64,000 bases of DNA from Dehalococcoidia bacterium (GTDB taxonomy: Bacteria; Chloroflexota; Dehalococcoidia; GIF9; UBA5629). The position numbers and the translations under genes are program-made. The notes under the pieces were generated by a model, which had not been told where the DNA came from, did not search any database, and was given only the letters and a program-made list of their open reading frames with translations. The stretch lies in assembly GCA_050011565.1 (NCBI GenBank), contig JBEKIW010000001.1, positions 224,001-288,000 of the forward strand, written 5' to 3'. This document shows positions 1-64,000 of the stretch, one piece after another (the first letter of the stretch is position 1; each line of letters starts with the position of its first letter).

Positions 1-419
1 TTGCCTTCTGAGCCCAGGCCGGAGGGAACTTCATGGAACAGTGTATTGACGAGCTCTTGTATCTTAGGTTTTACTTCGTTTTCAGTAAGATTAGTACGTA
101 GAAGTCTAACGCCGCAGTTTATGTCGTAGCCGACGCCACCGGGTGATATGACACCGTCGCTTACTCGCATAGCTGCCACACCGCCTATCGGAAAACCGTA
201 ACCCCAGTGAATATCGGGCATAGCCATCGAGCGGCTGACTATGCCAGGCAGGAAAGCGACATTAGCCACCTGTTCCAGAGACTGCTCTTCTTTGATAGAC
301 GCCAGCATCGCCGCGTCGGCGTAGACCAAGCCCGGAACCCGCATTCCCGGTTTATAGCTCTGGGGAATCTCCCAGCGATAGTCGTCTATTTTATTAAGCT
401 GTCCTGTCCATTTTGGCAT
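1..419 (-). CDS. rtcB: RtcB RNA ligase (5' part; runs off the window start)
   Basis: Manual translation from the ATG at 419 gives [19 protein letters not shown]...[17 protein letters not shown]...[12 protein letters not shown], the RtcB signature motifs; adjacent to archease. Confidence 0.93.
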
Positions 420-429
420 ACTTCTATCT

Positions 430-873
430 CTAGATATCGAAAATTATCTGAACTTTGTAGCTGCCGTCCTCTTTGTTCAGCCGCAACATGTGATAGGTAG
501 CAGCCTTAATTTCTCTTTTCAGCCTGTGTTGTCCGGGCTTAATCTTTTCGCCGAAGCACGTGGCTTTGAGCTGAGTATTGCTGAGCTCGTTAATCTCAAA
601 CCTCTTGAAGATGATATGTTCGACCTCGGAAATATATATAAGCTCATTTAGCCATTCTACCAGCAAAACCTCGACATCTTCAGCCGACAGCTCTATATCG
701 CGCTTGACATCTTCCTTGAGATTATCCAGGTCTGCCATCAGGTTGAAAAGTCCGAGGGCGGCATTGGCAAAGACCTGCTTGATGTCGGCGCCATAGACAA
801 CGATGCCGATATCTGCAGTATGGTTGATGATTTCGAAAGGCTTCACTGTACTCACACCGTCCGGAGATTTCAT
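430..873 (-). CDS. Archease (true start possibly GTG at 846)
   Basis: HTAD N-terminal motif and EIKAATYH...IFDI C-terminus; directly upstream of rtcB. Confidence 0.92.
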
Positions 874-950
874 TATATCACTTCGGGAATGTGGCTAGAA
901 ATCAATGAGCTTGACTGGAATTGTTTGCGGATGCTAACATGAGCCCGCTT

Positions 951-1023
951 GGGCCGCTAGCTCAATAGGTAGAGCAGCTGACTCTTAATCAGCAGGTTCA
1001 GGGTTCGAGCCCCTGGCGGCTCA
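951..1023 (+). tRNA. tRNA-Lys(CTT), CCA not encoded
   Basis: Acceptor GGGCCGC/GCGGCTC, D arm TAGCTCAATAGGTAGAGC, anticodon stem GCTGA-CTCTTAA-TCAGC, T arm GGTTCGAGCCC; TTGACT..TAACAT promoter-like boxes upstream. Confidence 0.95.
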
Positions 1024-1064
1024 CTTTCTGATACCGCCTACCTGGATTCACCCGCCTGATTCTA

Positions 1065-2057
1065 TTACTTAATCGGATGTTCCTTGAAAAATTGCCATAT
1101 CACTTCGCTGGCATCGAAATCTCTGGACGTCCGGCCGATTATAGACTCAGGTAGATACTGTAGTCCGCCCGGCCAGGTATGTCCGCCGCCTTCTACTGCA
1201 TAAAGAACGACTTCAGCGCCGTCTTGACAGCCTCCATAGATTTCCGTCCTCACTCTGGTGCGGTCAGACGGGTCTTTATCCGGCAGTTGTGTAACAAGCG
1301 GTAACGAAGGGCATTTGTCGTTAGTGACCCAGAACTTTACTGTATCCTCTACCGAAAGGACCTGGCCTAATTCGAGCGATCCAAAATGGACATCGCCGCC
1401 TGCCCAGGGCACCAGCGGGTCGTCTGTCCCGTTAATTATAAGAACCGGCACTGGTCTCGATGGCGCCCATATCGATGCCATGTTTACCGGTATGTTTCCC
1501 GCAACGGGAGCAATAGCTGCTATCTTTTGAGATAATTCACAGCCAAGCCGGTGCGACATCATAGCTCCGTTTGATATGCCGGTTACATAAATCCTTCTGG
1601 CATCGATGTTGAGTTCATCCGAAATACGGTCTATCAGAGAGGAAATAAAGCCAACGTCATCGACGTTTTGAATCTGGGCACGGTATTGCTGTACACCCCT
1701 GCCGTCGTTCCAGTGGTTTTCGAAGCCGTCGGGGTAAACAATGATGAAGTTTTCTCTGTCTGCAATAGCGTTGAAGTTGGTAAGCGCAGTCATACCTTGG
1801 CCGGTACCTCCGCCGCCATGCAGGACAATTAGCAGGGGTGTCGGTCTGGTCTTGTCATAGGAACTGCCAACGTGAACGTTATAGGTACGCTGCAATCCTC
1901 CGCTAAAGATAGATGATGAATAATCATATTCTGCAGGATTTGAGTCACCCGTTGGGCTGAGATTATGGCTGCCCCGGAACGTACAATCAAAATTCAGCAG
2001 GCCGAGCAGCAGTACCAGGAATAAAAGTACTGAGAGGAATAATCGTTTAGTATTCAT
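1065..2057 (-). CDS. LpqC/PHB-depolymerase-family secreted esterase
   Basis: Signal-like N-terminus (MNTKRLFLSVLL), LHGGGG, GISNG nucleophile elbow, GTDDPLVP, GGGHTWPG. Confidence 0.8.
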   Translation of the reverse strand: MNTKRLFLSVLLFLVLLLGLLNFDCTFRGSHNLSPTGDSNPAEYDYSSSIFSGGLQRTYNVHVGSSYDKTRPTPLLIVLHGGGGTGQGMTALTNFNAIADRENFIIVYPDGFENHWNDGRGVQQYRAQIQNVDDVGFISSLIDRISDELNIDARRIYVTGISNGAMMSHRLGCELSQKIAAIAPVAGNIPVNMASIWAPSRPVPVLIINGTDDPLVPWAGGDVHFGSLELGQVLSVEDTVKFWVTNDKCPSLPLVTQLPDKDPSDRTRVRTEIYGGCQDGAEVVLYAVEGGGHTWPGGLQYLPESIIGRTSRDFDASEVIWQFFKEHPIK

Positions 2058-2352
2058 GGCGCCCCCGATAGCTATTCTCTTATTTGTCGCCTTCACCGGG
2101 TTGTGTGTTGCATAAGCATTATACCTCACTACGTCAATATGCGTTTTAGCATATTTATTATAGCAGTCTTATACGATATTGTACTGGTATAAACACGGGT
2201 GTATACTTAGCCGAGTACCAAGCTTTCTACTTTTACTTCATTCAAAGGGGGTGGGAACTATGCCAATTTGAAGTGGTTGTCTTCGTTTACCCGATAGTAA
2301 CTATTGCTTCTATATAATTTACACAAATCTAAGTCCAATTTAGGAGATAGAA

Positions 2353-4128
2353 ATGCCGAATGAAAATAAATCCAAGCGCAATATGATAATAATGCTCGCT
2401 GTTGCCCTGTTCGTGATATTGGTGGGTAACCTGCTAGCCTGTACGACTCAGACCGACTGGGGCAAGGTAAAAGTTCGTGATGTGCGCTTTGCAGGGACTA
2501 ATGGCATCATTATGAGCGCTCTCTTGTATGAACCTAAAGGTGTAACCGCCAAGAATCCCGCTCCCGGCATACTTGCCATCCACGGCTACATTAACACCCG
2601 TGAAATGCAAGATGGCTTTGCCATCGAGTTCGCGCGGCGCGGCTACGTGGTACTGGCGCTAGACCAGACCGGCCATGGCTATTCAGACCCCCCGGCTTTT
2701 GAGAATTACTTTGGTGGGCCCGACGGTCTGCGGTACCTGCGCAGTCTCGACATCGTTGATAAAGACAACATTGGCCTCGAAGGGCACTCAATGGGCGGTT
2801 GGGCCCTTGTCTTCGCAGCGAAAGAGTTCCCAGATGGCTATAAGTCTGTCGTCCTGGAGGGTTCCGGTATCGGCAGTATAAACGCTACATTCCCACGCAA
2901 TATGGGTGTGGTTTTATCCGAATGGGACGAGTTCTCACAAGCCATGTGGGGCACGCCTGTGGCCAAGGACGCCGTTAAAGGTGCTTTGCTCAAGAAGGCC
3001 TTTGGTACAACAGACGACGTGGTGGTGGGCAAATTGTACGGCTCGATTGCGGATGGTACCGCTCGCAAATTTTATCAGCCGCGCACCACACACCCCGGCG
3101 ACCATATTTCCACCGCAGCCATTGGTGACGCGATTGACTGGTTCCAGTCAACTCTGCAGGGAGGCACACCTTTGCCACCTTCCGACCAAATCTGGTACTG
3201 GAAGGAAATCGGCAATCTGATTGCCCTAATAGGTATGGTCTTGCTGTTCTTCCCCGTCGCAAGTCTGCTCTTGAGAGCTAATTTCTTCAAAGACCTGGAT
3301 GAGGCTCCAGCCAATCCCAAGTCCGCCAAGGGCATTGCCTGGTGGATATCCGCCATCATTATTGTCGTCGTGCCGCCGTTAACCTATTTCTCGTTCAAGG
3401 AGTACGCTACCAAGTTCAAAATAGCGCCTAATCAAATCTTCCCCCAGTCATTCACTGCTCAACTTCTGGTCTGGCTGCTGCTGGTCGGTCTCATCGCACT
3501 GGTACTCTTCCTGATATGGCATTTCGCGTTCAACCGCAAGGCGAAAGCCACCGCCAGCGACTATGGCCTCACCTGGGGTAAAAAGCTGGACTGGGAAAAG
3601 ATTGGCAAGTCATTCTTATTGGCTTTCCTCGTAGCCTTTGTCGGTTACCTGACACTGGTATTCTCAGCCTGGCTGTTCACGGTTGATTTCCGCTTCTGGC
3701 TCTTTGCGGTGAAACCGCTGTCACCCATTCAATTCCGGGCCTTTTTGTCTTACCTGATTCCCTTTATCGTATACTTCGTGATTCTGGGTCTGGTACTGAA
3801 CGGGCAGTTGCGTCCCACCGGACGCAAAGGAACGGAATTGAGCCTGCGCAGCGAGATGTCCGTAAACGTGGTACTGCTGGTCCTGGGCTTCGTCGGTCTG
3901 TTGCTGTTTCAGTATATCCCGCTCCTGATGGGTGGCACACTGGCCCTTCGCAGCGAAATCCTATTCAGTATTATTGCCATACAGATATTGCCACTGCTGA
4001 CTATCGTGGCTCTAGTCTATACCTACTTCTATCGCAAGACAGGTCACATATACGCCGGTGCTTTCCTCAGTGCCATGCTGGTTACCTGGATTCTGGTTGC
4101 CTCGCAGGCTATTAACATTGCTTTCTAA
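2353..4128 (+). CDS. Alpha/beta hydrolase fused to a multi-pass membrane domain
   Basis: IHGY, GHSMGG nucleophile motif, then about 8 hydrophobic helices. Confidence 0.75.
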   Translation: MPNENKSKRNMIIMLAVALFVILVGNLLACTTQTDWGKVKVRDVRFAGTNGIIMSALLYEPKGVTAKNPAPGILAIHGYINTREMQDGFAIEFARRGYVVLALDQTGHGYSDPPAFENYFGGPDGLRYLRSLDIVDKDNIGLEGHSMGGWALVFAAKEFPDGYKSVVLEGSGIGSINATFPRNMGVVLSEWDEFSQAMWGTPVAKDAVKGALLKKAFGTTDDVVVGKLYGSIADGTARKFYQPRTTHPGDHISTAAIGDAIDWFQSTLQGGTPLPPSDQIWYWKEIGNLIALIGMVLLFFPVASLLLRANFFKDLDEAPANPKSAKGIAWWISAIIIVVVPPLTYFSFKEYATKFKIAPNQIFPQSFTAQLLVWLLLVGLIALVLFLIWHFAFNRKAKATASDYGLTWGKKLDWEKIGKSFLLAFLVAFVGYLTLVFSAWLFTVDFRFWLFAVKPLSPIQFRAFLSYLIPFIVYFVILGLVLNGQLRPTGRKGTELSLRSEMSVNVVLLVLGFVGLLLFQYIPLLMGGTLALRSEILFSIIAIQILPLLTIVALVYTYFYRKTGHIYAGAFLSAMLVTWILVASQAINIAF

Positions 4129-4179
4129 TCTAATGGTGTGGAGGTAGCAGCGGGCGCAAGACCGCATTGAGGAAAGACG

Positions 4180-4209
4180 GTCGGGGTGCAGAGCTATGCA
4201 CCCCGACCT
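4180..4209. terminator. Hairpin between convergent genes
   Basis: GGTCGGGGTGCA-gagcta-TGCACCCCGACC inverted repeat. Confidence 0.6.
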
Positions 4210-4286
4210 CGTTTTGCTGCGGAATTAGCGTGTCGGTTAGTTCGGATAGAGTTATGAAATTCACTGCCGAACAGTAAGCTCCGGTA

Positions 4287-6416
4287 TTATCCGGTCACTT
4301 TAGCCGTCTGCAGATACATCTGCCGAGCGTATTCTTTGACCATGCGCCGGGCGCTGAATAGCGGCGCGTTGGAGCGTATGGCCTCTTTGACTATCTGTAT
4401 CCAGCCGTGAGGTATGCCGTTGATGTCCCGGTCGTAGTAAAGAGGGACTATTTTTTCCTCTAAAAGGCGGTATAGTTCTTCCGAGTCAGCCTTATCCTGT
4501 GCTGCCGAATCAAGTTCAGCATTGCTGTGGATTGCCCAGCCGTTCTTGCCGTTGTAGCCTTCCTGCCACCAGCCGTCGAGTACGCTGAGATGCGGCACTC
4601 CATTAAGAGAAGCTTTTTGACCGCTGGTGCCGCTGGCTTCGTGAAGCGGCTGAGGGGTGTTGAGCCAGACATCGGCACCGTGAACAAGATAGCGTGCTAT
4701 GTGCATATCGTAGTCCTCGACGAAGGCTATTCTGCCGCCTAACTCCGGGTTTTTGGCGGCGTTGAATATTTCCTGGATAAGCTGTTTGCCGCGCTCGTCG
4801 TTGGGATGCGCCTTGCCGGAAAAAATTATCTGGAGGGGTCGAAATTCGTTGCAAAGCAGCTTTTTCAAGCGTCCGATATCCATTAAAATAAGCGAGGCAC
4901 GCTTGTAAGCGGTGAAGCGCCGGCAGAAAGCGATGGTGAGCACGTTAGTATCCAGCAAAGCCCCCATGGCTAAGGTCTGTTCCGGCGCTACACGGTCTTC
5001 AGCCCAGCGTTCTCTGGCGCGTTCGTTCACCATGCTGATGAGCTTATTCTTTAACCACTGACGCATTGCCCATATTTCCTCGTCCGGTATATCCGATACC
5101 TTCTCCCATAAAGTCGGGTCATCATGCCTCTTTAACCAGTCGTGTGCCAGGTATTTTTCATACAGGCCGGCTGCCTGCGGAGCTACCCAGGTGGAAACAT
5201 GGATGCCGTTAGTCACCGAGGTTATAGGTACATCCTTTTCTTCGGCATCAGGCCATAGAGAATTGCATGCCCGGCGACATAGGCTACCATGGAGCTGGCT
5301 GACGCTGTTGCGATAGTCGGCCGTTCTCAGGCCCAGTCCCGTCATGTTGAACGCTGAATTATCTGTTCCCTGTGCACCTAATTTGAGGAATGCATCTCTG
5401 GTTAAGCCAAGTGAATCCCAATATCGGTGGAAATACTTTCCAATAAGGTTGGAAGAATAGGTATCGCTGCCGCTGAGAACCGAAGTGTGTATTGTAAATA
5501 CAGTTGTAGCTCGCACTTTGTACAGGGCTTCTGTGTAGCTCAATCCCTTTGCCATCAACTCCCGGATACGTTCTAAAACCGTGAAAGCAGTGTATCCTTC
5601 GTTAATGTGACAGATGACCGGCTCGATATTAAGTGCCCTGAGAACGCGCACACCACCGATACCTATAATGATTTGCTGCTGCAGGCGCATCTCCTGGTCG
5701 CCGGCATAAAGACGCGCCGAAAGCTCGCGGTCAGGCTGTGAATTTCCTTCAACGTTGGTATCGAGCAAGTAGAGCTTTACCCGGCCGACATTCACCTGCC
5801 ATACCATAACACGTACGGACCTCGTATCCAGCGGCACTTCGACTGTTAAGGGCTGTCCATCAACATTAAGTACTTGACTTATGGGTGCTTCACTGAAATT
5901 CAGCTGCTCATATATCTCTTGCTGCCAACCATCGGCAGAAATATGCTGGTGAAAATAACCCTGTGGGTACATAAACCCTACACCCACCAGAGGCAATCCC
6001 AGGTCGCTTGACTCTTTGCAATAATCGCCGGCCAGTACGCCGAGCCCGCCGGCATAGAGCGGGAGCGAATTGTGTATGGCGAATTCAAGTGAGAAATAGG
6101 CTGTGACTTGCTGTTTAAGGTCCGGGTACTGTGTATTGAACCAGGTATCTGTCCCGGCTATGGCATCCTTAAAGTCCCTCATAACGGAGTCGTACTTTTT
6201 AAGAAATAGCGGGTCTTTAGCTACGTCTACCAATCGATGAGGATCGACTTGTTGCAGCATCTTAACCGGGTTATGCCCCGTAGCTTTCCACAGCGGAGCA
6301 TCCAGGGCTTTGAATAGCTGGCGTGCTGCTATATTCCAGCTCCACCATAGATTGTAGGTTAGCTCGCTTAAACCCTCTATACGCCGCGGAATATTGGTAA
6401 ATGGAGAGTTATTCAT
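4287..6416 (-). CDS. glgP: Alpha-glucan (glycogen) phosphorylase
   Basis: YAGGLGVLAGD, RRFTAYKR, EASGTSGQKA PLP-lysine motif. Confidence 0.92.
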   Translation of the reverse strand: MNNSPFTNIPRRIEGLSELTYNLWWSWNIAARQLFKALDAPLWKATGHNPVKMLQQVDPHRLVDVAKDPLFLKKYDSVMRDFKDAIAGTDTWFNTQYPDLKQQVTAYFSLEFAIHNSLPLYAGGLGVLAGDYCKESSDLGLPLVGVGFMYPQGYFHQHISADGWQQEIYEQLNFSEAPISQVLNVDGQPLTVEVPLDTRSVRVMVWQVNVGRVKLYLLDTNVEGNSQPDRELSARLYAGDQEMRLQQQIIIGIGGVRVLRALNIEPVICHINEGYTAFTVLERIRELMAKGLSYTEALYKVRATTVFTIHTSVLSGSDTYSSNLIGKYFHRYWDSLGLTRDAFLKLGAQGTDNSAFNMTGLGLRTADYRNSVSQLHGSLCRRACNSLWPDAEEKDVPITSVTNGIHVSTWVAPQAAGLYEKYLAHDWLKRHDDPTLWEKVSDIPDEEIWAMRQWLKNKLISMVNERARERWAEDRVAPEQTLAMGALLDTNVLTIAFCRRFTAYKRASLILMDIGRLKKLLCNEFRPLQIIFSGKAHPNDERGKQLIQEIFNAAKNPELGGRIAFVEDYDMHIARYLVHGADVWLNTPQPLHEASGTSGQKASLNGVPHLSVLDGWWQEGYNGKNGWAIHSNAELDSAAQDKADSEELYRLLEEKIVPLYYDRDINGIPHGWIQIVKEAIRSNAPLFSARRMVKEYARQMYLQTAKVTG

Positions 6417-6475
6417 TTATTGATTGACTGGGTATTATAACCGTTGTCTGGCGCTAAGTAAATCGGCGGTTTTCC

Positions 6476-7045
6476 CTAGCCCAGTATAATATCATCGAGT
6501 GCCCGCTTCGGCACATGGTGTACTCCCTGGCCATCCCGCCAGTATTTGACGTCTCCATCGGGCCTGATTTTTTCAATTACAACGGTTTCTTTAGGTTTGC
6601 CCAGTGCGATGACGAGGACTATTTCATAGCGCGGTTCTATATCCAGCGCCTTGCTCAGCTCCTTTCTGTTCACAGTGGCAATCATGCAGCCACCTAAGCC
6701 TCTCTCCGTAGCTCCCAGTAGGATACTTTGGGCGGCTATTCCGTGGTCGCAGCCAACAGACTGGCTTATTTCGGTGTCCCCCAACATAATTATATATGCT
6801 GACGGCCTCTCTCCCTCTTCCGGTCCCTTCCAGCCTTTGAGATAAGCCGCCCAGCCCAGATTCGGAAATATCACGGCATTCTTTTTTGATTCACAGGAGA
6901 GCACATATTTGAGCGGCTGCAGATTGAGCGCGGAAGCCGACAGCCTGCCCAGGTCCACCAGCTCCTTCAGTGTTTCGAGCTTTACGGGGACGTCCTGATA
7001 AAATCTCCGGTAGCTTCTATTTTTCCGTACTATCTCTGCTAACAT
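6476..7045 (-). CDS. Nitroreductase family protein
   Basis: NRSYRRF, SALNLQP, D.GIAAQSILLGA..GLGGC. Confidence 0.85.
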   Translation of the reverse strand: MLAEIVRKNRSYRRFYQDVPVKLETLKELVDLGRLSASALNLQPLKYVLSCESKKNAVIFPNLGWAAYLKGWKGPEEGERPSAYIIMLGDTEISQSVGCDHGIAAQSILLGATERGLGGCMIATVNRKELSKALDIEPRYEIVLVIALGKPKETVVIEKIRPDGDVKYWRDGQGVHHVPKRALDDIILG

Positions 7046-7075
7046 TCCTTTATCTCCTTCTTAACATATTTTTGG

Positions 7076-7642
7076 CTATATCGACAGAAAGTGCAAGCCC
7101 CAGACGCCGATATAGGCGAAGAATATGTTCTTGGGTATCCTGCCGGCGGCGCCGAAAAGTAAGAACTTCCATACCGGATAACGGAGTGAGCCAGCGGCAG
7201 CACCAGCTACATCGAAAAGCGGATTGGGTATCAAAGCCAGAACGAAGATGGTGACGCTGCCCCACTTTCTCATCCATTGCACCATCTTGGTGTAGATGCC
7301 CACATTTTCAATAGCCAGGCGACCACCATAGCCCAGTAGGTAGCCGGTCATCTCACCGATTGTCCCACCGATGCCGGACACAATTCCTACCAGAACAGGG
7401 TTCAGTATGGCACCCAGGGCAGCTACCAAAATCCAGCTGGGCACAGGTAACACTATGCTGGCGGAAGATATTATAGAAATTATAAAGACACCGAGATAAC
7501 CATATCCCTGGAACTCTGCCACCTTCGCTCTATTTATGACCAGTAAAACAGACAGTGCCACCACGACGAGCAAGGCCAGAATTTGAAGGTAGCGGTCCCG
7601 TGTCCAGAATGGCTTTTTAACCTTATTATCTGTCTTCTGCAT
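7076..7642 (-). CDS. VTT/SNARE-associated (DedA superfamily) membrane protein
   Basis: GGTIGEMTGYLLG and LIPNPLFDVAGAAAG motifs; hydrophobic. Confidence 0.8.
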   Translation of the reverse strand: MQKTDNKVKKPFWTRDRYLQILALLVVVALSVLLVINRAKVAEFQGYGYLGVFIISIISSASIVLPVPSWILVAALGAILNPVLVGIVSGIGGTIGEMTGYLLGYGGRLAIENVGIYTKMVQWMRKWGSVTIFVLALIPNPLFDVAGAAAGSLRYPVWKFLLFGAAGRIPKNIFFAYIGVWGLHFLSI

Positions 7643-7649
7643 AGTTTGG

Positions 7650-8912
7650 TTAGCTTTCTTTACTTTTCAGTTTAATCGGTATCACCGCAGCCGAACCGAT
7701 GATAAAGTATACGACACATATCAGAAGCATAACCGAATAGCCCAGTCCGGACTGCCTGGTGTTGAAAAAGTCGATTACCGGTCCTAAAAGTCTGGCTAGC
7801 GCTCCGGCTCCCGCTGTGGCTATATTGGTCAGTCCCAGGTAGCGCGCCTCTTCACCGGCCGGAACCAGGTCGGTAGCCAGTGCCCAGTTGGTGCTGAGAA
7901 AAGCTCCTGCAGACAGCCCCAGTAAACCGCCGCAGACCAATGTGCCCGCATAATTGCGTGACAGGAACAGCACCAAAATGCCAACGATGCCGACGAATCC
8001 TGAGAAGAGGATAATAGGCTTGCGGCCGAATCTATCAGAGAGCCGTCCCGCGGGATAAACTGCCAGGAGTAGAAAAACGCCGACTGTAATCAGTAAATCG
8101 GCGGCTACTCCCGCCGGGTTGGGATGATGTATGACATCTATTATGAAATACAGGGCAAAGGTCTGAAGTACCACCATTGCCATAAGGATGAACAATCGAG
8201 ACACGAGAAACCAGATAAAGCCGGGGTTGCCTTTAACATCGATCTTGTAGGCGCCAGCCATCGTTTTGACAGCCGACAGTTCACCAGTTGAAGATGACGG
8301 CTGCTCCTTTACCGTCAGCATAGTGGCCACCATCGCCGCCAGTAACATCAATCCGAGGAAGCCGATGGCTGCCCATAGCCATACATTACTGCCACTGGAA
8401 GTGTAATTATCCATGAAGTAAGCCACCAGTCGCAGGAAAGCTACACCGCCCAATATCTCCGCCAGGCCTTTGGCGCCGGAGGCTACTCCTCTACGTCCCG
8501 GCGGCACCAGGTCCGGAATAAACGCTTGAAAAGGACCCTGCGCTATGTTGGTAGCCACTTGCAGCAGGCAATAGCCTATGAGCAGGAAGAGGAAACTGCC
8601 GGAAATGCCTATGCTGGGCAGGAAGAGCAGGGCCAGCAGCGTTCCCACGAAGATAAAAGGCCGGCGCCGGCCCCAGCGCGAGCCGAAGCGGTCGCTGAGT
8701 GCCCCCGCCAGCGGTTGAACGAACACGGCTATCATCGATCCCACGAAGGTCAATAGACCGAGATAAGTGTTCTTTTGCGCATCGGGCGCGAACTCCAGAA
8801 GCCGGAGTGGAATTATCAGGCTGTGCAAGCTAGGCCAGAGAACCGAGAGAGCAGCGGCGAAAATGCTTATTTTTACATAATCGGCAGGTCGGAAGACTTT
8901 TTCTGAGGGCAC
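7650..8912 (-). CDS. MFS transporter
   Basis: GALSDRFGSRWGRRRPF and GRLSDRFGRK motif-A copies; about 12 TM helices. Confidence 0.88.
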   Translation of the reverse strand: MPSEKVFRPADYVKISIFAAALSVLWPSLHSLIIPLRLLEFAPDAQKNTYLGLLTFVGSMIAVFVQPLAGALSDRFGSRWGRRRPFIFVGTLLALLFLPSIGISGSFLFLLIGYCLLQVATNIAQGPFQAFIPDLVPPGRRGVASGAKGLAEILGGVAFLRLVAYFMDNYTSSGSNVWLWAAIGFLGLMLLAAMVATMLTVKEQPSSSTGELSAVKTMAGAYKIDVKGNPGFIWFLVSRLFILMAMVVLQTFALYFIIDVIHHPNPAGVAADLLITVGVFLLLAVYPAGRLSDRFGRKPIILFSGFVGIVGILVLFLSRNYAGTLVCGGLLGLSAGAFLSTNWALATDLVPAGEEARYLGLTNIATAGAGALARLLGPVIDFFNTRQSGLGYSVMLLICVVYFIIGSAAVIPIKLKSKES

Positions 8913-9020
8913 TGTAATTATCCCTATTAAGGGCGATTGTGCAGCTTTTCGGGGTAGTATATCACAGCTAGAGGATAACCACAGCTTGATTTGATGAGCA
9001 ATCAGCTGAAAATAGTCTGG

Positions 9021-9719
9021 TTAAATTCTGGGCAGAAGCGCTGCATATTTTTCCATCCGGCTCATGCCCGCTTCCGACTGTATCATCCACGTCATCCAGC
9101 ACAGCGCGATAGCCTTGTAGCCGACTTCCGGCGCTGTGCGCTCCATAAACTTAACGAATTCGATATCTGTTGACGGCATCTCCACGTTCGCCTTGGCTAA
9201 CATTTCAGCGATTACCCGTTTTACTATCTTGTCCGGCATCACCGTATCGACGCCGCCCATCATCCTCAGGTATTGAAAGCTGTTTATGCCGACTCCTTTA
9301 ATTCGGCCTATCGGGTCCGCCTCCCAGTTATCGAGGCTGGCGTTCCTTGCCCAATAGATGAAAGCCTGTCTATCGTCGAATCCCTTTTCTTTCTTAATCC
9401 CGGCTAAATAAGCGGCGACCGACTTTGCCATCTGCCACGAGCGCCTGTTTCTCCACACCTTTTCCAGTTCGGCAACATCGGCTGCAACCAAATCCTCAAC
9501 AGTTCTAATTTTTCCAGATTCTACGAATTCCTGCCTGAACTGCTCCACCCTGGGCACTACTGACTGGAAATAGTTTAAGCCGATGGATGTAAAAGCCGCA
9601 TCTACCACCATAAGGACGACATTCCCATCCCATCTTTCGGTCCGCAGGCAGCGCTCGATATAGTCGCTGACCTCAGGGACCTGCTGCATGTAGCTGTCGA
9701 CTGCGTCTTTGAGATTCAA
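9021..9719 (-). CDS. Hypothetical protein with helix-hairpin-helix motif (HhH-GPD glycosylase-like)
   Basis: IGRIKGVGINSFQYLRMMGGVDTVMPD resembles HhH followed by the conserved Asp. Confidence 0.5.
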   Translation of the reverse strand: MNLKDAVDSYMQQVPEVSDYIERCLRTERWDGNVVLMVVDAAFTSIGLNYFQSVVPRVEQFRQEFVESGKIRTVEDLVAADVAELEKVWRNRRSWQMAKSVAAYLAGIKKEKGFDDRQAFIYWARNASLDNWEADPIGRIKGVGINSFQYLRMMGGVDTVMPDKIVKRVIAEMLAKANVEMPSTDIEFVKFMERTAPEVGYKAIALCWMTWMIQSEAGMSRMEKYAALLPRI

Positions 9720-9750
9720 ACCGCGTACAATCTTTCTGATTCGTAATTCA

Positions 9751-10014
9751 TTACAGGCTTTGATATGTATCTTCTCTACGCCTGGCTATTCGCACTATGG
9801 TGATTAGTTTCGTCTTGTCGTCTATGGCATATACCACTCTATATTTTCTCGCACGAATGCGCCATAGGCCGCTGTCAGCTAGCTTCTTGACTCTCCGTGG
9901 TGGTGGTTCTTGTGCCAGAGAGGAAATAATTTCGGCGATGGCTTTATAATCTCGTTCCGGCAGCTCATTCAATTGTTTTTGAGCTGCATGCCTAAGCTCA
10001 ATCTTGTAGCTCAC
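9751..10014 (-). CDS. RelE/ParE-family toxin
   Basis: 87 aa, basic; YKIEL..AAQKQL...WRIRARKYRVVYAIDD; overlaps the upstream antitoxin. Confidence 0.85.
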   Translation of the reverse strand: MSYKIELRHAAQKQLNELPERDYKAIAEIISSLAQEPPPRRVKKLADSGLWRIRARKYRVVYAIDDKTKLITIVRIARRREDTYQSL

Positions 10015-10249
10015 GCCGAAGTCCCCGCTCTTTCCTGTGATGCTGATACGTTTCCCAGGTAATAGTGCCTTTCTTATCGGCCAGGGCTTTCAGCCCCTCC
10101 CTGACATCTTCCTCATCCTCCAGTATCTCTAATGTGGCGTCACGGATGAGTTTAGCCATTGAAGTACGTTGTTCGAAAGCTAATCGGCGGAGCCTCTCAT
10201 GTTGCTCCTCTGTCAGAAAAATAGTCGTTCTTTTTAAATTTGTGGCCAT
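9998..10249 (-). CDS. CopG/RHH antitoxin
   Basis: KRTTIFLTEEQHERLRRLA..SMAKLIRDA ribbon-helix-helix with acidic C-terminal half; upstream of the toxin. Confidence 0.8.
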   Translation of the reverse strand: MATNLKRTTIFLTEEQHERLRRLAFEQRTSMAKLIRDATLEILEDEEDVREGLKALADKKGTITWETYQHHRKERGLRRELQD

Positions 10250-10341
10250 GGTCTATTCCCCCTCGATAAGGGTAACATATATATGTTGATATGTCAAAGA
10301 GGTCTTTAAGAGGTGTTACTTCCAGATATTAATAGCGGTAG

Positions 10342-10950
10342 TCATCCGGATTTTGTGCTGACCCTAACCCTTCTGACTATAAAGAATATGACAGCCGCCG
10401 CCACGAAAACGGCAAGCATATCGATGTACAAAGAATATTTTTCCAGAATATTCCAATTTTGCTTGAGCAGGTAGCCGACAAAGACCAGCGCCAGATTCCA
10501 CGGTATCGACCCTATAAAAGTAAATATGCAGAACTTAGGAAAGTTCATCTTACCGATGCCGGCCGGCAGTGCATTAACCGTTCTCACCAGAGGCAACATT
10601 CTGCAGAACAAGACAGTCAAACTGCCATACTTGTCAAACCATCTCTCTATCAGTTGAAGATGCCCCATGTTCAGCAGCACGTATTTCCCATATCTTTCAA
10701 TGAATCCTCTGCCGAGATACTTGCCTATTTCATAGGCTATTATGGAACCGGTCACATTGGCCAGGGAACTGACCAGTACGATTAACCAGATATTCATTTC
10801 TCCCATGTAGGCCAGGAACCCGGCGAACGGTATCACAGCCTCGCTGGGTATCGGAATCAAGGCGGATTCCAGCGTCATGGTGACGAAAATTCCTGCATAT
10901 CCCCAGGAGGATATCAGCCCGGTTATGAATTCAAGTATGTTTAGTATCAT
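10342..10950 (-). CDS. DedA family membrane protein
   Basis: LESALIPIPSE and CRMLPLVRT..LPAG motifs. Confidence 0.9.
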   Translation of the reverse strand: MILNILEFITGLISSWGYAGIFVTMTLESALIPIPSEAVIPFAGFLAYMGEMNIWLIVLVSSLANVTGSIIAYEIGKYLGRGFIERYGKYVLLNMGHLQLIERWFDKYGSLTVLFCRMLPLVRTVNALPAGIGKMNFPKFCIFTFIGSIPWNLALVFVGYLLKQNWNILEKYSLYIDMLAVFVAAAVIFFIVRRVRVSTKSG

Positions 10951-11070
10951 TGCTTAGCCAGCATTATATCATTTAATAATTACGTGCTGAATTGCAGTAA
11001 TCGGAAAAATTTTTACTGTCTTGCTTTATTCTTAGTGGTTGTGGTGGTAAAATTAGGCTGAGCGTTAAGC

Positions 11071-11823
11071 ATGTCAGGTCATTCTAAGTGGTCGCAGATA
11101 AAGCGTCAGAAAGGTGTATCCGACCACCGCAGGGGACAGCTGTTTACCAAGCTTGCCCGCGAGATTATCGTGGCGGTGCGAGAAGGCGGCCCCAGCCCGG
11201 AGAATAACTTCCGCCTGCGACTGACTATACAGAAAGCCCGCGACAGTAACATGCCGTCCGATAATATTGAGCGGGCCATAAAGAAGGGCAGCGGCGAGGC
11301 TGGAGGCGCGGCTCTTGCCGAGATAACATTCGAAGGCTACGGCCCTCACGGCGTAGCGGTTCTGGTGGATGCGCTGACCGATAACCGCAATCGCACCGTC
11401 CAGGAAGTGCGCAGCCTGTTTGCACGCCACGGAGGCAGTCTCGCCACCAGCGGCTCGGTTTCCTGGCTGTTCGATACCAGAGGCGTGATTGTTGTAGAAA
11501 CCGCTGGTGCGCAAGCCGAGGAACTGGCCCTGACGGCCATTGATGCCGGCGCCGATGACGTCAAAGAGGAAAAGGGATACCTGGAAATTCTGACCACGCC
11601 GCAAAATTTGGAGACCGTGCGGAAAGTCGTGGAGAAAATAAAGGCGCCTGTTTCCGCTCAAGTTATGCGTGTGGCTAAGAAAACAGTGGTGCTGGAAGAA
11701 AAGGAAGCCATTCAAACTCTGAAGCTGCTCGACCATCTGGAAGAGCTCGATGACGTCCAGAGTGTTTGCGCTAATCTCGATTACGACGAGGCTGTTCTGG
11801 AGAAGCTGCAGGCTCAGGCATAA
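11071..11823 (+). CDS. yebC: YebC/PmpR family protein
   Basis: MSGHSKWSQIKRQK, EGYGPHG, TDNRNRT. Confidence 0.95.
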   Translation: MSGHSKWSQIKRQKGVSDHRRGQLFTKLAREIIVAVREGGPSPENNFRLRLTIQKARDSNMPSDNIERAIKKGSGEAGGAALAEITFEGYGPHGVAVLVDALTDNRNRTVQEVRSLFARHGGSLATSGSVSWLFDTRGVIVVETAGAQAEELALTAIDAGADDVKEEKGYLEILTTPQNLETVRKVVEKIKAPVSAQVMRVAKKTVVLEEKEAIQTLKLLDHLEELDDVQSVCANLDYDEAVLEKLQAQA

Positions 11824-11825
11824 TT

Positions 11826-12323
11826 ATGCGTGTTCTCGGCATTGACCCGGGCACTTTAAATTTGGGCTACGGCGTGATAGATGAGGAAGCGGGTGAGATG
11901 GCCATGGTTACCTGCGGCGTACTGAGCCTGCCCGCTAAAATCCCTGTCGAGCAAAGGCTTTCCTCTTTATATAAAAAACTCGTTGAAATTGTAGCCCGCC
12001 ACCGGCCCGACGAGGTAGCCATCGAGGAGCCGTTTGTGGCGGATAACCGTCGCTCAGCTCTGGCTATAGGCAGAGCCCAGGCCATAGCCATACTCGCCGC
12101 CGCCAATAAAAATCTGCCGGTCTTTCGCTACCTGCCGACGCAGGTAAAACAGCAGGTAACCGACTATGGCGGCAGCAGCAAAGAGCAGGTGCAGGAGATG
12201 GTCAGGCTTCAGCTCGGGCTGGCGGAACGTCCCGAACCCTCCGATGCCGCCGATGCCCTGGCTGTCGCCATCTGCCATCTGCATCAAAAGCACATCGAGA
12301 TTCTGCTGGCCAGAGGTAAATAA
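11826..12323 (+). CDS. ruvC: Holliday junction resolvase RuvC
   Basis: LGIDPG, AIEE, DAADALAVAICH. Confidence 0.95.
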   Translation: MRVLGIDPGTLNLGYGVIDEEAGEMAMVTCGVLSLPAKIPVEQRLSSLYKKLVEIVARHRPDEVAIEEPFVADNRRSALAIGRAQAIAILAAANKNLPVFRYLPTQVKQQVTDYGGSSKEQVQEMVRLQLGLAERPEPSDAADALAVAICHLHQKHIEILLARGK

Positions 12324-12327
12324 GTAA

Positions 12328-12912
12328 ATGATAGTTGCTTTAGAAGGTATACTCGAAAGCCGCGGCATCGATTCAGCGGTGGTTAAAGTCGGCCCGCTCA
12401 GCCTCCTGGTATCTGTCCCCGGCTCCACTCTTGCTCGGATTGGCACTGTCGGCGATAAGGTCCGTCTCCATACCCATCTATATGTCAGGGAAGATATTAT
12501 CGCTCTGTACGGCTTCGCATCTGCCGACGAGCTGGCGCTTTTCCAGAACTTCATCTCCGTTTCCGGTATCGGCCCCAAAGCAGCACTGGCATTTCTTTCC
12601 ACCTTAAACGTCGAGCAGCTGGCTTCGGCCATCGTCGGCGGCAACGTCGACTTGCTGACTCAGGTACCCGGCATCGGCAAGAAAATGGCCGGGCGGGTGG
12701 TACTTGAATTGAAAGGCAAGCTGGAGAAGGGATGGGCGGGTGCGGTAACGCCGGCCTTGACGCCCGAAGATGCCGATGTCGTGGCGGCTCTGACCACACT
12801 CGGTTATTCACTGAAGGAAGCTACACAGGCTGTTGCCGGTTTGCCCAATGCTGAAGAGCTTGACCTGGAGGAAAAGGTCAGGCTGGCCTTGAGGCAGCTA
12901 GCCACGAAGTAG
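12328..12912 (+). CDS. ruvA: Holliday junction branch migration protein RuvA
   Basis: HLYVRED...LYGF, VSGIGPK, VPGIGKK. Confidence 0.95.
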   Translation: MIVALEGILESRGIDSAVVKVGPLSLLVSVPGSTLARIGTVGDKVRLHTHLYVREDIIALYGFASADELALFQNFISVSGIGPKAALAFLSTLNVEQLASAIVGGNVDLLTQVPGIGKKMAGRVVLELKGKLEKGWAGAVTPALTPEDADVVAALTTLGYSLKEATQAVAGLPNAEELDLEEKVRLALRQLATK

Positions 12913-12924
12913 TCACGAGTAAAT

Positions 12925-13803
12925 ATGCTTATTGAAATCCTGCTTGTTTTTGTCTTGCTGCTTTTGGGCGTGTTGATTTTCCTCGTCATCCGTAGCCGGC
13001 GAGTGGAACCGACCGACCTCAAGAACGCCATATCCAGCACCTGGACTGAGCTGGGGCTGGGCGAAAAGATAGGCAGCATAGAGACTCAGGCCAGAGACAT
13101 CAAAGACAGCTACAGGTCATTCGAGCAAATGCTCCGAGTGCCCAAAGAGAGGGCGTCATTCGGCGAACTGGCGCTGGAGACAATATTGGCTGACCAGCTT
13201 CCGCCGGATATGTACGGTATCAGGGAGACGATTTTCGACGGCAAGCGACCCGACGCTCATATAAAGTCGACCGAAGGCCTGGTCTGCATAGATTCCAAGT
13301 TTTCGCTGGACAATTACGGCAGGATGCTGTCCACGGAAGACCCGGCTGAGAAGCAGAGGTTAAAGAAGGATTTTATCGCCGATGTCAGGCGCTGCCTGGA
13401 CAAGATAGCCGATGACTACGTATGTCCCGACAAAGGGTCTGCCGAGTTTGCCTTCGCCTACATTCCGTCGGAGAGCGTCTATTACTACCTGCTGACCGAG
13501 GCCTATGACATGCTGATGGAGTACGGTAGAGGAGGCGTCCAGGTAGTATCGCCGCTGACCCTTTCCGCCAAAATCGAATTAATCAGAGCCGGCGTTCAGG
13601 CCAAGAAGCTTTCGGAACAGGCTGAAGATGTTAAAAACGACCTGCTCCGGATTTCACGCGGCTTCAATGAAATTGATGATAAGTGGCGCTTGCTCTATGA
13701 GACGCATCTCAAGAATGCCGTCGATAGAGCCGCCGATTTAGATAAATCCTACAAGAAGCTGCGGGACGAGTTCGACCGCATTTCAAAGATACCGCAGAAG
13801 TAG
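12925..13803 (+). CDS. rmuC: RmuC-family protein
   Basis: N-terminal TM, GELALETIL, RPDAHI...IDSKF PD-(D/E)xK core, FAFAYIPSES. Confidence 0.8.
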   Translation: MLIEILLVFVLLLLGVLIFLVIRSRRVEPTDLKNAISSTWTELGLGEKIGSIETQARDIKDSYRSFEQMLRVPKERASFGELALETILADQLPPDMYGIRETIFDGKRPDAHIKSTEGLVCIDSKFSLDNYGRMLSTEDPAEKQRLKKDFIADVRRCLDKIADDYVCPDKGSAEFAFAYIPSESVYYYLLTEAYDMLMEYGRGGVQVVSPLTLSAKIELIRAGVQAKKLSEQAEDVKNDLLRISRGFNEIDDKWRLLYETHLKNAVDRAADLDKSYKKLRDEFDRISKIPQK

Positions 13804-13912
13804 AGGGGCTTTCGCCTCCGTGCTATTACCATGTTTTATTCTCTTGTCTACATTGGTTGTATAATTAAGCATTATCCTGCCCCGTTGTAAGTTGCCCCCT
13901 CTCCCTTGGGAT

Positions 13913-13974
13913 GAAGGGTGGGCAGGCATCCAATGAGGATTTATTCCCATTGGGATACGGGGAAAGGGATAGGG
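13913..13974 (+). repeat. 62-bp REP-like unit, copy 1 (copy 2 at 18418-18479)
   Basis: GAAGGGTGGGCAGGCATCCAATGAGGATTTA(T/C)TCCCATTGGGATACGGGGA(A/G)AGGGATAGGG; 2 mismatches between copies. Confidence 0.85.
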
Positions 13975-14103
13975 CTGGAGAGTGGGTGAAATAAAAAATT
14001 ACATTATTAAGCGGGAGTTTAAGAGGGGCGCAGCCCCTCTTGGATAACCCCAATTCCCTCCCCCTCAAGGGGGAGGGCCAGCGTAGGGGTGAAAATAAAC
14101 TTA

Positions 14104-16095
14104 ATGGAATTCAAAATAAACTCAGATTTCAGGCTCACCGGCGACCAGCCGCAAGCCGTAGACAAGCTTGTCGAAGGCCTTAACCTGGGCTACAAACAGC
14201 AGACATTGCTCGGTGTCACCGGCAGCGGCAAGACCTTCACCATGGCTAATGTAGCGGAAAGAGTCCAGAAGCCCACACTGGTCATCTGCCACAATAAGAC
14301 TTTAGCCGCCCAGCTAGCCACCGAATTTAAAGAATACTTCCCCGACAACGCCGTGGAGTATTTCGTCAGCTACTATGATTATTACCAGCCGGAAGCCTAT
14401 CTTCCCAGCACCGACACCTACATCGAGAAAGAAATAGATATAAACGAGGAAATTGATAAGATGCGCCATGCCGCCACCAGGTCTTTGCTTGAACGCCGGG
14501 ATGTGCTAATCGTAGCTTCGGTATCCTGCATTTACAGCCTGGGCGAGCCTGAGGAATACCGCAGCTTCGTAGCTACTATTAAGAGGGGCGAAAAATTAAA
14601 TCGCGGTAAGTTGCTCCGCCGGCTGGTGGACATGCAATATGAAAGAAACGACTTCGATTTCACCCGCGGCCGGTTTCGCATCCGCGGCGACACGCTGGAA
14701 ATACAGCCGGCGTATGAGGAAATAGCAATCCGGATTGAGTTCTTTGGCGATGAGGTGGAGCGCATCGTTGACGTCGACCCGCTTACCGGCGAGCTGCTGA
14801 CCGAGCGTGATACGGTGGACATTTACCCTGCCAAGCACTTCGTCACTTCACATGACAAGCTTTTGCTGGCTGTCGAGGATATCAAGGTTGAGCTGGAACA
14901 GAGGCTGCGGGAGCTTAAAGACCAGGGCAAGCTGGTCGAAGCTGCCAGGCTCGAGGCGCGAACCAACTACGACCTTGAGATGCTCCGCGAGGTAGGCTAC
15001 TGCCATGCCGTGGAGAACTATTCCCGCCATCTGCAGCGTCGGGCACCGGGCAGCGCTCCGTGGACGTTGCTCGACTATTTCCCCGATGACTTCCTGCTGT
15101 TTATCGATGAGTCTCACATGTCCCTGCCGCAAATTCGTGGCATGTATCATGGTGACCTCTCCCGAAAACGGACGCTGGTCGATTACGGCTTTCGCCTGCC
15201 GTCGGCGCTGGACAACCGTCCGCTTAACTTCGATGAGTTCAACCAGCGACTCAACCAGGTCGTCTACGTCTCGGCTACCCCGAGCGAGTATGAATTCAGC
15301 CACAGCCAGCAGGTGGCGGAGCAATTGGTCCGTCCCACCGGTCTGCTCGAGCCGACGATTGAGATCAAGCCCAGCAAAGGGCAAATCGACGACCTGATTT
15401 ACCAGATTAAGACCAGGGTGGACAAAGGTGAGCGCTGCCTGGTGACCACGCTGACCAAGCGCATGGCTGAGCAGTTGGACGATTACCTGAAAGAGATGGA
15501 AATCAGGACGCATTATCTGCACTCCGAGATTGACACGCTGGAGCGGGTTGAGATTCTGCGCGACCTCCGCCTCGGCGTTTACGATGTGGTGGTCGGCATA
15601 AACCTGCTCCGCGAGGGTTTGGACTTGCCCGAGGTGAGCCTGGTAGCCATTCTGGATGCCGACAAGGAAGGCTACTTAAGGTCGAAGCAGGCGCTCATCC
15701 AGACGATGGGACGGGCAGCCCGTCATCTTGACGGCCATGTCATCATGTATGCCGATACCGTGACCGGAGCTATGCATGAAGCCATAGAGGAGACTAAGCG
15801 CCGTCGCAATATTCAGGAAGCTTACAACAAAGAGCACGGCATAACACCACAGGGGATAAAGAAAGCGATTAAGGACATCACCGAGCGGGTCAAGGTGGTG
15901 GCTGAAGCCAGAGCCGCCTATTCGCCTACCCCCATATCCAAAGAAGAGGTCCTCCGTCTCATCAAAGACCTGGAAGCGCAGATGCGAAAAGCCGCCAAGA
16001 ACCTGGAGTTCGAAAAAGCCGCCTTACTCCGCGACCGCATCATCGAGCTGCGGAAGGACGAGGAGCTGTTATCTCCGCTGACCAGGTTCAGCTAG
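14104..16095 (+). CDS. uvrB: Excinuclease ABC subunit B
   Basis: [37 protein letters not shown]-terminal UVR domain. Confidence 0.97.
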
Positions 16096-16145
16096 CAGTT
16101 TCATCCATGCAGGACAAATAAAGAACAAAACAAAAGGAGGTATAT

Positions 16146-17951
16146 ATGGCCGGTGGTTATATGGGAAAGGTTTTATTTGTAAATCTGTCTACAGGCGCGA
16201 TTGAGATAGAGGCACTTGACGAAAAAACTTGCCGCGATTTCATCGGTGGCTATGGCTTGGGGGCAAGAATACTATACAGCCGTCAAAAGGCAAAAGTGGC
16301 CGCCTTATCCGGAGAGAATATTCTCGGATTTCTCACCGGCCCTCTCACCGGTACCCCGGCTCCTACCGGAGCACGGTATGTCGTGGTGGGAAAATCACCT
16401 TTAACCGGCACCTGGGGGGATGCCAACTCGGGAGGTGAATTCGGCCCTTACCTTAAATTCGCCGGCTATGACGGCGTCTTTTTTACCGGCATTTCGGACC
16501 GACCGGTCTATCTCTTAATCGATAACGGCAAAGCTGAATTAAAAGACGCCGCTCACCTGTGGGGTAAAGACACCTATGAAACGGAGAGCATATTGGAGGA
16601 CGAACACGGCAGTGAAAGTCGTGTCTCCTGCATCGGCCCCTCCGGCGAAAAGCTGTCGCTCATCTCATGTATTATAAACCAGCGAGGATGTGCTGCCGGA
16701 CGCTCCGGTTTAGGGGCTGTCATGGGCTCCAAAAGGCTCAAGGCAGTTGTAGCCCGGGGAAACCAAACCGTCGCTTTAGCCGACAAACAGGCCGTTGACA
16801 ACTTACGAAAAAAGTATATGGCAGCGTTAAACGATACAAAGTCCGGGGGGCACTCATACCGTGAGTCGTTCCACAAGTACGGTACGGCCAGCCATGCCGC
16901 CATTTCGGCCCAAAACGGAGATTCGCCGGTTAAAAACTGGGCTGGTATCGGTGTGGTCGATTTCCCGGATGTCTCCGGGCTCGAGCCTGATGCAGTGATA
17001 GCCAACCTTGATAAACATATAGGTTGCTGGCACTGCCCCATCGCCTGCGAGGCAAGCTTGAAGGAGGGGACCGGCGAGTACAGGTACGTTGCCGGTACAC
17101 GCCGGCCTGAATACGAGACACTGGCTTCCTTCGGTGCCATGTGTCTTAACAATAACACTGAATCCATTGCCATGGCTAACTACATTTGCAATCGATATGG
17201 AATAGACACTATCTCTGCCGGTTGTACTATTGCCTTTGCCATCGAATGTTACGAGAATGGGCTCATTACCAGGAAGGATACCGGAGGTATCGAGCTTACC
17301 TGGGGCAACCACCGGGCTATCGTTAGCATGACGGAAAAACTTGCCGGGAGAGAAGGCTTTGGTGACGTTCTCGCTGACGGAGTCAAACTGGCTGCGGAGA
17401 GAATCGGCAGGGGCGCTGAGAAGTATGCGGTGCATATCGGAGGACAGGAGCTGGGGATGCACGACCCGAAGCTCATACCGCCTATGGTGGGCAACGTTGA
17501 ATCGGCTTCGGCACGATATCAGATGGACGCCACCCCCGGCCGTCACACGCAGGGCTTCGGCCCCAGTAGTTTTGGGGCTCACGTTCTCAGTTCGGCCGGG
17601 CTTTGCTATTTCGGTAATATGTGGATGCAACTGAAAGACTTCATGAATGCGGTAACCGGCTGGGGCTATTCCAGGGATGAATTAAATAAAGCCGGTGACA
17701 GGATAGCCACCCTGAGGCACGCCTTCAACCTTCGGGAAGGTGTAAACCCTCTCAAATGGACGGTGCACCCCAGGATAACGGGTGAACCTCCTTTTGAGTC
17801 TGGTCCACTGGCTGGCGTAACCGCCGATATTACAGGTCAGATTTACCGGAATCTTGGTGCTTTGGACTGGGACCGCGTCACAACCAAGCCGGGCAAAAAG
17901 AAGCTGCTGTCTCTGGGCCTTAATGACGTGGCCAAAGACCTGTGGCCATAG
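16146..17951 (+). CDS. Aldehyde:ferredoxin oxidoreductase family (W/Mo-pterin)
   Basis: KSPLTG, AGRSGLGAVMGSKRLKA, CWHCPIAC, PEYET, GIDTIS. Confidence 0.9.
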   Translation: MAGGYMGKVLFVNLSTGAIEIEALDEKTCRDFIGGYGLGARILYSRQKAKVAALSGENILGFLTGPLTGTPAPTGARYVVVGKSPLTGTWGDANSGGEFGPYLKFAGYDGVFFTGISDRPVYLLIDNGKAELKDAAHLWGKDTYETESILEDEHGSESRVSCIGPSGEKLSLISCIINQRGCAAGRSGLGAVMGSKRLKAVVARGNQTVALADKQAVDNLRKKYMAALNDTKSGGHSYRESFHKYGTASHAAISAQNGDSPVKNWAGIGVVDFPDVSGLEPDAVIANLDKHIGCWHCPIACEASLKEGTGEYRYVAGTRRPEYETLASFGAMCLNNNTESIAMANYICNRYGIDTISAGCTIAFAIECYENGLITRKDTGGIELTWGNHRAIVSMTEKLAGREGFGDVLADGVKLAAERIGRGAEKYAVHIGGQELGMHDPKLIPPMVGNVESASARYQMDATPGRHTQGFGPSSFGAHVLSSAGLCYFGNMWMQLKDFMNAVTGWGYSRDELNKAGDRIATLRHAFNLREGVNPLKWTVHPRITGEPPFESGPLAGVTADITGQIYRNLGALDWDRVTTKPGKKKLLSLGLNDVAKDLWP

Positions 17952-17996
17952 ATATTTATGCGTCGCATTAAAATAATATAGGGGGAAAGTAGAGCC

Positions 17997-18278
17997 TTGT
18001 TCAAGTGTGTTGTCGGACTGTTCGGGTTGCCGCACGGTATAACAGGCGAGCATAAGGTGGAAGTTGAACTAAAGGATGAGGCGAGGCTGACTGATGTTAT
18101 CGCAACTCTCCGGCGTGAAATCCCGAAACTGGAGGGGCCTGTTATCCGTGCCGGTGAAGATAAACTAACGGAGCATTACGCCTTTAATATAAACGGTCGT
18201 TTTTATATTGATGATAAGGAAATTCGAATCTGCAGTGGCGACAATGTAGGGCTACTCGCCCTGGCTGCCGGAGGGTGA
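17997..18278 (+). CDS. MoaD/ThiS ubiquitin-like sulfur carrier
   Basis: 93 aa ending in AAGG; directly after AOR. Confidence 0.85.
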   Translation: MFKCVVGLFGLPHGITGEHKVEVELKDEARLTDVIATLRREIPKLEGPVIRAGEDKLTEHYAFNINGRFYIDDKEIRICSGDNVGLLALAAGG

Positions 18279-18284
18279 CTTTAA

Positions 18285-18386
18285 AACCTGGAGTTCCAAA
18301 AAGCCGCCCTGCTCCGTGACCGCATCATCGAGCTTCGCCGCGACGAGGAGATTCTGTCGCCGCTGACCAGGTTCAATAGAGAATAG
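18285..18386 (+). pseudogene. Orphan diverged copy of the uvrB 3' end
   Basis: Translates [33 protein letters not shown], versus [31 protein letters not shown] at 16000-16095. Confidence 0.85.
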
Positions 18387-18417
18387 CCGCTCGGCTTTAC
18401 TCCCTCTCCCGCGGGCG

Positions 18418-18479
18418 GAAGGGTGGGCAGGCATCCAATGAGGATTTACTCCCATTGGGATACGGGGAGAGGGATAGGG
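18418..18479 (+). repeat. 62-bp REP-like unit, copy 2
   Basis: Near-identical to 13913-13974; nested in a CCCTCTCCC...GGGAGAGGG palindrome. Confidence 0.85.
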
Positions 18480-18732
18480 TTGGGGTGAGGGTGGAACCTT
18501 ATCATTTTGGTCGAAAAACGCTCGGTCAAAAGAACTAGCCTATTTGTCTACGGGGGAAACTGTGCGAAGGTATATGCCTTATCGGAGTAAGCAGATATGC
18601 CCAAAATTAATTTTGTTGGTGTATAATCAGATAAAGATTTAAATTGAATAAATAAGTCAATCATATAGATTGTGGCATTTTCGACTAAAGATTATAAAGT
18701 CTAATTGAACATGCAACTTTAGGAAAAAACAT

Positions 18733-20226
18733 ATGTCAGAATGGACAAAGCCCGCTCTCGATGATATAGAGTTTGTTAAGGCCGTTAGCGCGATTCAGAA
18801 ACGTGCTGAGAAACAAACGGACTCTGACAGATTAATCGATATTTATGTGACTACAGACCTAGCCAATCGTGCTAGAACCACTAATTCACAGCTAGTTTTA
18901 GGCAGACGTGGCACAGGTAAGACGCATATGTTTCGCGTTTTGCAAGAAATGCTTGGAATGGAGGGAGAAGTTGCACTTTACATAGATTGTAGAATGTTAG
19001 GAAGTGCGATAACCGACTCAACAGGAAACCCCCAAGGGGTAGCTATTAAATATTTTAGAACTCTTCTTAATGAGATTAGCACACGATTATTTGATATGGC
19101 TAGACGTATGGAAGCACCAATAAAGGATTCACAACAAAAAGTTTTCGGTACCGTCTGGGGTTTGCTCCTACAGATAGAACCTAAATCCACAGAGAAATAT
19201 TATGAATCAACATTTAATTATAGGCAAATAACGGAATCAATGCAGACAATTATTTCCGGTTTGGATATACGTCATCTATTCATAATATTGGATGAGTGGT
19301 CACAAATTCCAGTATCAGCACAACCCTATGTTGCAGAATATCTTAAAAGGGCAATTATGACTATTCCAGAAATATGTATCAAATTATTGGCCTTAAGCTA
19401 TCAATGCGACCTATCTAAACAAATCAGTGAAGGAGTAATAGGCATCAAACTTGGAGCAGATATCCCGGATGTCTTGGATTTTGATTCGTATTTAATATAT
19501 GATGAAAAACCGATTTTTGTTTCAGAGTTCTTTTCTCAAGTTCTTTACAATCATCTCGGTGCCGAACTAAACTGGGATCTCAAGATAACCGGTCAAGAAA
19601 AGAGCAAAAGGATAATAGATATATTCACACAGAATAAAGCTTTCACTGAATTAGTGCGTGCAGCTGAAGGGAATTGTAGAGATTTCCTATGCATATTTGG
19701 TAATGCATATTGGGAAGGTTATCGTAAGCAAGAGGATGTAAAAGCCATAAGTATGTCACATGTTCGCGATGCCGCTGCTAGTTGGTTTGATAATGAAAAG
19801 TATGCAAACATACGAAATGACATACTCCCAAGTATGGCACTTATGTATATATTCAATAATCTTATCAAGGGATACAAATCTCGGACTTTCATGGTCGAAA
19901 CCTCGAAATCTAAACATGAGATTTTGACCAGGTTACTAAATGAACGTGTTTTACATAAATTACCAAGATTTGACTCGCATAAAGATAAACCTGGTGAAAG
20001 ATATGAACTATTTACGATTGATTATGGGGCATATGTAAGGTTCATAGGAACCGTTTACGAGCCGAACCAAGGAATGGTTAAAAATGGATATCAAGCTAAA
20101 ATGCATTTTGCAGATGAGGTGGTCACAGTGCAAGATGAAGAACAAGAATTCATGGTTCCTCACGATGATAGACGTAGCGTACGACGTATTGTATTTGATC
20201 CAGATGCGATTAAGATTCCAAAATGA
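18733..20226 (+). CDS. AT-rich orphan P-loop ATPase (ORC/Cdc6- or STAND-like)
   Basis: Walker A GRRGTGKT, Walker B FIILDEW, AEGNCRDF sensor-like motif; visibly more AT-rich than its flanks. Confidence 0.7.
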   Translation: MSEWTKPALDDIEFVKAVSAIQKRAEKQTDSDRLIDIYVTTDLANRARTTNSQLVLGRRGTGKTHMFRVLQEMLGMEGEVALYIDCRMLGSAITDSTGNPQGVAIKYFRTLLNEISTRLFDMARRMEAPIKDSQQKVFGTVWGLLLQIEPKSTEKYYESTFNYRQITESMQTIISGLDIRHLFIILDEWSQIPVSAQPYVAEYLKRAIMTIPEICIKLLALSYQCDLSKQISEGVIGIKLGADIPDVLDFDSYLIYDEKPIFVSEFFSQVLYNHLGAELNWDLKITGQEKSKRIIDIFTQNKAFTELVRAAEGNCRDFLCIFGNAYWEGYRKQEDVKAISMSHVRDAAASWFDNEKYANIRNDILPSMALMYIFNNLIKGYKSRTFMVETSKSKHEILTRLLNERVLHKLPRFDSHKDKPGERYELFTIDYGAYVRFIGTVYEPNQGMVKNGYQAKMHFADEVVTVQDEEQEFMVPHDDRRSVRRIVFDPDAIKIPK

Positions 20227-20389
20227 TTTTGCCACTGCTTGAAGCGAGCAAAAATTAGAGTTTGAAAAAGTTACCCTTCCTCGGCAATCGCATTATTTAG
20301 CTGAACGAGACGCGGAGATTCTATTTTCGTTGAATATATTCCATCAGGAGTCATTTTTAATAAGCATTCTAACAACTATAGAACAGAAT

Positions 20390-21079
20390 TCAAAGGTTAC
20401 TTAGAAACGCTTCGATTGCCCGATTCGCTTCCACTGGTTTTTCCAGGAGGCAGTGATGCGTGGCGCCCTCGATAATCACCAGTTTGGCCCCTGCGATTTG
20501 ATTGACCAGATATTGAGAATACTTTAGAGGCGTCATATCGTCCTCGGTGCCGCAAATAACCAGCGTTGGAACCGCGATGTGCCTTACCTTATCCATTACA
20601 TCGAACTTATCACAGCACCGAAAATCATTGAGCTGCACGGCGGCACCTACTTTAGCCATTCCATTAACTATTTTCTTCGCTACATCAGGAGCCACCCGAC
20701 TATATGGAGGTTCAGCTACTTTTTTGAGCCACTGAGCCGGGGCATTGATACTATCTTCTAGTTTCTTCAGCAAGTCAGGCCGTACCCTCAGCCGTGCACC
20801 GGTATTGATTAATATTAGTGCTTTAACATCTTCCGGATAACTCAGCGCATACATCAGAGCTATGGCACCGCCCAGGGAATGCCCGGCAATGACAGGCGGT
20901 GAATGATCTCCTCGTCTGAAATATCCATGTAGCCACTGCGCATACTCGTCTATGCTGGTGCATGGCTTGCCTTCAGGATGCCCCGGAAGATTGATAGCTT
21001 CAGAACCGGTGAAGTATTTTGTCTGGTAATGCCATTCCAAACTGGTGTTGCCAGCGCCGTGAATGAAGATTAACCTCAT
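20390..21079 (-). CDS. Alpha/beta hydrolase
   Basis: FIHGAG, GHSLGG, GTEDDMTP, ATHH. Confidence 0.85.
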   Translation of the reverse strand: MRLIFIHGAGNTSLEWHYQTKYFTGSEAINLPGHPEGKPCTSIDEYAQWLHGYFRRGDHSPPVIAGHSLGGAIALMYALSYPEDVKALILINTGARLRVRPDLLKKLEDSINAPAQWLKKVAEPPYSRVAPDVAKKIVNGMAKVGAAVQLNDFRCCDKFDVMDKVRHIAVPTLVICGTEDDMTPLKYSQYLVNQIAGAKLVIIEGATHHCLLEKPVEANRAIEAFLSNL

Positions 21080-21089
21080 ATTTTTTCCC

Positions 21090-21295
21090 AAGAGGGGTTT
21101 CACCCCTCTTAAACTCCCCCGCAAAAGGATAGCATGGTAAAAATCCCTCTCAATCTCCCTTTTGCTAAGGGAGAGGTTTCCCCCTCCCTCTAACTCCCTC
21201 CCGCCAGGGGAGGGAGAATAAAAGGAAACCCTTCGACAAGCTCAGGGTGAGCGGAAAAATCCCTCTCAATCTCCCTTTAGGAAAGGGAGAGGTTT
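21090..21295. repeat. Cluster of REP-like palindromes
   Basis: Two copies of AAATCCCTCTCAATCTCCCTTT..AAGGGAGAGG (third near 22623), CTTCGACAAGCTCAG unit at 21231, AGGGGTTTCACCCCTCTTAAACTCCC unit (related inverted copy near 14012). Confidence 0.75.
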
Positions 21296-21450
21296 TTGCA
21301 GTAGTTTCGGGCTGCTATATGACGAATAATTATACCACTTGTTAAGCGGTCCCATAAATAAGCCCGCACGACTGGCTTATGATATAATATTCTGCTTAAT
21401 AAGGCATCGCCTTTTCTGCAAAAATAATAAAAATACGGAGTGGAGCTTCT

Positions 21451-22563
21451 ATGATTAAATCAAGATTGTGCGACCTGGTCGGGATCAAATACCCCATTAT
21501 TCAGGCCGGAATGGGCCCCTTCAGCAACAACAATCTTTGTGTTGCTGCAGCGAATGCAGGCGTCCTGGGACTGCTTTCTACAAGCGGAGTTTTTAATAAA
21601 GATACTCAGCCATGGATTTACAAGGACTTCGTTCAAACCGCGGAGGCTAACTACGATGACGATATGGCGACAGTCCTGGAAAAGGTGCTTAAACGGACAT
21701 ACAGGCTGGTCAAAGATAAAGGCGGTATTTTCGGCATCAACGTGATGGTTTCAGCGGAAGTTCTCCCGAATTCGCAGGTCATGGTTGACACGGCCATCAG
21801 GGTCCGCGAAGAGAACCCTGATATGAAAAAGCATTTCAAAGTGATCTTTACATCCGCCGGCGACCCTCTTGGCTGGAAAGACAAGATAAAGGGAGCAGGA
21901 TTTACATGGATGCACGTCGTTCCGTCTGTTAAGGGAGCTTTGCGCTGTAAGAAAGCTGGCGTCGACGTAATAGTAGCCTCCGGCCATGAAGGCGGTTTCC
22001 ATACCTCGTGGGAACCGGTGCACTCGATGATTTTGCTTCCGGCTGTGGTGGAGACGGTGTCCGACAATGAGACTCTGGTTGCCGGCGCCGGCGGGTTCTG
22101 CGATGGCAAGACACTGGCGGCGGCACTGGTTATGGGCGCAGACGGTGTGCAGATGGGGACGCGCTTTCTGGCAACACAGGAGAGTGATTTTCATCAGATC
22201 TGGAAGGAGGGGGTTGTTGAATCAGGCGACAGGGCAACCCTTGTGGCGCGCGGCTTTGTGGGACCTGCCCGGTGGTTGAAAACACCCCGCAGCCAGGAAC
22301 ATGCCAAAAATACTCTACAAAAATCACCCGGCGTTTTCCTCGGCACTCCCGATGATTATGCGACGATCGATATGTCTTTGATTGAGTTTGAAATAGAATC
22401 AATAAAAGCCGCCTTCGAAGGAAATAAGGAAAAGGCGCTCCTGGCTGCCGGTGAAGCGGCTCAGCGGATTAAAGACATGCCAAAAGTTAATGACATGGTG
22501 CAGGAAATCGTCAGGGAAGCGGAAGCCATTCTGAGGGACATTCCGAAGAAGCTTCTGGCATAA
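21451..22563 (+). CDS. Nitronate monooxygenase / FabK-like flavoprotein
   Basis: YPIIQAGMG, SGHEGGFH, GAGGFCDG, GVQMGTRF. Confidence 0.85.
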   Translation: MIKSRLCDLVGIKYPIIQAGMGPFSNNNLCVAAANAGVLGLLSTSGVFNKDTQPWIYKDFVQTAEANYDDDMATVLEKVLKRTYRLVKDKGGIFGINVMVSAEVLPNSQVMVDTAIRVREENPDMKKHFKVIFTSAGDPLGWKDKIKGAGFTWMHVVPSVKGALRCKKAGVDVIVASGHEGGFHTSWEPVHSMILLPAVVETVSDNETLVAGAGGFCDGKTLAAALVMGADGVQMGTRFLATQESDFHQIWKEGVVESGDRATLVARGFVGPARWLKTPRSQEHAKNTLQKSPGVFLGTPDDYATIDMSLIEFEIESIKAAFEGNKEKALLAAGEAAQRIKDMPKVNDMVQEIVREAEAILRDIPKKLLA

Positions 22564-22707
22564 TCTATTCACCCACTCCCCAGCCCTCTCCCTCAAGGGA
22601 GAGGGGGACTAATGGAGATATAAAATCCCTCTCAATCTCCCTTTACGAAAGGGAGAAGTTTCATTCTTCGACAAGCTCAGAATGAGCGGTAACAAAGGCG
22701 AAAAGAA

Positions 22708-22744
22708 AGAGCCGGCACCTGTTACAGAACAAGTGCCGGCTTTA
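22708..22744. terminator. Terminator at the end of the FHA operon (likely bidirectional)
   Basis: AGCCGGCAC-n-GTGCCGGCT stem with an A-run on the left and a T-run on the right. Confidence 0.7.
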
Positions 22745-22751
22745 AATGTGG

Positions 22752-24038
22752 CTAAGTTTTGAAGGTCAGGGTAAGGATGTCGGCAAGCTCGACTTTGTCA
22801 CCTTCTCTCAATAAGTACCTGCCTTTTCCCTCGATACTGGACCTGTTCAGTTTGGTGCCGTTGGTGCTGTTGCGGTCCTCGATATAACATTCTCCATCTT
22901 CACAGTCGAATCGTATGTGCTGCCTGGAAATCAGGTCAGCTTTGTCCGGCTTCACCAGGGAGCGGAAATCACTTCTGCCCAGAGATCCGGCATTGCCGGA
23001 TAGGGATAATTGCTCACCGTTCGACAATATAAACTTCGGCCCAGGGCCCGTGTCGACGGGTGTGGTGGCCGGGGCACCATTTGCAGTCCGTGTAGCGGTA
23101 GCCAGATATCCGGCCCGTGCACCGGCATAGGCTGCGGTAGGCCTTCTAACAAAAAGGACGACGGCCGCCGCGGCGGCTACAGCCAGAAGTCCGAGCAACA
23201 TGATATACAACATCCCGGAATTGCCCGAGCCGTCGCCGCTCAACCCGCTGGTCAAGATACTACTTGTTCCCGTATTGGCGACGTTTCCACTGCCGGCTAT
23301 TGGCGTGCTGCTGGTGGTGTAGGTGGATACGTACGGAGCGACCGTCACGGTGGTGCTGGCATTCACGCTGCCATCGCTATTGGTAGCCGTAAGTGTATAG
23401 GTAGTTGTATAACCAGGACTCAGATTGTATGAGCCAGAACTTGGGACAGACCCAATCCCGGGGGATAAAGTGACCGTAGTTGCATCGTTCACCGTCCACG
23501 TCAGCACAATTCCCTGCCCACTCTGAATGTAAGATGGGTTAGCGGTAAACGAGTTGATTACCGGCGGACAGTCAATTTGCGGTTGAGGCTGCCGTTGAGG
23601 CTGCTGAACTACTACCACGTTCGAACATACGTAATAGGACCACCTATAGTTACAAGGCCAGGAACATTCCGGACAACAGCGAAAGTATTGATTAGGCCAC
23701 GGGGAGCTCCACCTATAGGGTGGTGGTGGTGTAGGTGGGGCAGGCGGCGGCGGAGGAGGAGGAGGAGGAGGTGGTGGTGGAGGTGGTGGAGGTGGTGGAG
23801 GTGGCGGTGGTGGCGGTGCCGATGGTGCAGGTGGTGGAGGAGCAGAAGAGGTAGAGGTGGCGGTGGCAGTAGCAGTAGCAGTGGCAGTGGCGGAGGAATC
23901 GGTGGTGGTGACCGTAGCGGTGGCCGTAGCGGTGGCCGTAGCGGTATCTTCGGCAGATACCGGTGTGGCCTGGAATACTGGCGCAGAGCATAGTAATAAT
24001 GCTGCTGCAAGGACTAGGATTGCTTTTTTGAAGTTCAT
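22752..24038 (-). CDS. Single-pass membrane FHA protein A (signal peptide, Thr/Ala repeat, poly-Pro, Cys-rich, Ig-like, TM, FHA)
   Basis: C-terminal LGRSDF...ISRQH...EDRNSTNGT FHA motifs after a TM segment ending RRP. Confidence 0.85.
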   Translation of the reverse strand: MNFKKAILVLAAALLLCSAPVFQATPVSAEDTATATATATATVTTTDSSATATATATATATSTSSAPPPPAPSAPPPPPPPPPPPPPPPPPPPPPPPPPAPPTPPPPYRWSSPWPNQYFRCCPECSWPCNYRWSYYVCSNVVVVQQPQRQPQPQIDCPPVINSFTANPSYIQSGQGIVLTWTVNDATTVTLSPGIGSVPSSGSYNLSPGYTTTYTLTATNSDGSVNASTTVTVAPYVSTYTTSSTPIAGSGNVANTGTSSILTSGLSGDGSGNSGMLYIMLLGLLAVAAAAAVVLFVRRPTAAYAGARAGYLATATRTANGAPATTPVDTGPGPKFILSNGEQLSLSGNAGSLGRSDFRSLVKPDKADLISRQHIRFDCEDGECYIEDRNSTNGTKLNRSSIEGKGRYLLREGDKVELADILTLTFKT

Positions 24039-24141
24039 TGTACCTCCTTATTTATTTTTTATTTTTTAAACTTCAATAACAGAACAGAGCAAACCAAAAA
24101 TGCTGTTGTCAGGATGAAAATTGTCTTTCTGAAATTCATGG

Positions 24142-25716
24142 TCACTCCTTATTTATATTTTGTTTCTGGAAATTGATGCTAAGTTTGCCGGCAAGCTCAA
24201 TTACATCGCCGTCAGCCAGCGCATGCCGGCCGGTCCCCTTGATATCCGTACCGTTGACCCTGGTGCCGTTGGTGCTGCTGCGGTCCTCGATGTAGTACTG
24301 GTCGTTTTCGGACCATATGTTGATGTGCTGCCTGGATATGTAAGAGACCTGTGCACTGGGCATGAAATCCTCAAAGTCACGCCTGCCGAACGACCTGGTA
24401 TTACCTGCCAGCAGTATATCGTTCCCGCCCGCCAGGGAGAGTTTAGCCGCGGCGGCCTCTACCACAGGCGTGGTGACTGGCTGTGTATCCGAGGTATTTG
24501 TGTCTTCAGTCTGAGTGGCGTGTCCTGCTTGTGTGTCTGCCGCCTGTACCCTGCGGGCTTTAGCAGGTCTCCTGATAAGCAAAATGGCTATGACTATGAC
24601 CGTTATGGCCAGCAAGGCTATAAGGCCCCAGAGCAAATAGGGCGGCTGCTCTACATTGACCGTTACCGATGTTGACTGCGAAGTACCGTCAATATAGGCA
24701 GCGGTCAGGGTGTACGTAGTCGTATTATCCGGCGATACCTGCGTGGTGCCGCTGATGTCGGCGCTGCCGACGCCGGTGATTAGTACCCGGATTGCCCCGG
24801 GGGCATTCCAGTAGAGGGACGTCGACTGCCCCCTCTGTATGGTGGACTGGCTCATATTAATGGTGGGCGACACCCTGGGCCTGACCGTTATGGTTGCAGT
24901 CGATGAAACAGAGCTGCCCGATTTGCCGTTGGCCGCCAGAGTATAGGTGGTGGTGGCGGTTGGACTCACCGTAGTAGAGCCGGAAGCGGCGACCGTTCCA
25001 ACTCCGGGTGATATGCTCACGCTGGCAGCGTTAGTGGTCGTCCAGGTGAGTATAGCTGTCTCACCGGCTTCGATAGAAGATTTGTTGGCGCTGAATGAGC
25101 TAATCGATGGGGGATTATAAACCGGCGCCGGCGTAAAGTCGGGTATGTCCGGTGGATAATAACTCCGGATGTAATTGAAGTTCAATAAACGCGTCGACCA
25201 TGAATACCCGGAAAGGAACCACATCCTCCAGGTGTACCCTCCGGCAGGGTCAAACGACTGGGCGGCAAAAGGACCTATTCTCCAGACGCCGGCGTACGGG
25301 CGATACCATCTGTAACACAGCCAGTGTCCGTAGGGCGAAGTGCCGTAAGGGTAGTATTCCCATAGATAGAAATAGCCCGGCCCGTTGAAGGAAACGACCA
25401 GATAGATTGCCTCGTTTCCATATAGGTTGCTCAGTGTCTGACCGTAGCTGTTGACGAGGTAGGCATTTACCATTGAGCTCGGGATACCGGGTTCCAGGGA
25501 CAGCGGCGCCATTTGCAGGCTCGGCGAGGTCTGGCTGTATGTTTCCGCTGGCACCGGTGGCTCTATAGACTCTCCTCCTTCATCGGGAGGTTGCCATGAT
25601 TCATCAGGGCTTAATGGCGGAACCGGGTTGTCGTCTGCCCGGACGGGTGAGATTTCAGTAATGGCGACTGAGAAAGCCAGGGTGGTGACCAGCAAAGCTA
25701 TCAAGATTTTTTTCAT
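24142..25716 (-). CDS. Single-pass membrane FHA protein B (signal peptide, unknown beta domain, 2 Ig-like repeats, TM, FHA)
   Basis: MKKILIALL signal peptide; FGRRDF...ISRQH...EDRSSTNGT. Confidence 0.85.
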   Translation of the reverse strand: MKKILIALLVTTLAFSVAITEISPVRADDNPVPPLSPDESWQPPDEGGESIEPPVPAETYSQTSPSLQMAPLSLEPGIPSSMVNAYLVNSYGQTLSNLYGNEAIYLVVSFNGPGYFYLWEYYPYGTSPYGHWLCYRWYRPYAGVWRIGPFAAQSFDPAGGYTWRMWFLSGYSWSTRLLNFNYIRSYYPPDIPDFTPAPVYNPPSISSFSANKSSIEAGETAILTWTTTNAASVSISPGVGTVAASGSTTVSPTATTTYTLAANGKSGSSVSSTATITVRPRVSPTINMSQSTIQRGQSTSLYWNAPGAIRVLITGVGSADISGTTQVSPDNTTTYTLTAAYIDGTSQSTSVTVNVEQPPYLLWGLIALLAITVIVIAILLIRRPAKARRVQAADTQAGHATQTEDTNTSDTQPVTTPVVEAAAAKLSLAGGNDILLAGNTRSFGRRDFEDFMPSAQVSYISRQHINIWSENDQYYIEDRSSTNGTRVNGTDIKGTGRHALADGDVIELAGKLSINFQKQNINKE

Positions 25717-25760
25717 GTGTGACATTAAACTCCCGAATACCATATGTTCTATTAAGATTA

Positions 25761-25826
25761 ACTATACGTCTGGCGGGAGCAGGCTGCTTGACTCTGGGCT
25801 GACAGGTCACTGACAGTTACCTGACA
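25761..25826 (-). promoter_or_regulatory. Promoter with 4 direct repeats at 11-bp period
   Basis: (T/C)TGAC(T/A) at 25788, 25799, 25810 and 25821; TATAGT -10 on the minus strand at 25766-25761. Confidence 0.7.
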
Positions 25827-25887
25827 AAATAGAAGACGCAGATAAATTATTATTGAGGGGTTAATCTGTGATGGGTTTTCCCAGGGG

Positions 25888-26970
25888 TCAAAGGAGGTGA
25901 AACTTTAGATGTACCGCACCGGCCGGTTCTATAATGTCATCGTCATCCAGGCTGACCGGTCCCTGGCCGCTGATGTCCTTGCCGTTTAGATGGGTGCCGT
26001 TGGCGCTGCCCAGGTCCTCGACGTAGAACTGCTCGTCGTCCAATTTAATCTGGAAATGTCGTCTGGAGATGAGCCCCAGGTCATCCAGGCTTAGCGCTCT
26101 GGCGAGGTCACCCCGGCCTATCACTCTGCTCTTGCCGGAAAGCTGAATATCGATGCCATTGGGTAAGGTTATTTTTGCCCTGGCGGCTGATGGTAAGGCT
26201 GCAGATAGGTCTTTAGTCTTTGCCCCACCTGACGAGGATACACTATCCTGACTTCTCCTTCGCCTGATATAAATCGGCAGCAGAGCCAGACCGACCACTA
26301 CGACCAGCAGGCAGGCGCCGAGAACCGGCCGGGTGATAAGTCCAAAGACTGTAGCGGGGAAGCTAGCTTCTTTGGCAGGGGCTTCGGGTGATGGTGGCGG
26401 TACCGGCTCAGCAGGTTTGCCTTTCGAATACGTCCAGTAAACAAGATTATTCTGTGGAGTATCCGGGTTTCCAGCAGCCCATTGGCCGTCGCTGTAGAAC
26501 CGAATCCGGTAAATATGTTGTCCCTCCGGTTCGTTATTCGTGGGTGTAAAGGGGCCAAGCCGCCACAGGCCGCTTTCCAGCAATTGCCATTTGTAGGCTA
26601 GCCACTGTCCCTGAAAATCACCGCCAGCCGGAAAGGATTCATATATATAAATCCACCCGGGCATGTTTATGTCCACGTCCAGGTACCAGTTTTCATTTGC
26701 AGTGACCGTGAATTCTTCCTGTCCTGAGGCAGCGATGAAACCAGCTATAAAGTTAGGAGTCGTATTTTCAGACTGAGACGTAGGTTCCACCAGGACATAT
26801 TCGACCGGCGGCTTGATTTCAACCTGAGACTGGTCGCCGGCGGGGACATTCGGTATAGTCGTATTATCAGTTGGCGCTCCCAGCGCCCCGACATATGCCG
26901 TCTGGAGGCTCAGCGCTGAAAAAACGCCGAAAATCAAAGTAAAAGTAAGCAACAGTAACGCTTTTCTCAT
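25888..26970 (-). CDS. Single-pass membrane FHA protein C (signal peptide, unknown beta domain, TM, FHA)
   Basis: IGRGDL...ISRRHF...EDLGSANGT; TM followed by RRRR. Confidence 0.85.
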   Translation of the reverse strand: MRKALLLLTFTLIFGVFSALSLQTAYVGALGAPTDNTTIPNVPAGDQSQVEIKPPVEYVLVEPTSQSENTTPNFIAGFIAASGQEEFTVTANENWYLDVDINMPGWIYIYESFPAGGDFQGQWLAYKWQLLESGLWRLGPFTPTNNEPEGQHIYRIRFYSDGQWAAGNPDTPQNNLVYWTYSKGKPAEPVPPPSPEAPAKEASFPATVFGLITRPVLGACLLVVVVGLALLPIYIRRRRSQDSVSSSGGAKTKDLSAALPSAARAKITLPNGIDIQLSGKSRVIGRGDLARALSLDDLGLISRRHFQIKLDDEQFYVEDLGSANGTHLNGKDISGQGPVSLDDDDIIEPAGAVHLKFHLL

Positions 26971-27992
26971 TTCCGTGACTTGACCTCGACAGACTTTACC
27001 GGATAGCCGTCCGCTGACGATAAAGCGGCACGAAAAGCTTGTGCGTCAGCAAACCTGTGGTCGGCGGAGAACAGTATGCCCTGTGCCAGGCATTTTGCCG
27101 TGCGCTTGGATATGCCGCAGGAAATAAGGTAATCGGCAACAGCAGTGGCTTCAGCGTAAGAACGCGGCCAGTTGGACTTGAACAAGTCCAGGCAAATCTC
27201 GTTCGGCTGCTTGAGTGTGAGGAGATATATACAGGTCTGTGCCAGGCCGAAGAGGTCGCAGCGCTGGTCGCAGTCCCCGCCAATGAACAATTCGGGAATA
27301 TCGAAACCCTTGTTTGTTATCTTGGTGAACGGGTCATGGCCTGCCTTATCTTTGCCTGAACCATTCAAGTTTTTCGCCGTGCCGAAATCGATAAGCTTGA
27401 CCGTGCCGTCGCTGCTCAACATGATGTTCTTTGGGTTAATATCCCTGTGAATTACGCCAGCTTTGTGAATATAGGAAAGAGCATCCAGCAGCTGGCAAGC
27501 CCAGGCGACGACCTGTGGCTCCTGAAAAGGAGTTCTCGGCGATGATGCCATTAGGGTCTCTCCATTCACGTACTCAACGACCAGGTGAAATTCGCCCTTA
27601 TAGTAGAAATTGTCGACGTATTTAACGATGCCGGTATGTTTCAGCCGCTTCAGGTAGCTGGCTTCCAGCATCAGCTTGTCCAGGTACACGTTATCCATCG
27701 TCGTGCCCCGGCGCGGTGTCTTGATAATGCACGCCCTGCCTGTTCTGCGCTCCCGGGCGAACCATATAGTCGCCATGCCACCCTGTTTATGAGGCGGTGC
27801 CATCAGTTCATAGCGACTGTTAACGACGTATATGTTATTACCCGCCTGGGCAGGTATCTGTGTCTTCCCGTGGTTTGAACGTGAGCTGTGGCTCTTACGC
27901 TTACGAAGGGCAATCAATATAGCCACGGCTACTATCAGAACCGTATAGACCAGGACCATTAACAAAACGATATCATCTGTAGGCCACATCAT
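26967..27992 (-). CDS. Hanks-type protein kinase with N-terminal TM anchor
   Basis: QGGMATIW, CIIKT, alphaC Glu, IHRDINPKN, IDFG; 4-bp overlaps with both neighbours. Confidence 0.9.
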   Translation of the reverse strand: MMWPTDDIVLLMVLVYTVLIVAVAILIALRKRKSHSSRSNHGKTQIPAQAGNNIYVVNSRYELMAPPHKQGGMATIWFARERRTGRACIIKTPRRGTTMDNVYLDKLMLEASYLKRLKHTGIVKYVDNFYYKGEFHLVVEYVNGETLMASSPRTPFQEPQVVAWACQLLDALSYIHKAGVIHRDINPKNIMLSSDGTVKLIDFGTAKNLNGSGKDKAGHDPFTKITNKGFDIPELFIGGDCDQRCDLFGLAQTCIYLLTLKQPNEICLDLFKSNWPRSYAEATAVADYLISCGISKRTAKCLAQGILFSADHRFADAQAFRAALSSADGYPVKSVEVKSRK

Positions 27993-28807
27993 ATTCTCCT
28001 GATGCTGGTCTGGGCTGTAATCATAGCCTGCCAGGATGGAAGGTTGTCGGGTTTCACCACTATTATCGATATATTATCCGGTCCGCCCGCCAGGTTAGCC
28101 TGAGCCGTCAGGTCAATGCAGGCCTGGTTGGGATTGGGAGAACCGGTAACGGTCTCCGATATCTCAGGTGAAGGCAACACGCCGCACAGACCGTCGGAAC
28201 AGAGGAGGATATTGTCACCGGCGTATAGTTTTACATGAAACAGGTCCGGGACAACGGTCCGGGCATAACCAAGTACGCGCGTTATCTCGTTCTTGCGCGG
28301 GTGGTTCCAGGCTTGTTCCGGTGTGATAGTTCCTGCATCCACGAGCTGTTGGACTACAGAATGGTCTTTGGTGATCTGGATGGTCTCCCGTCCGTTGATT
28401 ACATAGCACCTGGAATCGCCTATATGGGCGACATATAGGTCCTCACCTACAACAAGTGCAGCGGTCAGGGTAGTACCCATGCCTTTCAACTCACCCTCGG
28501 CGGCAGAATCCAGAACCTTGCGGTTAGCCTTCTTGAAGGCAGCAGCCAAAATAGACAGGGGTGGAGTCGGGGACTGGGCGAGAAGACCGGAAATACACTC
28601 TGCATGGAGGGTCCTGGTGGCGAGGTCGCTGGCAATTTCACCGGCACTGTGCCCGCCCATACCGTCTGCCACGGCAAAGAGGCCAGCGGAGATTGTTCCC
28701 AGGTGGGTCCTGAGATCGAAGCTGGTGCATAAAACGCTATCTTCGTTGAGGTCTCTTAGCAGACCTGTGTCCCAGCTATAACCTATTTCCAATCGGTCCT
28801 CCGGCAT
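27989..28807 (-). CDS. PP2C-family Ser/Thr phosphatase
   Basis: RDLNED, VADGMGGH, MGTT, HIGDSR, LCSDG, GGPDNIS. Confidence 0.95.
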   Translation of the reverse strand: MPEDRLEIGYSWDTGLLRDLNEDSVLCTSFDLRTHLGTISAGLFAVADGMGGHSAGEIASDLATRTLHAECISGLLAQSPTPPLSILAAAFKKANRKVLDSAAEGELKGMGTTLTAALVVGEDLYVAHIGDSRCYVINGRETIQITKDHSVVQQLVDAGTITPEQAWNHPRKNEITRVLGYARTVVPDLFHVKLYAGDNILLCSDGLCGVLPSPEISETVTGSPNPNQACIDLTAQANLAGGPDNISIIVVKPDNLPSWQAMITAQTSIRRI

Positions 28808-28814
28808 TTCTGCT

Positions 28815-29411
28815 TCATTTCGACTCTTTCAGCAATTTGAAAGTCAGTGTAAGTTCCGGCTGACCGGCCAGTTCAATCTTATCGCCGTCTTGGAGAGCCT
28901 TCTTTCTTTTGTCATAGATATCAATTCCGTTAAGCCTGGTATGGTTGGTGCTGCCCTTACCGTCGCGTCCGTAGTCCTTCAAGTAGTATTTGCCTCTATC
29001 ACAGGTAATCAAAATATGCTGCCTGGAAACTCTCATCAGCAACTCTGGTGATAATGTGCCGTTAAAATCGCCGCGCTCTATGAACACAGGCTCACCGGTG
29101 AGGGTGATTTCACCACCGCCCGGCATCATCACCTTAGCTTTCGGCGCCGAAGACCGCAGTGCGCCCCGTTTCTGCCTGACTGGCCGCTTGCTTATTTTTG
29201 TTTCCTCTACATCGGCGAAATATTTACCGCAGGTGTAACAGAAAAAACTGGCGGCATTGTTTGTGCTCCGGCACCTGGGGCAGATGATTTTGCGTTCAGG
29301 CCCGTCCGGCGCTATGGCGGCAAGAGGCAGCCCGCATTTGCGACAGACTTTTTCGTGCGGCTCATTCTTTGTATGGCATGCCCGACAAAGCACTTTGGCT
29401 CGTTTAGTCAT
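28815..29411 (-). CDS. Double zinc-ribbon + FHA protein
   Basis: CRAC..CRKC and CPRC..CYTC pairs, then VSRQH...STNHT FHA; start set at MTKR (29411) because the longer ORF overlaps the opposite-strand gene and the promoter. Confidence 0.8.
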   Translation of the reverse strand: MTKRAKVLCRACHTKNEPHEKVCRKCGLPLAAIAPDGPERKIICPRCRSTNNAASFFCYTCGKYFADVEETKISKRPVRQKRGALRSSAPKAKVMMPGGGEITLTGEPVFIERGDFNGTLSPELLMRVSRQHILITCDRGKYYLKDYGRDGKGSTNHTRLNGIDIYDKRKKALQDGDKIELAGQPELTLTFKLLKESK

Positions 29412-29439
29412 TATTTTAGCAGTCCGTGGTTTTAACATC

Positions 29440-29505
29440 AGTGTAATTGATTGATGAGGACTTTGCTTGACAGCTTTCTGACAAATACCTAATATAAATC
29501 TGATA
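29440..29505 (-). promoter_or_regulatory. Divergent promoter with 4 direct repeats at 11-bp period
   Basis: TTGACA 29467, CTGACA 29478, CTAATA 29489, CTGATA 29500; minus-strand TACACT -10 at 29445-29440. Confidence 0.7.
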
Positions 29506-29586
29506 TACTCATGGTTACGGGACGATTGTGACGTACGTATTATACTACAGGGAGCGAATACGGGCCCAAACGAATGGAGGTAAGGC

Positions 29587-30270
29587 GTGGCTTCTCTAAT
29601 TGTGAAGAGGGGTAATGCGGAGGATGTCGGTAAAATCTTCACTTTGAACGACTCGTCTACCGTGGTGGGCCGCCTGACTTCGCAGAATAAACCTGATATA
29701 GAATTGGGCGCCGATGTTATTTCCAGACGGCACCTGGAAATCCTGCTGCAGGATGGCAGGTACTGGCTGAAAGACCTGGGCAGCACCAACGGCACCATGC
29801 TAAATGATGACAGGATAATTCCTGGCAATCTATACGAACTCAAGCATAACAGCAAGATCGGGCTTGGGGTGGAAGGAACTTCAGCGCAAACAGTTCTGCA
29901 GTTTAAGGAATCCGAAGATACTAACATAATGCACGGGAAAGAACCCCCGGCTGGAAAGCACGGCACGTTCCCTGCAGTGGCATGGCTGAAAATCGACGAG
30001 GGGAAAAAGGAAGCTGTGGTAGACGGCAAACAGCAGAAGCTATCCAAAAAGGAGTATGAGCTGATACGGTTGCTCTATAGAAATGCCGGAAATATATGCT
30101 CGCGTGACGAGATAATTGAAGCCGTATGGCCCGAAAGCCAGGACCCTTCGGCTATATCCGATGCCACCATCGACCAGCTAATTCACCGGCTGCGTGAAAA
30201 AGTGGAACCCGAACCTGCCAGCCCCTCGCGTATCATCAGCAAAAAAGCATTCGGTTATATGCTGGTGTAA
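29587..30270 (+). CDS. FHA + OmpR/PhoB-type winged-helix transcriptional regulator
   Basis: VGR...ISRRH...DLGSTNGT FHA; LSKKEYELI...SRDEIIEAVW...IHRLREKVE...GY (Trans_reg_C-like). Confidence 0.9.
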   Translation: MASLIVKRGNAEDVGKIFTLNDSSTVVGRLTSQNKPDIELGADVISRRHLEILLQDGRYWLKDLGSTNGTMLNDDRIIPGNLYELKHNSKIGLGVEGTSAQTVLQFKESEDTNIMHGKEPPAGKHGTFPAVAWLKIDEGKKEAVVDGKQQKLSKKEYELIRLLYRNAGNICSRDEIIEAVWPESQDPSAISDATIDQLIHRLREKVEPEPASPSRIISKKAFGYMLV

Positions 30271-30298
30271 ACAGGTTTTTTGAACGTGCGCGGCTTAG

Positions 30299-31048
30299 CT
30301 ACCGGCTCCTTTGTCTGAAGGCCTCGTACATTACCAGGGCGGCGGCGACGGAAGCGTTAAGCGAGGTAATTTCCCCTCGCATGGGTATGTGCGCCAGAAA
30401 ATCGCATTTCTTTCTAACCAGCTCGGATAAGCCTTTGCCTTCACTGCCGATGACAATGGCTACCGGCGACTTGAAGTCCATCTGGCTGTATTCAACTTGT
30501 CCGCTGCGGTCTATGCCGATGACCCAGACGTTGTTTTTCTTGAGGGTTTCAATTGCCCCGGCGATGCTGGAGACGCTGGCTACGGGCATATACCACATGG
30601 CGCCGGCCGATGCCTTGGCCACCGTTGCGGTGAGACCGGCTGCTCTTCTTTCCCGGATAATCACGCCGTGAATGCCACTGGCATAAGCCGTCCTCAATAT
30701 GGAGCCCAGATTCTGCGGGTCTTCAATGCCGTCGAGAATTACATAGAGCGGCGGCTCGGTCTTTTCCGCGGAGACAGCCAGCAAATCGTCCAGGCTGACA
30801 TATTCTTTAGCTGCGGCGTAGGCAATAACTCCTTGATTGGTAGCGGTTACGCTCTGCTTGTCTATGATATGCCTGGCCACGCGTTCCACGGGTATATTTT
30901 TGGCTCGGGCCAGGCGGAGTATTTCAGTGACGGCGTCACCCGGCTTGATACTGTCGGCGAGGAGTATTTTGTTGACGGGATAGCCGGACTTGAGCAGCTC
31001 GATTACCGGGTTTTTACCTTCGATGATGGATGGCATGTTACCTGGCAT
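30299..31048 (-). CDS. rlmB: 23S rRNA Gm2251 methyltransferase
   Basis: LDGIEDPQNLGSILRT, GSEGKG, SLNASVA SPOUT motifs. Confidence 0.92.
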   Translation of the reverse strand: MPGNMPSIIEGKNPVIELLKSGYPVNKILLADSIKPGDAVTEILRLARAKNIPVERVARHIIDKQSVTATNQGVIAYAAAKEYVSLDDLLAVSAEKTEPPLYVILDGIEDPQNLGSILRTAYASGIHGVIIRERRAAGLTATVAKASAGAMWYMPVASVSSIAGAIETLKKNNVWVIGIDRSGQVEYSQMDFKSPVAIVIGSEGKGLSELVRKKCDFLAHIPMRGEITSLNASVAAALVMYEAFRQRSR

Positions 31049-31127
31049 ATTGTAACAAAATCAAAGATTAAAAGTTAAAAATCAAAAAATTTCGGTTACG
31101 GCGATTAAAAATGATTTCAGAGATAGA

Positions 31128-31251
31128 GATTGCCACGTCCTTCAGCGAAAGGACTCGCAATGACAGGAGGAGAAAAGAGCTTCTATTCTTCGATAGGCTC
31201 AGAATGAGCGGAACGTTGGGCTCAGATTCTTCGACAAGCTCAGAATGAGCG
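31128..31251. repeat. REP-like cluster
   Basis: GATTGCCACG..CTCGCAATGAC unit plus two CTTCGA.A.GCTCAGAATGAGCG units (others at 21231, 22666, 32009). Confidence 0.7.
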
Positions 31252-31304
31252 CAGCACCGGTGTGAATTGTGCCTGGAGCGGATGCTCCGGGCTACCCCTT
31301 GGGG

Positions 31305-31916
31305 TCAGTCGGTGAAGACGTAGCTGCCTTTTTTAAGGTAGGAGTAGAAGGTGAGTACAGTGGAGACAATCGCCAGATACATGAGGACAGCCAGCAGCCA
31401 GTCGGGGCCGATGCCGAAGACGGCTATCACCAGCGGCGCCAGCCAGAACCAGAAGTTGACCTTGGCTATACCCGTTGGCGTGGGAAATTCCATGGCACGA
31501 CTCCGGCGTTTCCAGAGATAGGAACCTATGCCGGCAAACACGGCAACTCCACCGGCAAGAGCTAGCACCGCGTAGGGATAGGGATTGAGGGGCATCAGGT
31601 GATCTGTCCTGGAAAACAGCCCGGCGATTATGGCCAGAATCAGGCTCGGCATAAACAGTAACTCGTCGGCCACCATGTCGAAAATCGACCCGCCCAGGCT
31701 CGATTGCCCGAGCCTACGGGCCAGTAAGCCGTCCAGTCCATCGGTACAGGCGGCAATAACGATCAGGATGCCCGCCGCCAGGAATTCTCCCTGCCACAAC
31801 AGAAAAGCAGTGAAACCGGCCAAGACCACGCGTATAGCCGTTATGATATTGGGTACGTTGAGGTCAAACGTTAATTCCTGGTTCGGTGTCTGATTAGCCG
31901 TTGGCTTTGATTTCAT
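31305..31916 (-). CDS. CDP-alcohol phosphatidyltransferase family protein
   Basis: PNIITAIR; DGLDGLLARRLGQSSLGGSIFDMVAD signature. Confidence 0.88.
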   Translation of the reverse strand: MKSKPTANQTPNQELTFDLNVPNIITAIRVVLAGFTAFLLWQGEFLAAGILIVIAACTDGLDGLLARRLGQSSLGGSIFDMVADELLFMPSLILAIIAGLFSRTDHLMPLNPYPYAVLALAGGVAVFAGIGSYLWKRRSRAMEFPTPTGIAKVNFWFWLAPLVIAVFGIGPDWLLAVLMYLAIVSTVLTFYSYLKKGSYVFTD

Positions 31917-32123
31917 GCTTCTTTCTGCTTGTCTGAGAGGGCAGAATAGCACGATATGTAAATAGCTGTCAATCATTGGCAGCGTGGATTTTACCCGGAG
32001 TGCAGATTCTTCGACAGGCTCAGAATGAGCGAGGTAGGGGTTAGCGGGCCGTGCGTAAAATAAACTTTTTGGGGCTTTTAACGTTTCTTATAGTGCAAGT
32101 CCTGTATTGGGAGGGATGACATA

Positions 32124-32345
32124 ATGATAGATACCAGCAGATTAACGCTCAGAGAAATAGAGATACTACGTCTCATCGCGGTCGGCCATTTGAATAAACA
32201 GATTGCCGCGGATTTCAATATCAGCGAACAGGCCATTAAGAATAATATGACCAGAATATTGAGAAAGCTCGATGCCGTAAACCGCACCGAGGCTGTGGTC
32301 AAAGCAGCCGTGTTCGGCCTGGTACCGCTCGACTCAGACCAATAG
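32124..32345 (+). CDS. Stand-alone LuxR-type HTH protein
   Basis: LTLREIEILRLIAVGHLNKQIA...ILRKLDAVNRTEAV; GGAGG RBS. Confidence 0.88.
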   Translation: MIDTSRLTLREIEILRLIAVGHLNKQIAADFNISEQAIKNNMTRILRKLDAVNRTEAVVKAAVFGLVPLDSDQ

Positions 32346-32872
32346 CCGTCGTCCCGAGCACAAACTACGGGAGAGTCCTCAAAAAGGCTCTCCCTTTTTG
32401 ATTTCTTAGACAGGCTTGCCTCGCCCGATTGTCTACAGCTTTCGACGAGATATTAGTCACATAATAATCTGAGATAATGTAGTATATTAATAATAGAGTT
32501 AAGAAGAGGAGGTTAGGGTATGACAAAGAGATTTCTGTTATGCCGACTCTTGATCGGTAGTCGCCCTCAGCCGGGAGCGTAGGTGAAGAAGTAGTGATGT
32601 GCAACTGCCGGTTGGGGGAGGAGAAGGTTCCCAAGCTCCTTGGCAAGCGTTTGAGGGTTCATCCGAAAACGAGCCACTTTGGTGAAGGGAGCCAAGAGGA
32701 AGGAGTAGTGGAACGAAGCTAGGGGCAGGCTTGAGGTTATCGAGGCTGTCCTTTTTTATGTCCTGACGGCCAAGGCTAATGCGAACGTGTAAATAAACCT
32801 TTTTGCCGTATCACCAGTTTAATTAATTAGAATATAAGTGTTGACATAAATTTATGACGAGGGCCAAAGTAG

Positions 32873-33160
32873 ATGTGGCAGATACATTTTTGTCCCCACT
32901 GCGGGGCCAGAGCCGCGTATAGCGCCAGATTCTGCGGCACTTGCGGTTTTGACTTAACATCGGTAGCGCCAGAGGTACCGCCTCCGTCCTATGACTATCA
33001 GTATCCGTATCAGCAATGGGTACCATCGGCGGCGTATATAGATCAAGTACAGCAGAGATTCGTACCTGGAAGTGATATAAATGCCAGGCCGATGAGCGCC
33101 GAGATTTCAAAGCTGCTGGGAGACTTATTCGATAAACGCCTTAAATACAACAAGGCATAG
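32873..33160 (+). CDS. Zinc-ribbon protein
   Basis: FCPHCG...FCGTCG N-terminus with a Pro/Tyr/Gln-rich tail. Confidence 0.7.
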   Translation: MWQIHFCPHCGARAAYSARFCGTCGFDLTSVAPEVPPPSYDYQYPYQQWVPSAAYIDQVQQRFVPGSDINARPMSAEISKLLGDLFDKRLKYNKA

Positions 33161-33269
33161 GGCAAGCAAAGAGAAAAGTAGTAGAAAGAAACCAAGGACA
33201 GCCTAGATGATATCGAGGCTGTTTTTTTATGCCTGCGGCCCCATCTAAACGTATTTAACCAGCCATAGA

Positions 33270-34565
33270 CTACAGAGTAGAATCAGGGTTCGTCTCATCT
33301 GTAGCTTTTTTTGCCGTCTCTGAGTCCGGTGGTATAGGTATGGCCGGAGCTTCAGTAATTACAGGATAGTCTGAGGCAGCCGGTGCCGATGGCGCCGCTT
33401 CCAGCACCTGGCCGGGTACGGCAGCCGGCATGGGATATGTCGTCAATGTCGGTTCAGGAGTTGGAGCCGGTTCGACTACCGGCAAAGATGATACCGGCAG
33501 TGCCGGTTCGGGTGTGATTTCCGGTGACGGAACTGTTGCCACCGCAAAATCCGGGTTTAACTCATTTGTGGCTTCAGGAGTCTGTAATGTCTCAGGTGCC
33601 GGCGTGGTTTCCGGTGAGGGTTCTATTGCGGTAGCAGAATCAATGTTTAGCTCATTCGTAGCTTCTGGAGTCTGTAAAGTCTCCGGTGCCGGCACGGCTG
33701 GAATCTCAGTAATTACAGGAGTCTCTGTTGCAGCTGGTGTAGATGGGGTCGTTTCCAGCACCTGGTCGGGGACATCAACCGGTGTCGAATATGTGGCTAA
33801 GGCAGGCTCCGGAGCCGGTGTCAGTTCAGCTGAGTCTGATACTGATGGCTCAAATGTTACCGGAGATAGTATTGCTGCGGGGAGCTCCCCAGTTGTTATT
33901 TCATTCGCTGCCATAGGCTCGGTTGCCGGAGTGCCGGCTGTTACATCTGTTAATATCGGGTGCGGGAAGGTTACGCACTGTGGGTCAGGGCTGCGTGAAG
34001 GATGTGGATTTGGACAGGGCGAAGGATGTGGATGTGGACAGGGTGAAGGTTCAGGTTGGGGGGAGGGAGGTCCGAAAGGATGATTTCCCCAAGGGCTATA
34101 GTGATTACCAAAAAGATATGGATAAAAATAATAAGAAGAAAGTAGCCATGAGCTTGGTGAATAACAGGTCGTGGGACAGGGCGGTGTATAAGAGCAGGGT
34201 AATTGATATGAACTCGGTGGTTGGTATGTGCAGGGATTGTAATAATAGGGTGACGCGGTCACACATCCATACGGACTAATCAGATTGTTGTTGACACAGT
34301 CTTGCGCAGCTTTATCACAGGTGCTGCACTCCGTCGATGTCTGTTGGAGCTGGTTTTGAAGCTGCTGGTTCTGATTCTGCACGTTTTGAAGCGCCTCTTG
34401 CGTGGCCTGCAGGTTATTTTGCGTCGTTTCCAGCGATAAACTCAGCGCCTGTACTTTGTATTGAAGTTCCTGCAGGTCTTTCTGGCTGGCAGCAGGAGTA
34501 CAGGCAGCACCGAGGAATGTAACTAAAAGTAGTAGTGAAGCTAGCCCGCATACCTTTTTTAACAT
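33270..34565 (-). CDS. Lipoprotein with coiled coil, Cys/Tyr-rich region and Pro/Thr/Glu-rich repetitive tail
   Basis: LGAAC lipobox-like motif; Gln-rich heptads; PAPETLQTPEATNELN repeated twice. Confidence 0.7.
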   Translation of the reverse strand: MLKKVCGLASLLLLVTFLGAACTPAASQKDLQELQYKVQALSLSLETTQNNLQATQEALQNVQNQNQQLQNQLQQTSTECSTCDKAAQDCVNNNLISPYGCVTASPYYYNPCTYQPPSSYQLPCSYTPPCPTTCYSPSSWLLSSYYFYPYLFGNHYSPWGNHPFGPPSPQPEPSPCPHPHPSPCPNPHPSRSPDPQCVTFPHPILTDVTAGTPATEPMAANEITTGELPAAILSPVTFEPSVSDSAELTPAPEPALATYSTPVDVPDQVLETTPSTPAATETPVITEIPAVPAPETLQTPEATNELNIDSATAIEPSPETTPAPETLQTPEATNELNPDFAVATVPSPEITPEPALPVSSLPVVEPAPTPEPTLTTYPMPAAVPGQVLEAAPSAPAASDYPVITEAPAIPIPPDSETAKKATDETNPDSTL

Positions 34566-34790
34566 GATGCACCTCCTTAGTGAAGGATATTACCACCTAA
34601 ACCATGGTTGTTCAGGAAACGACCAAGCGAGTTAACAACCCTGTTTAAGTGGCCCAATTGAACTATAAAACAGTAAATTGGGTTTGTCAAATAACGATAG
34701 GCTTGAAAGGGCCGTTTTTTGATGAATCGGTGAAAATTTTACAATTCACTACCGGCTTTCTAGACGTAAAATGAGCAGTTGCAGATTTGA

Positions 34791-37700
34791 TTAGGACGTG
34801 GATGGTCTGGCTCGGACTACCGTGGGAGTGTACACCATTTCATAGAGCCGGGCATATAAGCCGCTACGGCGCAGAAGCTCTTCATGCAGGCCCTGTTCCA
34901 CAATCCGCCCGTTATCGATTACCAGGATAAGGTCGGCATCGCGAATAGTCGATAGCCGGTGGGCGATGACTACCGTAGTGCGTCCTTTCAGGAGATTTCG
35001 CAGACCTTGCTGGAGGACGTGTTCGCTGTACGAGTCGACGCTGGCGGTAGCTTCATCCAGCAGTAGTATGGCTGGATTTGCCAGTAGCGCCCTGGCAAAG
35101 CTGATAAGCTGGCGCTGCCCCATGCTCAGGTTTTGTCCGCGCTCCTGCAGTTCGGTATCGTAGCCGTTTTCCAGACGTACAATGAAATCGTGGGCACCTA
35201 CTGCCCTGGCGGCGGCTATTATTTCATCCTCGCCAGCCTCAAGGTTACCATAGCGGATGTTGTCCCTGACCGTTCCGGAGAACAGGAACGGGTCTTGCAG
35301 CACCAGGCCCAACTGCCGTCGGTAGCCGGCGGTATCTATACCGCGTAAATCATGGCCATCGATTAGTATGCGCCCTTTATCGACGTCGTAAAAGCGGGCG
35401 ATGAGGCTGACGATGGTGCTCTTGCCGGCGCCGGTGGGACCGACCAGTGCCACCGTCTTTCCCTGAGGCATACGCAGGTTTACATCGTGAATCACTTCAA
35501 CATCAGGTTCGTAGCTGAAGGAAACGCCCTCGAACTTGATATCACCTTGTATTCGAGATAGCTTGGTTCCTGTGCCATCCGCCATTTCCGGCTTTACGTC
35601 GAGGAGTTCGAAGACACGTGCGCCCGAGGCCATTGCCATCTGCAGCTGGGAGTACTCCATGGTCAGCGACCTGATGGGGTCAAAGAAGTTCTGCATATAG
35701 AGGACAAAGGCAAGCAGTGTGCCTACAAGAAGCGTGCCGCTCAGCACACCTGTCCCGCCGTAAAGGACGATGATAACGGTCGATAGCGCCAGTAGCAGTT
35801 CCACTCCGGGCATCATGGCCGCCGAAAATTTGGCTGCCTGCACGTTGGCGTCGAAATGGTCGTAATTTACCCGGTCGAAGTGCTGAGAGTTCAGTTCCTC
35901 CCGGGACAGGCTCTGAATAACCCGCACCCCGGAGATGTTTTCCTGCAACGCGGCATTTACCGGCGCCAGCGCCTGCCTTACCTTGATAAAGGAGCGGCGG
36001 GCTGTTGTCTGCCATAGCATTATGAACAGAAAGAGCAGCGGCACCACCGTCAGAGTGAGCAGCGCCAGCTTGAAGTTCATGGCAGACATGGCAATTATAA
36101 TGGCAATCAGGCTGACTATCTCGCCGGCTACCCAGAAGACGCCGGAATCAAGGAAGTCGCCTACTTCGCCCACGTCGTCCTGCACGCGCGACATGACACG
36201 TCCGACCTCGTTGCTTTCGATGAACCTTAGAGACAGACGCTGCAGGTGGTTGAATAGCTGGCTGCGCAGGTTGAGCAGTATGCTCTGTCCCAGGCGCGCT
36301 TCAGCCCTGATCTGGGCGTAATAAGATACGCCGTTGAGCAGCGCCACGCCAAGAAAAAGAAGGACGATGATGTTCAACCCGCTGAGATTGCCGGCCACAA
36401 TATATTTATCTTCTGCCACTCCCACCAGGTACGGATTAGCTACTATGGTAAAGGTATAGAGCAATGTGGCCACGATGGTCAGGGGCAGTGCCACTTTGTA
36501 CGACGCGAAATATTTGGCCAGGCGCGAAACCACGCGGGAGTCATAGGGTTTGCCGAAGACGATATCGTCCGATATGCGCAGGCTGCTAAGTCGTTCGCTT
36601 CTGACACGCGTGGTCTGGTGGCCGTCTCCTTCGGGAAAGACGGAAGCCATCTCCTCCTCAGCCAAAGGCAAAGTCGCCGGCTCGATAAAGTCTTCCTGCT
36701 GCTCGAACTGCAGACCGTAGAGCTGCTGGTACCAGCCATTTCTGGCAAGTAGTTCCTCGTGTTTGCCGCGCTCGATAATCTGGCCGTCCTTCAGCACCAG
36801 AATTAAATCAGCCATCTGCACCGACCGCAGACGGTGGGCAATGATGAACGTGGTCCGGCCGACCGGCAGCTCCGCCAGAGCCTGCTGTAAGAGGTACTCG
36901 GTCTCGGCGTCCAAACTCGATGTAGAATCGTCCATTATTAAAATACGCGGGTTGAGTAACAGAGTGCGGGCAATCGCCAGCCGCTGCTTCTGACCGCCGG
37001 AAAGGGTTATACCCCGCTCGCCCACCCAGGTCTCGTAGCCCTCAGGCAGGCTGGTGATGAAGTCGTGCAGCCGAGCGGTCTTCGCCGCTTCCATTATCTC
37101 CTCCAGGCTGGCATCCGGCTTGCCGTAGCTAATATTTTCCCGGATGGTAGCCGAAAAGAGAAAGGTATCCTGATGGACAATGCCGACATGCCGCCGCAGA
37201 GAGGCAAGCGACATGTCCCTGATGTCCGTGCCGTCGATAGTAATGCGGCCGGAGGTTACGTCATAGAAGCGCGGTATCAAATTGGCTACGGTGGACTTGC
37301 CGCTGCCGCTGGCGCCGACGAGAGCTATCACCTGCCCGGGTTGAGCTTCGAAGCTGACGTCTTTCAACGCAGTGCCGTGGGAATCATAGCTGAAGCAAAC
37401 GTTCTCGAATTTGACCAGCCCCTTCACTTCGTTGATATCGATGGCGTCGGGCTTCTCAATTACCGGTGATACCTGGTCGATGATTTCAAAGATGCGACGT
37501 CCGGAAGCCATAGCCCGGGAGAAGAGTATGCTCAACCATCCCAGTATGTAGACCGGCGTACTGAGCATGACCAGGTAAATCAGGAACTGGGCAAGTTCAC
37601 CCTGTGTTAGGCTGCCGGCTATTACCAGCCTGCCTCCGTACCACAGGACGACCCCCATGGCCGCCAGAAGAGCAAAGCTCATAGCCGGGCTGTTGGAAGC

Positions 37701-38417
37701 CAGTTGGTTGTTGGCTTCAATCTCCTGGTTGTATATGACTTCGGCCTGGCTGCGGAATTTCCGGCTCTCGAATTCCTCGCGAGCGAAAGCCCGCACCACC
37801 CTTACACCGGTCAGGTTTTCCTGTAATATGGTGCCCAGGTCACCGATGCCCTGTTGAATTTTCATCCACAGCACACGTAGTCTCTGGTTTATGGCGACGG
37901 TGCGGAAGGAGATGAAGGGAAGAACGCTTAAACTGATTAAGGCCAGCTTCCAGTTGAGCATCAGGAGAACGATGGTTATGGCTACCATAAGCAGGACAAA
38001 ATAAAGGCCTCGCAGCAGGGCGAAACCGACAAACATGCGGACTGACTCGACATCTGAAGTAGCCCGGGACATAAGCTGGCCGGTTTGAGAGCGGTCGTGA
38101 AAGGCGTAGCTGAGGCTCTGGAGACGGTTGTAAATTGTATTACGGAGGTCATAGGCAACTCTATTGGAGAGAAATTCAGCCAGGTAGCCCTGCCAGTAGC
38201 TGGACACGCTGCGCAGTATGCCGGCTACAGCTATAGCCAGCGCCGTCAGCACCAGGGCGCTGTGCTGGCCTGAGCCCAGTGCCAGGTCAATAGCCTGACC
38301 GGTAAAGCGGGGTATGGCTATGGTCAGCGCCGCTCCGGCAAAAAGACAAAAATAAGCTATAGCTGCCCGCGGCCAATACTTCCAAAAAAGCGCCGCAACA
38401 CGTACAAAGATACGCAT
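34791..38417 (-). CDS. Fused full-length ABC exporter (TMD-NBD-TMD-NBD)
   Basis: GASGSGKS/LSGGQ/IMDD and GPTGAGKS/LSMGQ/LLDE in one ORF. Confidence 0.92.
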   Translation of the reverse strand: MRIFVRVAALFWKYWPRAAIAYFCLFAGAALTIAIPRFTGQAIDLALGSGQHSALVLTALAIAVAGILRSVSSYWQGYLAEFLSNRVAYDLRNTIYNRLQSLSYAFHDRSQTGQLMSRATSDVESVRMFVGFALLRGLYFVLLMVAITIVLLMLNWKLALISLSVLPFISFRTVAINQRLRVLWMKIQQGIGDLGTILQENLTGVRVVRAFAREEFESRKFRSQAEVIYNQEIEANNQLASNSPAMSFALLAAMGVVLWYGGRLVIAGSLTQGELAQFLIYLVMLSTPVYILGWLSILFSRAMASGRRIFEIIDQVSPVIEKPDAIDINEVKGLVKFENVCFSYDSHGTALKDVSFEAQPGQVIALVGASGSGKSTVANLIPRFYDVTSGRITIDGTDIRDMSLASLRRHVGIVHQDTFLFSATIRENISYGKPDASLEEIMEAAKTARLHDFITSLPEGYETWVGERGITLSGGQKQRLAIARTLLLNPRILIMDDSTSSLDAETEYLLQQALAELPVGRTTFIIAHRLRSVQMADLILVLKDGQIIERGKHEELLARNGWYQQLYGLQFEQQEDFIEPATLPLAEEEMASVFPEGDGHQTTRVRSERLSSLRISDDIVFGKPYDSRVVSRLAKYFASYKVALPLTIVATLLYTFTIVANPYLVGVAEDKYIVAGNLSGLNIIVLLFLGVALLNGVSYYAQIRAEARLGQSILLNLRSQLFNHLQRLSLRFIESNEVGRVMSRVQDDVGEVGDFLDSGVFWVAGEIVSLIAIIIAMSAMNFKLALLTLTVVPLLFLFIMLWQTTARRSFIKVRQALAPVNAALQENISGVRVIQSLSREELNSQHFDRVNYDHFDANVQAAKFSAAMMPGVELLLALSTVIIVLYGGTGVLSGTLLVGTLLAFVLYMQNFFDPIRSLTMEYSQLQMAMASGARVFELLDVKPEMADGTGTKLSRIQGDIKFEGVSFSYEPDVEVIHDVNLRMPQGKTVALVGPTGAGKSTIVSLIARFYDVDKGRILIDGHDLRGIDTAGYRRQLGLVLQDPFLFSGTVRDNIRYGNLEAGEDEIIAAARAVGAHDFIVRLENGYDTELQERGQNLSMGQRQLISFARALLANPAILLLDEATASVDSYSEHVLQQGLRNLLKGRTTVVIAHRLSTIRDADLILVIDNGRIVEQGLHEELLRRSGLYARLYEMVYTPTVVRARPSTS

Positions 38418-38618
38418 TTTCTCTTGTATTTATATTAGCACTTATTGCCCGACTAATGCTGCCATATTCCCTCCAAAAAGGCTGGACTTATATTTGGGGC
38501 TTTGCTAGACTTACGCGGATATTTCAACGCCCTATTACCGGAGGGACTATGAGAAAAGTTTATAAATTATTTACGATCATATGCGCCGGTAACATCTATC
38601 ACAGAAGGAGGTAACGCC

Positions 38619-39122
38619 ATGCAGTGGTCCAGCCCACCACCGATGACTATCGACCGGAACAAGCAGTACACGGCAACGATAAAGACCAACTACGGAGATA
38701 TAGTATTGCAGTTCTTTCCTAAAGATGCGCCTATTACCGTGAACAATTTCGTTTTCCTGGCTGGCCAGGGCTTCTACAATGGGGTGAAGTTTCATCGCGT
38801 GGTGAAGGGTTTCGTAATTCAGGGCGGTGACCCGACGGGTACCGGCACCGGCGGGCCGGGATACAGGTTTGCCGATGAAAAAATTACTAAAGACTATGTT
38901 GCCGGTACTCTGGCTATGGCCAATGCCGGGACCGATACCAACGGCAGCCAGTTCTTCGTCACCTTAGTCGACCTCAGCGGCAGCCTGCCCAAAAAATATA
39001 CTATCTTCGGACAGGTTACTAGCGGCTTCGACGTAGTGCAGAAGATAGGTGATGTACCGGTGGATGGTTCGTCGCCGATAAAGGGCGTCCTTATAGACAG
39101 CATTACCATAGAGGGAAAATAG
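38619..39122 (+). CDS. Cyclophilin-type peptidyl-prolyl isomerase
   Basis: FHRVVKGFVIQGGDP, LAMANAG..TNGSQFF. Confidence 0.95.
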   Translation: MQWSSPPPMTIDRNKQYTATIKTNYGDIVLQFFPKDAPITVNNFVFLAGQGFYNGVKFHRVVKGFVIQGGDPTGTGTGGPGYRFADEKITKDYVAGTLAMANAGTDTNGSQFFVTLVDLSGSLPKKYTIFGQVTSGFDVVQKIGDVPVDGSSPIKGVLIDSITIEGK

Positions 39123-39153
39123 CTGTTCTTATTGTCTTGATCCAGGCAGCCCG

Positions 39154-41388
39154 CTATGTTTGATTTTTGGGGCCCTGTTCGGCGGATTCTCTGCTATAGC
39201 CCTCTTCTTCCAGCTTCTCCATAATCCGGGCGGCTCTGGGATAGCCGATGCGTAGCCGGCGCTGCAAAAAGGAAGTAGAGACGTATTTGTGCTCTTTGGC
39301 TAGCTGTCTGGCAGACTCCATCATGGAATCATCACCGCCTTTTTCTGCCGAGACTAGCCGGCTCATGTCCTCGAACCGGACCGGCTCCGTCTCCGGCCGG
39401 CGCTGATTGCCCCAGAAATAGACTACTCTCTCGGTCTCGGTATCCGAGACAAAGGTGCCTTGAAGTCGTTTCGGCTTGCTGGCGTCGGTGGGCATATAAA
39501 GCATATCGCCTCTGCCCAGCAGCTTCTCGGCGCCGGCAGCATCCAGTATGGTACGCGAGTCTACCTGTGAGGTGAGGGCAAAGCTGATGCGGGTGGGGAA
39601 ATTGGCTTTGATGAGGCCGGTAACTACGTCAACGGATGGCCGTTGAGTAGCCACAATCAGATGTATGCCGGTAGCTCGCGCCAGTTGGGCCAGGCGGCAC
39701 AGCGTGCGCTCCACCTCATCGAAAGCTGCCATCATCAAGTCAGCCAGCTCATCGATGACCACTACAATACAGGGCATCGCTTCGCCGGGATGCCGGCTCT
39801 TGTTATAGCCTTCGATATTGCGTGCCCCAACCTGAGCGAACTTCTGGTAGCGGTTGTCCATTTCTTGATTGAGCCAACGGAGTGCCATTACCGCTTTGTC
39901 GGCATCAACAACCACCGGAGCCACCAGGTGTGGTAATGAGTTGAAATTGACCAGCTCCACTCGCTTGGGGTCGATCATGATGAACTGGACGTCGTCAGGT
40001 GTGTTGTGGATGAGCAGGCAGCAGATAGTGGAGTTGAGGCAGGCGGTCTTGCCGCTGCCGGTGGCGCCGGCAATAAGCAGGTGCGGCATCCGGGCGAGGT
40101 CGGCAGCCACTGTTTCACCGCCGGCGCCCTTGCCCATAGCCAGAGCCAGCTTCGATTTGGCGCAGGCTTTTTGGAAGGAGGCGGACTCGATTACGCTTCT
40201 CAGGTTGACCAGGCCGAATGAAGTATTGGGGACTTCGATGCCTACTATCGATTTTCCGGGCACCGGGGCTTCGATCCTGATGCTCGATGCCGCCAGGGCT
40301 AAAGCCAGGTCGCTGGCCAGTGCGCTGATGCGGTCTACTTTAACTCTGGTTTTCGATATCTCCTCGGTGCGGACTTGAATTTCACCGTCTTTATCCCGTT
40401 CTCTAATATCCTTGTACTTGCGGTCCCAACCCGGCTCGACTCCGAACTGGGTCACGGTGGGGCCGACATTTATCTGGACTACCTTGGCATCGACACCATA
40501 GCTGGCTAAAGCTTCCTGGATGAGCTCTGCTCGCTTTTCAATTTCGCTCTGGCTTAGCTCCACCTCTGTGGGCTTGTCCAATATAGTTAGGGGCGGCAGT
40601 TGCCAGCCTCCGGGGGTGAGTACCGGCCGATATTTTCCCGGTTCCCAGGCTTCGGGTGGAGGCGGCTCGGCAGCTTTCATCGGCGTTATGACCGGTGGTG
40701 GTGCCTCTGCCGGCGCTTCTTTGGTTTCTACTTTACCAAAATTAATTTCTGCCGGTGTCGATTCGGGTTTAACCTTGGGATGGCGCTGGCTGGCCTGACG
40801 GATGGCTTGCCAGATAAGCAAAAAGAGCTTGCCTATACCCCTGAATATGGTCTTGAATATATTGGTTATTAAGCCCCATGTCCAGCGGGGGACTATGATG
40901 AGGATACCAAGGAAAATAAGACCGGCCAGCCGTAGTGCGGCTATTGTGTAGGAATCGGTGATAATGCTCTGGCCGATACTGCCGCCGAGAGTTGCCTCGC
41001 TGACGATGCCGCTGCCGGGGCTGAAAAAGGCTAATATGCCCCAGACAGCAAAGGCTAAAGGAATGCCGCCCAGCCACCACTTCCAGTATCTGGTGAAGAG
41101 CCAGAACCGTCCGCTGGCAATCATCCAGATTAGTATTCCCAGAAATACGGCAGTCAGGACTAATCCCAGACCGAAGAGGCCAAGCAGACCTTCCCAGGTG
41201 GCAACAATCCAGTCGGTTATATTTCCCCAGGTAGCGGCAGCCCAGTTCGATATATTGGGCCAGAACCAGACTATGAGTCCGACGATGACTACCGCCAGTA
41301 GCAGCCGTAAAAAAGGCCCCAGGTAATTCTTTTTTTTCTTGCCTTTGCCGCTGTCTGAAGTTTTGGTGGTCTTCTTTTTCTTAGGCAT
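39154..41388 (-). CDS. ftsK: DNA translocase FtsK/SpoIIIE
   Basis: PHLLIAGATGSGKT, IDELADLM, ATQRPS, gamma domain LQRRLRIGYPRAARI. Confidence 0.95.
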   Translation of the reverse strand: MPKKKKTTKTSDSGKGKKKKNYLGPFLRLLLAVVIVGLIVWFWPNISNWAAATWGNITDWIVATWEGLLGLFGLGLVLTAVFLGILIWMIASGRFWLFTRYWKWWLGGIPLAFAVWGILAFFSPGSGIVSEATLGGSIGQSIITDSYTIAALRLAGLIFLGILIIVPRWTWGLITNIFKTIFRGIGKLFLLIWQAIRQASQRHPKVKPESTPAEINFGKVETKEAPAEAPPPVITPMKAAEPPPPEAWEPGKYRPVLTPGGWQLPPLTILDKPTEVELSQSEIEKRAELIQEALASYGVDAKVVQINVGPTVTQFGVEPGWDRKYKDIRERDKDGEIQVRTEEISKTRVKVDRISALASDLALALAASSIRIEAPVPGKSIVGIEVPNTSFGLVNLRSVIESASFQKACAKSKLALAMGKGAGGETVAADLARMPHLLIAGATGSGKTACLNSTICCLLIHNTPDDVQFIMIDPKRVELVNFNSLPHLVAPVVVDADKAVMALRWLNQEMDNRYQKFAQVGARNIEGYNKSRHPGEAMPCIVVVIDELADLMMAAFDEVERTLCRLAQLARATGIHLIVATQRPSVDVVTGLIKANFPTRISFALTSQVDSRTILDAAGAEKLLGRGDMLYMPTDASKPKRLQGTFVSDTETERVVYFWGNQRRPETEPVRFEDMSRLVSAEKGGDDSMMESARQLAKEHKYVSTSFLQRRLRIGYPRAARIMEKLEEEGYSRESAEQGPKNQT

Positions 41389-41396
41389 ATCTTGAT

Positions 41397-43055
41397 TTAT
41401 ACTTCTACAGCTGTGGTGAGAATCATAGGGCGGCGTCGGGTTTGCTCGTAAAAGAACTTGCTCAAAGTATCCTTCACCTTGGTATCAATGAAGCTCCATT
41501 CCAGCGGGTGCCCGCCGCTGTGGTCTAATGCGGCTTTTACCAGGTCTCGGCCTTGCTCCAGTATAGTTTCGCCTTCTTTCATATCCACGAAGCCCCTTGA
41601 AACAATATCAGGACGGCCTACAACTCTGCCCTTTTCCTTGTCGATAGCAACAATTACCACCACAATTCCATCCTTGGAGAGCAGTTTCCGGTCGCGGAGG
41701 ATGACGCTGGCCAGGTCTCCCATAACCAGTCCATCCACATAGACGTTACCTGTAGGCAGTTTGCCGGCTATTCTGCCCTTTTCGCGGTCCAGCTCAAGTA
41801 TGCTTCCGTTTTCTAGGACGAAGATGTTAGTTTCGGGTATGCCGAGGCTTTTAGCCAGCTTAGCATGCAGGCTCAAATGACGGTATTCGCCGTGGATGGG
41901 AACAAAGAATTTAGGCCTGACCATACTAAGTAAAAGTTTCAGTTCCTCCTGGCTGCCGTGTCCGTGGACATGTACTTGAGCTAACTTCTCATAAACCACA
42001 TTAGCGCCCTGGCGAAACAGGTTATCGATCGTCCGGTTGACTAGCGCTTCGTTACCCGGTACGGGCGTAGCTGACATTATTACCGTGTCTCCAGGAATAA
42101 TTTTAACCTGGTTATTGTCCCGATTGGCAATGCGCACCAGGGCTGAAGTCGGCTCTCCCTGGCTGCCGGTGGTCAGAAGGATAATCTTGTCGTGGGGGAA
42201 GCGGTGGATTTCTTCAAAGTGGCGAATAACATCGGGTGGAGAAGTGAGATATCCCAGTTCCGACGCGATGCGCACCGTATCTCTCATGCTGCGGCCGATA
42301 ATGAATACATGACGGTTATGTTTGACGGCAGCGTCAATTACCTGTTGAATGCGGGAAATTAGGGAAGAAAAGGTGGTGATAATTACCCTTCCCGGAGCAT
42401 CGGCTATAATTCGTGCCAACGCTTCACCGACCACAGTCTCCGACGGCGTATATCCCGGAAGCTCGGCATAGGTCGAATCAGCAAGAAGCAGGAGTACCCC
42501 TTGAGTTCCTAACTGGGCGAGCTTGGCCAGTTCGGTAGGTTTGCCGTCGACCGGTGTGTAGTCGATTTTGAAATCACCGCTGTGGACCACCATACCTATA
42601 GGCGTGTGAATAATAAATCCCAGTGAATCGGGGATGCTGTGGCACACGGAGAAAGGCTCTATTTTGAAATTGCCCAGTGGAAACTTAACGCCGGGCTGAA
42701 CTGTCTTGAGGGTGGCTTTTTTCTGATATCGGTGTTCCTTTAACTTTACACTAATCAAGCCATTGGTAAGCCTGGTTCCGTAAACCGGTACGTCGAGCTG
42801 AGGCAGTATGTAAGGAAGAGCACCGATATGGTCTTCGTGTCCGTGGGTTATTATTATGCCTCGCAGCTTCTCCCGCCTTTCCAGCAGGTAGCTTATGTTC
42901 GGGATGACCAGGTCAACTCCCAGCATATCCTCTTCCGGGAACATCAGTCCGGCGTCGATTATGACGATGTCATTGGCGAACTCGATAGCCATCATATTTT
43001 TACCGATTTCGCCTAGTCCGCCGAGGGGGATTATCCGGAGTTTCTGTTTGCTCAT
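41397..43055 (-). CDS. rnj: Ribonuclease J
   Basis: GGLGEIGKN, THGHEDHIG, TGSQGEP. Confidence 0.95.
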   Translation of the reverse strand: MSKQKLRIIPLGGLGEIGKNMMAIEFANDIVIIDAGLMFPEEDMLGVDLVIPNISYLLERREKLRGIIITHGHEDHIGALPYILPQLDVPVYGTRLTNGLISVKLKEHRYQKKATLKTVQPGVKFPLGNFKIEPFSVCHSIPDSLGFIIHTPIGMVVHSGDFKIDYTPVDGKPTELAKLAQLGTQGVLLLLADSTYAELPGYTPSETVVGEALARIIADAPGRVIITTFSSLISRIQQVIDAAVKHNRHVFIIGRSMRDTVRIASELGYLTSPPDVIRHFEEIHRFPHDKIILLTTGSQGEPTSALVRIANRDNNQVKIIPGDTVIMSATPVPGNEALVNRTIDNLFRQGANVVYEKLAQVHVHGHGSQEELKLLLSMVRPKFFVPIHGEYRHLSLHAKLAKSLGIPETNIFVLENGSILELDREKGRIAGKLPTGNVYVDGLVMGDLASVILRDRKLLSKDGIVVVIVAIDKEKGRVVGRPDIVSRGFVDMKEGETILEQGRDLVKAALDHSGGHPLEWSFIDTKVKDTLSKFFYEQTRRRPMILTTAVEV

Positions 43056-43064
43056 GTTCGTGGT

Positions 43065-43661
43065 CTAGAAGAGGCTTAGCTGCTGTGGCTCAGCTTCGTC
43101 TTCCGTTAATTTCTCCGCCTGGGCTAATATTTGTGGTATTTTGACCATGTCGGTCTCGATGGTCTTCCTCAGGCTTCCCTGATGAAGAGCTGCCGCCGGG
43201 TGATACATGGCGTAGTAGATGACGTCATCTTGCCTCTTCGCTTTGCCGTGAACCTGGCTGATGCTCTGGTTAGGGAAGTATTTCGCCATTGAGTAACGAC
43301 CTAGAGTAACAATCATTTTGGGGTGGATGAGCTCAATCTGACGTGCTAACCATTTACTGCAGGCTTGAATTTCGCCGGGTAACGGGTCTCGGTTGGATGG
43401 AGGACGGCACTTAATGACATTAGCGATGTATACTTGCTCACGTTTCAGGCTGATTGAGGCTAATAATTCCTCCAGGTATTTTCCCGCGGGGCCAACGAAC
43501 GGACGTCCTTGTTGGTCTTCATGCCATCCGGGTGCTTCGCCGATAAAAAGGAGAGTTGCATTTTCTGGCCCTTCACCGGGCACGGCTCTGGTGCGGTGTT
43601 TGCCTAACTCGCAGTCCTGGCAGCGTTCGATTTCTTGGTTCAGCTCAGTAAGCGCTGACAT
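43065..43661 (-). CDS. Uracil-DNA glycosylase family 4
   Basis: CQDC, GEAPG, PFVG, KCRPP, HPAA. Confidence 0.92.
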   Translation of the reverse strand: MSALTELNQEIERCQDCELGKHRTRAVPGEGPENATLLFIGEAPGWHEDQQGRPFVGPAGKYLEELLASISLKREQVYIANVIKCRPPSNRDPLPGEIQACSKWLARQIELIHPKMIVTLGRYSMAKYFPNQSISQVHGKAKRQDDVIYYAMYHPAAALHQGSLRKTIETDMVKIPQILAQAEKLTEDEAEPQQLSLF

Positions 43662-43699
43662 CTGAGGAAATCATAGCATAGCCTTCCTTGCCGGTCAAT

Positions 43700-44050
43700 T
43701 TAAGTTAGCGCCAGGACGAGGCTGATGGCGGCGAGGCAGAGGACCGCCACGGAGATACCTATGAATAGCCTGTTCCTGTTCATTGAGAAGAAGACAATAG
43801 ATAAGATGACCTGTACGATGGGTACCAGCAAAAGGACTAAAATTCCAATGCTGATAACTATAGCCGCGGGTATCTGCTCTAACCTGACCAGTGGCTGTAT
43901 GTCTTTAAAGCCGGAAATATAGATAAGTATAATAAATCCGATAACAACCAGCGCTAAAGAGATGGCAGTGCCGAGTCGGAAAGCCAGGCTAACCCAGTTT
44001 TCTAATCGGCCTTCATCCAACTTTGTGTTTTTCATTATTTTGTCTCGCAC
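43700..44050 (-). CDS. DUF1634-like membrane protein
   Basis: Three hydrophobic helices, GILVLLLVPIVQV; typical partner downstream of TauE. Confidence 0.65.
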   Translation of the reverse strand: MRDKIMKNTKLDEGRLENWVSLAFRLGTAISLALVVIGFIILIYISGFKDIQPLVRLEQIPAAIVISIGILVLLLVPIVQVILSIVFFSMNRNRLFIGISVAVLCLAAISLVLALT

Positions 44051-44052
44051 GC

Positions 44053-44940
44053 TTATAGTACGTTCGCCGTTTTAAGGAACATCAATATAGCTACAAGTAA
44101 CAGGAAGATGCCGAATATGCGTCTAAGCCATATTCCTCCGGTTCTTTGTGTTAATTCAACACCTATTCTGGAGCCTACAACTATACTAATAACCAATGGG
44201 GCAATTATGAACGGATATATGTTGCCATAATATTGATAGATGAAGGCGCCGGTGGCAGCTGTGAGTGCTATCATGAAGGTGCTGGTGGCTATAGCGGCTT
44301 TCATCGGTATCCCCATGACCAGGTGCATTACGGGAACATTTATGATGCCGCCGCCGACGCCAAGCAGGCTGGAGAGTAAACCGGCGAAGAAGCTTGTTCC
44401 CAATCCCGCAGCCGTCCTATTCACTTTGTAATCAACAATTTTGTCCAAGCTCCGGTCATTATAGGAGTCCGCCAGGGAATTAGATAAACTGTGTGGAGTA
44501 TTATTCGGCTCGACTGAATGGGCATCTGACTGATTATCAGCAGATATGAAATGCTGGCGTGTCACCATAGTGTAAGCCACGTAAATGAGTACCAGTCCGA
44601 AAAGCGCGCTTAATATAGACGGGGCGATTATGGCGGCAGCAAAGCCGCCGATGATAGCCCCGGGTATGGTCGTTGTTTCCAGAAGCAGGCCCAATTTTAC
44701 ATTTGTCAGTCCCGCCTTGGTGTATATACCGGCTGCGGTGCATGCATTAGCCACAATGGCTACCAGGCTGCTGCCGACGGCTACCTGTATTGGCAGATGT
44801 AAAGCCAGGGTGAGTATGGGCACGATGATGAGGCCGCCGCCGACTCCCAGCATCGAGCCCAGCAGGCCGGCTACTAATCCTGTGCCACCTAATGCCCAGA
44901 GGTTTATGTCAGTCAAAGCTATTGTTAGACATAGTAGCAT
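44053..44940 (-). CDS. TauE/SafE (TSUP) family transporter
   Basis: Two GxGGG..VP repeats. Confidence 0.88.
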   Translation of the reverse strand: MLLCLTIALTDINLWALGGTGLVAGLLGSMLGVGGGLIIVPILTLALHLPIQVAVGSSLVAIVANACTAAGIYTKAGLTNVKLGLLLETTTIPGAIIGGFAAAIIAPSILSALFGLVLIYVAYTMVTRQHFISADNQSDAHSVEPNNTPHSLSNSLADSYNDRSLDKIVDYKVNRTAAGLGTSFFAGLLSSLLGVGGGIINVPVMHLVMGIPMKAAIATSTFMIALTAATGAFIYQYYGNIYPFIIAPLVISIVVGSRIGVELTQRTGGIWLRRIFGIFLLLVAILMFLKTANVL

Positions 44941-45076
44941 TGGTTGTTGTAAGAGGTCAACGGAAAGTTGTTAATTGATAGGTTAGAGCAGATATGCCAA
45001 CCTACCCAAATCGTTATTGCACCATTGTGGTGCTGCGGAAATCAATGATATACTGTGCAGATAAGAAAGCTCGGTA

Positions 45077-45805
45077 TTGATGAAAAGGATAGATGGTCGC
45101 GCCAGCGATGAACTTCGGCCAATAAACGTTAGCTTGGGCTACCAGGCTTTTGCTGAAGGCTCAGCATTGATAGAGCTGGGGCGAACCAGAGTGCTGTGCT
45201 CAGTAAGTGTAGAGGACAGGGTTCCTCATTTCCTCAAAGGCGAGGGTACGGGCTGGGTTACTGCTGAATATGCCATGCTACCCCGTTCTACGCTGACCCG
45301 CACTCCTCGCAACCTCTCTCCTGAAAGGCAAGCCGGTAGAAATCAGGAAATACAGCGACTAATAGGTCGGAGCTTGAGGGCGGTAACCGACCTGGCAGCT
45401 CTGGGCGAAAGGACGTTTACCATTGACTGTGATGTGTTACAGGCTGATGGCGGTACCCGGACGGCAGCGATAACCGGTGGGTATGTAGCTCTGTTTGTGG
45501 CATTACATAATCTGAAAAAACGGGGCATGCTATCATCAATTCCGCTTAAAGGCGCGGTAGCCGCTACCAGTGTCGGTATTGTCGGTAGAGAGGCGCTACT
45601 CGACCTCTGCTACGAGGAAGATTTTCAAGCAGCCGTTGACTTCAATGTGGTGATGACGGATAAGGGTGAATTCGTGGAAATCCAGGGTACTGCGGAGGGC
45701 AAGCCTTTCTCCAAGGAAACGGTTGATTCTCTGCTGGCGCTGGCCCAAAAGGGCATCAAGCAGTTGCTTAAAATCCAAGAGTCAGCTTTAGCCGGGTTAG
45801 ACTAA
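45077..45805 (+). CDS. rph: Ribonuclease PH
   Basis: [27 protein letters not shown]. Confidence 0.96.
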
Positions 45806-47076
45806 GGCCGGACGTGCCCATCGCCGATAATAATCCACTTATAGCTGGTTATCTCTCTTAGCGCCATTGGGCCGCGGGCATGGAATTTTTGGGTGCTGAT
45901 GCCTATTTCGGCTCCCAGGCCGAACTGGCTCCCATCGGTGAAACGGGTGCTGGCATTAGCATAGACACAGGCAGTATCCACTTCGTTGAGGAAACGTGCC
46001 GCCGCCGCTTTATCCTCGGCAACGATAGCCTCGGAATGTCCTGAGCCGTAGCGTTCGATATGCTCCAGCACTTCATCCAGTGAATCGACAATTTTAATAG
46101 CCGCGATAAGCGCCAGGAATTCTTTACCCCAGTCATCCTCTTTTGCCGGCACGAGTTTAAGCGAAGGAATCGGCCCGAGAATAGATAAAGTGCGCTTATC
46201 GCAGTGCATCTCTACCCCAGCCTTTGCCCATTCCTTGGCGATTAAGGGCAGGTACTTAGGAGCTATTGAAGCGTGGACTAGAAGGGTATCCAGCGCGTTG
46301 CAAACAGTGGGCCGCTGGACCTTGGCGTTATAGGCGATGGCTACTGCCTTGTTTAAATCAGCGCTTTTGTCTACATAGGTATGGCAAACGCCGATGCCGC
46401 CGGTAAGTACAGGCATAGAGGCCTTTTCCGCCACAGATTCAATCAGGCCGGCACCGCCGCGAGGTATTATAAGGTCAATAGTGCCCTTCATCTTAAGCAT
46501 GTGTTCGACAAGTGCCCTGTCTGTTGACTCTATAATCTGGACAGCGCCCTGAGGTACACCGGCTTTGTAAGCGGCTTCCTGGACAACTCTGGCCAGTGCC
46601 AGATTTGAGCGGAGTGCTTCCTTGCCGCCGCGCAGGATAACAGCGTTTCCCGATTTGAGGCATAGTACCGAAATGTCTACAGTGACATTAGGCCGGCTCT
46701 CATAGATGGCACCGATAACCCCGAGAGGTACGCGCTTCTTACTGATTTGCAAACCATTGGGTAGCGTGCGTTCTTCAATTAGTTCACCTACAGGGTCGGG
46801 CAGAGCGGCTACGGTTCTGACATCGTTGCCAATGCCATCCAGCCGGCTCGGGTTTAACATCAGCCGGTCGAGCAGGACTGCGCTCATGCCTGAAGCTTTA
46901 GATTTCTTATAATCCTGGCTGTTGGCGGATAAGATTTCTTTTTGCCTGGCTTGAAGGGCGTCTGCGATAGCGAGCAAAGCCTTATTCTTAATTTCAGTGG
47001 GCAGAAAGGCGAGCTTCTTCGATGCTGCCTTAGCTGCCTTACCTTTTTCTTCGAGCTCAGTTACCGGAGATTTCAT
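45802..47076 (-). CDS. proA: Gamma-glutamyl phosphate reductase
   Basis: [23 protein letters not shown]. Confidence 0.96.
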
Positions 47077-47086
47077 ATTTTACTCC

Positions 47087-48199
47087 TTACACCAACGCCA
47101 TATTGTTTCTGTGAATCAGTTCGGCTCCATATTCATAGCCGAGAAGGCTTGAGATCTCGTCAGAATGCGCGCCTTTTATGGAAGCGATATCCCTGGCACT
47201 GTAGTTTGGCATACCGCAGCCGAGGTGGTTGCCATTTGAATCATAAATATCCACCACGTCACCGCGCTGGAATTCGCCGTCTACACCTACCACGCCGGCG
47301 GGCAGCAGACTGCGGTTTTGCTTTTTAAGAGCCAGGACAGCCCCATCGTCAATTATCAGTTTGCCCTTGCAAGCCAGTCCGCTGAGCATCCATCGTTTTT
47401 TGCTTTCCAATTTGCTGGTACGCGGCGGAAATATGGTGCCTATATTTTTCCCGAGCGTTATCTGTGTCAGTACGTCAGGCTTACGTCCGTTAGCTATAAC
47501 TACGGTTACACCAGAAGCAGTAGCCAGTTTAGCAGCCTCGAGTTTAGTTATCATACCGCCGACACCGTAAGAATTGGCGGTATCGCCAGCGGCGCGTTCT
47601 ATCTCGGCATCTATCTTATCAATCCGGGGGATGAGCTTGGCTTCCGGGTTACACTGGGGGTCTGCGTTATAGAGGCCGTCGATATCTGTAAGCAGGGCTA
47701 AAAGGTCGGCATCGACCAGATTGGCTACCATGGCCGACAGGTTGTCATTGTCGCCGAAGGTGAGCTCACCGAGTTCATCAGTGGCAACGACGTCGTTCTC
47801 GTTTACGATGCAAATTACACCTAATTCAATAAGGGCTAGAAGCGTGTTGCGAGCATTCAGGTAACCGGCGCGGTCAATCAAGTCGGACTTTGTCAGCAGC
47901 GCCTGGGCGACGATTATTTTATATTTACTGAAAAGCTGTTCGTAGACATTCATAAGCTGGCTTTGTCCCACCGAGGCCAGGACTTGCTTGAAAGGTATGT
48001 CTTTGTGTTCCTTTGCCAGGCCCAATTTTTGTATACCGGCGGCAACTGCTCCTGAAGATACGATGATTATCTCGTGCCCTTGCTGATGAAGGCGAGCCAC
48101 CTGTTCCGCAAGACTTGACATAATGCTAGAATCAAGGCTACCAGTCCCTCCGGTAAGCAGGTTGGTACCGAACTTAGCTATCAAACGCCGATAACGCAT
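47087..48199 (-). CDS. proB: Glutamate 5-kinase
   Basis: KFGT, VSSGAV, NEND, GDND, GGMITK, PUA domain; start set at MRYRR. Confidence 0.95.
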   Translation of the reverse strand: MRYRRLIAKFGTNLLTGGTGSLDSSIMSSLAEQVARLHQQGHEIIIVSSGAVAAGIQKLGLAKEHKDIPFKQVLASVGQSQLMNVYEQLFSKYKIIVAQALLTKSDLIDRAGYLNARNTLLALIELGVICIVNENDVVATDELGELTFGDNDNLSAMVANLVDADLLALLTDIDGLYNADPQCNPEAKLIPRIDKIDAEIERAAGDTANSYGVGGMITKLEAAKLATASGVTVVIANGRKPDVLTQITLGKNIGTIFPPRTSKLESKKRWMLSGLACKGKLIIDDGAVLALKKQNRSLLPAGVVGVDGEFQRGDVVDIYDSNGNHLGCGMPNYSARDIASIKGAHSDEISSLLGYEYGAELIHRNNMALV

Positions 48200-48289
48200 G
48201 GTGTGTAAATTATAGCGCTGTGGAAGATAGCCAACAAGTAATAGGCTCGCTTTTAGATGTAGTGGCAAGGCTTCGCCTAGCCGAAGCTC

Positions 48290-48545
48290 GCAAATTCCAA
48301 ATATTAAGCACTAAATTTCAAACAATATCAAAATTCGAATTCACCAAATTCGAAAAGTCGTGCGTCTCTGTTTTTATAGCTTTCGTTTTTATGTTATTGC
48401 GAGGAGCCCTGCCACGGAAGGGCGACGTGGCAAACTCAGACATTGCTTCGCCTTCGGCTTGTCATGACAAATGAATAATCTTGGCTATTGCTATTTGGGT
48501 TTTTGGATTTGTTTAGGATTTGGAGCTTTGGATTCGGTGTTTTGC
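48290..48545. repeat. Nested palindromic intergenic element
   Basis: AAATTCCAAAT-like repeats on the left and TTTGGATTT-like repeats on the right, around a TTGCGAGG..TTGCTTCG..ATGACA REP-like core. Confidence 0.5.
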
Positions 48546-48578
48546 AACGGGGTGTAGCGGCGAGGCTTTAGCCGCTAA

Positions 48579-51500
48579 TTATCTCCTCAAAGCAATTAGC
48601 AGGGCTACTATCAGCATAATTATGGCTGTAACGCCGACGATAAACCACCAGTTAGTATTGGTCGGTTGGGAAACCTTGAGAATTTCAAACTCGCCGCTAA
48701 GGCCGGCTACTTCCACCTGATGTTTCCCAGCCGCATAGCCGGCAGTGGTGAAGTTCACTGTTTGGCTTGTCCCGGCGGCAGCGGTAACTTGCTTTGTAGA
48801 TGTTATTACCCCATCCACTTTCAACTGAAGACTATAATCTCCGCTCTTTTCCCCTGTGTTGGTCACCTTAATGCTAACTGTAACCTCCTGGTTGGGCTGA
48901 GCATGAGACGGGTTAACAGTCAGGTTACTCACCTCAAATTCAGCCGGTTTAGGTTCCGCCAACCTGGCTAGGACGGCGACAGGTGAGAAGTGGCTTGCCA
49001 GACCTTGCGCCTTGCCGAGTTCAGCCACGACGCCTGGCACCGGTGCCAATGCCTGCCAGCCTTGAGCCGCGTCAAAGTTGGCGATGAACACCTCCGTCGC
49101 ATTGGTGGGCAGCTTTTTAGGGTCGTACGTCAAAGTCAACGTGGCCGGTGGCAATATGGTGACGGGAGACGGTACTGTGGCGTACGAGGTAGGATAGGCG
49201 CTAATCTCGTATACCGGACCGACTATTGTGGTGTTCTCGGGAGCTGGTGGTGGGGCGGATGACTCACGGAATCTAAGCAGCAGCGGTACTCTATCACCGG
49301 CGAGTACTAATTTGGTGTCTTTATCGAGCTCAAGCACATATTTGCCCGATGCATCTTTGGCAATACAAGTTTCACAAAGTACGCCCTTACCAGTCATACT
49401 GGCCATGGTTGTGGTCCCCTGCATGTCTACCGCCAGTGTTGCCGGGCAGGCGACGAGTGATGCAGGTAGGCCGCCTCCACCACTTCCGCCAATTAGAGGT
49501 TGAGGTGTTGGTAGTTGGACGGATAAAGTCATACTGTCTATGCTAGTGCAGCCTTTGCTGTCAGTGACTGTTACAGTATATGTAGTATTGGTGTTCGGTG
49601 AGGCAGTCGGATTGGCGGATGCAGGATTGTTCAGATCGGTAGCGGGCACCCAACTATAGGTGTAGGGTGGTATGCCACCGGAAGCTGTTGGACTGCCGCC
49701 TATTACGGTCGAGCTGCCGGAAATTATTGTAAGGTCGGGGCCGGCATTAACGATTGGTCTGGTGTTTATGGTAACGGTCTTGTTATTACTGCTGGAGCAG
49801 CCTTTGGCGTTTGTGTAGCTGTAAGTGACGATATATGGTCCTGGTAGCAGACCTGTTGGGTTGAAATCAGAGCCGGAGACGCCGGTTCCGCTCCAGGTAC
49901 CTCCTGATGGGGAAGCACCTATCAGTGCTATAGGGTCACCTCCTTCACAGACATCCTGGTTAGGGCCGGCATCAACCGGCGTGGCGCAGGCATAACCGAC
50001 AGAGTATTTGCCGGTAGAACTCTTGCCGCTGAACCACATTTTATAAGGACAGGTATCACCGCCGAAGTTTGCGGCATCGTATAATACCCATGGTGTATAG
50101 GTTCTATCGTTCCTCCACGGCATGCCGTCGTCTTTATAAAAAATAGGGTTGCCAGGGTGCTTAGTCCAGTTTATGCCATCTGTCGACGTAGCATAGCCTA
50201 TGCCGTGATTAGTTTCCACACCGCCGCCGTACCACATCTGCCAGTTACCTGAAAGGTTTAGCACGCTGCAATATCCGACGCCAGTATTATCCCAATCTAA
50301 TGCGGTTCCCGGGCTCAGAACAGGGTTATTGACATATCTTTTCCAGTGTGTCCCATCGGCGGAATAGGCGAGACCGATGGCCTCGTTAGTGCCGTCGGTT
50401 CCCATATAATAGATAACATATTTGTTGTTCCAGATGTTGATGTCGTCGGGGAAGCCGCTTGAATTGTAGATTAAATCGCAGGGGCCATAAGAGCCAGTAT
50501 TCCAGTCAGGCCAGGAGTTGGTGACTAATGGATAAGTACCATCTTGAGTAAGAGCTTGGTCATTTGTCCAGTTGACTCCGTCGGTAGATTCCGCATATCT
50601 CAGAGCGTTAATACTGTAGAGATATGCCGTATCCTCGTACCACATCTTATAGAAAATTCCGTTGCCAAAGCCGTCAGGTCGGTATTTTACCAGTGGATGA
50701 TTTGCGCCGGTCACTAATCCAAATACGGGGTTTGGTCCAGCGGTCCAGTTGATGCCATCAGCGGATTCGGCATAACCTATTTGGCGCGTGCCTGTTCCGT
50801 CGTCCGAGCCGAACCACATCTTATAATAAGCAGTGTTACCATGCCCTGAAAACTGATTAGCGTCATATATTACTTTGGGGTAATAAGCCATAGCGCCACC
50901 GCCGGGCAGCCCCTGGCCGAATACCGGATTATTGCCGTACTCTACCCAGTCGCAGGGTGTGGGGGTAGGGGCAACTGTCAGGTTAGCCATCCCAAGTTTC
51001 CACTGTATCCAGTTTGAACTATCTAGGTTTGGATTGTCTGAGCCGAGGAACCATATCTGGTAATTGCTCCCTGTCTTGACCACCGAGGGCATCCATACGC
51101 TTTGGCTTCTCCATGCCACCCCGTCAGATGTTGTAAATAACGTTTGACTACGTGTCCAGTTTATGCCGTCGGTAGATGTAGCGTAGCCTATCCCGTTCAA
51201 GGCTTGGTATGTCGTCTCTTTTCCGCCTGAGTAGAACGCTTCCCAGTCTGTCGGGCTGTTCTTTATGACCTTGAACCATCCTATATGGTCGCAGTCAAAG
51301 TCGCTAGTGACCAGCGTTCCTGCAAATACCGGCGTGGCATAACCTGCCGCGGTCGGGTCGTAGCCTGTCCAGTTGTAGCCGTCACTGGAAAAGGCCATGA
51401 CTACGAGTTCCTTTCCGCCGTATGCTCCAAGCTCCCACTGGACGTTGGCATATATCCTGAATGTCCAGTCCGTACCCGTATTGGATGCTCCGGGGGTATA

Positions 51501-52031
51501 GACGACATCGGCTATACCATAGGTTACTCCCGTGGCAGCACTATATACTGGGGGTCCGAATTGGGTAACGGGTATGTGGTTAAACCAGTTTATTCCGTCC
51601 GGTGATTCAGCATATCTCCATCCGCTTATGCTATTTTGGTTCAGCCCTGCATACCACATGCGGTAATACATGGTCAATGAGCTTGGGTCGGTACCGCTGT
51701 TGGCTCCGGTGAATCCTGTGCTGTAGTATTTTACATCTGCGTGATACTGCGCATCCGATATTATGGGGTTGCCGCTATATGGAGTCCACGTTATGCCGTC
51801 GGGTGACTGGGCGAGATTAATCGAGGCAAAATTATTTCCGGCATAATATAGTTTATAGTTTACGTTGTCCTTAATGACATAGGCTTGATCCGGGATGAGT
51901 GTGGAGAATACAGGTGATGGGCTTTCATTGATGGTGAAGGTAACCGAGGACGCTATTGCCGGTGCTGCCATCAAGCTAAAGCTCACCCCCAGCACCATGG
52001 CAAACAAAACATTAAAGATCTTCTTTTTCAT
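48579..52031 (-). CDS. Membrane-anchored surface protein: tandem beta-propeller (GH32/43/130-like) domains, Ig/PKD, Gly linker, HFS domain, CARDB-like, C-terminal TM
   Basis: Signal peptide; many S.DG..W blade motifs; C-terminal cassette ending NWWFIVG..RR. Confidence 0.75.
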   Translation of the reverse strand: MKKKIFNVLFAMVLGVSFSLMAAPAIASSVTFTINESPSPVFSTLIPDQAYVIKDNVNYKLYYAGNNFASINLAQSPDGITWTPYSGNPIISDAQYHADVKYYSTGFTGANSGTDPSSLTMYYRMWYAGLNQNSISGWRYAESPDGINWFNHIPVTQFGPPVYSAATGVTYGIADVVYTPGASNTGTDWTFRIYANVQWELGAYGGKELVVMAFSSDGYNWTGYDPTAAGYATPVFAGTLVTSDFDCDHIGWFKVIKNSPTDWEAFYSGGKETTYQALNGIGYATSTDGINWTRSQTLFTTSDGVAWRSQSVWMPSVVKTGSNYQIWFLGSDNPNLDSSNWIQWKLGMANLTVAPTPTPCDWVEYGNNPVFGQGLPGGGAMAYYPKVIYDANQFSGHGNTAYYKMWFGSDDGTGTRQIGYAESADGINWTAGPNPVFGLVTGANHPLVKYRPDGFGNGIFYKMWYEDTAYLYSINALRYAESTDGVNWTNDQALTQDGTYPLVTNSWPDWNTGSYGPCDLIYNSSGFPDDINIWNNKYVIYYMGTDGTNEAIGLAYSADGTHWKRYVNNPVLSPGTALDWDNTGVGYCSVLNLSGNWQMWYGGGVETNHGIGYATSTDGINWTKHPGNPIFYKDDGMPWRNDRTYTPWVLYDAANFGGDTCPYKMWFSGKSSTGKYSVGYACATPVDAGPNQDVCEGGDPIALIGASPSGGTWSGTGVSGSDFNPTGLLPGPYIVTYSYTNAKGCSSSNNKTVTINTRPIVNAGPDLTIISGSSTVIGGSPTASGGIPPYTYSWVPATDLNNPASANPTASPNTNTTYTVTVTDSKGCTSIDSMTLSVQLPTPQPLIGGSGGGGLPASLVACPATLAVDMQGTTTMASMTGKGVLCETCIAKDASGKYVLELDKDTKLVLAGDRVPLLLRFRESSAPPPAPENTTIVGPVYEISAYPTSYATVPSPVTILPPATLTLTYDPKKLPTNATEVFIANFDAAQGWQALAPVPGVVAELGKAQGLASHFSPVAVLARLAEPKPAEFEVSNLTVNPSHAQPNQEVTVSIKVTNTGEKSGDYSLQLKVDGVITSTKQVTAAAGTSQTVNFTTAGYAAGKHQVEVAGLSGEFEILKVSQPTNTNWWFIVGVTAIIMLIVALLIALRR

Positions 52032-52094
52032 CCTGAAATCTCCGTCTCTTTGATTTCGGCAAAAGCCATTTATACCTTTTTCCCTTTTTCTGAA

Positions 52095-52125
52095 TAAAAA
52101 AACCGACTCACCTTTGGGTCGGTTT
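52095..52125 (-). terminator. Riboswitch expression-platform terminator 1
   Basis: AAACCGAC...GTCGGTTTTTTT; its 5' arm is the aptamer 3' end. Confidence 0.75.
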
Positions 52126-52186
52126 CACTATTAGCTCGGCACAGGTCAAGTGACCAAATTTCGACTGGTGCTTCATCGCCCCCCAA
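52115..52186 (-). ncRNA. c-di-GMP-II-like riboswitch, copy 1
   Basis: GGGGCGAUGAAGCACCAGUCGAAAUUUGGUCACUUGACCUGUGCCGAGCUAAUAGUGAAACCGACC matches the class II layout (GAUGAA..GG.CACUUG..GAG..AGUG.AACCGACC; CACU/AGUG pseudoknot). Confidence 0.8.
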
Positions 52187-52225
52187 TTCGGATATTCTAA
52201 ATTAGCTATCTTATCTAGCGGCTGC

Positions 52226-52320
52226 ATAGTCTCATACACTGCCGGCACTGTCAAGTATCTTAACCTATCAGGACTTCACCATAAGTAGTACCTTTTTCCT
52301 ATAAACTCTGGTACCTTTGG
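52226..52320 (-). promoter_or_regulatory. Sigma70-type promoter plus conserved operator block, copy 1
   Basis: TTGACA (52254-52249), 17-bp spacer, TGn-GACTAT; upstream block shared with copies 2 and 3. Confidence 0.7.
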
Positions 52321-52382
52321 GTGATGTGGCGGGATAGGCCATGCGACAGCGAGGCTTTAGCCTCGCCCGGACATGCTTCAAT

Positions 52383-53831
52383 TTAGCTTCGGCAGCTTTC
52401 AGTAGATTTATCAGTGGGTATGGCTGCAGATGCAGGTGCCGTCTTTTTGCGGTCTTTAAACCATCTCCAGCCCAAGATCGACCATATGGCTAGCACCAGG
52501 ACTGTAATTCCACCTATAAGCCACCAGTTGACTACAGATGGCACGGATGCTTTGATTACCTCAAATTCACCAACAAGACCGGCAACTTCTACCTGATGTT
52601 TGCCGGCAGTGTCACCGGTGGTGGTGAAATTCACTACTTGACTTTTCCCAGCGGCAACGGTTACCTGTGTGGTTGATTTCACTGCGCCATCGATTTTTAG
52701 CTCCAGACTATAATCTCCGTTTTTCCCACCGGTATTAGCCACGTTAACGCTAACTGTAATTTCCTGGTTTAGCTGAGTCTGGGTTGGGCTGACGGTCAGG
52801 TTGCTCACCTCAAATTTAGCTGGCGCTGCCTCTTCGAACTTGGCTAAGACTGCGAAAAGGGAGAAGTGGTTTAACAGGCCGTGTGCTTTACCGATTTCGG
52901 CGACGGCACCAGGTACTGGTGTCAGCGGCAGCCAGCCTTTTGTTGAGTCGTAGTCGTCGATGAACACCTCCGTAGTCTTTTCAGGTAATTTACTGGGGTC
53001 ATAACTCAAAATCAATCTGGCTGATGGCGATATGGCTATGGGCGATGGTGTCGTCTCGGAGGCTGAGGCATAAGCTGCGAACTCGTAGACCGGGCCTACT
53101 ATCATGGTATTTTCATCAGTTGGCAGTGAGTTGGATGCGATTTTGACTTTCAGTAGCAACGGTACTATATTGCCGGCAAGCATTACCTTGGTATCTTTAT
53201 CGAGTTCAAGTGTATTTTTACCAGAACTATCCTTGGCCAGGCACGCCTCACAGAGTACGCCGTCCTTAGTCATACTGGCGGTGGTTATGTTGCCCTGCAC
53301 GTCTGCGGTAAGTGTTAACGGGCAAGCATAGAATGATGCCGATAAGCCACCTGCGCTGCTACCCTGGCCACCACCGCCACCTCCTCCCCCTCCTGAGTAA
53401 CACAATGTTGTTCCCTGAGGGGTGTTGGAAAGCGGTGTCCACGTCCCAGTGGCGTCAGCCGCCTTGATAGCAAAGTAGTACGTGGTACATGGATTTAGCC
53501 CAATGACTAGGAGTGTCTCAGGGGAGCCAGGCGGTTGGGGTGTTGGTGGAGTTGCCAGTTGGATGGCTGCCTGCCACTCAGCCTCAGTAGTGATAGGAGA
53601 TAGAGAGTAGCGAATATCGTATTGAGTCGCCGGTCCCCAGCCGGGGGTAAGCTGTGGTGAATTCCAGGTCAAGGTCAGGCTGGTGTAGGTAGGGTCACCC
53701 ACCGCCAGGGTAATAGTATTACCGCCGACGGTGAAGCTGCCGGTTATGGAATTATCGGCGTAAGCCTGTGCCGGCGCGAGGCACAACAGCAGGCTCAGTA
53801 ATATAATATATTTCAGTATGGATTTGTTCAT
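52383..53831 (-). CDS. Membrane-anchored surface protein: FN3, Gly linker, HFS domain, CARDB-like, TM
   Basis: Signal peptide; SLTLTW...YDIRYS...GLNPCTTYYFAIKA FN3; shared C-terminal cassette. Confidence 0.78.
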   Translation of the reverse strand: MNKSILKYIILLSLLLCLAPAQAYADNSITGSFTVGGNTITLAVGDPTYTSLTLTWNSPQLTPGWGPATQYDIRYSLSPITTEAEWQAAIQLATPPTPQPPGSPETLLVIGLNPCTTYYFAIKAADATGTWTPLSNTPQGTTLCYSGGGGGGGGGQGSSAGGLSASFYACPLTLTADVQGNITTASMTKDGVLCEACLAKDSSGKNTLELDKDTKVMLAGNIVPLLLKVKIASNSLPTDENTMIVGPVYEFAAYASASETTPSPIAISPSARLILSYDPSKLPEKTTEVFIDDYDSTKGWLPLTPVPGAVAEIGKAHGLLNHFSLFAVLAKFEEAAPAKFEVSNLTVSPTQTQLNQEITVSVNVANTGGKNGDYSLELKIDGAVKSTTQVTVAAGKSQVVNFTTTGDTAGKHQVEVAGLVGEFEVIKASVPSVVNWWLIGGITVLVLAIWSILGWRWFKDRKKTAPASAAIPTDKSTESCRS

Positions 53832-53843
53832 ATATGCCCACAG

Positions 53844-54983
53844 TTAGTAGTATGTCCTTCTCCGCATCATCAGTATGATGATTATCAGCACCAGTATCAC
53901 CACCCCGCCACCTATAGCCCCGATGAGAAGCCAGTTAATGTTACCGGCAGTCGCTGAAGACCCGCCCGTGCCCAGCTCCAGCTTTTCTTCTTTGCTGGAG
54001 ACATAGGGTTTACCACCAATATCAAGCTCGAGCTTAAAAGTATAGGTTGTCTTCTGCCAGCCTCCGGCTGGAATGTAATTGTAGCTTAATCCGGCCCTGC
54101 CTTTTTCTAGCGGGGCTAACGTGGCTAGCGTGGTCTCATCCAAAGGAGCGCCGCCTTCTGTTACCCTCAGTATTACTTTAGCTTCAGGGAAGGCCTCAAG
54201 CAGATTGTTTACCGTATAGACTACCTGAGCAAAAGCCAGCTCGTTGGTTTTGGTATTGTAATTAGGAACGATGCCGAAACCTTCGAAGTAAACCGTCTTG
54301 ACTTCCAATGTGATTTTTTTGGTCTCGTTGGCAGCCACGCTGAAGCTTTTATCAGCTAATTTGTTGCCGCCAACATAGGCTTCAGCCAGATAGTTACCCG
54401 GCGCTACTTTCATCTTGAGGTTTCCCGTCTCAGAATAGCCAACACTGAGATTTTGGTTGCTGGCTTGCTTATACAATTTGACCATGGCTGGTATAGCCAC
54501 GCCGTCGGGGGTGACAGAAGTCACCTCGACCGAGCCGGCTTCACCGGTGACGGTTAGCTTGGCGGTTTGCCCGGCAGCCCCCAAAAGTTTTATGCCCTCA
54601 CCTTCCTTGTAGGCTTCGGCAGTGACCTTGAGTGTATACTGACCCGGGATGGCAGCATCGCTCACATTAACGCCTATGGTCACCCTTTTCTGCTCACCAG
54701 CCTTGAGCGGGAAATCATTTTCCGAAAGCACCAGCTCTACACCGGCGGGAGTTTCCGTGGCTAATCTGATGTTGAAGTCCTCAGTGCCGTTGTTGAAGAC
54801 AGCCACATAGACGTCGGGGGCACTGAGGCTAGTACCCTGGGGTATTTCGAAATCCTGGCGGTAGAAGCTGCCTGACATCGCCAGCCCACCGGCATTTGCT
54901 GGCGGTGGTAAAAGCAGGCTGGCCATCAACAGGAGACTGAGGAGTGCAAGCCACCCAACCCCATGCTGTTTTATTGAAAGCAT
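53844..54983 (-). CDS. Secreted beta-rich protein with C-terminal TM (candidate assembly/chaperone partner)
   Basis: Signal peptide ending PPANA; Ig-like strands (VFNNG...PGQYTLKV); NWLLIG TM followed by RRR. Confidence 0.6.
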   Translation of the reverse strand: MLSIKQHGVGWLALLSLLLMASLLLPPPANAGGLAMSGSFYRQDFEIPQGTSLSAPDVYVAVFNNGTEDFNIRLATETPAGVELVLSENDFPLKAGEQKRVTIGVNVSDAAIPGQYTLKVTAEAYKEGEGIKLLGAAGQTAKLTVTGEAGSVEVTSVTPDGVAIPAMVKLYKQASNQNLSVGYSETGNLKMKVAPGNYLAEAYVGGNKLADKSFSVAANETKKITLEVKTVYFEGFGIVPNYNTKTNELAFAQVVYTVNNLLEAFPEAKVILRVTEGGAPLDETTLATLAPLEKGRAGLSYNYIPAGGWQKTTYTFKLELDIGGKPYVSSKEEKLELGTGGSSATAGNINWLLIGAIGGGVVILVLIIIILMMRRRTYY

Positions 54984-55218
54984 ATCATTTCCTTTTCCGA
55001 GCGCATTTACCAGCGTTCCTTTTACAATGTAGACTCGACCCAAAATATCCCCTTAGCCTCGGGGCTCAGCGCTCTATACGCGATGTAGCCTAGAGGCTGC
55101 ATTAATTATAAAGGATAAACACGTCGAAAGTCACGGAGCTAAAGTCTGCTGGCTACGTCTCATGTGTTATTGCTCGTAGCCTGAATCATAGAGTATTATC
55201 CTATAGCTTTGACTTAAG

Positions 55219-55254
55219 GTCGTAGCGGTGAGGTTTTAGCCTCACCGCTACGAC
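55219..55254. terminator. Perfect 15-bp stem hairpin
   Basis: GTCGTAGCGGTGAGG-ttttag-CCTCACCGCTACGAC, 22 nt after the 55277 stop. Confidence 0.7.
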
Positions 55255-55276
55255 ACTGGTAAACGATTTAAGAACC

Positions 55277-56302
55277 CTAGCGATTAGTAATCTGGTAGTA
55301 GATGCTGCCGCTGTAAGTATCAGGTGTAATGCCGGATGCACTGAGCGATAGCCACAAGGTGTTGGTGTTGACATCATCGCCGCCTTCGGTGGTGAGGGTT
55401 CCTGTGATGTCTGTATCAGTGTAGCTCGTCTTATTTACGATAACTGCACTACCCAGGGCGTTGATGTCGTTCCCCATAAGGGCAAATTCGCCCGGGTCGG
55501 TGGGTGGATTACCGCCGCTCTCATCAAGGGCTACAGTCTCAGCACTGACGGCACCGGTCCAATTTGTTGACTTGATATTTTCCGCGTAGTTGCCGTTGGC
55601 GATGTAGTTAATCTTTATGTCGGTCTCTGGATTGGCGGCACCAGCGAATAGCAAGCCCAAGTCCACGGGGCCCCAATCTACCAATAGAGGGGGAGTTATA
55701 GTGATTTCACCGTACCAGTTCATTGCCGTATCGCGGTCATACATTTCACCCGTTTGGGCACTCTTATTGGTTACCAGACCCTGAGCATCCCAATTAGCCG
55801 TACCGGTGCTCTCGGTGGCTACCTTACCGGGGGTGAAGGCAAATATCCAGTCGCCGGTTGTGAGTTCCGGATTGGCTGGCGCTGTACACGTACCAAGCAC
55901 CCAGGTGGTGCCGCCGCCGGTGGGATTGATAGTCCAGGTTGTTCCGCTGGCATTCCAGGTTAGTATGGCGCAGGTCTGGGTATTGGGTGTGGTCGGTGCA
56001 ACCGGGTCGTTGCCGGCACTATCATAGAATAGGGTTACCTCGACCGTGTCCAGATTGCTCAGCTTATTGACGGAACCAACCGTTACCTTGACGTAGTATT
56101 CGGTTAATGGGTCCATGGAAAGGGCAGGGTTTAGGCAGGTAATGTCGGTAAAGATTCCTATTGCAGACACGGTTGGGGGTTGGCTTCTGGCACCGAAGCT
56201 TCCTGTGGTTGTTCCTCCTGTATCAGCATAAGCTGCCGGCACCAGCAGCAGCGATAGAACTGCTACTAGGGCGAGTATGGTAGATAATTTCGTTTTAAAC
56301 AT
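55277..56302 (-). CDS. Secreted anchorless protein; candidate major fibre subunit
   Basis: Signal peptide ending AAYA; strong AGGAGG RBS; almost the whole mature chain is homologous to the C-terminus of 56840-60010; ends YSGSIYYQITNR. Confidence 0.7.
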   Translation of the reverse strand: MFKTKLSTILALVAVLSLLLVPAAYADTGGTTTGSFGARSQPPTVSAIGIFTDITCLNPALSMDPLTEYYVKVTVGSVNKLSNLDTVEVTLFYDSAGNDPVAPTTPNTQTCAILTWNASGTTWTINPTGGGTTWVLGTCTAPANPELTTGDWIFAFTPGKVATESTGTANWDAQGLVTNKSAQTGEMYDRDTAMNWYGEITITPPLLVDWGPVDLGLLFAGAANPETDIKINYIANGNYAENIKSTNWTGAVSAETVALDESGGNPPTDPGEFALMGNDINALGSAVIVNKTSYTDTDITGTLTTEGGDDVNTNTLWLSLSASGITPDTYSGSIYYQITNR

Positions 56303-56387
56303 TTTTTATGTTTAACCTCCTTTGTGTTTTTTGGATATTTTATTGCAGGTCATTTAGTAATGCTTTTTGTCATTCTGGCCTTTTACC

Positions 56388-56452
56388 CTGTCATTCTGAG
56401 GGAGCATATCGACCGAAGAATCCGGAGACTCTTCGCTTGGCTCAGAGTGACA
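56388..56452. repeat. REP-like palindrome in the 5' leader
   Basis: TGTCATTCTGAG...CGAAGAATC..GACTCTTCG...CTCAGAGTGACA. Confidence 0.65.
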
Positions 56453-56499
56453 GATTAATAAACCGCTTTGGTTTAAGTATTATCACCTCCTATTTTGTC

Positions 56500-56536
56500 T
56501 AAAAAGAAACCGACCATTAAAAAACGGGTCGGTTTC
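56500..56536 (-). terminator. Riboswitch terminator 2
   Basis: GAAACCGACC-loop-GGTCGGTTTC-TTTTT. Confidence 0.75.
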
Positions 56537-56597
56537 ACTACTGGCTCCACACAGGTCAAGTGACCACATTGCGACCGGTGCTTCATCGCCCCCCCCC
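56525..56597 (-). ncRNA. c-di-GMP-II-like riboswitch, copy 2
   Basis: GGGGCGAUGAAGCACCGGUCGCAAUGUGGUCACUUGACCUGUGUGGAGCCAGUAGUGAAACCGACC. Confidence 0.8.
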
Positions 56598-56636
56598 AAT
56601 CTTACGTTCTACTTAGTTATCGTATCTTACGGCTAC

Positions 56637-56731
56637 ATAATCTCATACGGCTTTGTCAATGTCAAGTATCTTAACCTATCAGGACTTCACCATAGGCAGT
56701 ACTTTTTTCCCATAAGGTTTAGTACTTTTGT
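56637..56731 (-). promoter_or_regulatory. Promoter plus operator block, copy 2
   Basis: TTGACA 56665-56660, 17 bp, TGn-GATTAT; shared AGTATCTTAACCTATCAGGACTT block. Confidence 0.7.
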
Positions 56732-56839
56732 AGGGTTGGCAGCAGACAATGCAATTCGATGTGATTTGATCTCGCCCAAAATGCTCATATGGTCTAAAAA
56801 GGTTGCTTCCACAATGTAATCACTTAATAGTAACTAAGA

Positions 56840-59800
56840 CTAGCGTTCGGCAATCTGGTAGTAGATATTGCCGCCATAAATTACGGGAGCAATGCCTACC
56901 TCACTGAGCGATAGCCATAGACTATTGTTGGTGATAGTAACGCCGGCTTCGGTGGTAAGGCCTCGAGTGTCATTTATGTGGTTATAGCTACTGGTGACAG
57001 TGATTGCACTACTTGGCTCGTTGATGTCATTTGCCATGAGGGCAAATTCGCCTGGATTGGTAGGTGGGTCACCTGTAGAGAGAGTTACGGTCTCACTGCC
57101 GCCGACCCAGTCTTCTGACCTGATGTCTTCATAGTAGTTGCCGTTGGCAATGTATTTAATACTTACGGCCTCTGGATTCGGGGTATCCTCGAATTTAAGA
57201 CCCAGCGGCACTTCACCCCAGTCGACTGAAGGGGTATTAACGGTAATTTCACCATACCAGTTCATGTCCTTGTTGCGGACATATCTTTCGCCTGTTTGGG
57301 TGGGGTTACGGATTGCCTTACCCTGGGCATCCCAATCTGCTACCCCGATATTCTCGGTGGCTACTTTTCCTGGTTTGAAGGCGAATATCCAGGCACCGCT
57401 GGTGGTATTCAATGGCGGCTGGAAGCACCCGCCGGTCTCTATTGTCCATGACGTAGGGGCACCGGAGGAGATAGTCCAGGTAGGTGTAGAGCCGACACCG
57501 CAGGTCAGTATGGCACAGGTCTGAGTATTGCCACTCGTCGGTGCCGTCATATCGTCGGCGCCGGTTTCATTATAGAAAAGAGTTACCTGGACTGTTTGGA
57601 GGTGTTCCAGGTTATTAGATAGAGTGACCGACAGCCTGGCGTAGTATGTGAATTGTGGAGTCATGGAATCGGCAATTGTGGTGCAGCCAGGGTCTTCATA
57701 GATTTCTAATTCAGTAACAGTTGGGATGCTAGCCGGGTTGACGGTGACGTCTACACTAGCGTTGTTCTGGCAGCCATAGGAGTTGGTGACGGTTAAGATA
57801 TATTCTCCTGCCATTGATATAGTGGCGTTGGGTATGGAAGGTGACTGCGCCAGGCTGGAGAAGCCATTTGGCCCGGTCCAGGAATATGAACTCATTCCGT
57901 TAGGTCCGCCGGTTAACAGAATGGTATTGCCCTCCTCGACGGGCGAGTTGCCCGAGGCTGAGGCTGTAGGCCTGGGATTGACGATGACATTGACTGAGTC
58001 CGAGGCGGTGCAGTGGTATTCGTAGGTTAGCTCGTAGATTACGCCTCCGGGATTGGCGGTCACGGTGCCCCCAGTCGTTTGTTCATTGGCGGCTCTTATC
58101 TCCAGTATGTTTGTGCCTATCTGAAGGGTAGGCGAATAAGACTCAACTGATTGCCAGCCTGATGAAGCGACCCAATTATCGGTTAAATCGCTGTCTTCCC
58201 ATGGTATGCCATTATAGTCTGTGAGCTGGGCTAAGCCGAGAAAGATTCCATTCATATAGGCTTCGTAGCCGTTATCACAGGTGATGCGAAGTGTGGCGTT
58301 TGTTGGAGCGGTAGCAATGTCGAAGCTGCGCTCGAAGTAGACTACGTCGCCTGCCTCAGGATGGACTACCTGATAGCTTTCCCATATCCACTGGGCAGTA
58401 TTATTGGGATAACCGAAGTTGTAGTCCAGGCCTGACCACCAGTTGGGGTGCACCCAGGCTAAAACGGCATTATGTGGTGTAGCACCATTGCCTCGGGTGA
58501 CCATAGTATTATTGTCGCTGACAACCTTGTTGCTGCACATAGCGCTATCGGTGACGGTGACAGCCACAGTGCCGGCGCCGCTGGCGATATATTCATTGCC
58601 TTGATATGAGCCTGGTGCAGTGCTGACGCTCCAGTCGTAGGTATAAGGCGGGGCGCCGCCAGCGGCATTGGCGGTTAGTGTAGTACTGCCGCCTTCGCAG
58701 AAGGCTGGGTTGCCGTTGATAGATACGGCGAGAGATGATGGCGTGGTGACGGTGACCTGGGTGCTGTTAGTGCACTGGCAGCCGCCGACAGTGACGGTTA
58801 TGCCGATGGTGACCGGGCCAGTTGAGCCAGCTCTCCAGGTAATGGAGCTGGTGCCCTGTCCTGCGGTTATGGTGCCGTTGGTTATCGACCAGGTATAGGT
58901 GGCCCCGCCTCCGGCATCTGGGACTGAGGCGGTATTACCAGTGGAGTTGGCGTAGACTGAAGAAGGTGCGGTGATGGTGCAGTCGATTGTTATAACGGTG
59001 ACCTGGGTGCTGTTAGTACACTGGCAGCCGCTGGCGGTGATGGTGATACCCAGGGTGACGTTGCCGCTGGGGCCGGCGGTATAGGTGATGGAGTTAGTAG
59101 TTCCGCCTGCGGTGATGGTGCCGTTGGATATAGTCCAGGTATAGGTAGCGCCGGTCACGGCTGTGACCGAGGCATGGTTACCGGTGGAGTTAGCGCAGAC
59201 TGAAGCTGGAGTTGGGGTGATGGTGCAGTCAGGGTTTGGTTTGATGGCGAGGGTAACGGCCCGCCAACGTTCACTACCTGTGCCGGTGAGGTCGAACGCT
59301 GCTGTACCTGTGGCTCCAATGGCCGATTGAGTTATGTCAGCGGCACCACCGCTGCTGGTACCCGACCCGCTATAGCTCTCGATGCTGAAGCGGCCTGTAT
59401 GCCCTGATGGATATCCGGCACCGGCTCCCAGATCGCCATCGGCCCCGTAGATACGGAGCACCAGTGTGTCAGCGACTGTGGTGGTGACACTTGGTGCTGT
59501 GGGGGTGTTTGAGTTACCGGTAGCGGAACCAGATACATTGATGGGATTCCCGGTGCAAAAGTTGCTATAGCGGAGAATGGCACCGACTGCCTGTTCGCTG
59601 CCGGACCACGTGATTGTGTAGGAGCTCGGCTCGGATGCTCCTGCGACCTTGTAAAACACGCCGAGTCTAATTTCATTAGACCCAGTCCCGCTGCTCCCCT
59701 CGTTGATTAGTGTCCACCCCGAAGGCGTACTGATGGCTCCGGTGCCATCCTTCGACAGAATGGCGATGAGCAGATCGCCTTGTGCAGTACCAGTCGGCTT

Positions 59801-60010
59801 GTTGATGGTCAGGCTGGTTCCGTTGGAACCGAGAGTGGCTGTAGCAAGGCTTTGGTAAGTTGGCGGGCCGGCGGCCTGAACGGTCGATACTGGCACAAGC
59901 GCTGCCATAAAGGCACTAACAATCAGTACCGCAGTAAAGATGCTCCTTGCAGCTATCACAAAGATTCTACTGCGCATGGTTATCTGTTTTGTGTTTATTA
60001 ACCTCTTCAT
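56840..60010 (-). CDS. Large secreted adhesin-like protein (N-terminal beta domain, duplicated Ig/PKD repeats, jelly-roll lectin-like domain, C-terminal subunit domain)
   Basis: Signal peptide; tandem NSTGN.ASV...TYTW.I.NGTITAG...GCQCTNSTQVTV repeats; WIW...LRITCDNGY jelly roll; ends YGGNIYYQIAER; no TM anchor. Confidence 0.75.
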   Translation of the reverse strand: MKRLINTKQITMRSRIFVIAARSIFTAVLIVSAFMAALVPVSTVQAAGPPTYQSLATATLGSNGTSLTINKPTGTAQGDLLIAILSKDGTGAISTPSGWTLINEGSSGTGSNEIRLGVFYKVAGASEPSSYTITWSGSEQAVGAILRYSNFCTGNPINVSGSATGNSNTPTAPSVTTTVADTLVLRIYGADGDLGAGAGYPSGHTGRFSIESYSGSGTSSGGAADITQSAIGATGTAAFDLTGTGSERWRAVTLAIKPNPDCTITPTPASVCANSTGNHASVTAVTGATYTWTISNGTITAGGTTNSITYTAGPSGNVTLGITITASGCQCTNSTQVTVITIDCTITAPSSVYANSTGNTASVPDAGGGATYTWSITNGTITAGQGTSSITWRAGSTGPVTIGITVTVGGCQCTNSTQVTVTTPSSLAVSINGNPAFCEGGSTTLTANAAGGAPPYTYDWSVSTAPGSYQGNEYIASGAGTVAVTVTDSAMCSNKVVSDNNTMVTRGNGATPHNAVLAWVHPNWWSGLDYNFGYPNNTAQWIWESYQVVHPEAGDVVYFERSFDIATAPTNATLRITCDNGYEAYMNGIFLGLAQLTDYNGIPWEDSDLTDNWVASSGWQSVESYSPTLQIGTNILEIRAANEQTTGGTVTANPGGVIYELTYEYHCTASDSVNVIVNPRPTASASGNSPVEEGNTILLTGGPNGMSSYSWTGPNGFSSLAQSPSIPNATISMAGEYILTVTNSYGCQNNASVDVTVNPASIPTVTELEIYEDPGCTTIADSMTPQFTYYARLSVTLSNNLEHLQTVQVTLFYNETGADDMTAPTSGNTQTCAILTCGVGSTPTWTISSGAPTSWTIETGGCFQPPLNTTSGAWIFAFKPGKVATENIGVADWDAQGKAIRNPTQTGERYVRNKDMNWYGEITVNTPSVDWGEVPLGLKFEDTPNPEAVSIKYIANGNYYEDIRSEDWVGGSETVTLSTGDPPTNPGEFALMANDINEPSSAITVTSSYNHINDTRGLTTEAGVTITNNSLWLSLSEVGIAPVIYGGNIYYQIAER

Positions 60011-60030
60011 TTTTTCGTTTTACTGAACTA

Positions 60031-60061
60031 GAAAAACCGACCGCAAAAATGGGTCGGTTTC
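60031..60061 (-). terminator. Riboswitch terminator 3
   Basis: AAACCGACC-loop-GGTCGGTTTTT. Confidence 0.7.
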
Positions 60062-60120
60062 ACTATTGGCTCGGCGCCGGCCAAGTGACCAAATTTCGGC
60101 TGGTGCTTCATCGCCCCCCA
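60050..60120 (-). ncRNA. c-di-GMP-II-like riboswitch, copy 3
   Basis: GGGGCGAUGAAGCACCAGCCGAAAUUUGGUCACUUGGCCGGCGCCGAGCCAAUAGUGAAACCGACC; GUC/GAC changes to GCC/GGC (compensatory) relative to copies 1 and 2. Confidence 0.8.
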
Positions 60121-60183
60121 TTTAATATTTTTTTCGGCTGGCATATTGCCATGATTTCTGTTTACATTCTATTCAGTAACAGA

Positions 60184-60280
60184 ATAATCGCATATAGGGG
60201 AGGCACTGTCAAGTATCTTATCCTATCAGGACTTTACTATAAACAGGACTATGGTACTATCAGGGTTGGTACCTTTGGGT
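60184..60280 (-). promoter_or_regulatory. Promoter plus operator block, copy 3
   Basis: TTGACA 60212-60207, 17 bp, TGn-GATTAT; shared upstream block. Confidence 0.7.
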
Positions 60281-60631
60281 GATATAGTGGGGTGAATGAG
60301 GTAGCGGCAGGGGTTTTAGCTCCGGCAGGCATGGATGATTTCAGTAGTATGTAGGGGTGGGGTTTTAACCCCGCCCGCGCGACCTTAAAAGGTCGCAATT
60401 ACATGTTTTGGTCATTAGTTGTTTGTGATTTGGAGCTTGGGATTTAGTGCTTGATAAGCTGAGCTTGTACATGAAGCATCTGCTCTCATCTGCCACCAAG
60501 CACACGTGTTTAACTGTCTACAGTACTATTTTGCCACGGGATTCGGTACCTTTGCGGGATTGTGTGATGAGATTGGATAGGGTAGAGTTAGTATAGGACG
60601 ACAACAGACAACTTTAGGGAGGTTTATTAAC

Positions 60632-60859
60632 ATGGCACGTCGTAATGGGAATGGTCTGCTGACCGCAAGACAGGTAGCTCGGCTTCTCAACGTGCATGTT
60701 AACACGGTGCGGCGATGGAATGACCGGGGAATACTAAAGGCGTACCGCATAGGTCCACGAGGCGACCGGAGATTCAACAAGGCAGATATCGATATGTTTC
60801 TTGCCGGAAACGGTCAGCCCGACAATGAGACCGAGGCTGCCCTGGTACTTGTTAGTTGA
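60632..60859 (+). CDS. Small MerR-like HTH (HTH_17; Xis/BldC-like) DNA-binding protein
   Basis: LLTARQVARLLNVHVNTVRRW...G.L...RIG.RGDRRF; GGAGG RBS. Confidence 0.85.
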   Translation: MARRNGNGLLTARQVARLLNVHVNTVRRWNDRGILKAYRIGPRGDRRFNKADIDMFLAGNGQPDNETEAALVLVS

Positions 60860-60932
60860 AGACACGAATTAGCGGAATATCTTTTTGCTTCACGCTGCGT
60901 TTAGGTACCAGATTGTAGCCAGCTCGGATTAA

Positions 60933-63900
60933 TTAGCTAAACCGCCTCCGTCTTATGAGCATCCATATAGCCAGCGCCAGTATTATGGCAGCGATAATGC
61001 CGCCGATAGGCCACCAGTTAATAGATGGCGGCCCGGCTACCACAAATTCGCCGGTCAGGCTGGCTATCTCTATCTGATATTTGCCGATAGCGTCTTCAGC
61101 TACAGTGAAACTCACTATCTGGTTTGCTCCAGCCCCAAGCGTTATCTGTTTGGTTGATTCGACCACACCATTGACTTTCAGTTCCACTGTATAATCTCCG
61201 CTGGTGCCGCCTGTGTTGGACACATTAACGCTGATGGTAACTTGCTGTGCGGGTTGGGTCTGAGTTGGGTTGATGTTTAATTTGCTTACTTCAAAGTTAG
61301 GTGCCACCTTTGCCAGCTTGGCCAGTAAAGTATCGGGTACGAAGTAGTTCAGCGTGCCGCGGGCTTGACCGACCTCGGCGACAACTCCCTCCGAGCCCAT
61401 GGCTAGCCAACCCTGGTTGGGATTGGGGTAGTAGGAGAGTAGCACCTCCGAGACATTCTTGGGCAGCTCATTGGGGTCATAAGCTGAAGACATAGTAAAT
61501 AGCGGAGAAATGGTAATCGGAGATGGAGTCAGTCCATTCAGGGAAGCATAAGCATTGATCTCGTAGGTAGGTCCGATTGTTTTTGCATTAACTGCTGGTG
61601 GTGACGAGCCAACCGTTGTTATTTTGATGAGTTGTGGTACCTTATTGCCTTCCAGAGTTAGTTTTGTTCCCTCTTTGGCTTCCCAGCTATTATGTTTTGG
61701 CGGGTCGAAAGCCAGACAATTTTCACAAAGGACTCCGTCTGAGGTCATTGTGGCTGTGGTTGTTTGGCCCAGCATATTTACCGTGAGCGTCAGTGGGCAG
61801 GCAGATGCTGTGGCTGTAGGGGCTGCCGCGGCAAGAACACTTGCGGGTATGCCACCTATACCGCCACCTCCGCCGCCACCACTGATGGGAGGGGGCATTG
61901 GCAAGTACATGTTTACGGAAACAGAAGCAGTGGCGCAGGTGTAGCATGTGGGAGCCTTGGCGGATATCGTGGCTGGGGACGAGTTGGTGCTGGAGGTGAA
62001 GACAGCAGTGGCGATGCCGCTGGTGGTGGTCTTGGGGCTTTCGATGGAACCTGTGTCCGTAGTAAAGATGATTTGGGTGCCATCAGGAATATGCCCTTGG
62101 GCTGAAGTATCCTGCCCATCAGAGTTCTTGGTCATGTCCGCGGTGATGACGGAGGTTGATACACCGTCTGCCGGGATGCTCGGCGGGTTGGCGCTCAGGT
62201 TGAGCACCAGCCAGGGGTCGTACGTGACGTTGTCTGACACCTTATCGCCGCTGCCCGGGCCGACGGCTCCAGGACCGTCATTGCAGCCCCACCAGTTATT
62301 GGTGGCGTCCAGAGTACCGATGCCAGCGTTGTTAGCGCCGTAAACCGTGTTGCAGACGATGTTGTTGAAGCTGGCGCTGACATTGGCAGCGTTAACTTCG
62401 GATTCAACCAGGATGCCATTACCATTGCTAGATAACATATTGCCCATAAGGGTGCTACCGGCGGCCACAGAGCCGAATAAGCGAATACCGTTTACCCAAG
62501 AAGAGACGGTATTGTTAGTGATGGTGGCCGCGATGCTTCCAGCTGCGTCGTTTGCAGAAGTATCGCCGATTATGATGCCGTCAGCCGATGTTGACCCACT
62601 TGTGAGCTGGTTATTATCTATGGTGATTGCTAGGGATGCACCGGCGACGTATGTTTGAGCCATAATCGCCGCTTCCTCCCACCCGGGGATGTCCTTTACG
62701 CCACTCACGGTATTGCCCACAAAGGAAACAGTGTATGAACCCGCCGTATAGTACTGAGCCCCCATAGGCTCTCGTCCCACCGTTCCGCCAGTCACTGTGT
62801 TAGCCTGCGCTGCAACGCTGCTATCCTGGGCTATGATCCCGAATTGGCAGTCAGTTATGATGTTGTTGTTGGCGGTGGAACCACCGCTGTTGTTAAAAAG
62901 GATGCCCGCGGCCCACCATGTTTCCGGGACATATTCAAGGTTGCTAATCGTATTATAATTCACCGTCGCTACAGCGGCCCAGCCGATATCAACGCCGTTC
63001 TGAACCTCGTCCCCGACAGGTAGAGGACCTCGCCCAGTAATCGTGTTGTGATGTATGTTGACGGTGAGCGTATTTCCCTTGGCGTTTATGCCCTCCTTGT
63101 CGAAGTTCGTGATTGTTGAACCTTTGACTTCCACAGAGACGGTGTTCGTTGCCGCTGAGAGATACATGCCATAGCCACGGTCTGAAGTAGAATCCAAAGC
63201 TCCTCCTCCAACCACACTGACAGTATCCATTGTGCCGCCGGTCTCACGGTAGAAGATACCGGCAAGGTAATCGGCTCCGGTCGGCATGGTGGTAACACTG
63301 CTTTCATCGACTTTCAGATTCTTCACCGTTACCGCGCTGCCATCGGAAACGTTGGCTACAATGATGCCGGCAATCTGCTTCGTGCCGCCACCCGCGGACA
63401 AGCCGCTGAACACCTGCGTGAGTATGGCAGCCGAAGAAGGCTTTACAATGGTAGTATCACCAGCACCCTGCAACGTCAGGCTCTTGTTTATCACTACCTG
63501 CTCATCATACGTCCCCGCCGCCACATTCACCGTGCTGCCAGCCACGGCATCGACGCCATCCTGGATAGTGGCGAAGGCATCATAGCCGAAGACGTGCCCA
63601 TCAACTATCTCACCCTCATATTTACCTGCCCAGTCATCGTCTACCCACACTTCCGTGGGAGTTCCCTGAACAGCCGCCACACCACCCCATGTCACAGTAC
63701 CGTCGCCAGCAGCATATTCCCAGTTCCCGACGAATACGAATGGATTGACCGCAGATTTATTTACGGCGGCTTCAGGTACATCCTGATATTGCGGCGCATC
63801 AAACATCTGGAACCACGTCATAGCCGCATTATTCAAAGGGTTGGTGGTCTTATGCACACGCTGAAACGCAGTAACCCGGAAACCATTGCCCGGCCCCAAG

Positions 63901-64000
63901 TCATGGAATATCATCTTAAAGTCAAATGTGTCGTACTCCGCATCGCCTGTGCAATGATATCCGCCATTCGCAAGTTGTGACCCTGCGTTCTGATACGGTG
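60933..64000 (-). CDS. Large membrane-anchored surface protein (parallel beta-helix, invasin-type Ig, Gly linker, shared anchor cassette); 5' end lies beyond the window
   Basis: TIQDGVDAV..GTYDEQVVINKSLTL beta-helix start, Asn-ladder repeats, DATNNWWG; frame stays open to position 64000. Confidence 0.78.
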   Translation of the reverse strand, partial: PYQNAGSQLANGGYHCTGDAEYDTFDFKMIFHDLGPGNGFRVTAFQRVHKTTNPLNNAAMTWFQMFDAPQYQDVPEAAVNKSAVNPFVFVGNWEYAAGDGTVTWGGVAAVQGTPTEVWVDDDWAGKYEGEIVDGHVFGYDAFATIQDGVDAVAGSTVNVAAGTYDEQVVINKSLTLQGAGDTTIVKPSSAAILTQVFSGLSAGGGTKQIAGIIVANVSDGSAVTVKNLKVDESSVTTMPTGADYLAGIFYRETGGTMDTVSVVGGGALDSTSDRGYGMYLSAATNTVSVEVKGSTITNFDKEGINAKGNTLTVNIHHNTITGRGPLPVGDEVQNGVDIGWAAVATVNYNTISNLEYVPETWWAAGILFNNSGGSTANNNIITDCQFGIIAQDSSVAAQANTVTGGTVGREPMGAQYYTAGSYTVSFVGNTVSGVKDIPGWEEAAIMAQTYVAGASLAITIDNNQLTSGSTSADGIIIGDTSANDAAGSIAATITNNTVSSWVNGIRLFGSVAAGSTLMGNMLSSNGNGILVESEVNAANVSASFNNIVCNTVYGANNAGIGTLDATNNWWGCNDGPGAVGPGSGDKVSDNVTYDPWLVLNLSANPPSIPADGVSTSVITADMTKNSDGQDTSAQGHIPDGTQIIFTTDTGSIESPKTTTSGIATAVFTSSTNSSPATISAKAPTCYTCATASVSVNMYLPMPPPISGGGGGGGIGGIPASVLAAAAPTATASACPLTLTVNMLGQTTTATMTSDGVLCENCLAFDPPKHNSWEAKEGTKLTLEGNKVPQLIKITTVGSSPPAVNAKTIGPTYEINAYASLNGLTPSPITISPLFTMSSAYDPNELPKNVSEVLLSYYPNPNQGWLAMGSEGVVAEVGQARGTLNYFVPDTLLAKLAKVAPNFEVSKLNINPTQTQPAQQVTISVNVSNTGGTSGDYTVELKVNGVVESTKQITLGAGANQIVSFTVAEDAIGKYQIEIASLTGEFVVAGPPSINWWPIGGIIAAIILALAIWMLIRRRRFS

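Follow-up and report, generated by a model that had tools for sequence, protein, structure and literature searches.

Our analysis suggested that seven adjacent genes of an uncultured, wall-less Dehalococcoidia bacterium (genome of 2.0 Mb, 99.2% complete) form a self-contained, autoregulated phosphothreonine signaling module, in which a Hanks-type kinase would pass its output to a DNA-binding regulator; we give this reading a probability of roughly 55%. The cluster comprises three single-pass membrane proteins (RecA, RecB, and RecC) with FHA domains, which read phosphothreonine, the Hanks kinase, a PP2C phosphatase, a protein that joins a double zinc ribbon to an FHA domain (DZR-FHA), and a divergent regulator that joins FHA to a winged helix (FHA-wHTH), and looks like a Ser/Thr counterpart of a two-component system. 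It occupies positions 22752-30270 of the window, that is, of the whole 64,000-nucleotide stretch of DNA that was analyzed. A sequence-only reading of this DNA had listed seven genes and named their domains, and the open reading frames (ORFs) and Pfam matches confirmed every assignment:

22752-24038, minus strand: RecA, 428 aa (Pfam FHA 1.2e-11)
24142-25743, minus strand: RecB, 533 aa as ORF (Pfam FHA 3.2e-13)
25888-26970, minus strand: RecC, 360 aa (Pfam FHA 2.2e-14)
26967-27992, minus strand: Hanks-type Ser/Thr kinase without an ectodomain, 341 aa (Pfam Pkinase 8e-34)
27989-28807, minus strand: PP2C phosphatase of the Stp1/IreP family, 272 aa (Pfam PP2C 2.2e-15)
28815-29411, minus strand: DZR-FHA, soluble, 198 aa (Pfam DZR 2e-7, FHA 3.7e-9)
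29587-30270, plus strand: FHA-wHTH regulator, 227 aa (Pfam FHA 6e-17, Trans_reg_C 3.7e-19)

The coordinates also bear out the 4-bp overlaps described earlier between the PP2C and kinase genes (27989-27992) and between the kinase and RecC genes (26967-26970), the latter joining the kinase stop to the RecC start. All five FHA matches of the 99.2%-complete genome fall inside the cluster, as do its only Pkinase match and its only PP2C_2 match. The same gene order is retained across one Dehalococcoidia family: among 33 Dehalococcoidia loci, 20 contain all seven genes in this order, two have a RecB-like third receptor, nine keep the order but are truncated by contig ends, one carries a rearranged cluster (L038), and one has the regulator without the rest (L052). 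This synteny in relatives indicates that the arrangement is not due to chance, and the genes, whose co-occurrence elsewhere the sequence-only reading had put forward as a point to check, thus form a conserved unit.

Within the genus, the distribution is patchy (8 of 13 genomes). Among the same-genus genomes that lack a kinase ortholog, three contain no FHA match (G001, G002, and G012), and two contain a single unrelated one each (G003 and G008). Such patchiness would fit a module for anti-phage defense or abortive infection centered on a Ser/Thr kinase, as would matches of the kinase to the PADLOC models PD-T4-6 and mad6 kinase (best E-value 3.9e-43). We regard this as very improbable, since these hits reflect the kinase domain in general, PADLOC recognizes nothing in five of the seven proteins, and for the PP2C it gives only weak hits against PDC-M21C (best E 5.3e-07). 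Furthermore, the cluster is flanked by housekeeping genes, has the GC content of its surroundings, and is vertically conserved across the whole family, with the ectodomain present in 7/7 sampled family genomes.

The kinase consists of seven residues, one TM helix (about residues 8-26) preceded by acidic residues, an RKRK motif, and the kinase domain; this N-terminal anchor agrees with the earlier description of a TM with hardly any residues before it. Its Lys91, HRD (182-184), Asn189, DFG, Thr223, and PE show no or almost no variation among 24 to 30 kinases, and Thr223, in the activation loop, is invariant in the 24 aligned sequences. The PP2C passes the cut-off of the NCBIfam Stp1/IreP model (241.9 bits, cut-off 230), and its motifs are conserved. 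Judging by the retained motifs, both enzymes are predicted to be catalytically intact. Each of the five FHA domains has the residues that bind pThr (Arg, Ser-x-x-His, and Asn), which form part of the motifs GR (replaced by ER in DZR-FHA), SRxH, and S(T/A)N(G/H)T. The DZR-FHA gene was delimited to 28815-29411; the mechanical ORF would run to 30047.

The regulator combines an N-terminal FHA domain (25-94), a linker with a conserved Thr112 (EDTNIM), and an OmpR/PhoB-type winged helix (148-226), which is nearest to the PhoB and RpaB models and, by structure, to RegX3, WalR, and RstA. The presence of FHA together with Trans_reg_C upholds the previous view that an FHA domain takes the place of the receiver in an OmpR-type protein. 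Both domains are found in 85/85 members of the FHA-wHTH family set (28-46% identity), and 79 of the 85 keep the Thr just past the FHA domain; the residue at +1 is mostly L, I, or V, and 52 of the 85 have L, F, A, I, or V at +3. Of 29 Chloroflexota loci with an FHA-wHTH gene, 22 have a Hanks kinase gene at most 1.5 kb away, and two of the seven misses are orthologs of this cluster whose kinase is just past the flank. In L057, a Hanks kinase gene likewise adjoins the FHA-wHTH gene.

The link between the regulator and the cluster comes from two repeat arrays, S1 and S2, and the transcription signals near them:

29464..29505, no strand assigned: array S1, composed of three YTGA(C/T)A repeats (29467, 29478, and 29500; 11 and 22 bp apart)
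29467..29495, plus strand: sigma-70-like promoter of FHA-wHTH (TTGACA, 17 nt, TAATAT), conserved in orthologs
29440..29445, minus strand: -10-like hexamer TACACT, 17 nt from S1; putative promoter for the unit running from DZR-FHA to RecC
25785..25829, no strand assigned: array S2, composed of four YTGAC(A/T) repeats with 11-bp phasing between RecC and RecB
25761..25766, minus strand: -10-like hexamer TATAGT, 17 nt downstream of S2; putative internal RecB-RecA promoter
22710..22741, minus strand: terminator-like hairpin just past the RecA stop (14-pair stem with 8 G-C pairs, then a T-rich tail)

S1 overlaps the promoter of the FHA-wHTH gene itself, which with 10/12 matches is the best among eight sites of the region. 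The units of S2 start at 25788, 25799, 25810, and 25821, and the array is conserved in 22/22 aligned loci. Both arrays stand out as conserved blocks amid otherwise unalignable intergenic DNA, and the block around the TATAGT hexamer is conserved in orthologs as well. The geometry of hexamer to array is identical at S1 and S2, and we infer that the two minus-strand hexamers are promoter -10 elements. The hairpin likely marks the end of the RecB-RecA transcription unit.

The repeats are also nearly specific to this locus. The plain pattern TGACA-N6-TGACA occurs seven times on both strands of the 2.0 Mb genome, three times in the cluster, and is the only independent count, as the PWM was derived from the same sites that it recovers: the three-unit PWM scan returned cluster sites only, and the two-unit scan gave four matches, three of them in the cluster, compared with 0, 0, and 0 in three Markov-simulated genomes. 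In 504 kb of sequence from 33 related loci, S1 or S2 accounts for 60 of the 72 pattern matches, and ten of the remaining 12 are found immediately upstream of RecB; more distant kinase/FHA-wHTH pairs showed no comparable phased repeats. S1 and S2 are described here as putative operator-like arrays that tie FHA-wHTH to the cluster. Alternatively, the arrays may belong to another OmpR-family regulator, such as a PhoB-type phosphate-starvation regulator, in which case the cluster would be controlled by a classical two-component system and the binding sites of FHA-wHTH would lie elsewhere. Seven of the eight Trans_reg_C proteins of the genome are encoded outside the cluster, and the array units, when read on the minus strand, are 7-bp direct repeats 4 bp apart, which is the layout of Pho boxes. 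This alternative nevertheless seems improbable, because a phosphate regulon should have the arrays at transporter genes, whereas they are practically confined to the cluster, and because S1 accompanies the FHA-wHTH gene, whose promoter it overlaps, in all aligned relatives.

Each of the three membrane proteins has a signal-like hydrophobic stretch at its N-terminus and a single TM helix, after which comes RR or RRRR. Kyte-Doolittle hydropathy and positive-inside reading of the charge pattern assign every FHA domain, as well as the kinase domain, to the cytoplasm, in line with the topology assumed by the sequence-only reading. RecA, the most variable of the three (only five orthologs align over at least 80% of the length), contains a signal-like N-terminus, a Thr/Ala-rich and poly-Pro stalk, a Cys-rich stretch, an Ig-like domain, a TM helix (about 279-297), a Thr-rich linker, and the FHA domain (352-418); in L042 and L056, its slot is occupied by a RecB-like protein. 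RecB most likely starts at the second Met (25716; about 524 aa), since its orthologs begin there and a conserved GGGAG-type site lies ahead. It has a signal-like N-terminus, a W/Y-rich beta-sandwich domain, and two PKD/Ig-like domains (ectodomain model with three beta-sandwich domains, pLDDT 81.5), followed by a TM helix (372-390), a conserved Thr-rich linker with a TTP motif, and the FHA domain (452-517). RecC has a signal-like N-terminus, a W/Y-rich beta-sandwich ectodomain at about 55-185 (a paralog of the RecB one), a TM helix (217-235), RRRR, a linker, and the FHA domain (283-347). The top structural match of the RecC FHA domain is EmbR (2fez; Z 15.0, rmsd 3.3, 93 residues aligned); DgcB (Z 14.6, rmsd 1.6, 90 residues), ArnA (5a8i; Z 13.4, rmsd 1.7, 91 residues), FhaA, and Rv1747 are also among the matches. 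Fold searches with the ectodomains pointed to neither a ligand nor a specific fold, but gave generic tandem Ig/PKD and beta-sandwich matches with middling scores (Z 7.7-9.6).

These proteins need not be sensors. As an inside-out envelope scaffold, they would be FhaB/FipA-like effectors or substrates whose assembly or clustering is steered by the kinase and PP2C through pThr-FHA contacts that join Thr-rich linkers to FHA domains, by analogy with Rv1747 or GarA; RecB and RecA would be the regulated output of the transcription factor, and the purpose would be to organize the surface of a peptidoglycan-less cell. The genome lacks a SEDS protein and a PBP transpeptidase. FhaB/FipA is the best NCBIfam match of all three proteins, and in RecB residues 373-504, covering TM, linker, and FHA, align with positions 11-140 of 158, although the scores (33.8-42.6 bits) stay far under the cut-off of 125. 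Also in favor are the parts list, which is that of the actinobacterial FhaA/FhaB-PstP-PknA/B locus, the linker with the TTP motif next to the RecB FHA domain, the strongest array, with four units, in front of RecB-RecA, and the adhesin-like or S-layer-like Ig/PKD strings of the ectodomains. Finally, a paralogous mini-cluster in a relative encodes a membrane FHA protein almost without an ectodomain, so that a membrane FHA partner need not be a sensor. However, conservation of the W/Y ectodomain is strong and includes many invariant Trp, Tyr, and Gly residues, which also fits a ligand- or partner-binding module, and RecC is translationally coupled to the kinase. We consider the scaffold a real but clearly less probable possibility; it and the signaling module can both hold.

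In the signaling module that we favor, the kinase would autophosphorylate at Thr223 and phosphorylate Thr-rich linkers, foremost Thr112 of FHA-wHTH. An FHA domain would then read pThr112, either in trans, yielding dimers, or in cis, as a switch, and this contact would replace the phospho-Asp-driven dimerization of OmpR/PhoB receivers. The regulator would bind the arrays, repress its own sigma-70-type promoter, and activate the two minus-strand units with poor -35 boxes (DZR-FHA/PP2C/kinase/RecC and RecB/RecA), and the PP2C would reset the system. In the least supported step, the FhaB-like membrane proteins, RecC first, would serve as an extracytoplasmic arm of co-receptors or scaffolds that makes the sensor-less kinase responsive to events outside the membrane. 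The sequence-only reading, which our results support in part, had proposed that the receptors dock or cluster the kinase via FHA; such contacts, like any sensing by the membrane proteins, would belong to this step. Should the arrays be the sole targets of the regulator, transcriptional control would be confined to the cluster itself. Any of the seven other OmpR-family proteins of the genome could bind the arrays.

Several known systems share parts of this architecture. The actinobacterial locus FhaA-FhaB(FipA)-PstP-RodA-PbpA-PknA-PknB likewise unites a soluble FHA protein, a membrane FHA protein (TM, linker, FHA), a PP2C, and membrane Hanks kinases, and its FHA domains recognize pThr in substrates as well as in the juxtamembrane region of the kinase. 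Here, in contrast, RodA and PbpA are missing from the cluster and from the whole genome, the kinase is N-terminally anchored without PASTA or other ectodomain, the membrane FHA proteins occur in three copies with large beta-sandwich ectodomains, and an FHA-wHTH transcription factor with putative operator arrays is added. PknH-EmbR of Mycobacterium tuberculosis also pairs a Hanks kinase with a protein containing a Trans_reg_C winged helix and FHA. EmbR, however, has the SARP order of wHTH, BTAD, and C-terminal FHA, whereas the regulator described here has an N-terminal FHA, no BTAD by Pfam, and a winged helix nearest to the PhoB, RpaB, RegX3, and WalR effector domains; PknH, moreover, has its own sensor domain. 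OmpR/PhoB regulators share the effector type, and Pho-box-type operators are similar 11-bp-phased tandem direct repeats that reach the -35 region beside a poor -35 box, but the receiver with its phospho-acceptor Asp is here exchanged for FHA and a conserved Thr, and the partner is a Hanks kinase instead of a histidine kinase. DZR-FHA resembles Sulfolobus ArnA and cyanobacterial FraH, which combine zinc ribbon(s) with a C-terminal FHA beside Ser/Thr kinases and phosphatases, although no vWA partner like ArnB is present and no sequence relationship to solved chains was detectable at E 1e-3.

Sensing is also split from a Hanks kinase in PknG-GlnX-GlnH, whose genes are co-conserved in an operon (PMC6069109). 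There, a kinase that lacks a sensor is controlled by a membrane protein together with an extracytoplasmic binding protein, and an FHA protein, GarA, is the output; only the kinase and FHA domains are homologous, and in the present cluster the membrane proteins themselves bear FHA domains, the kinase is anchored in the membrane, and a DNA-binding FHA protein serves as output. In Bdellovibrio DgcB (FHA-GGDEF), the FHA domain reads a phosphopeptide of its own protein and switches a dimeric output domain (PMC6733907), as proposed here for Thr112; in DgcB, the output is a diguanylate cyclase and the phosphosite lies in an N-terminal tail, whereas here they are a DNA-binding domain and a site just after the FHA domain. 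The earlier statement that no such system has been described thus holds for the full architecture, but not for its parts, given PknG-GlnX-GlnH and FhaA/FhaB-PstP-PknA/B. New here are the paired YTGACA arrays, the post-FHA Thr of the regulator, and the pairing of kinase and FHA-wHTH genes in Chloroflexota.

ORF calling placed seven genes at window positions 22752-30270, six on the (-) strand and one divergent gene on the (+) strand. Pfam recovered all domains that the sequence-only reading had named in their products, which are the following (RecA, RecB, and RecC are our names for three FHA-tailed single-pass membrane proteins):

(-) strand: RecA, 428 aa, C-terminal FHA domain
(-) strand: RecB, 533 aa, C-terminal FHA domain
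(-) strand: RecC, 360 aa, C-terminal FHA domain
(-) strand: Hanks kinase, 341 aa, Pkinase domain
(-) strand: PP2C, 272 aa, PP2C phosphatase domain
(-) strand: DZR-FHA, 198 aa, double zinc ribbon and FHA domain
(+) strand: FHA-wHTH regulator, 227 aa, N-terminal FHA domain and C-terminal Trans_reg_C winged helix

The coordinates bear out the claimed 4-bp overlaps, which join PP2C to the kinase gene and the kinase gene to RecC. The DZR-FHA gene has its limit at 29411, short of the end of the long mechanical ORF, and RecB probably starts at 25716. Hydropathy analysis gave RecA, RecB, and RecC each a signal-like N-terminus and a single transmembrane (TM) helix followed by RR or RRRR, and the kinase an N-terminus of seven residues, one TM helix, and RKRK. 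Read with the positive-inside rule, this profile predicts that every FHA domain, like the kinase domain, is cytoplasmic, in agreement with the cytoplasmic FHA placement claimed earlier. The flanks carry unrelated housekeeping genes (NMO, alpha/beta hydrolase, SpoU methyltransferase, and CDP-alcohol transferase). Recent horizontal transfer of the cluster was rejected, its GC content of 0.52-0.55 being like that of the surroundings, and so was a reading as a defense system.

Several other features of the region were recorded. Within RecA (window 23700-23990), a stretch of about 40 prolines together with Thr/Ala repeats produces long spurious ORFs in other frames. A 497-aa ORC/Cdc6-like ATPase (PF24389, 1.5e-9) is encoded at 18733-20226 (+) in a low-GC segment (0.41 versus about 0.51), which may be a foreign island. 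A small zinc-ribbon protein at 32873-33160 (+) adjoins a repetitive, Pro/Thr-rich secreted protein of 431 aa at 33270-34565 (-), whose N-terminus is coiled-coil-like and which belongs to no Pfam family.

The cluster is real, conserved, and closed. The source genome (2.0 Mb, 99.2% complete) has five FHA matches, one Pkinase match, and one PP2C_2 match, all of them inside the cluster. No SEDS (FtsW/RodA) protein or PBP transpeptidase was matched in this genome, and the organism probably has no peptidoglycan; because peptidoglycan is very probably missing from the cell, a PASTA-type input would find nothing to sense. Of 40 sampled relatives, 11 have an orthologue of the kinase, all within the same family (11 of 24 genomes, including 8 of 13 within the genus); none was found in the 16 genomes from other families of the order. 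Among 33 Dehalococcoidia loci gathered via the regulator, 20 contain all seven genes in the same order, so that the genes of the claimed unit do co-occur elsewhere. In two further loci the RecA slot is occupied by a RecB-like protein, and nine run into contig ends with the order preserved; in one (L038), RecB-like and RecA-like pieces are located elsewhere, and in another (L052, 48% identity) the regulator stands alone. Same-genus genomes that lack the kinase orthologue have either no FHA protein (G001, 91% complete; G002, 77%; G012, 84%) or one unrelated FHA protein each (G003 and G008), which argues that the cluster is acquired or lost as one unit. Of 301 genomes sampled evenly across the class, nine were found to encode the W/Y-rich ectodomain that RecB and RecC share: all seven sampled from the family, one from another family, and the query genome.

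In seven of the orthologous clusters (L029, L030, L033, L035, L051, L053, and L055), one gene, encoding the kinase, PP2C, DZR-FHA, or the regulator, is split across frames or lacks a middle piece; these damaged genes in metagenome-assembled clusters may reflect assembly indels or true decay. One relative carries a second, smaller paralogous cluster (L095, G004:C21, 7818-11068), which has no FHA-wHTH gene. It encodes a DZR-FHA protein of 187 aa, followed by a gap of about 770 bp without an ORF of at least 100 aa, a membrane-anchored kinase of 345 aa with two N-terminal hydrophobic helices, and a membrane FHA protein of 224 aa with almost no ectodomain.

The FHA-wHTH regulator belongs to a wider family. 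Its Trans_reg_C domain scores 69 bits (cut-off 26.2); among NCBIfam models, PhoB and RpaB give the best partial matches to the winged helix, whose nearest structures are RegX3, WalR, and RstA. The N-terminal receiver domain with a phospho-acceptor Asp that marks OmpR/PhoB-family response regulators is missing: Pfam found no Response_reg domain in this protein, in which residues 25-94 form the FHA domain, and NCBIfam response-regulator matches span only residues ~130-226, all under their cut-offs. An exhaustive HMMER search with the regulator returned 15083 representatives at E 1e-3 and 604 at 1e-10. An alignment of 84 full-length matches (28-46% identity) together with the window regulator showed both FHA and Trans_reg_C in all 85 proteins. 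A threonine aligned to Thr112 of the regulator, directly C-terminal of the FHA domain, is retained in 79 of them; the residue at +1 is mostly L, I, or V, and that at +3, the main specificity position in FHA binding, is L, F, A, I, or V in 52 of 85.

Matches at E ≤1e-25 were present in 74 of 301 evenly sampled Chloroflexota genomes, and the weakest of these matches cover one domain only. At 22 of the 29 best Chloroflexota loci outside the source genome, the FHA-wHTH gene has a Hanks kinase gene no more than 1.5 kb away, mostly in divergent orientation; two of the seven others are orthologues of the present cluster, with the kinase just past the flank. The kinase/FHA-wHTH pair is thus common in the phylum. 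A locus search with a single distant member (P0257) yielded only partial FHA matches, at eight loci. At one Ardenticatenaceae locus (L057), the regulator is paired with a 347-aa kinase whose sole TM helix is a C-terminal tail. Based on the pairings in the wider family, the Ardenticatenaceae pair, and the second mini-cluster, the kinase and FHA-wHTH regulator are the core module, to which DZR-FHA, PP2C, and ectodomain-bearing FhaB-like proteins were added in this Dehalococcoidia family. In the literature collection that we searched, no paper was found that describes the pair, and none on FHA-plus-OmpR-type regulators or the seven-gene cluster.

Across relatives, only one block of the intergenic DNA between the DZR-FHA and regulator genes can be aligned. 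This block, S1 (29464-29505), consists of three YTGA(C/T)A units at 29467, 29478, and 29500, and overlaps the region's best sigma-70-like promoter (TTGACA, 17 nt, TAATAT; 10 of 12 matches), which points toward the regulator gene. A second conserved block, S2 (25785-25829), lies in the RecC-RecB spacer and has four units at 25788, 25799, 25810, and 25821. The plain pattern TGACA-N6-TGACA occurs seven times on both strands of the whole genome, three times in the cluster. A genome-wide matrix scan for three units returned S1 and S2 only, and a two-unit scan returned four sites, three of them in the cluster, versus 0, 0, and 0 in three simulated genomes; the matrix was derived from the recovered sites themselves, and the plain-pattern count alone is independent of them. 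Of 72 pattern matches in the 33 related loci (504 kb), 60 fall at S1 or S2, and all but two of the remaining 12 are directly upstream of RecB. The upstream regions of L057 and L052 contain no obvious array, and the 22 distant kinase/FHA-wHTH intergenic regions have no comparable phased repeats. Many divergent kinase/FHA-wHTH pairs (L119-L133) share intergenic inverted TATAAT-like boxes (ATGGTAYAATC ... GATTRTACCAT), which stand in place of phased direct repeats.

On the (-) strand, S1 and S2 share a common geometry: GCA(A/G) comes after the last unit, then a spacer of 17 nt and a -10-like hexamer (TACACT at S1, TATAGT at S2), and the -35 box is poor. This arrangement suggests two putative activator-dependent units, DZR-FHA/PP2C/kinase/RecC and RecB/RecA, the latter of which would be closed by a strong terminator-like hairpin at 22741-22710. 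Pho boxes consist of 7-bp repeats with 4-bp spacers, and the arrays have this type of layout: tandem 7-bp direct repeats, 4-bp spacers, and an 11-bp period beside a promoter with a poor -35 box. The genome encodes seven other OmpR-family proteins, and the assignment of the candidate arrays to the regulator therefore rests on co-location and co-conservation. The sole two-unit site outside the cluster (G000:C1:534395; L094, ~2896-2917) lies upstream of a 276-aa ORF without a Pfam family, about 45 bp before a TTGACA-17-TATTAT promoter, and adjoins a large serine recombinase; it could mark either an additional member of the regulon or a gene of a mobile element.

The catalytic and phosphopeptide-binding components have retained their characteristic residues. 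The kinase matches Pkinase (PF00069) with 117.7 bits against a cut-off of 31.7, and 24 sequences show no change at K91, E110, H182-R183-D184, N189, D202-F203, T223, or P233-E234; G204 is almost invariant, with DFN at one locus. By its sequence, the protein is an RD kinase, a class in which activation-loop phosphorylation is expected to be needed, and Thr223 sits within an invariant activation-loop stretch. PP2C passes the NCBIfam Stp1/IreP equivalog (NF033484; 241.9 bits, curated cut-off 230). The five FHA domains (PF00498) score 37.3-62.3 bits against a cut-off of 20.7, and all align with the phosphothreonine (pThr)-pocket Arg, Ser-x-x-His, and Asn, with ER in DZR-FHA where the other four read GR; in the regulator, the alignment places the Arg and the Ser at positions 29 and 46. 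A sequence search of the PDB with DZR-FHA gave no match at E 1e-3. The RecC FHA model resembles solved FHA domains with Z 13-15, including those of EmbR (2fez; Z 15.0, rmsd 3.3, 93 aligned), DgcB (6hbz; Z 14.6, rmsd 1.6, 90 aligned), FhaA (3oun; Z 13.6, rmsd 1.5, 84 aligned), and ArnA (5a8i; Z 13.4, rmsd 1.7, 91 aligned). A complex prediction for the kinase and RecC residues 205-360 (paired 24-row alignments) scored 0.00, a value that speaks neither for nor against binding.

The extracellular parts of the membrane FHA proteins differ in conservation. In RecB and RecC the ectodomain is well conserved, and many of its Trp, Tyr, and Gly residues are invariant; the Thr-rich linker of RecB is conserved as well, with a TTP motif about 12 residues N-terminal to the FHA domain. 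The RecA stalk is variable, and the N-terminal part of RecA differs strongly among relatives. No ectodomain family was found in Pfam, NCBIfam, or PADLOC, and the best ESM Atlas score (0.77) was under the useful range. A word-based search retrieved 159 homologues; the 120 listed are RecC-like, and 118 of these 120 have an FHA domain. The RecB ectodomain was modeled as three beta-sandwich domains (pLDDT 81.5). Foldseek gave generic tandem Ig matches, and Foldseek and VIA together gave generic tandem Ig/PKD, adhesin, or carbohydrate-binding-like matches with middling scores; a wide VIA search with the RecC model was filled by FHA matches. In VIA, the W/Y domain of RecB matched RbmA (4be5; Z 8.7, rmsd 2.7, 98 aligned), the Wzt carbohydrate-binding domain (6o14; Z 8.4, rmsd 3.0, 105 aligned), and an A2M MG domain (2p9r; Z 7.7, rmsd 2.1, 90 aligned), and the two distal domains matched PKD/Ig folds (Z 8-9.6). 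No specific fold family or ligand could be assigned from these Pfam, NCBIfam, PADLOC, ESM Atlas, Foldseek, and VIA searches.

In the mechanism that we propose, the kinase would autophosphorylate and then phosphorylate Thr112 of the regulator, and pThr112 would be read by an FHA domain. A precedent is DgcB, whose FHA domain is reported to read a phosphopeptide of its own protein (PMC6733907). The regulator would then occupy the S1 and S2 arrays, turning its own promoter off and the two operons on, and PP2C would reset the system. The membrane FHA proteins would couple the module to the cell surface, as co-receptors, which is the view of the sequence-only reading, or as regulated surface scaffolds. 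A bolder reading, to which we give roughly one chance in five, holds that these proteins are ligand-binding co-receptors that join the sensor-less kinase via pThr-FHA docking, and that the FHA-wHTH family is a phylum-wide Ser/Thr analogue of response regulators. If true, the former would be a bacterial counterpart of kinase-less receptors signaling through an associated kinase, and the latter a family in which a single conserved Thr, recognized by the protein's own FHA domain, acts as the switch.

Bacterial Hanks kinases usually have many substrates and inputs that are not known. The cluster is a small closed system of one kinase, one phosphatase, five readers, and one DNA-binding output, and also offers candidate operators and a single candidate phospho-acceptor Thr. 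Because it is closed and small, this proposed Ser/Thr equivalent of a two-component system can be tested with few recombinant proteins. Ectodomain-bearing membrane FHA proteins in a bacterium that probably has no peptidoglycan suggest how a PASTA-less lineage may link its surface to phosphosignaling.

Comparison with known systems revealed both shared architectures and clear differences. The regulator is not a member of the EmbR/SARP group, whose proteins have the order wHTH, BTAD, and C-terminal FHA, whereas it has an N-terminal FHA domain followed by the wHTH and no BTAD match in Pfam. It may nevertheless work like EmbR, which in the described PknH-EmbR system is an FHA-containing winged-helix regulator paired with a kinase. 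The three membrane FHA proteins stay below the 125-bit cut-off of the FhaB/FipA equivalog (NF049868), their scores being 33.8, 38.1, and 42.6 bits in ascending order, and by hydropathy have its architecture of a TM helix, a linker, and a C-terminal cytoplasmic FHA domain; the RecB match joins residues 373-504 to model positions 11-140 of 158. Their large ectodomains are an addition relative to FhaB/FipA. A comparison of the cluster with the FhaA/FhaB-PstP-PknA/B locus is supported by the NCBIfam matches. Sensing is reported to be separated from a Hanks kinase in PknG-GlnX-GlnH (PMC6069109; PMC12189002). That system consists of the solute-binding lipoprotein GlnH, the multi-pass GlnX, and soluble PknG with rubredoxin and TPR domains, none of whose domains Pfam found in the seven cluster proteins; the likeness is one of logic only. 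An operon encoding vWA, kinase, FHA, and PP2C proteins is described in Deinococcus (bioRxiv 10.64898/2026.01.23.701218). Taken together, the cluster is a variant of known Hanks-kinase/FHA signaling modules.
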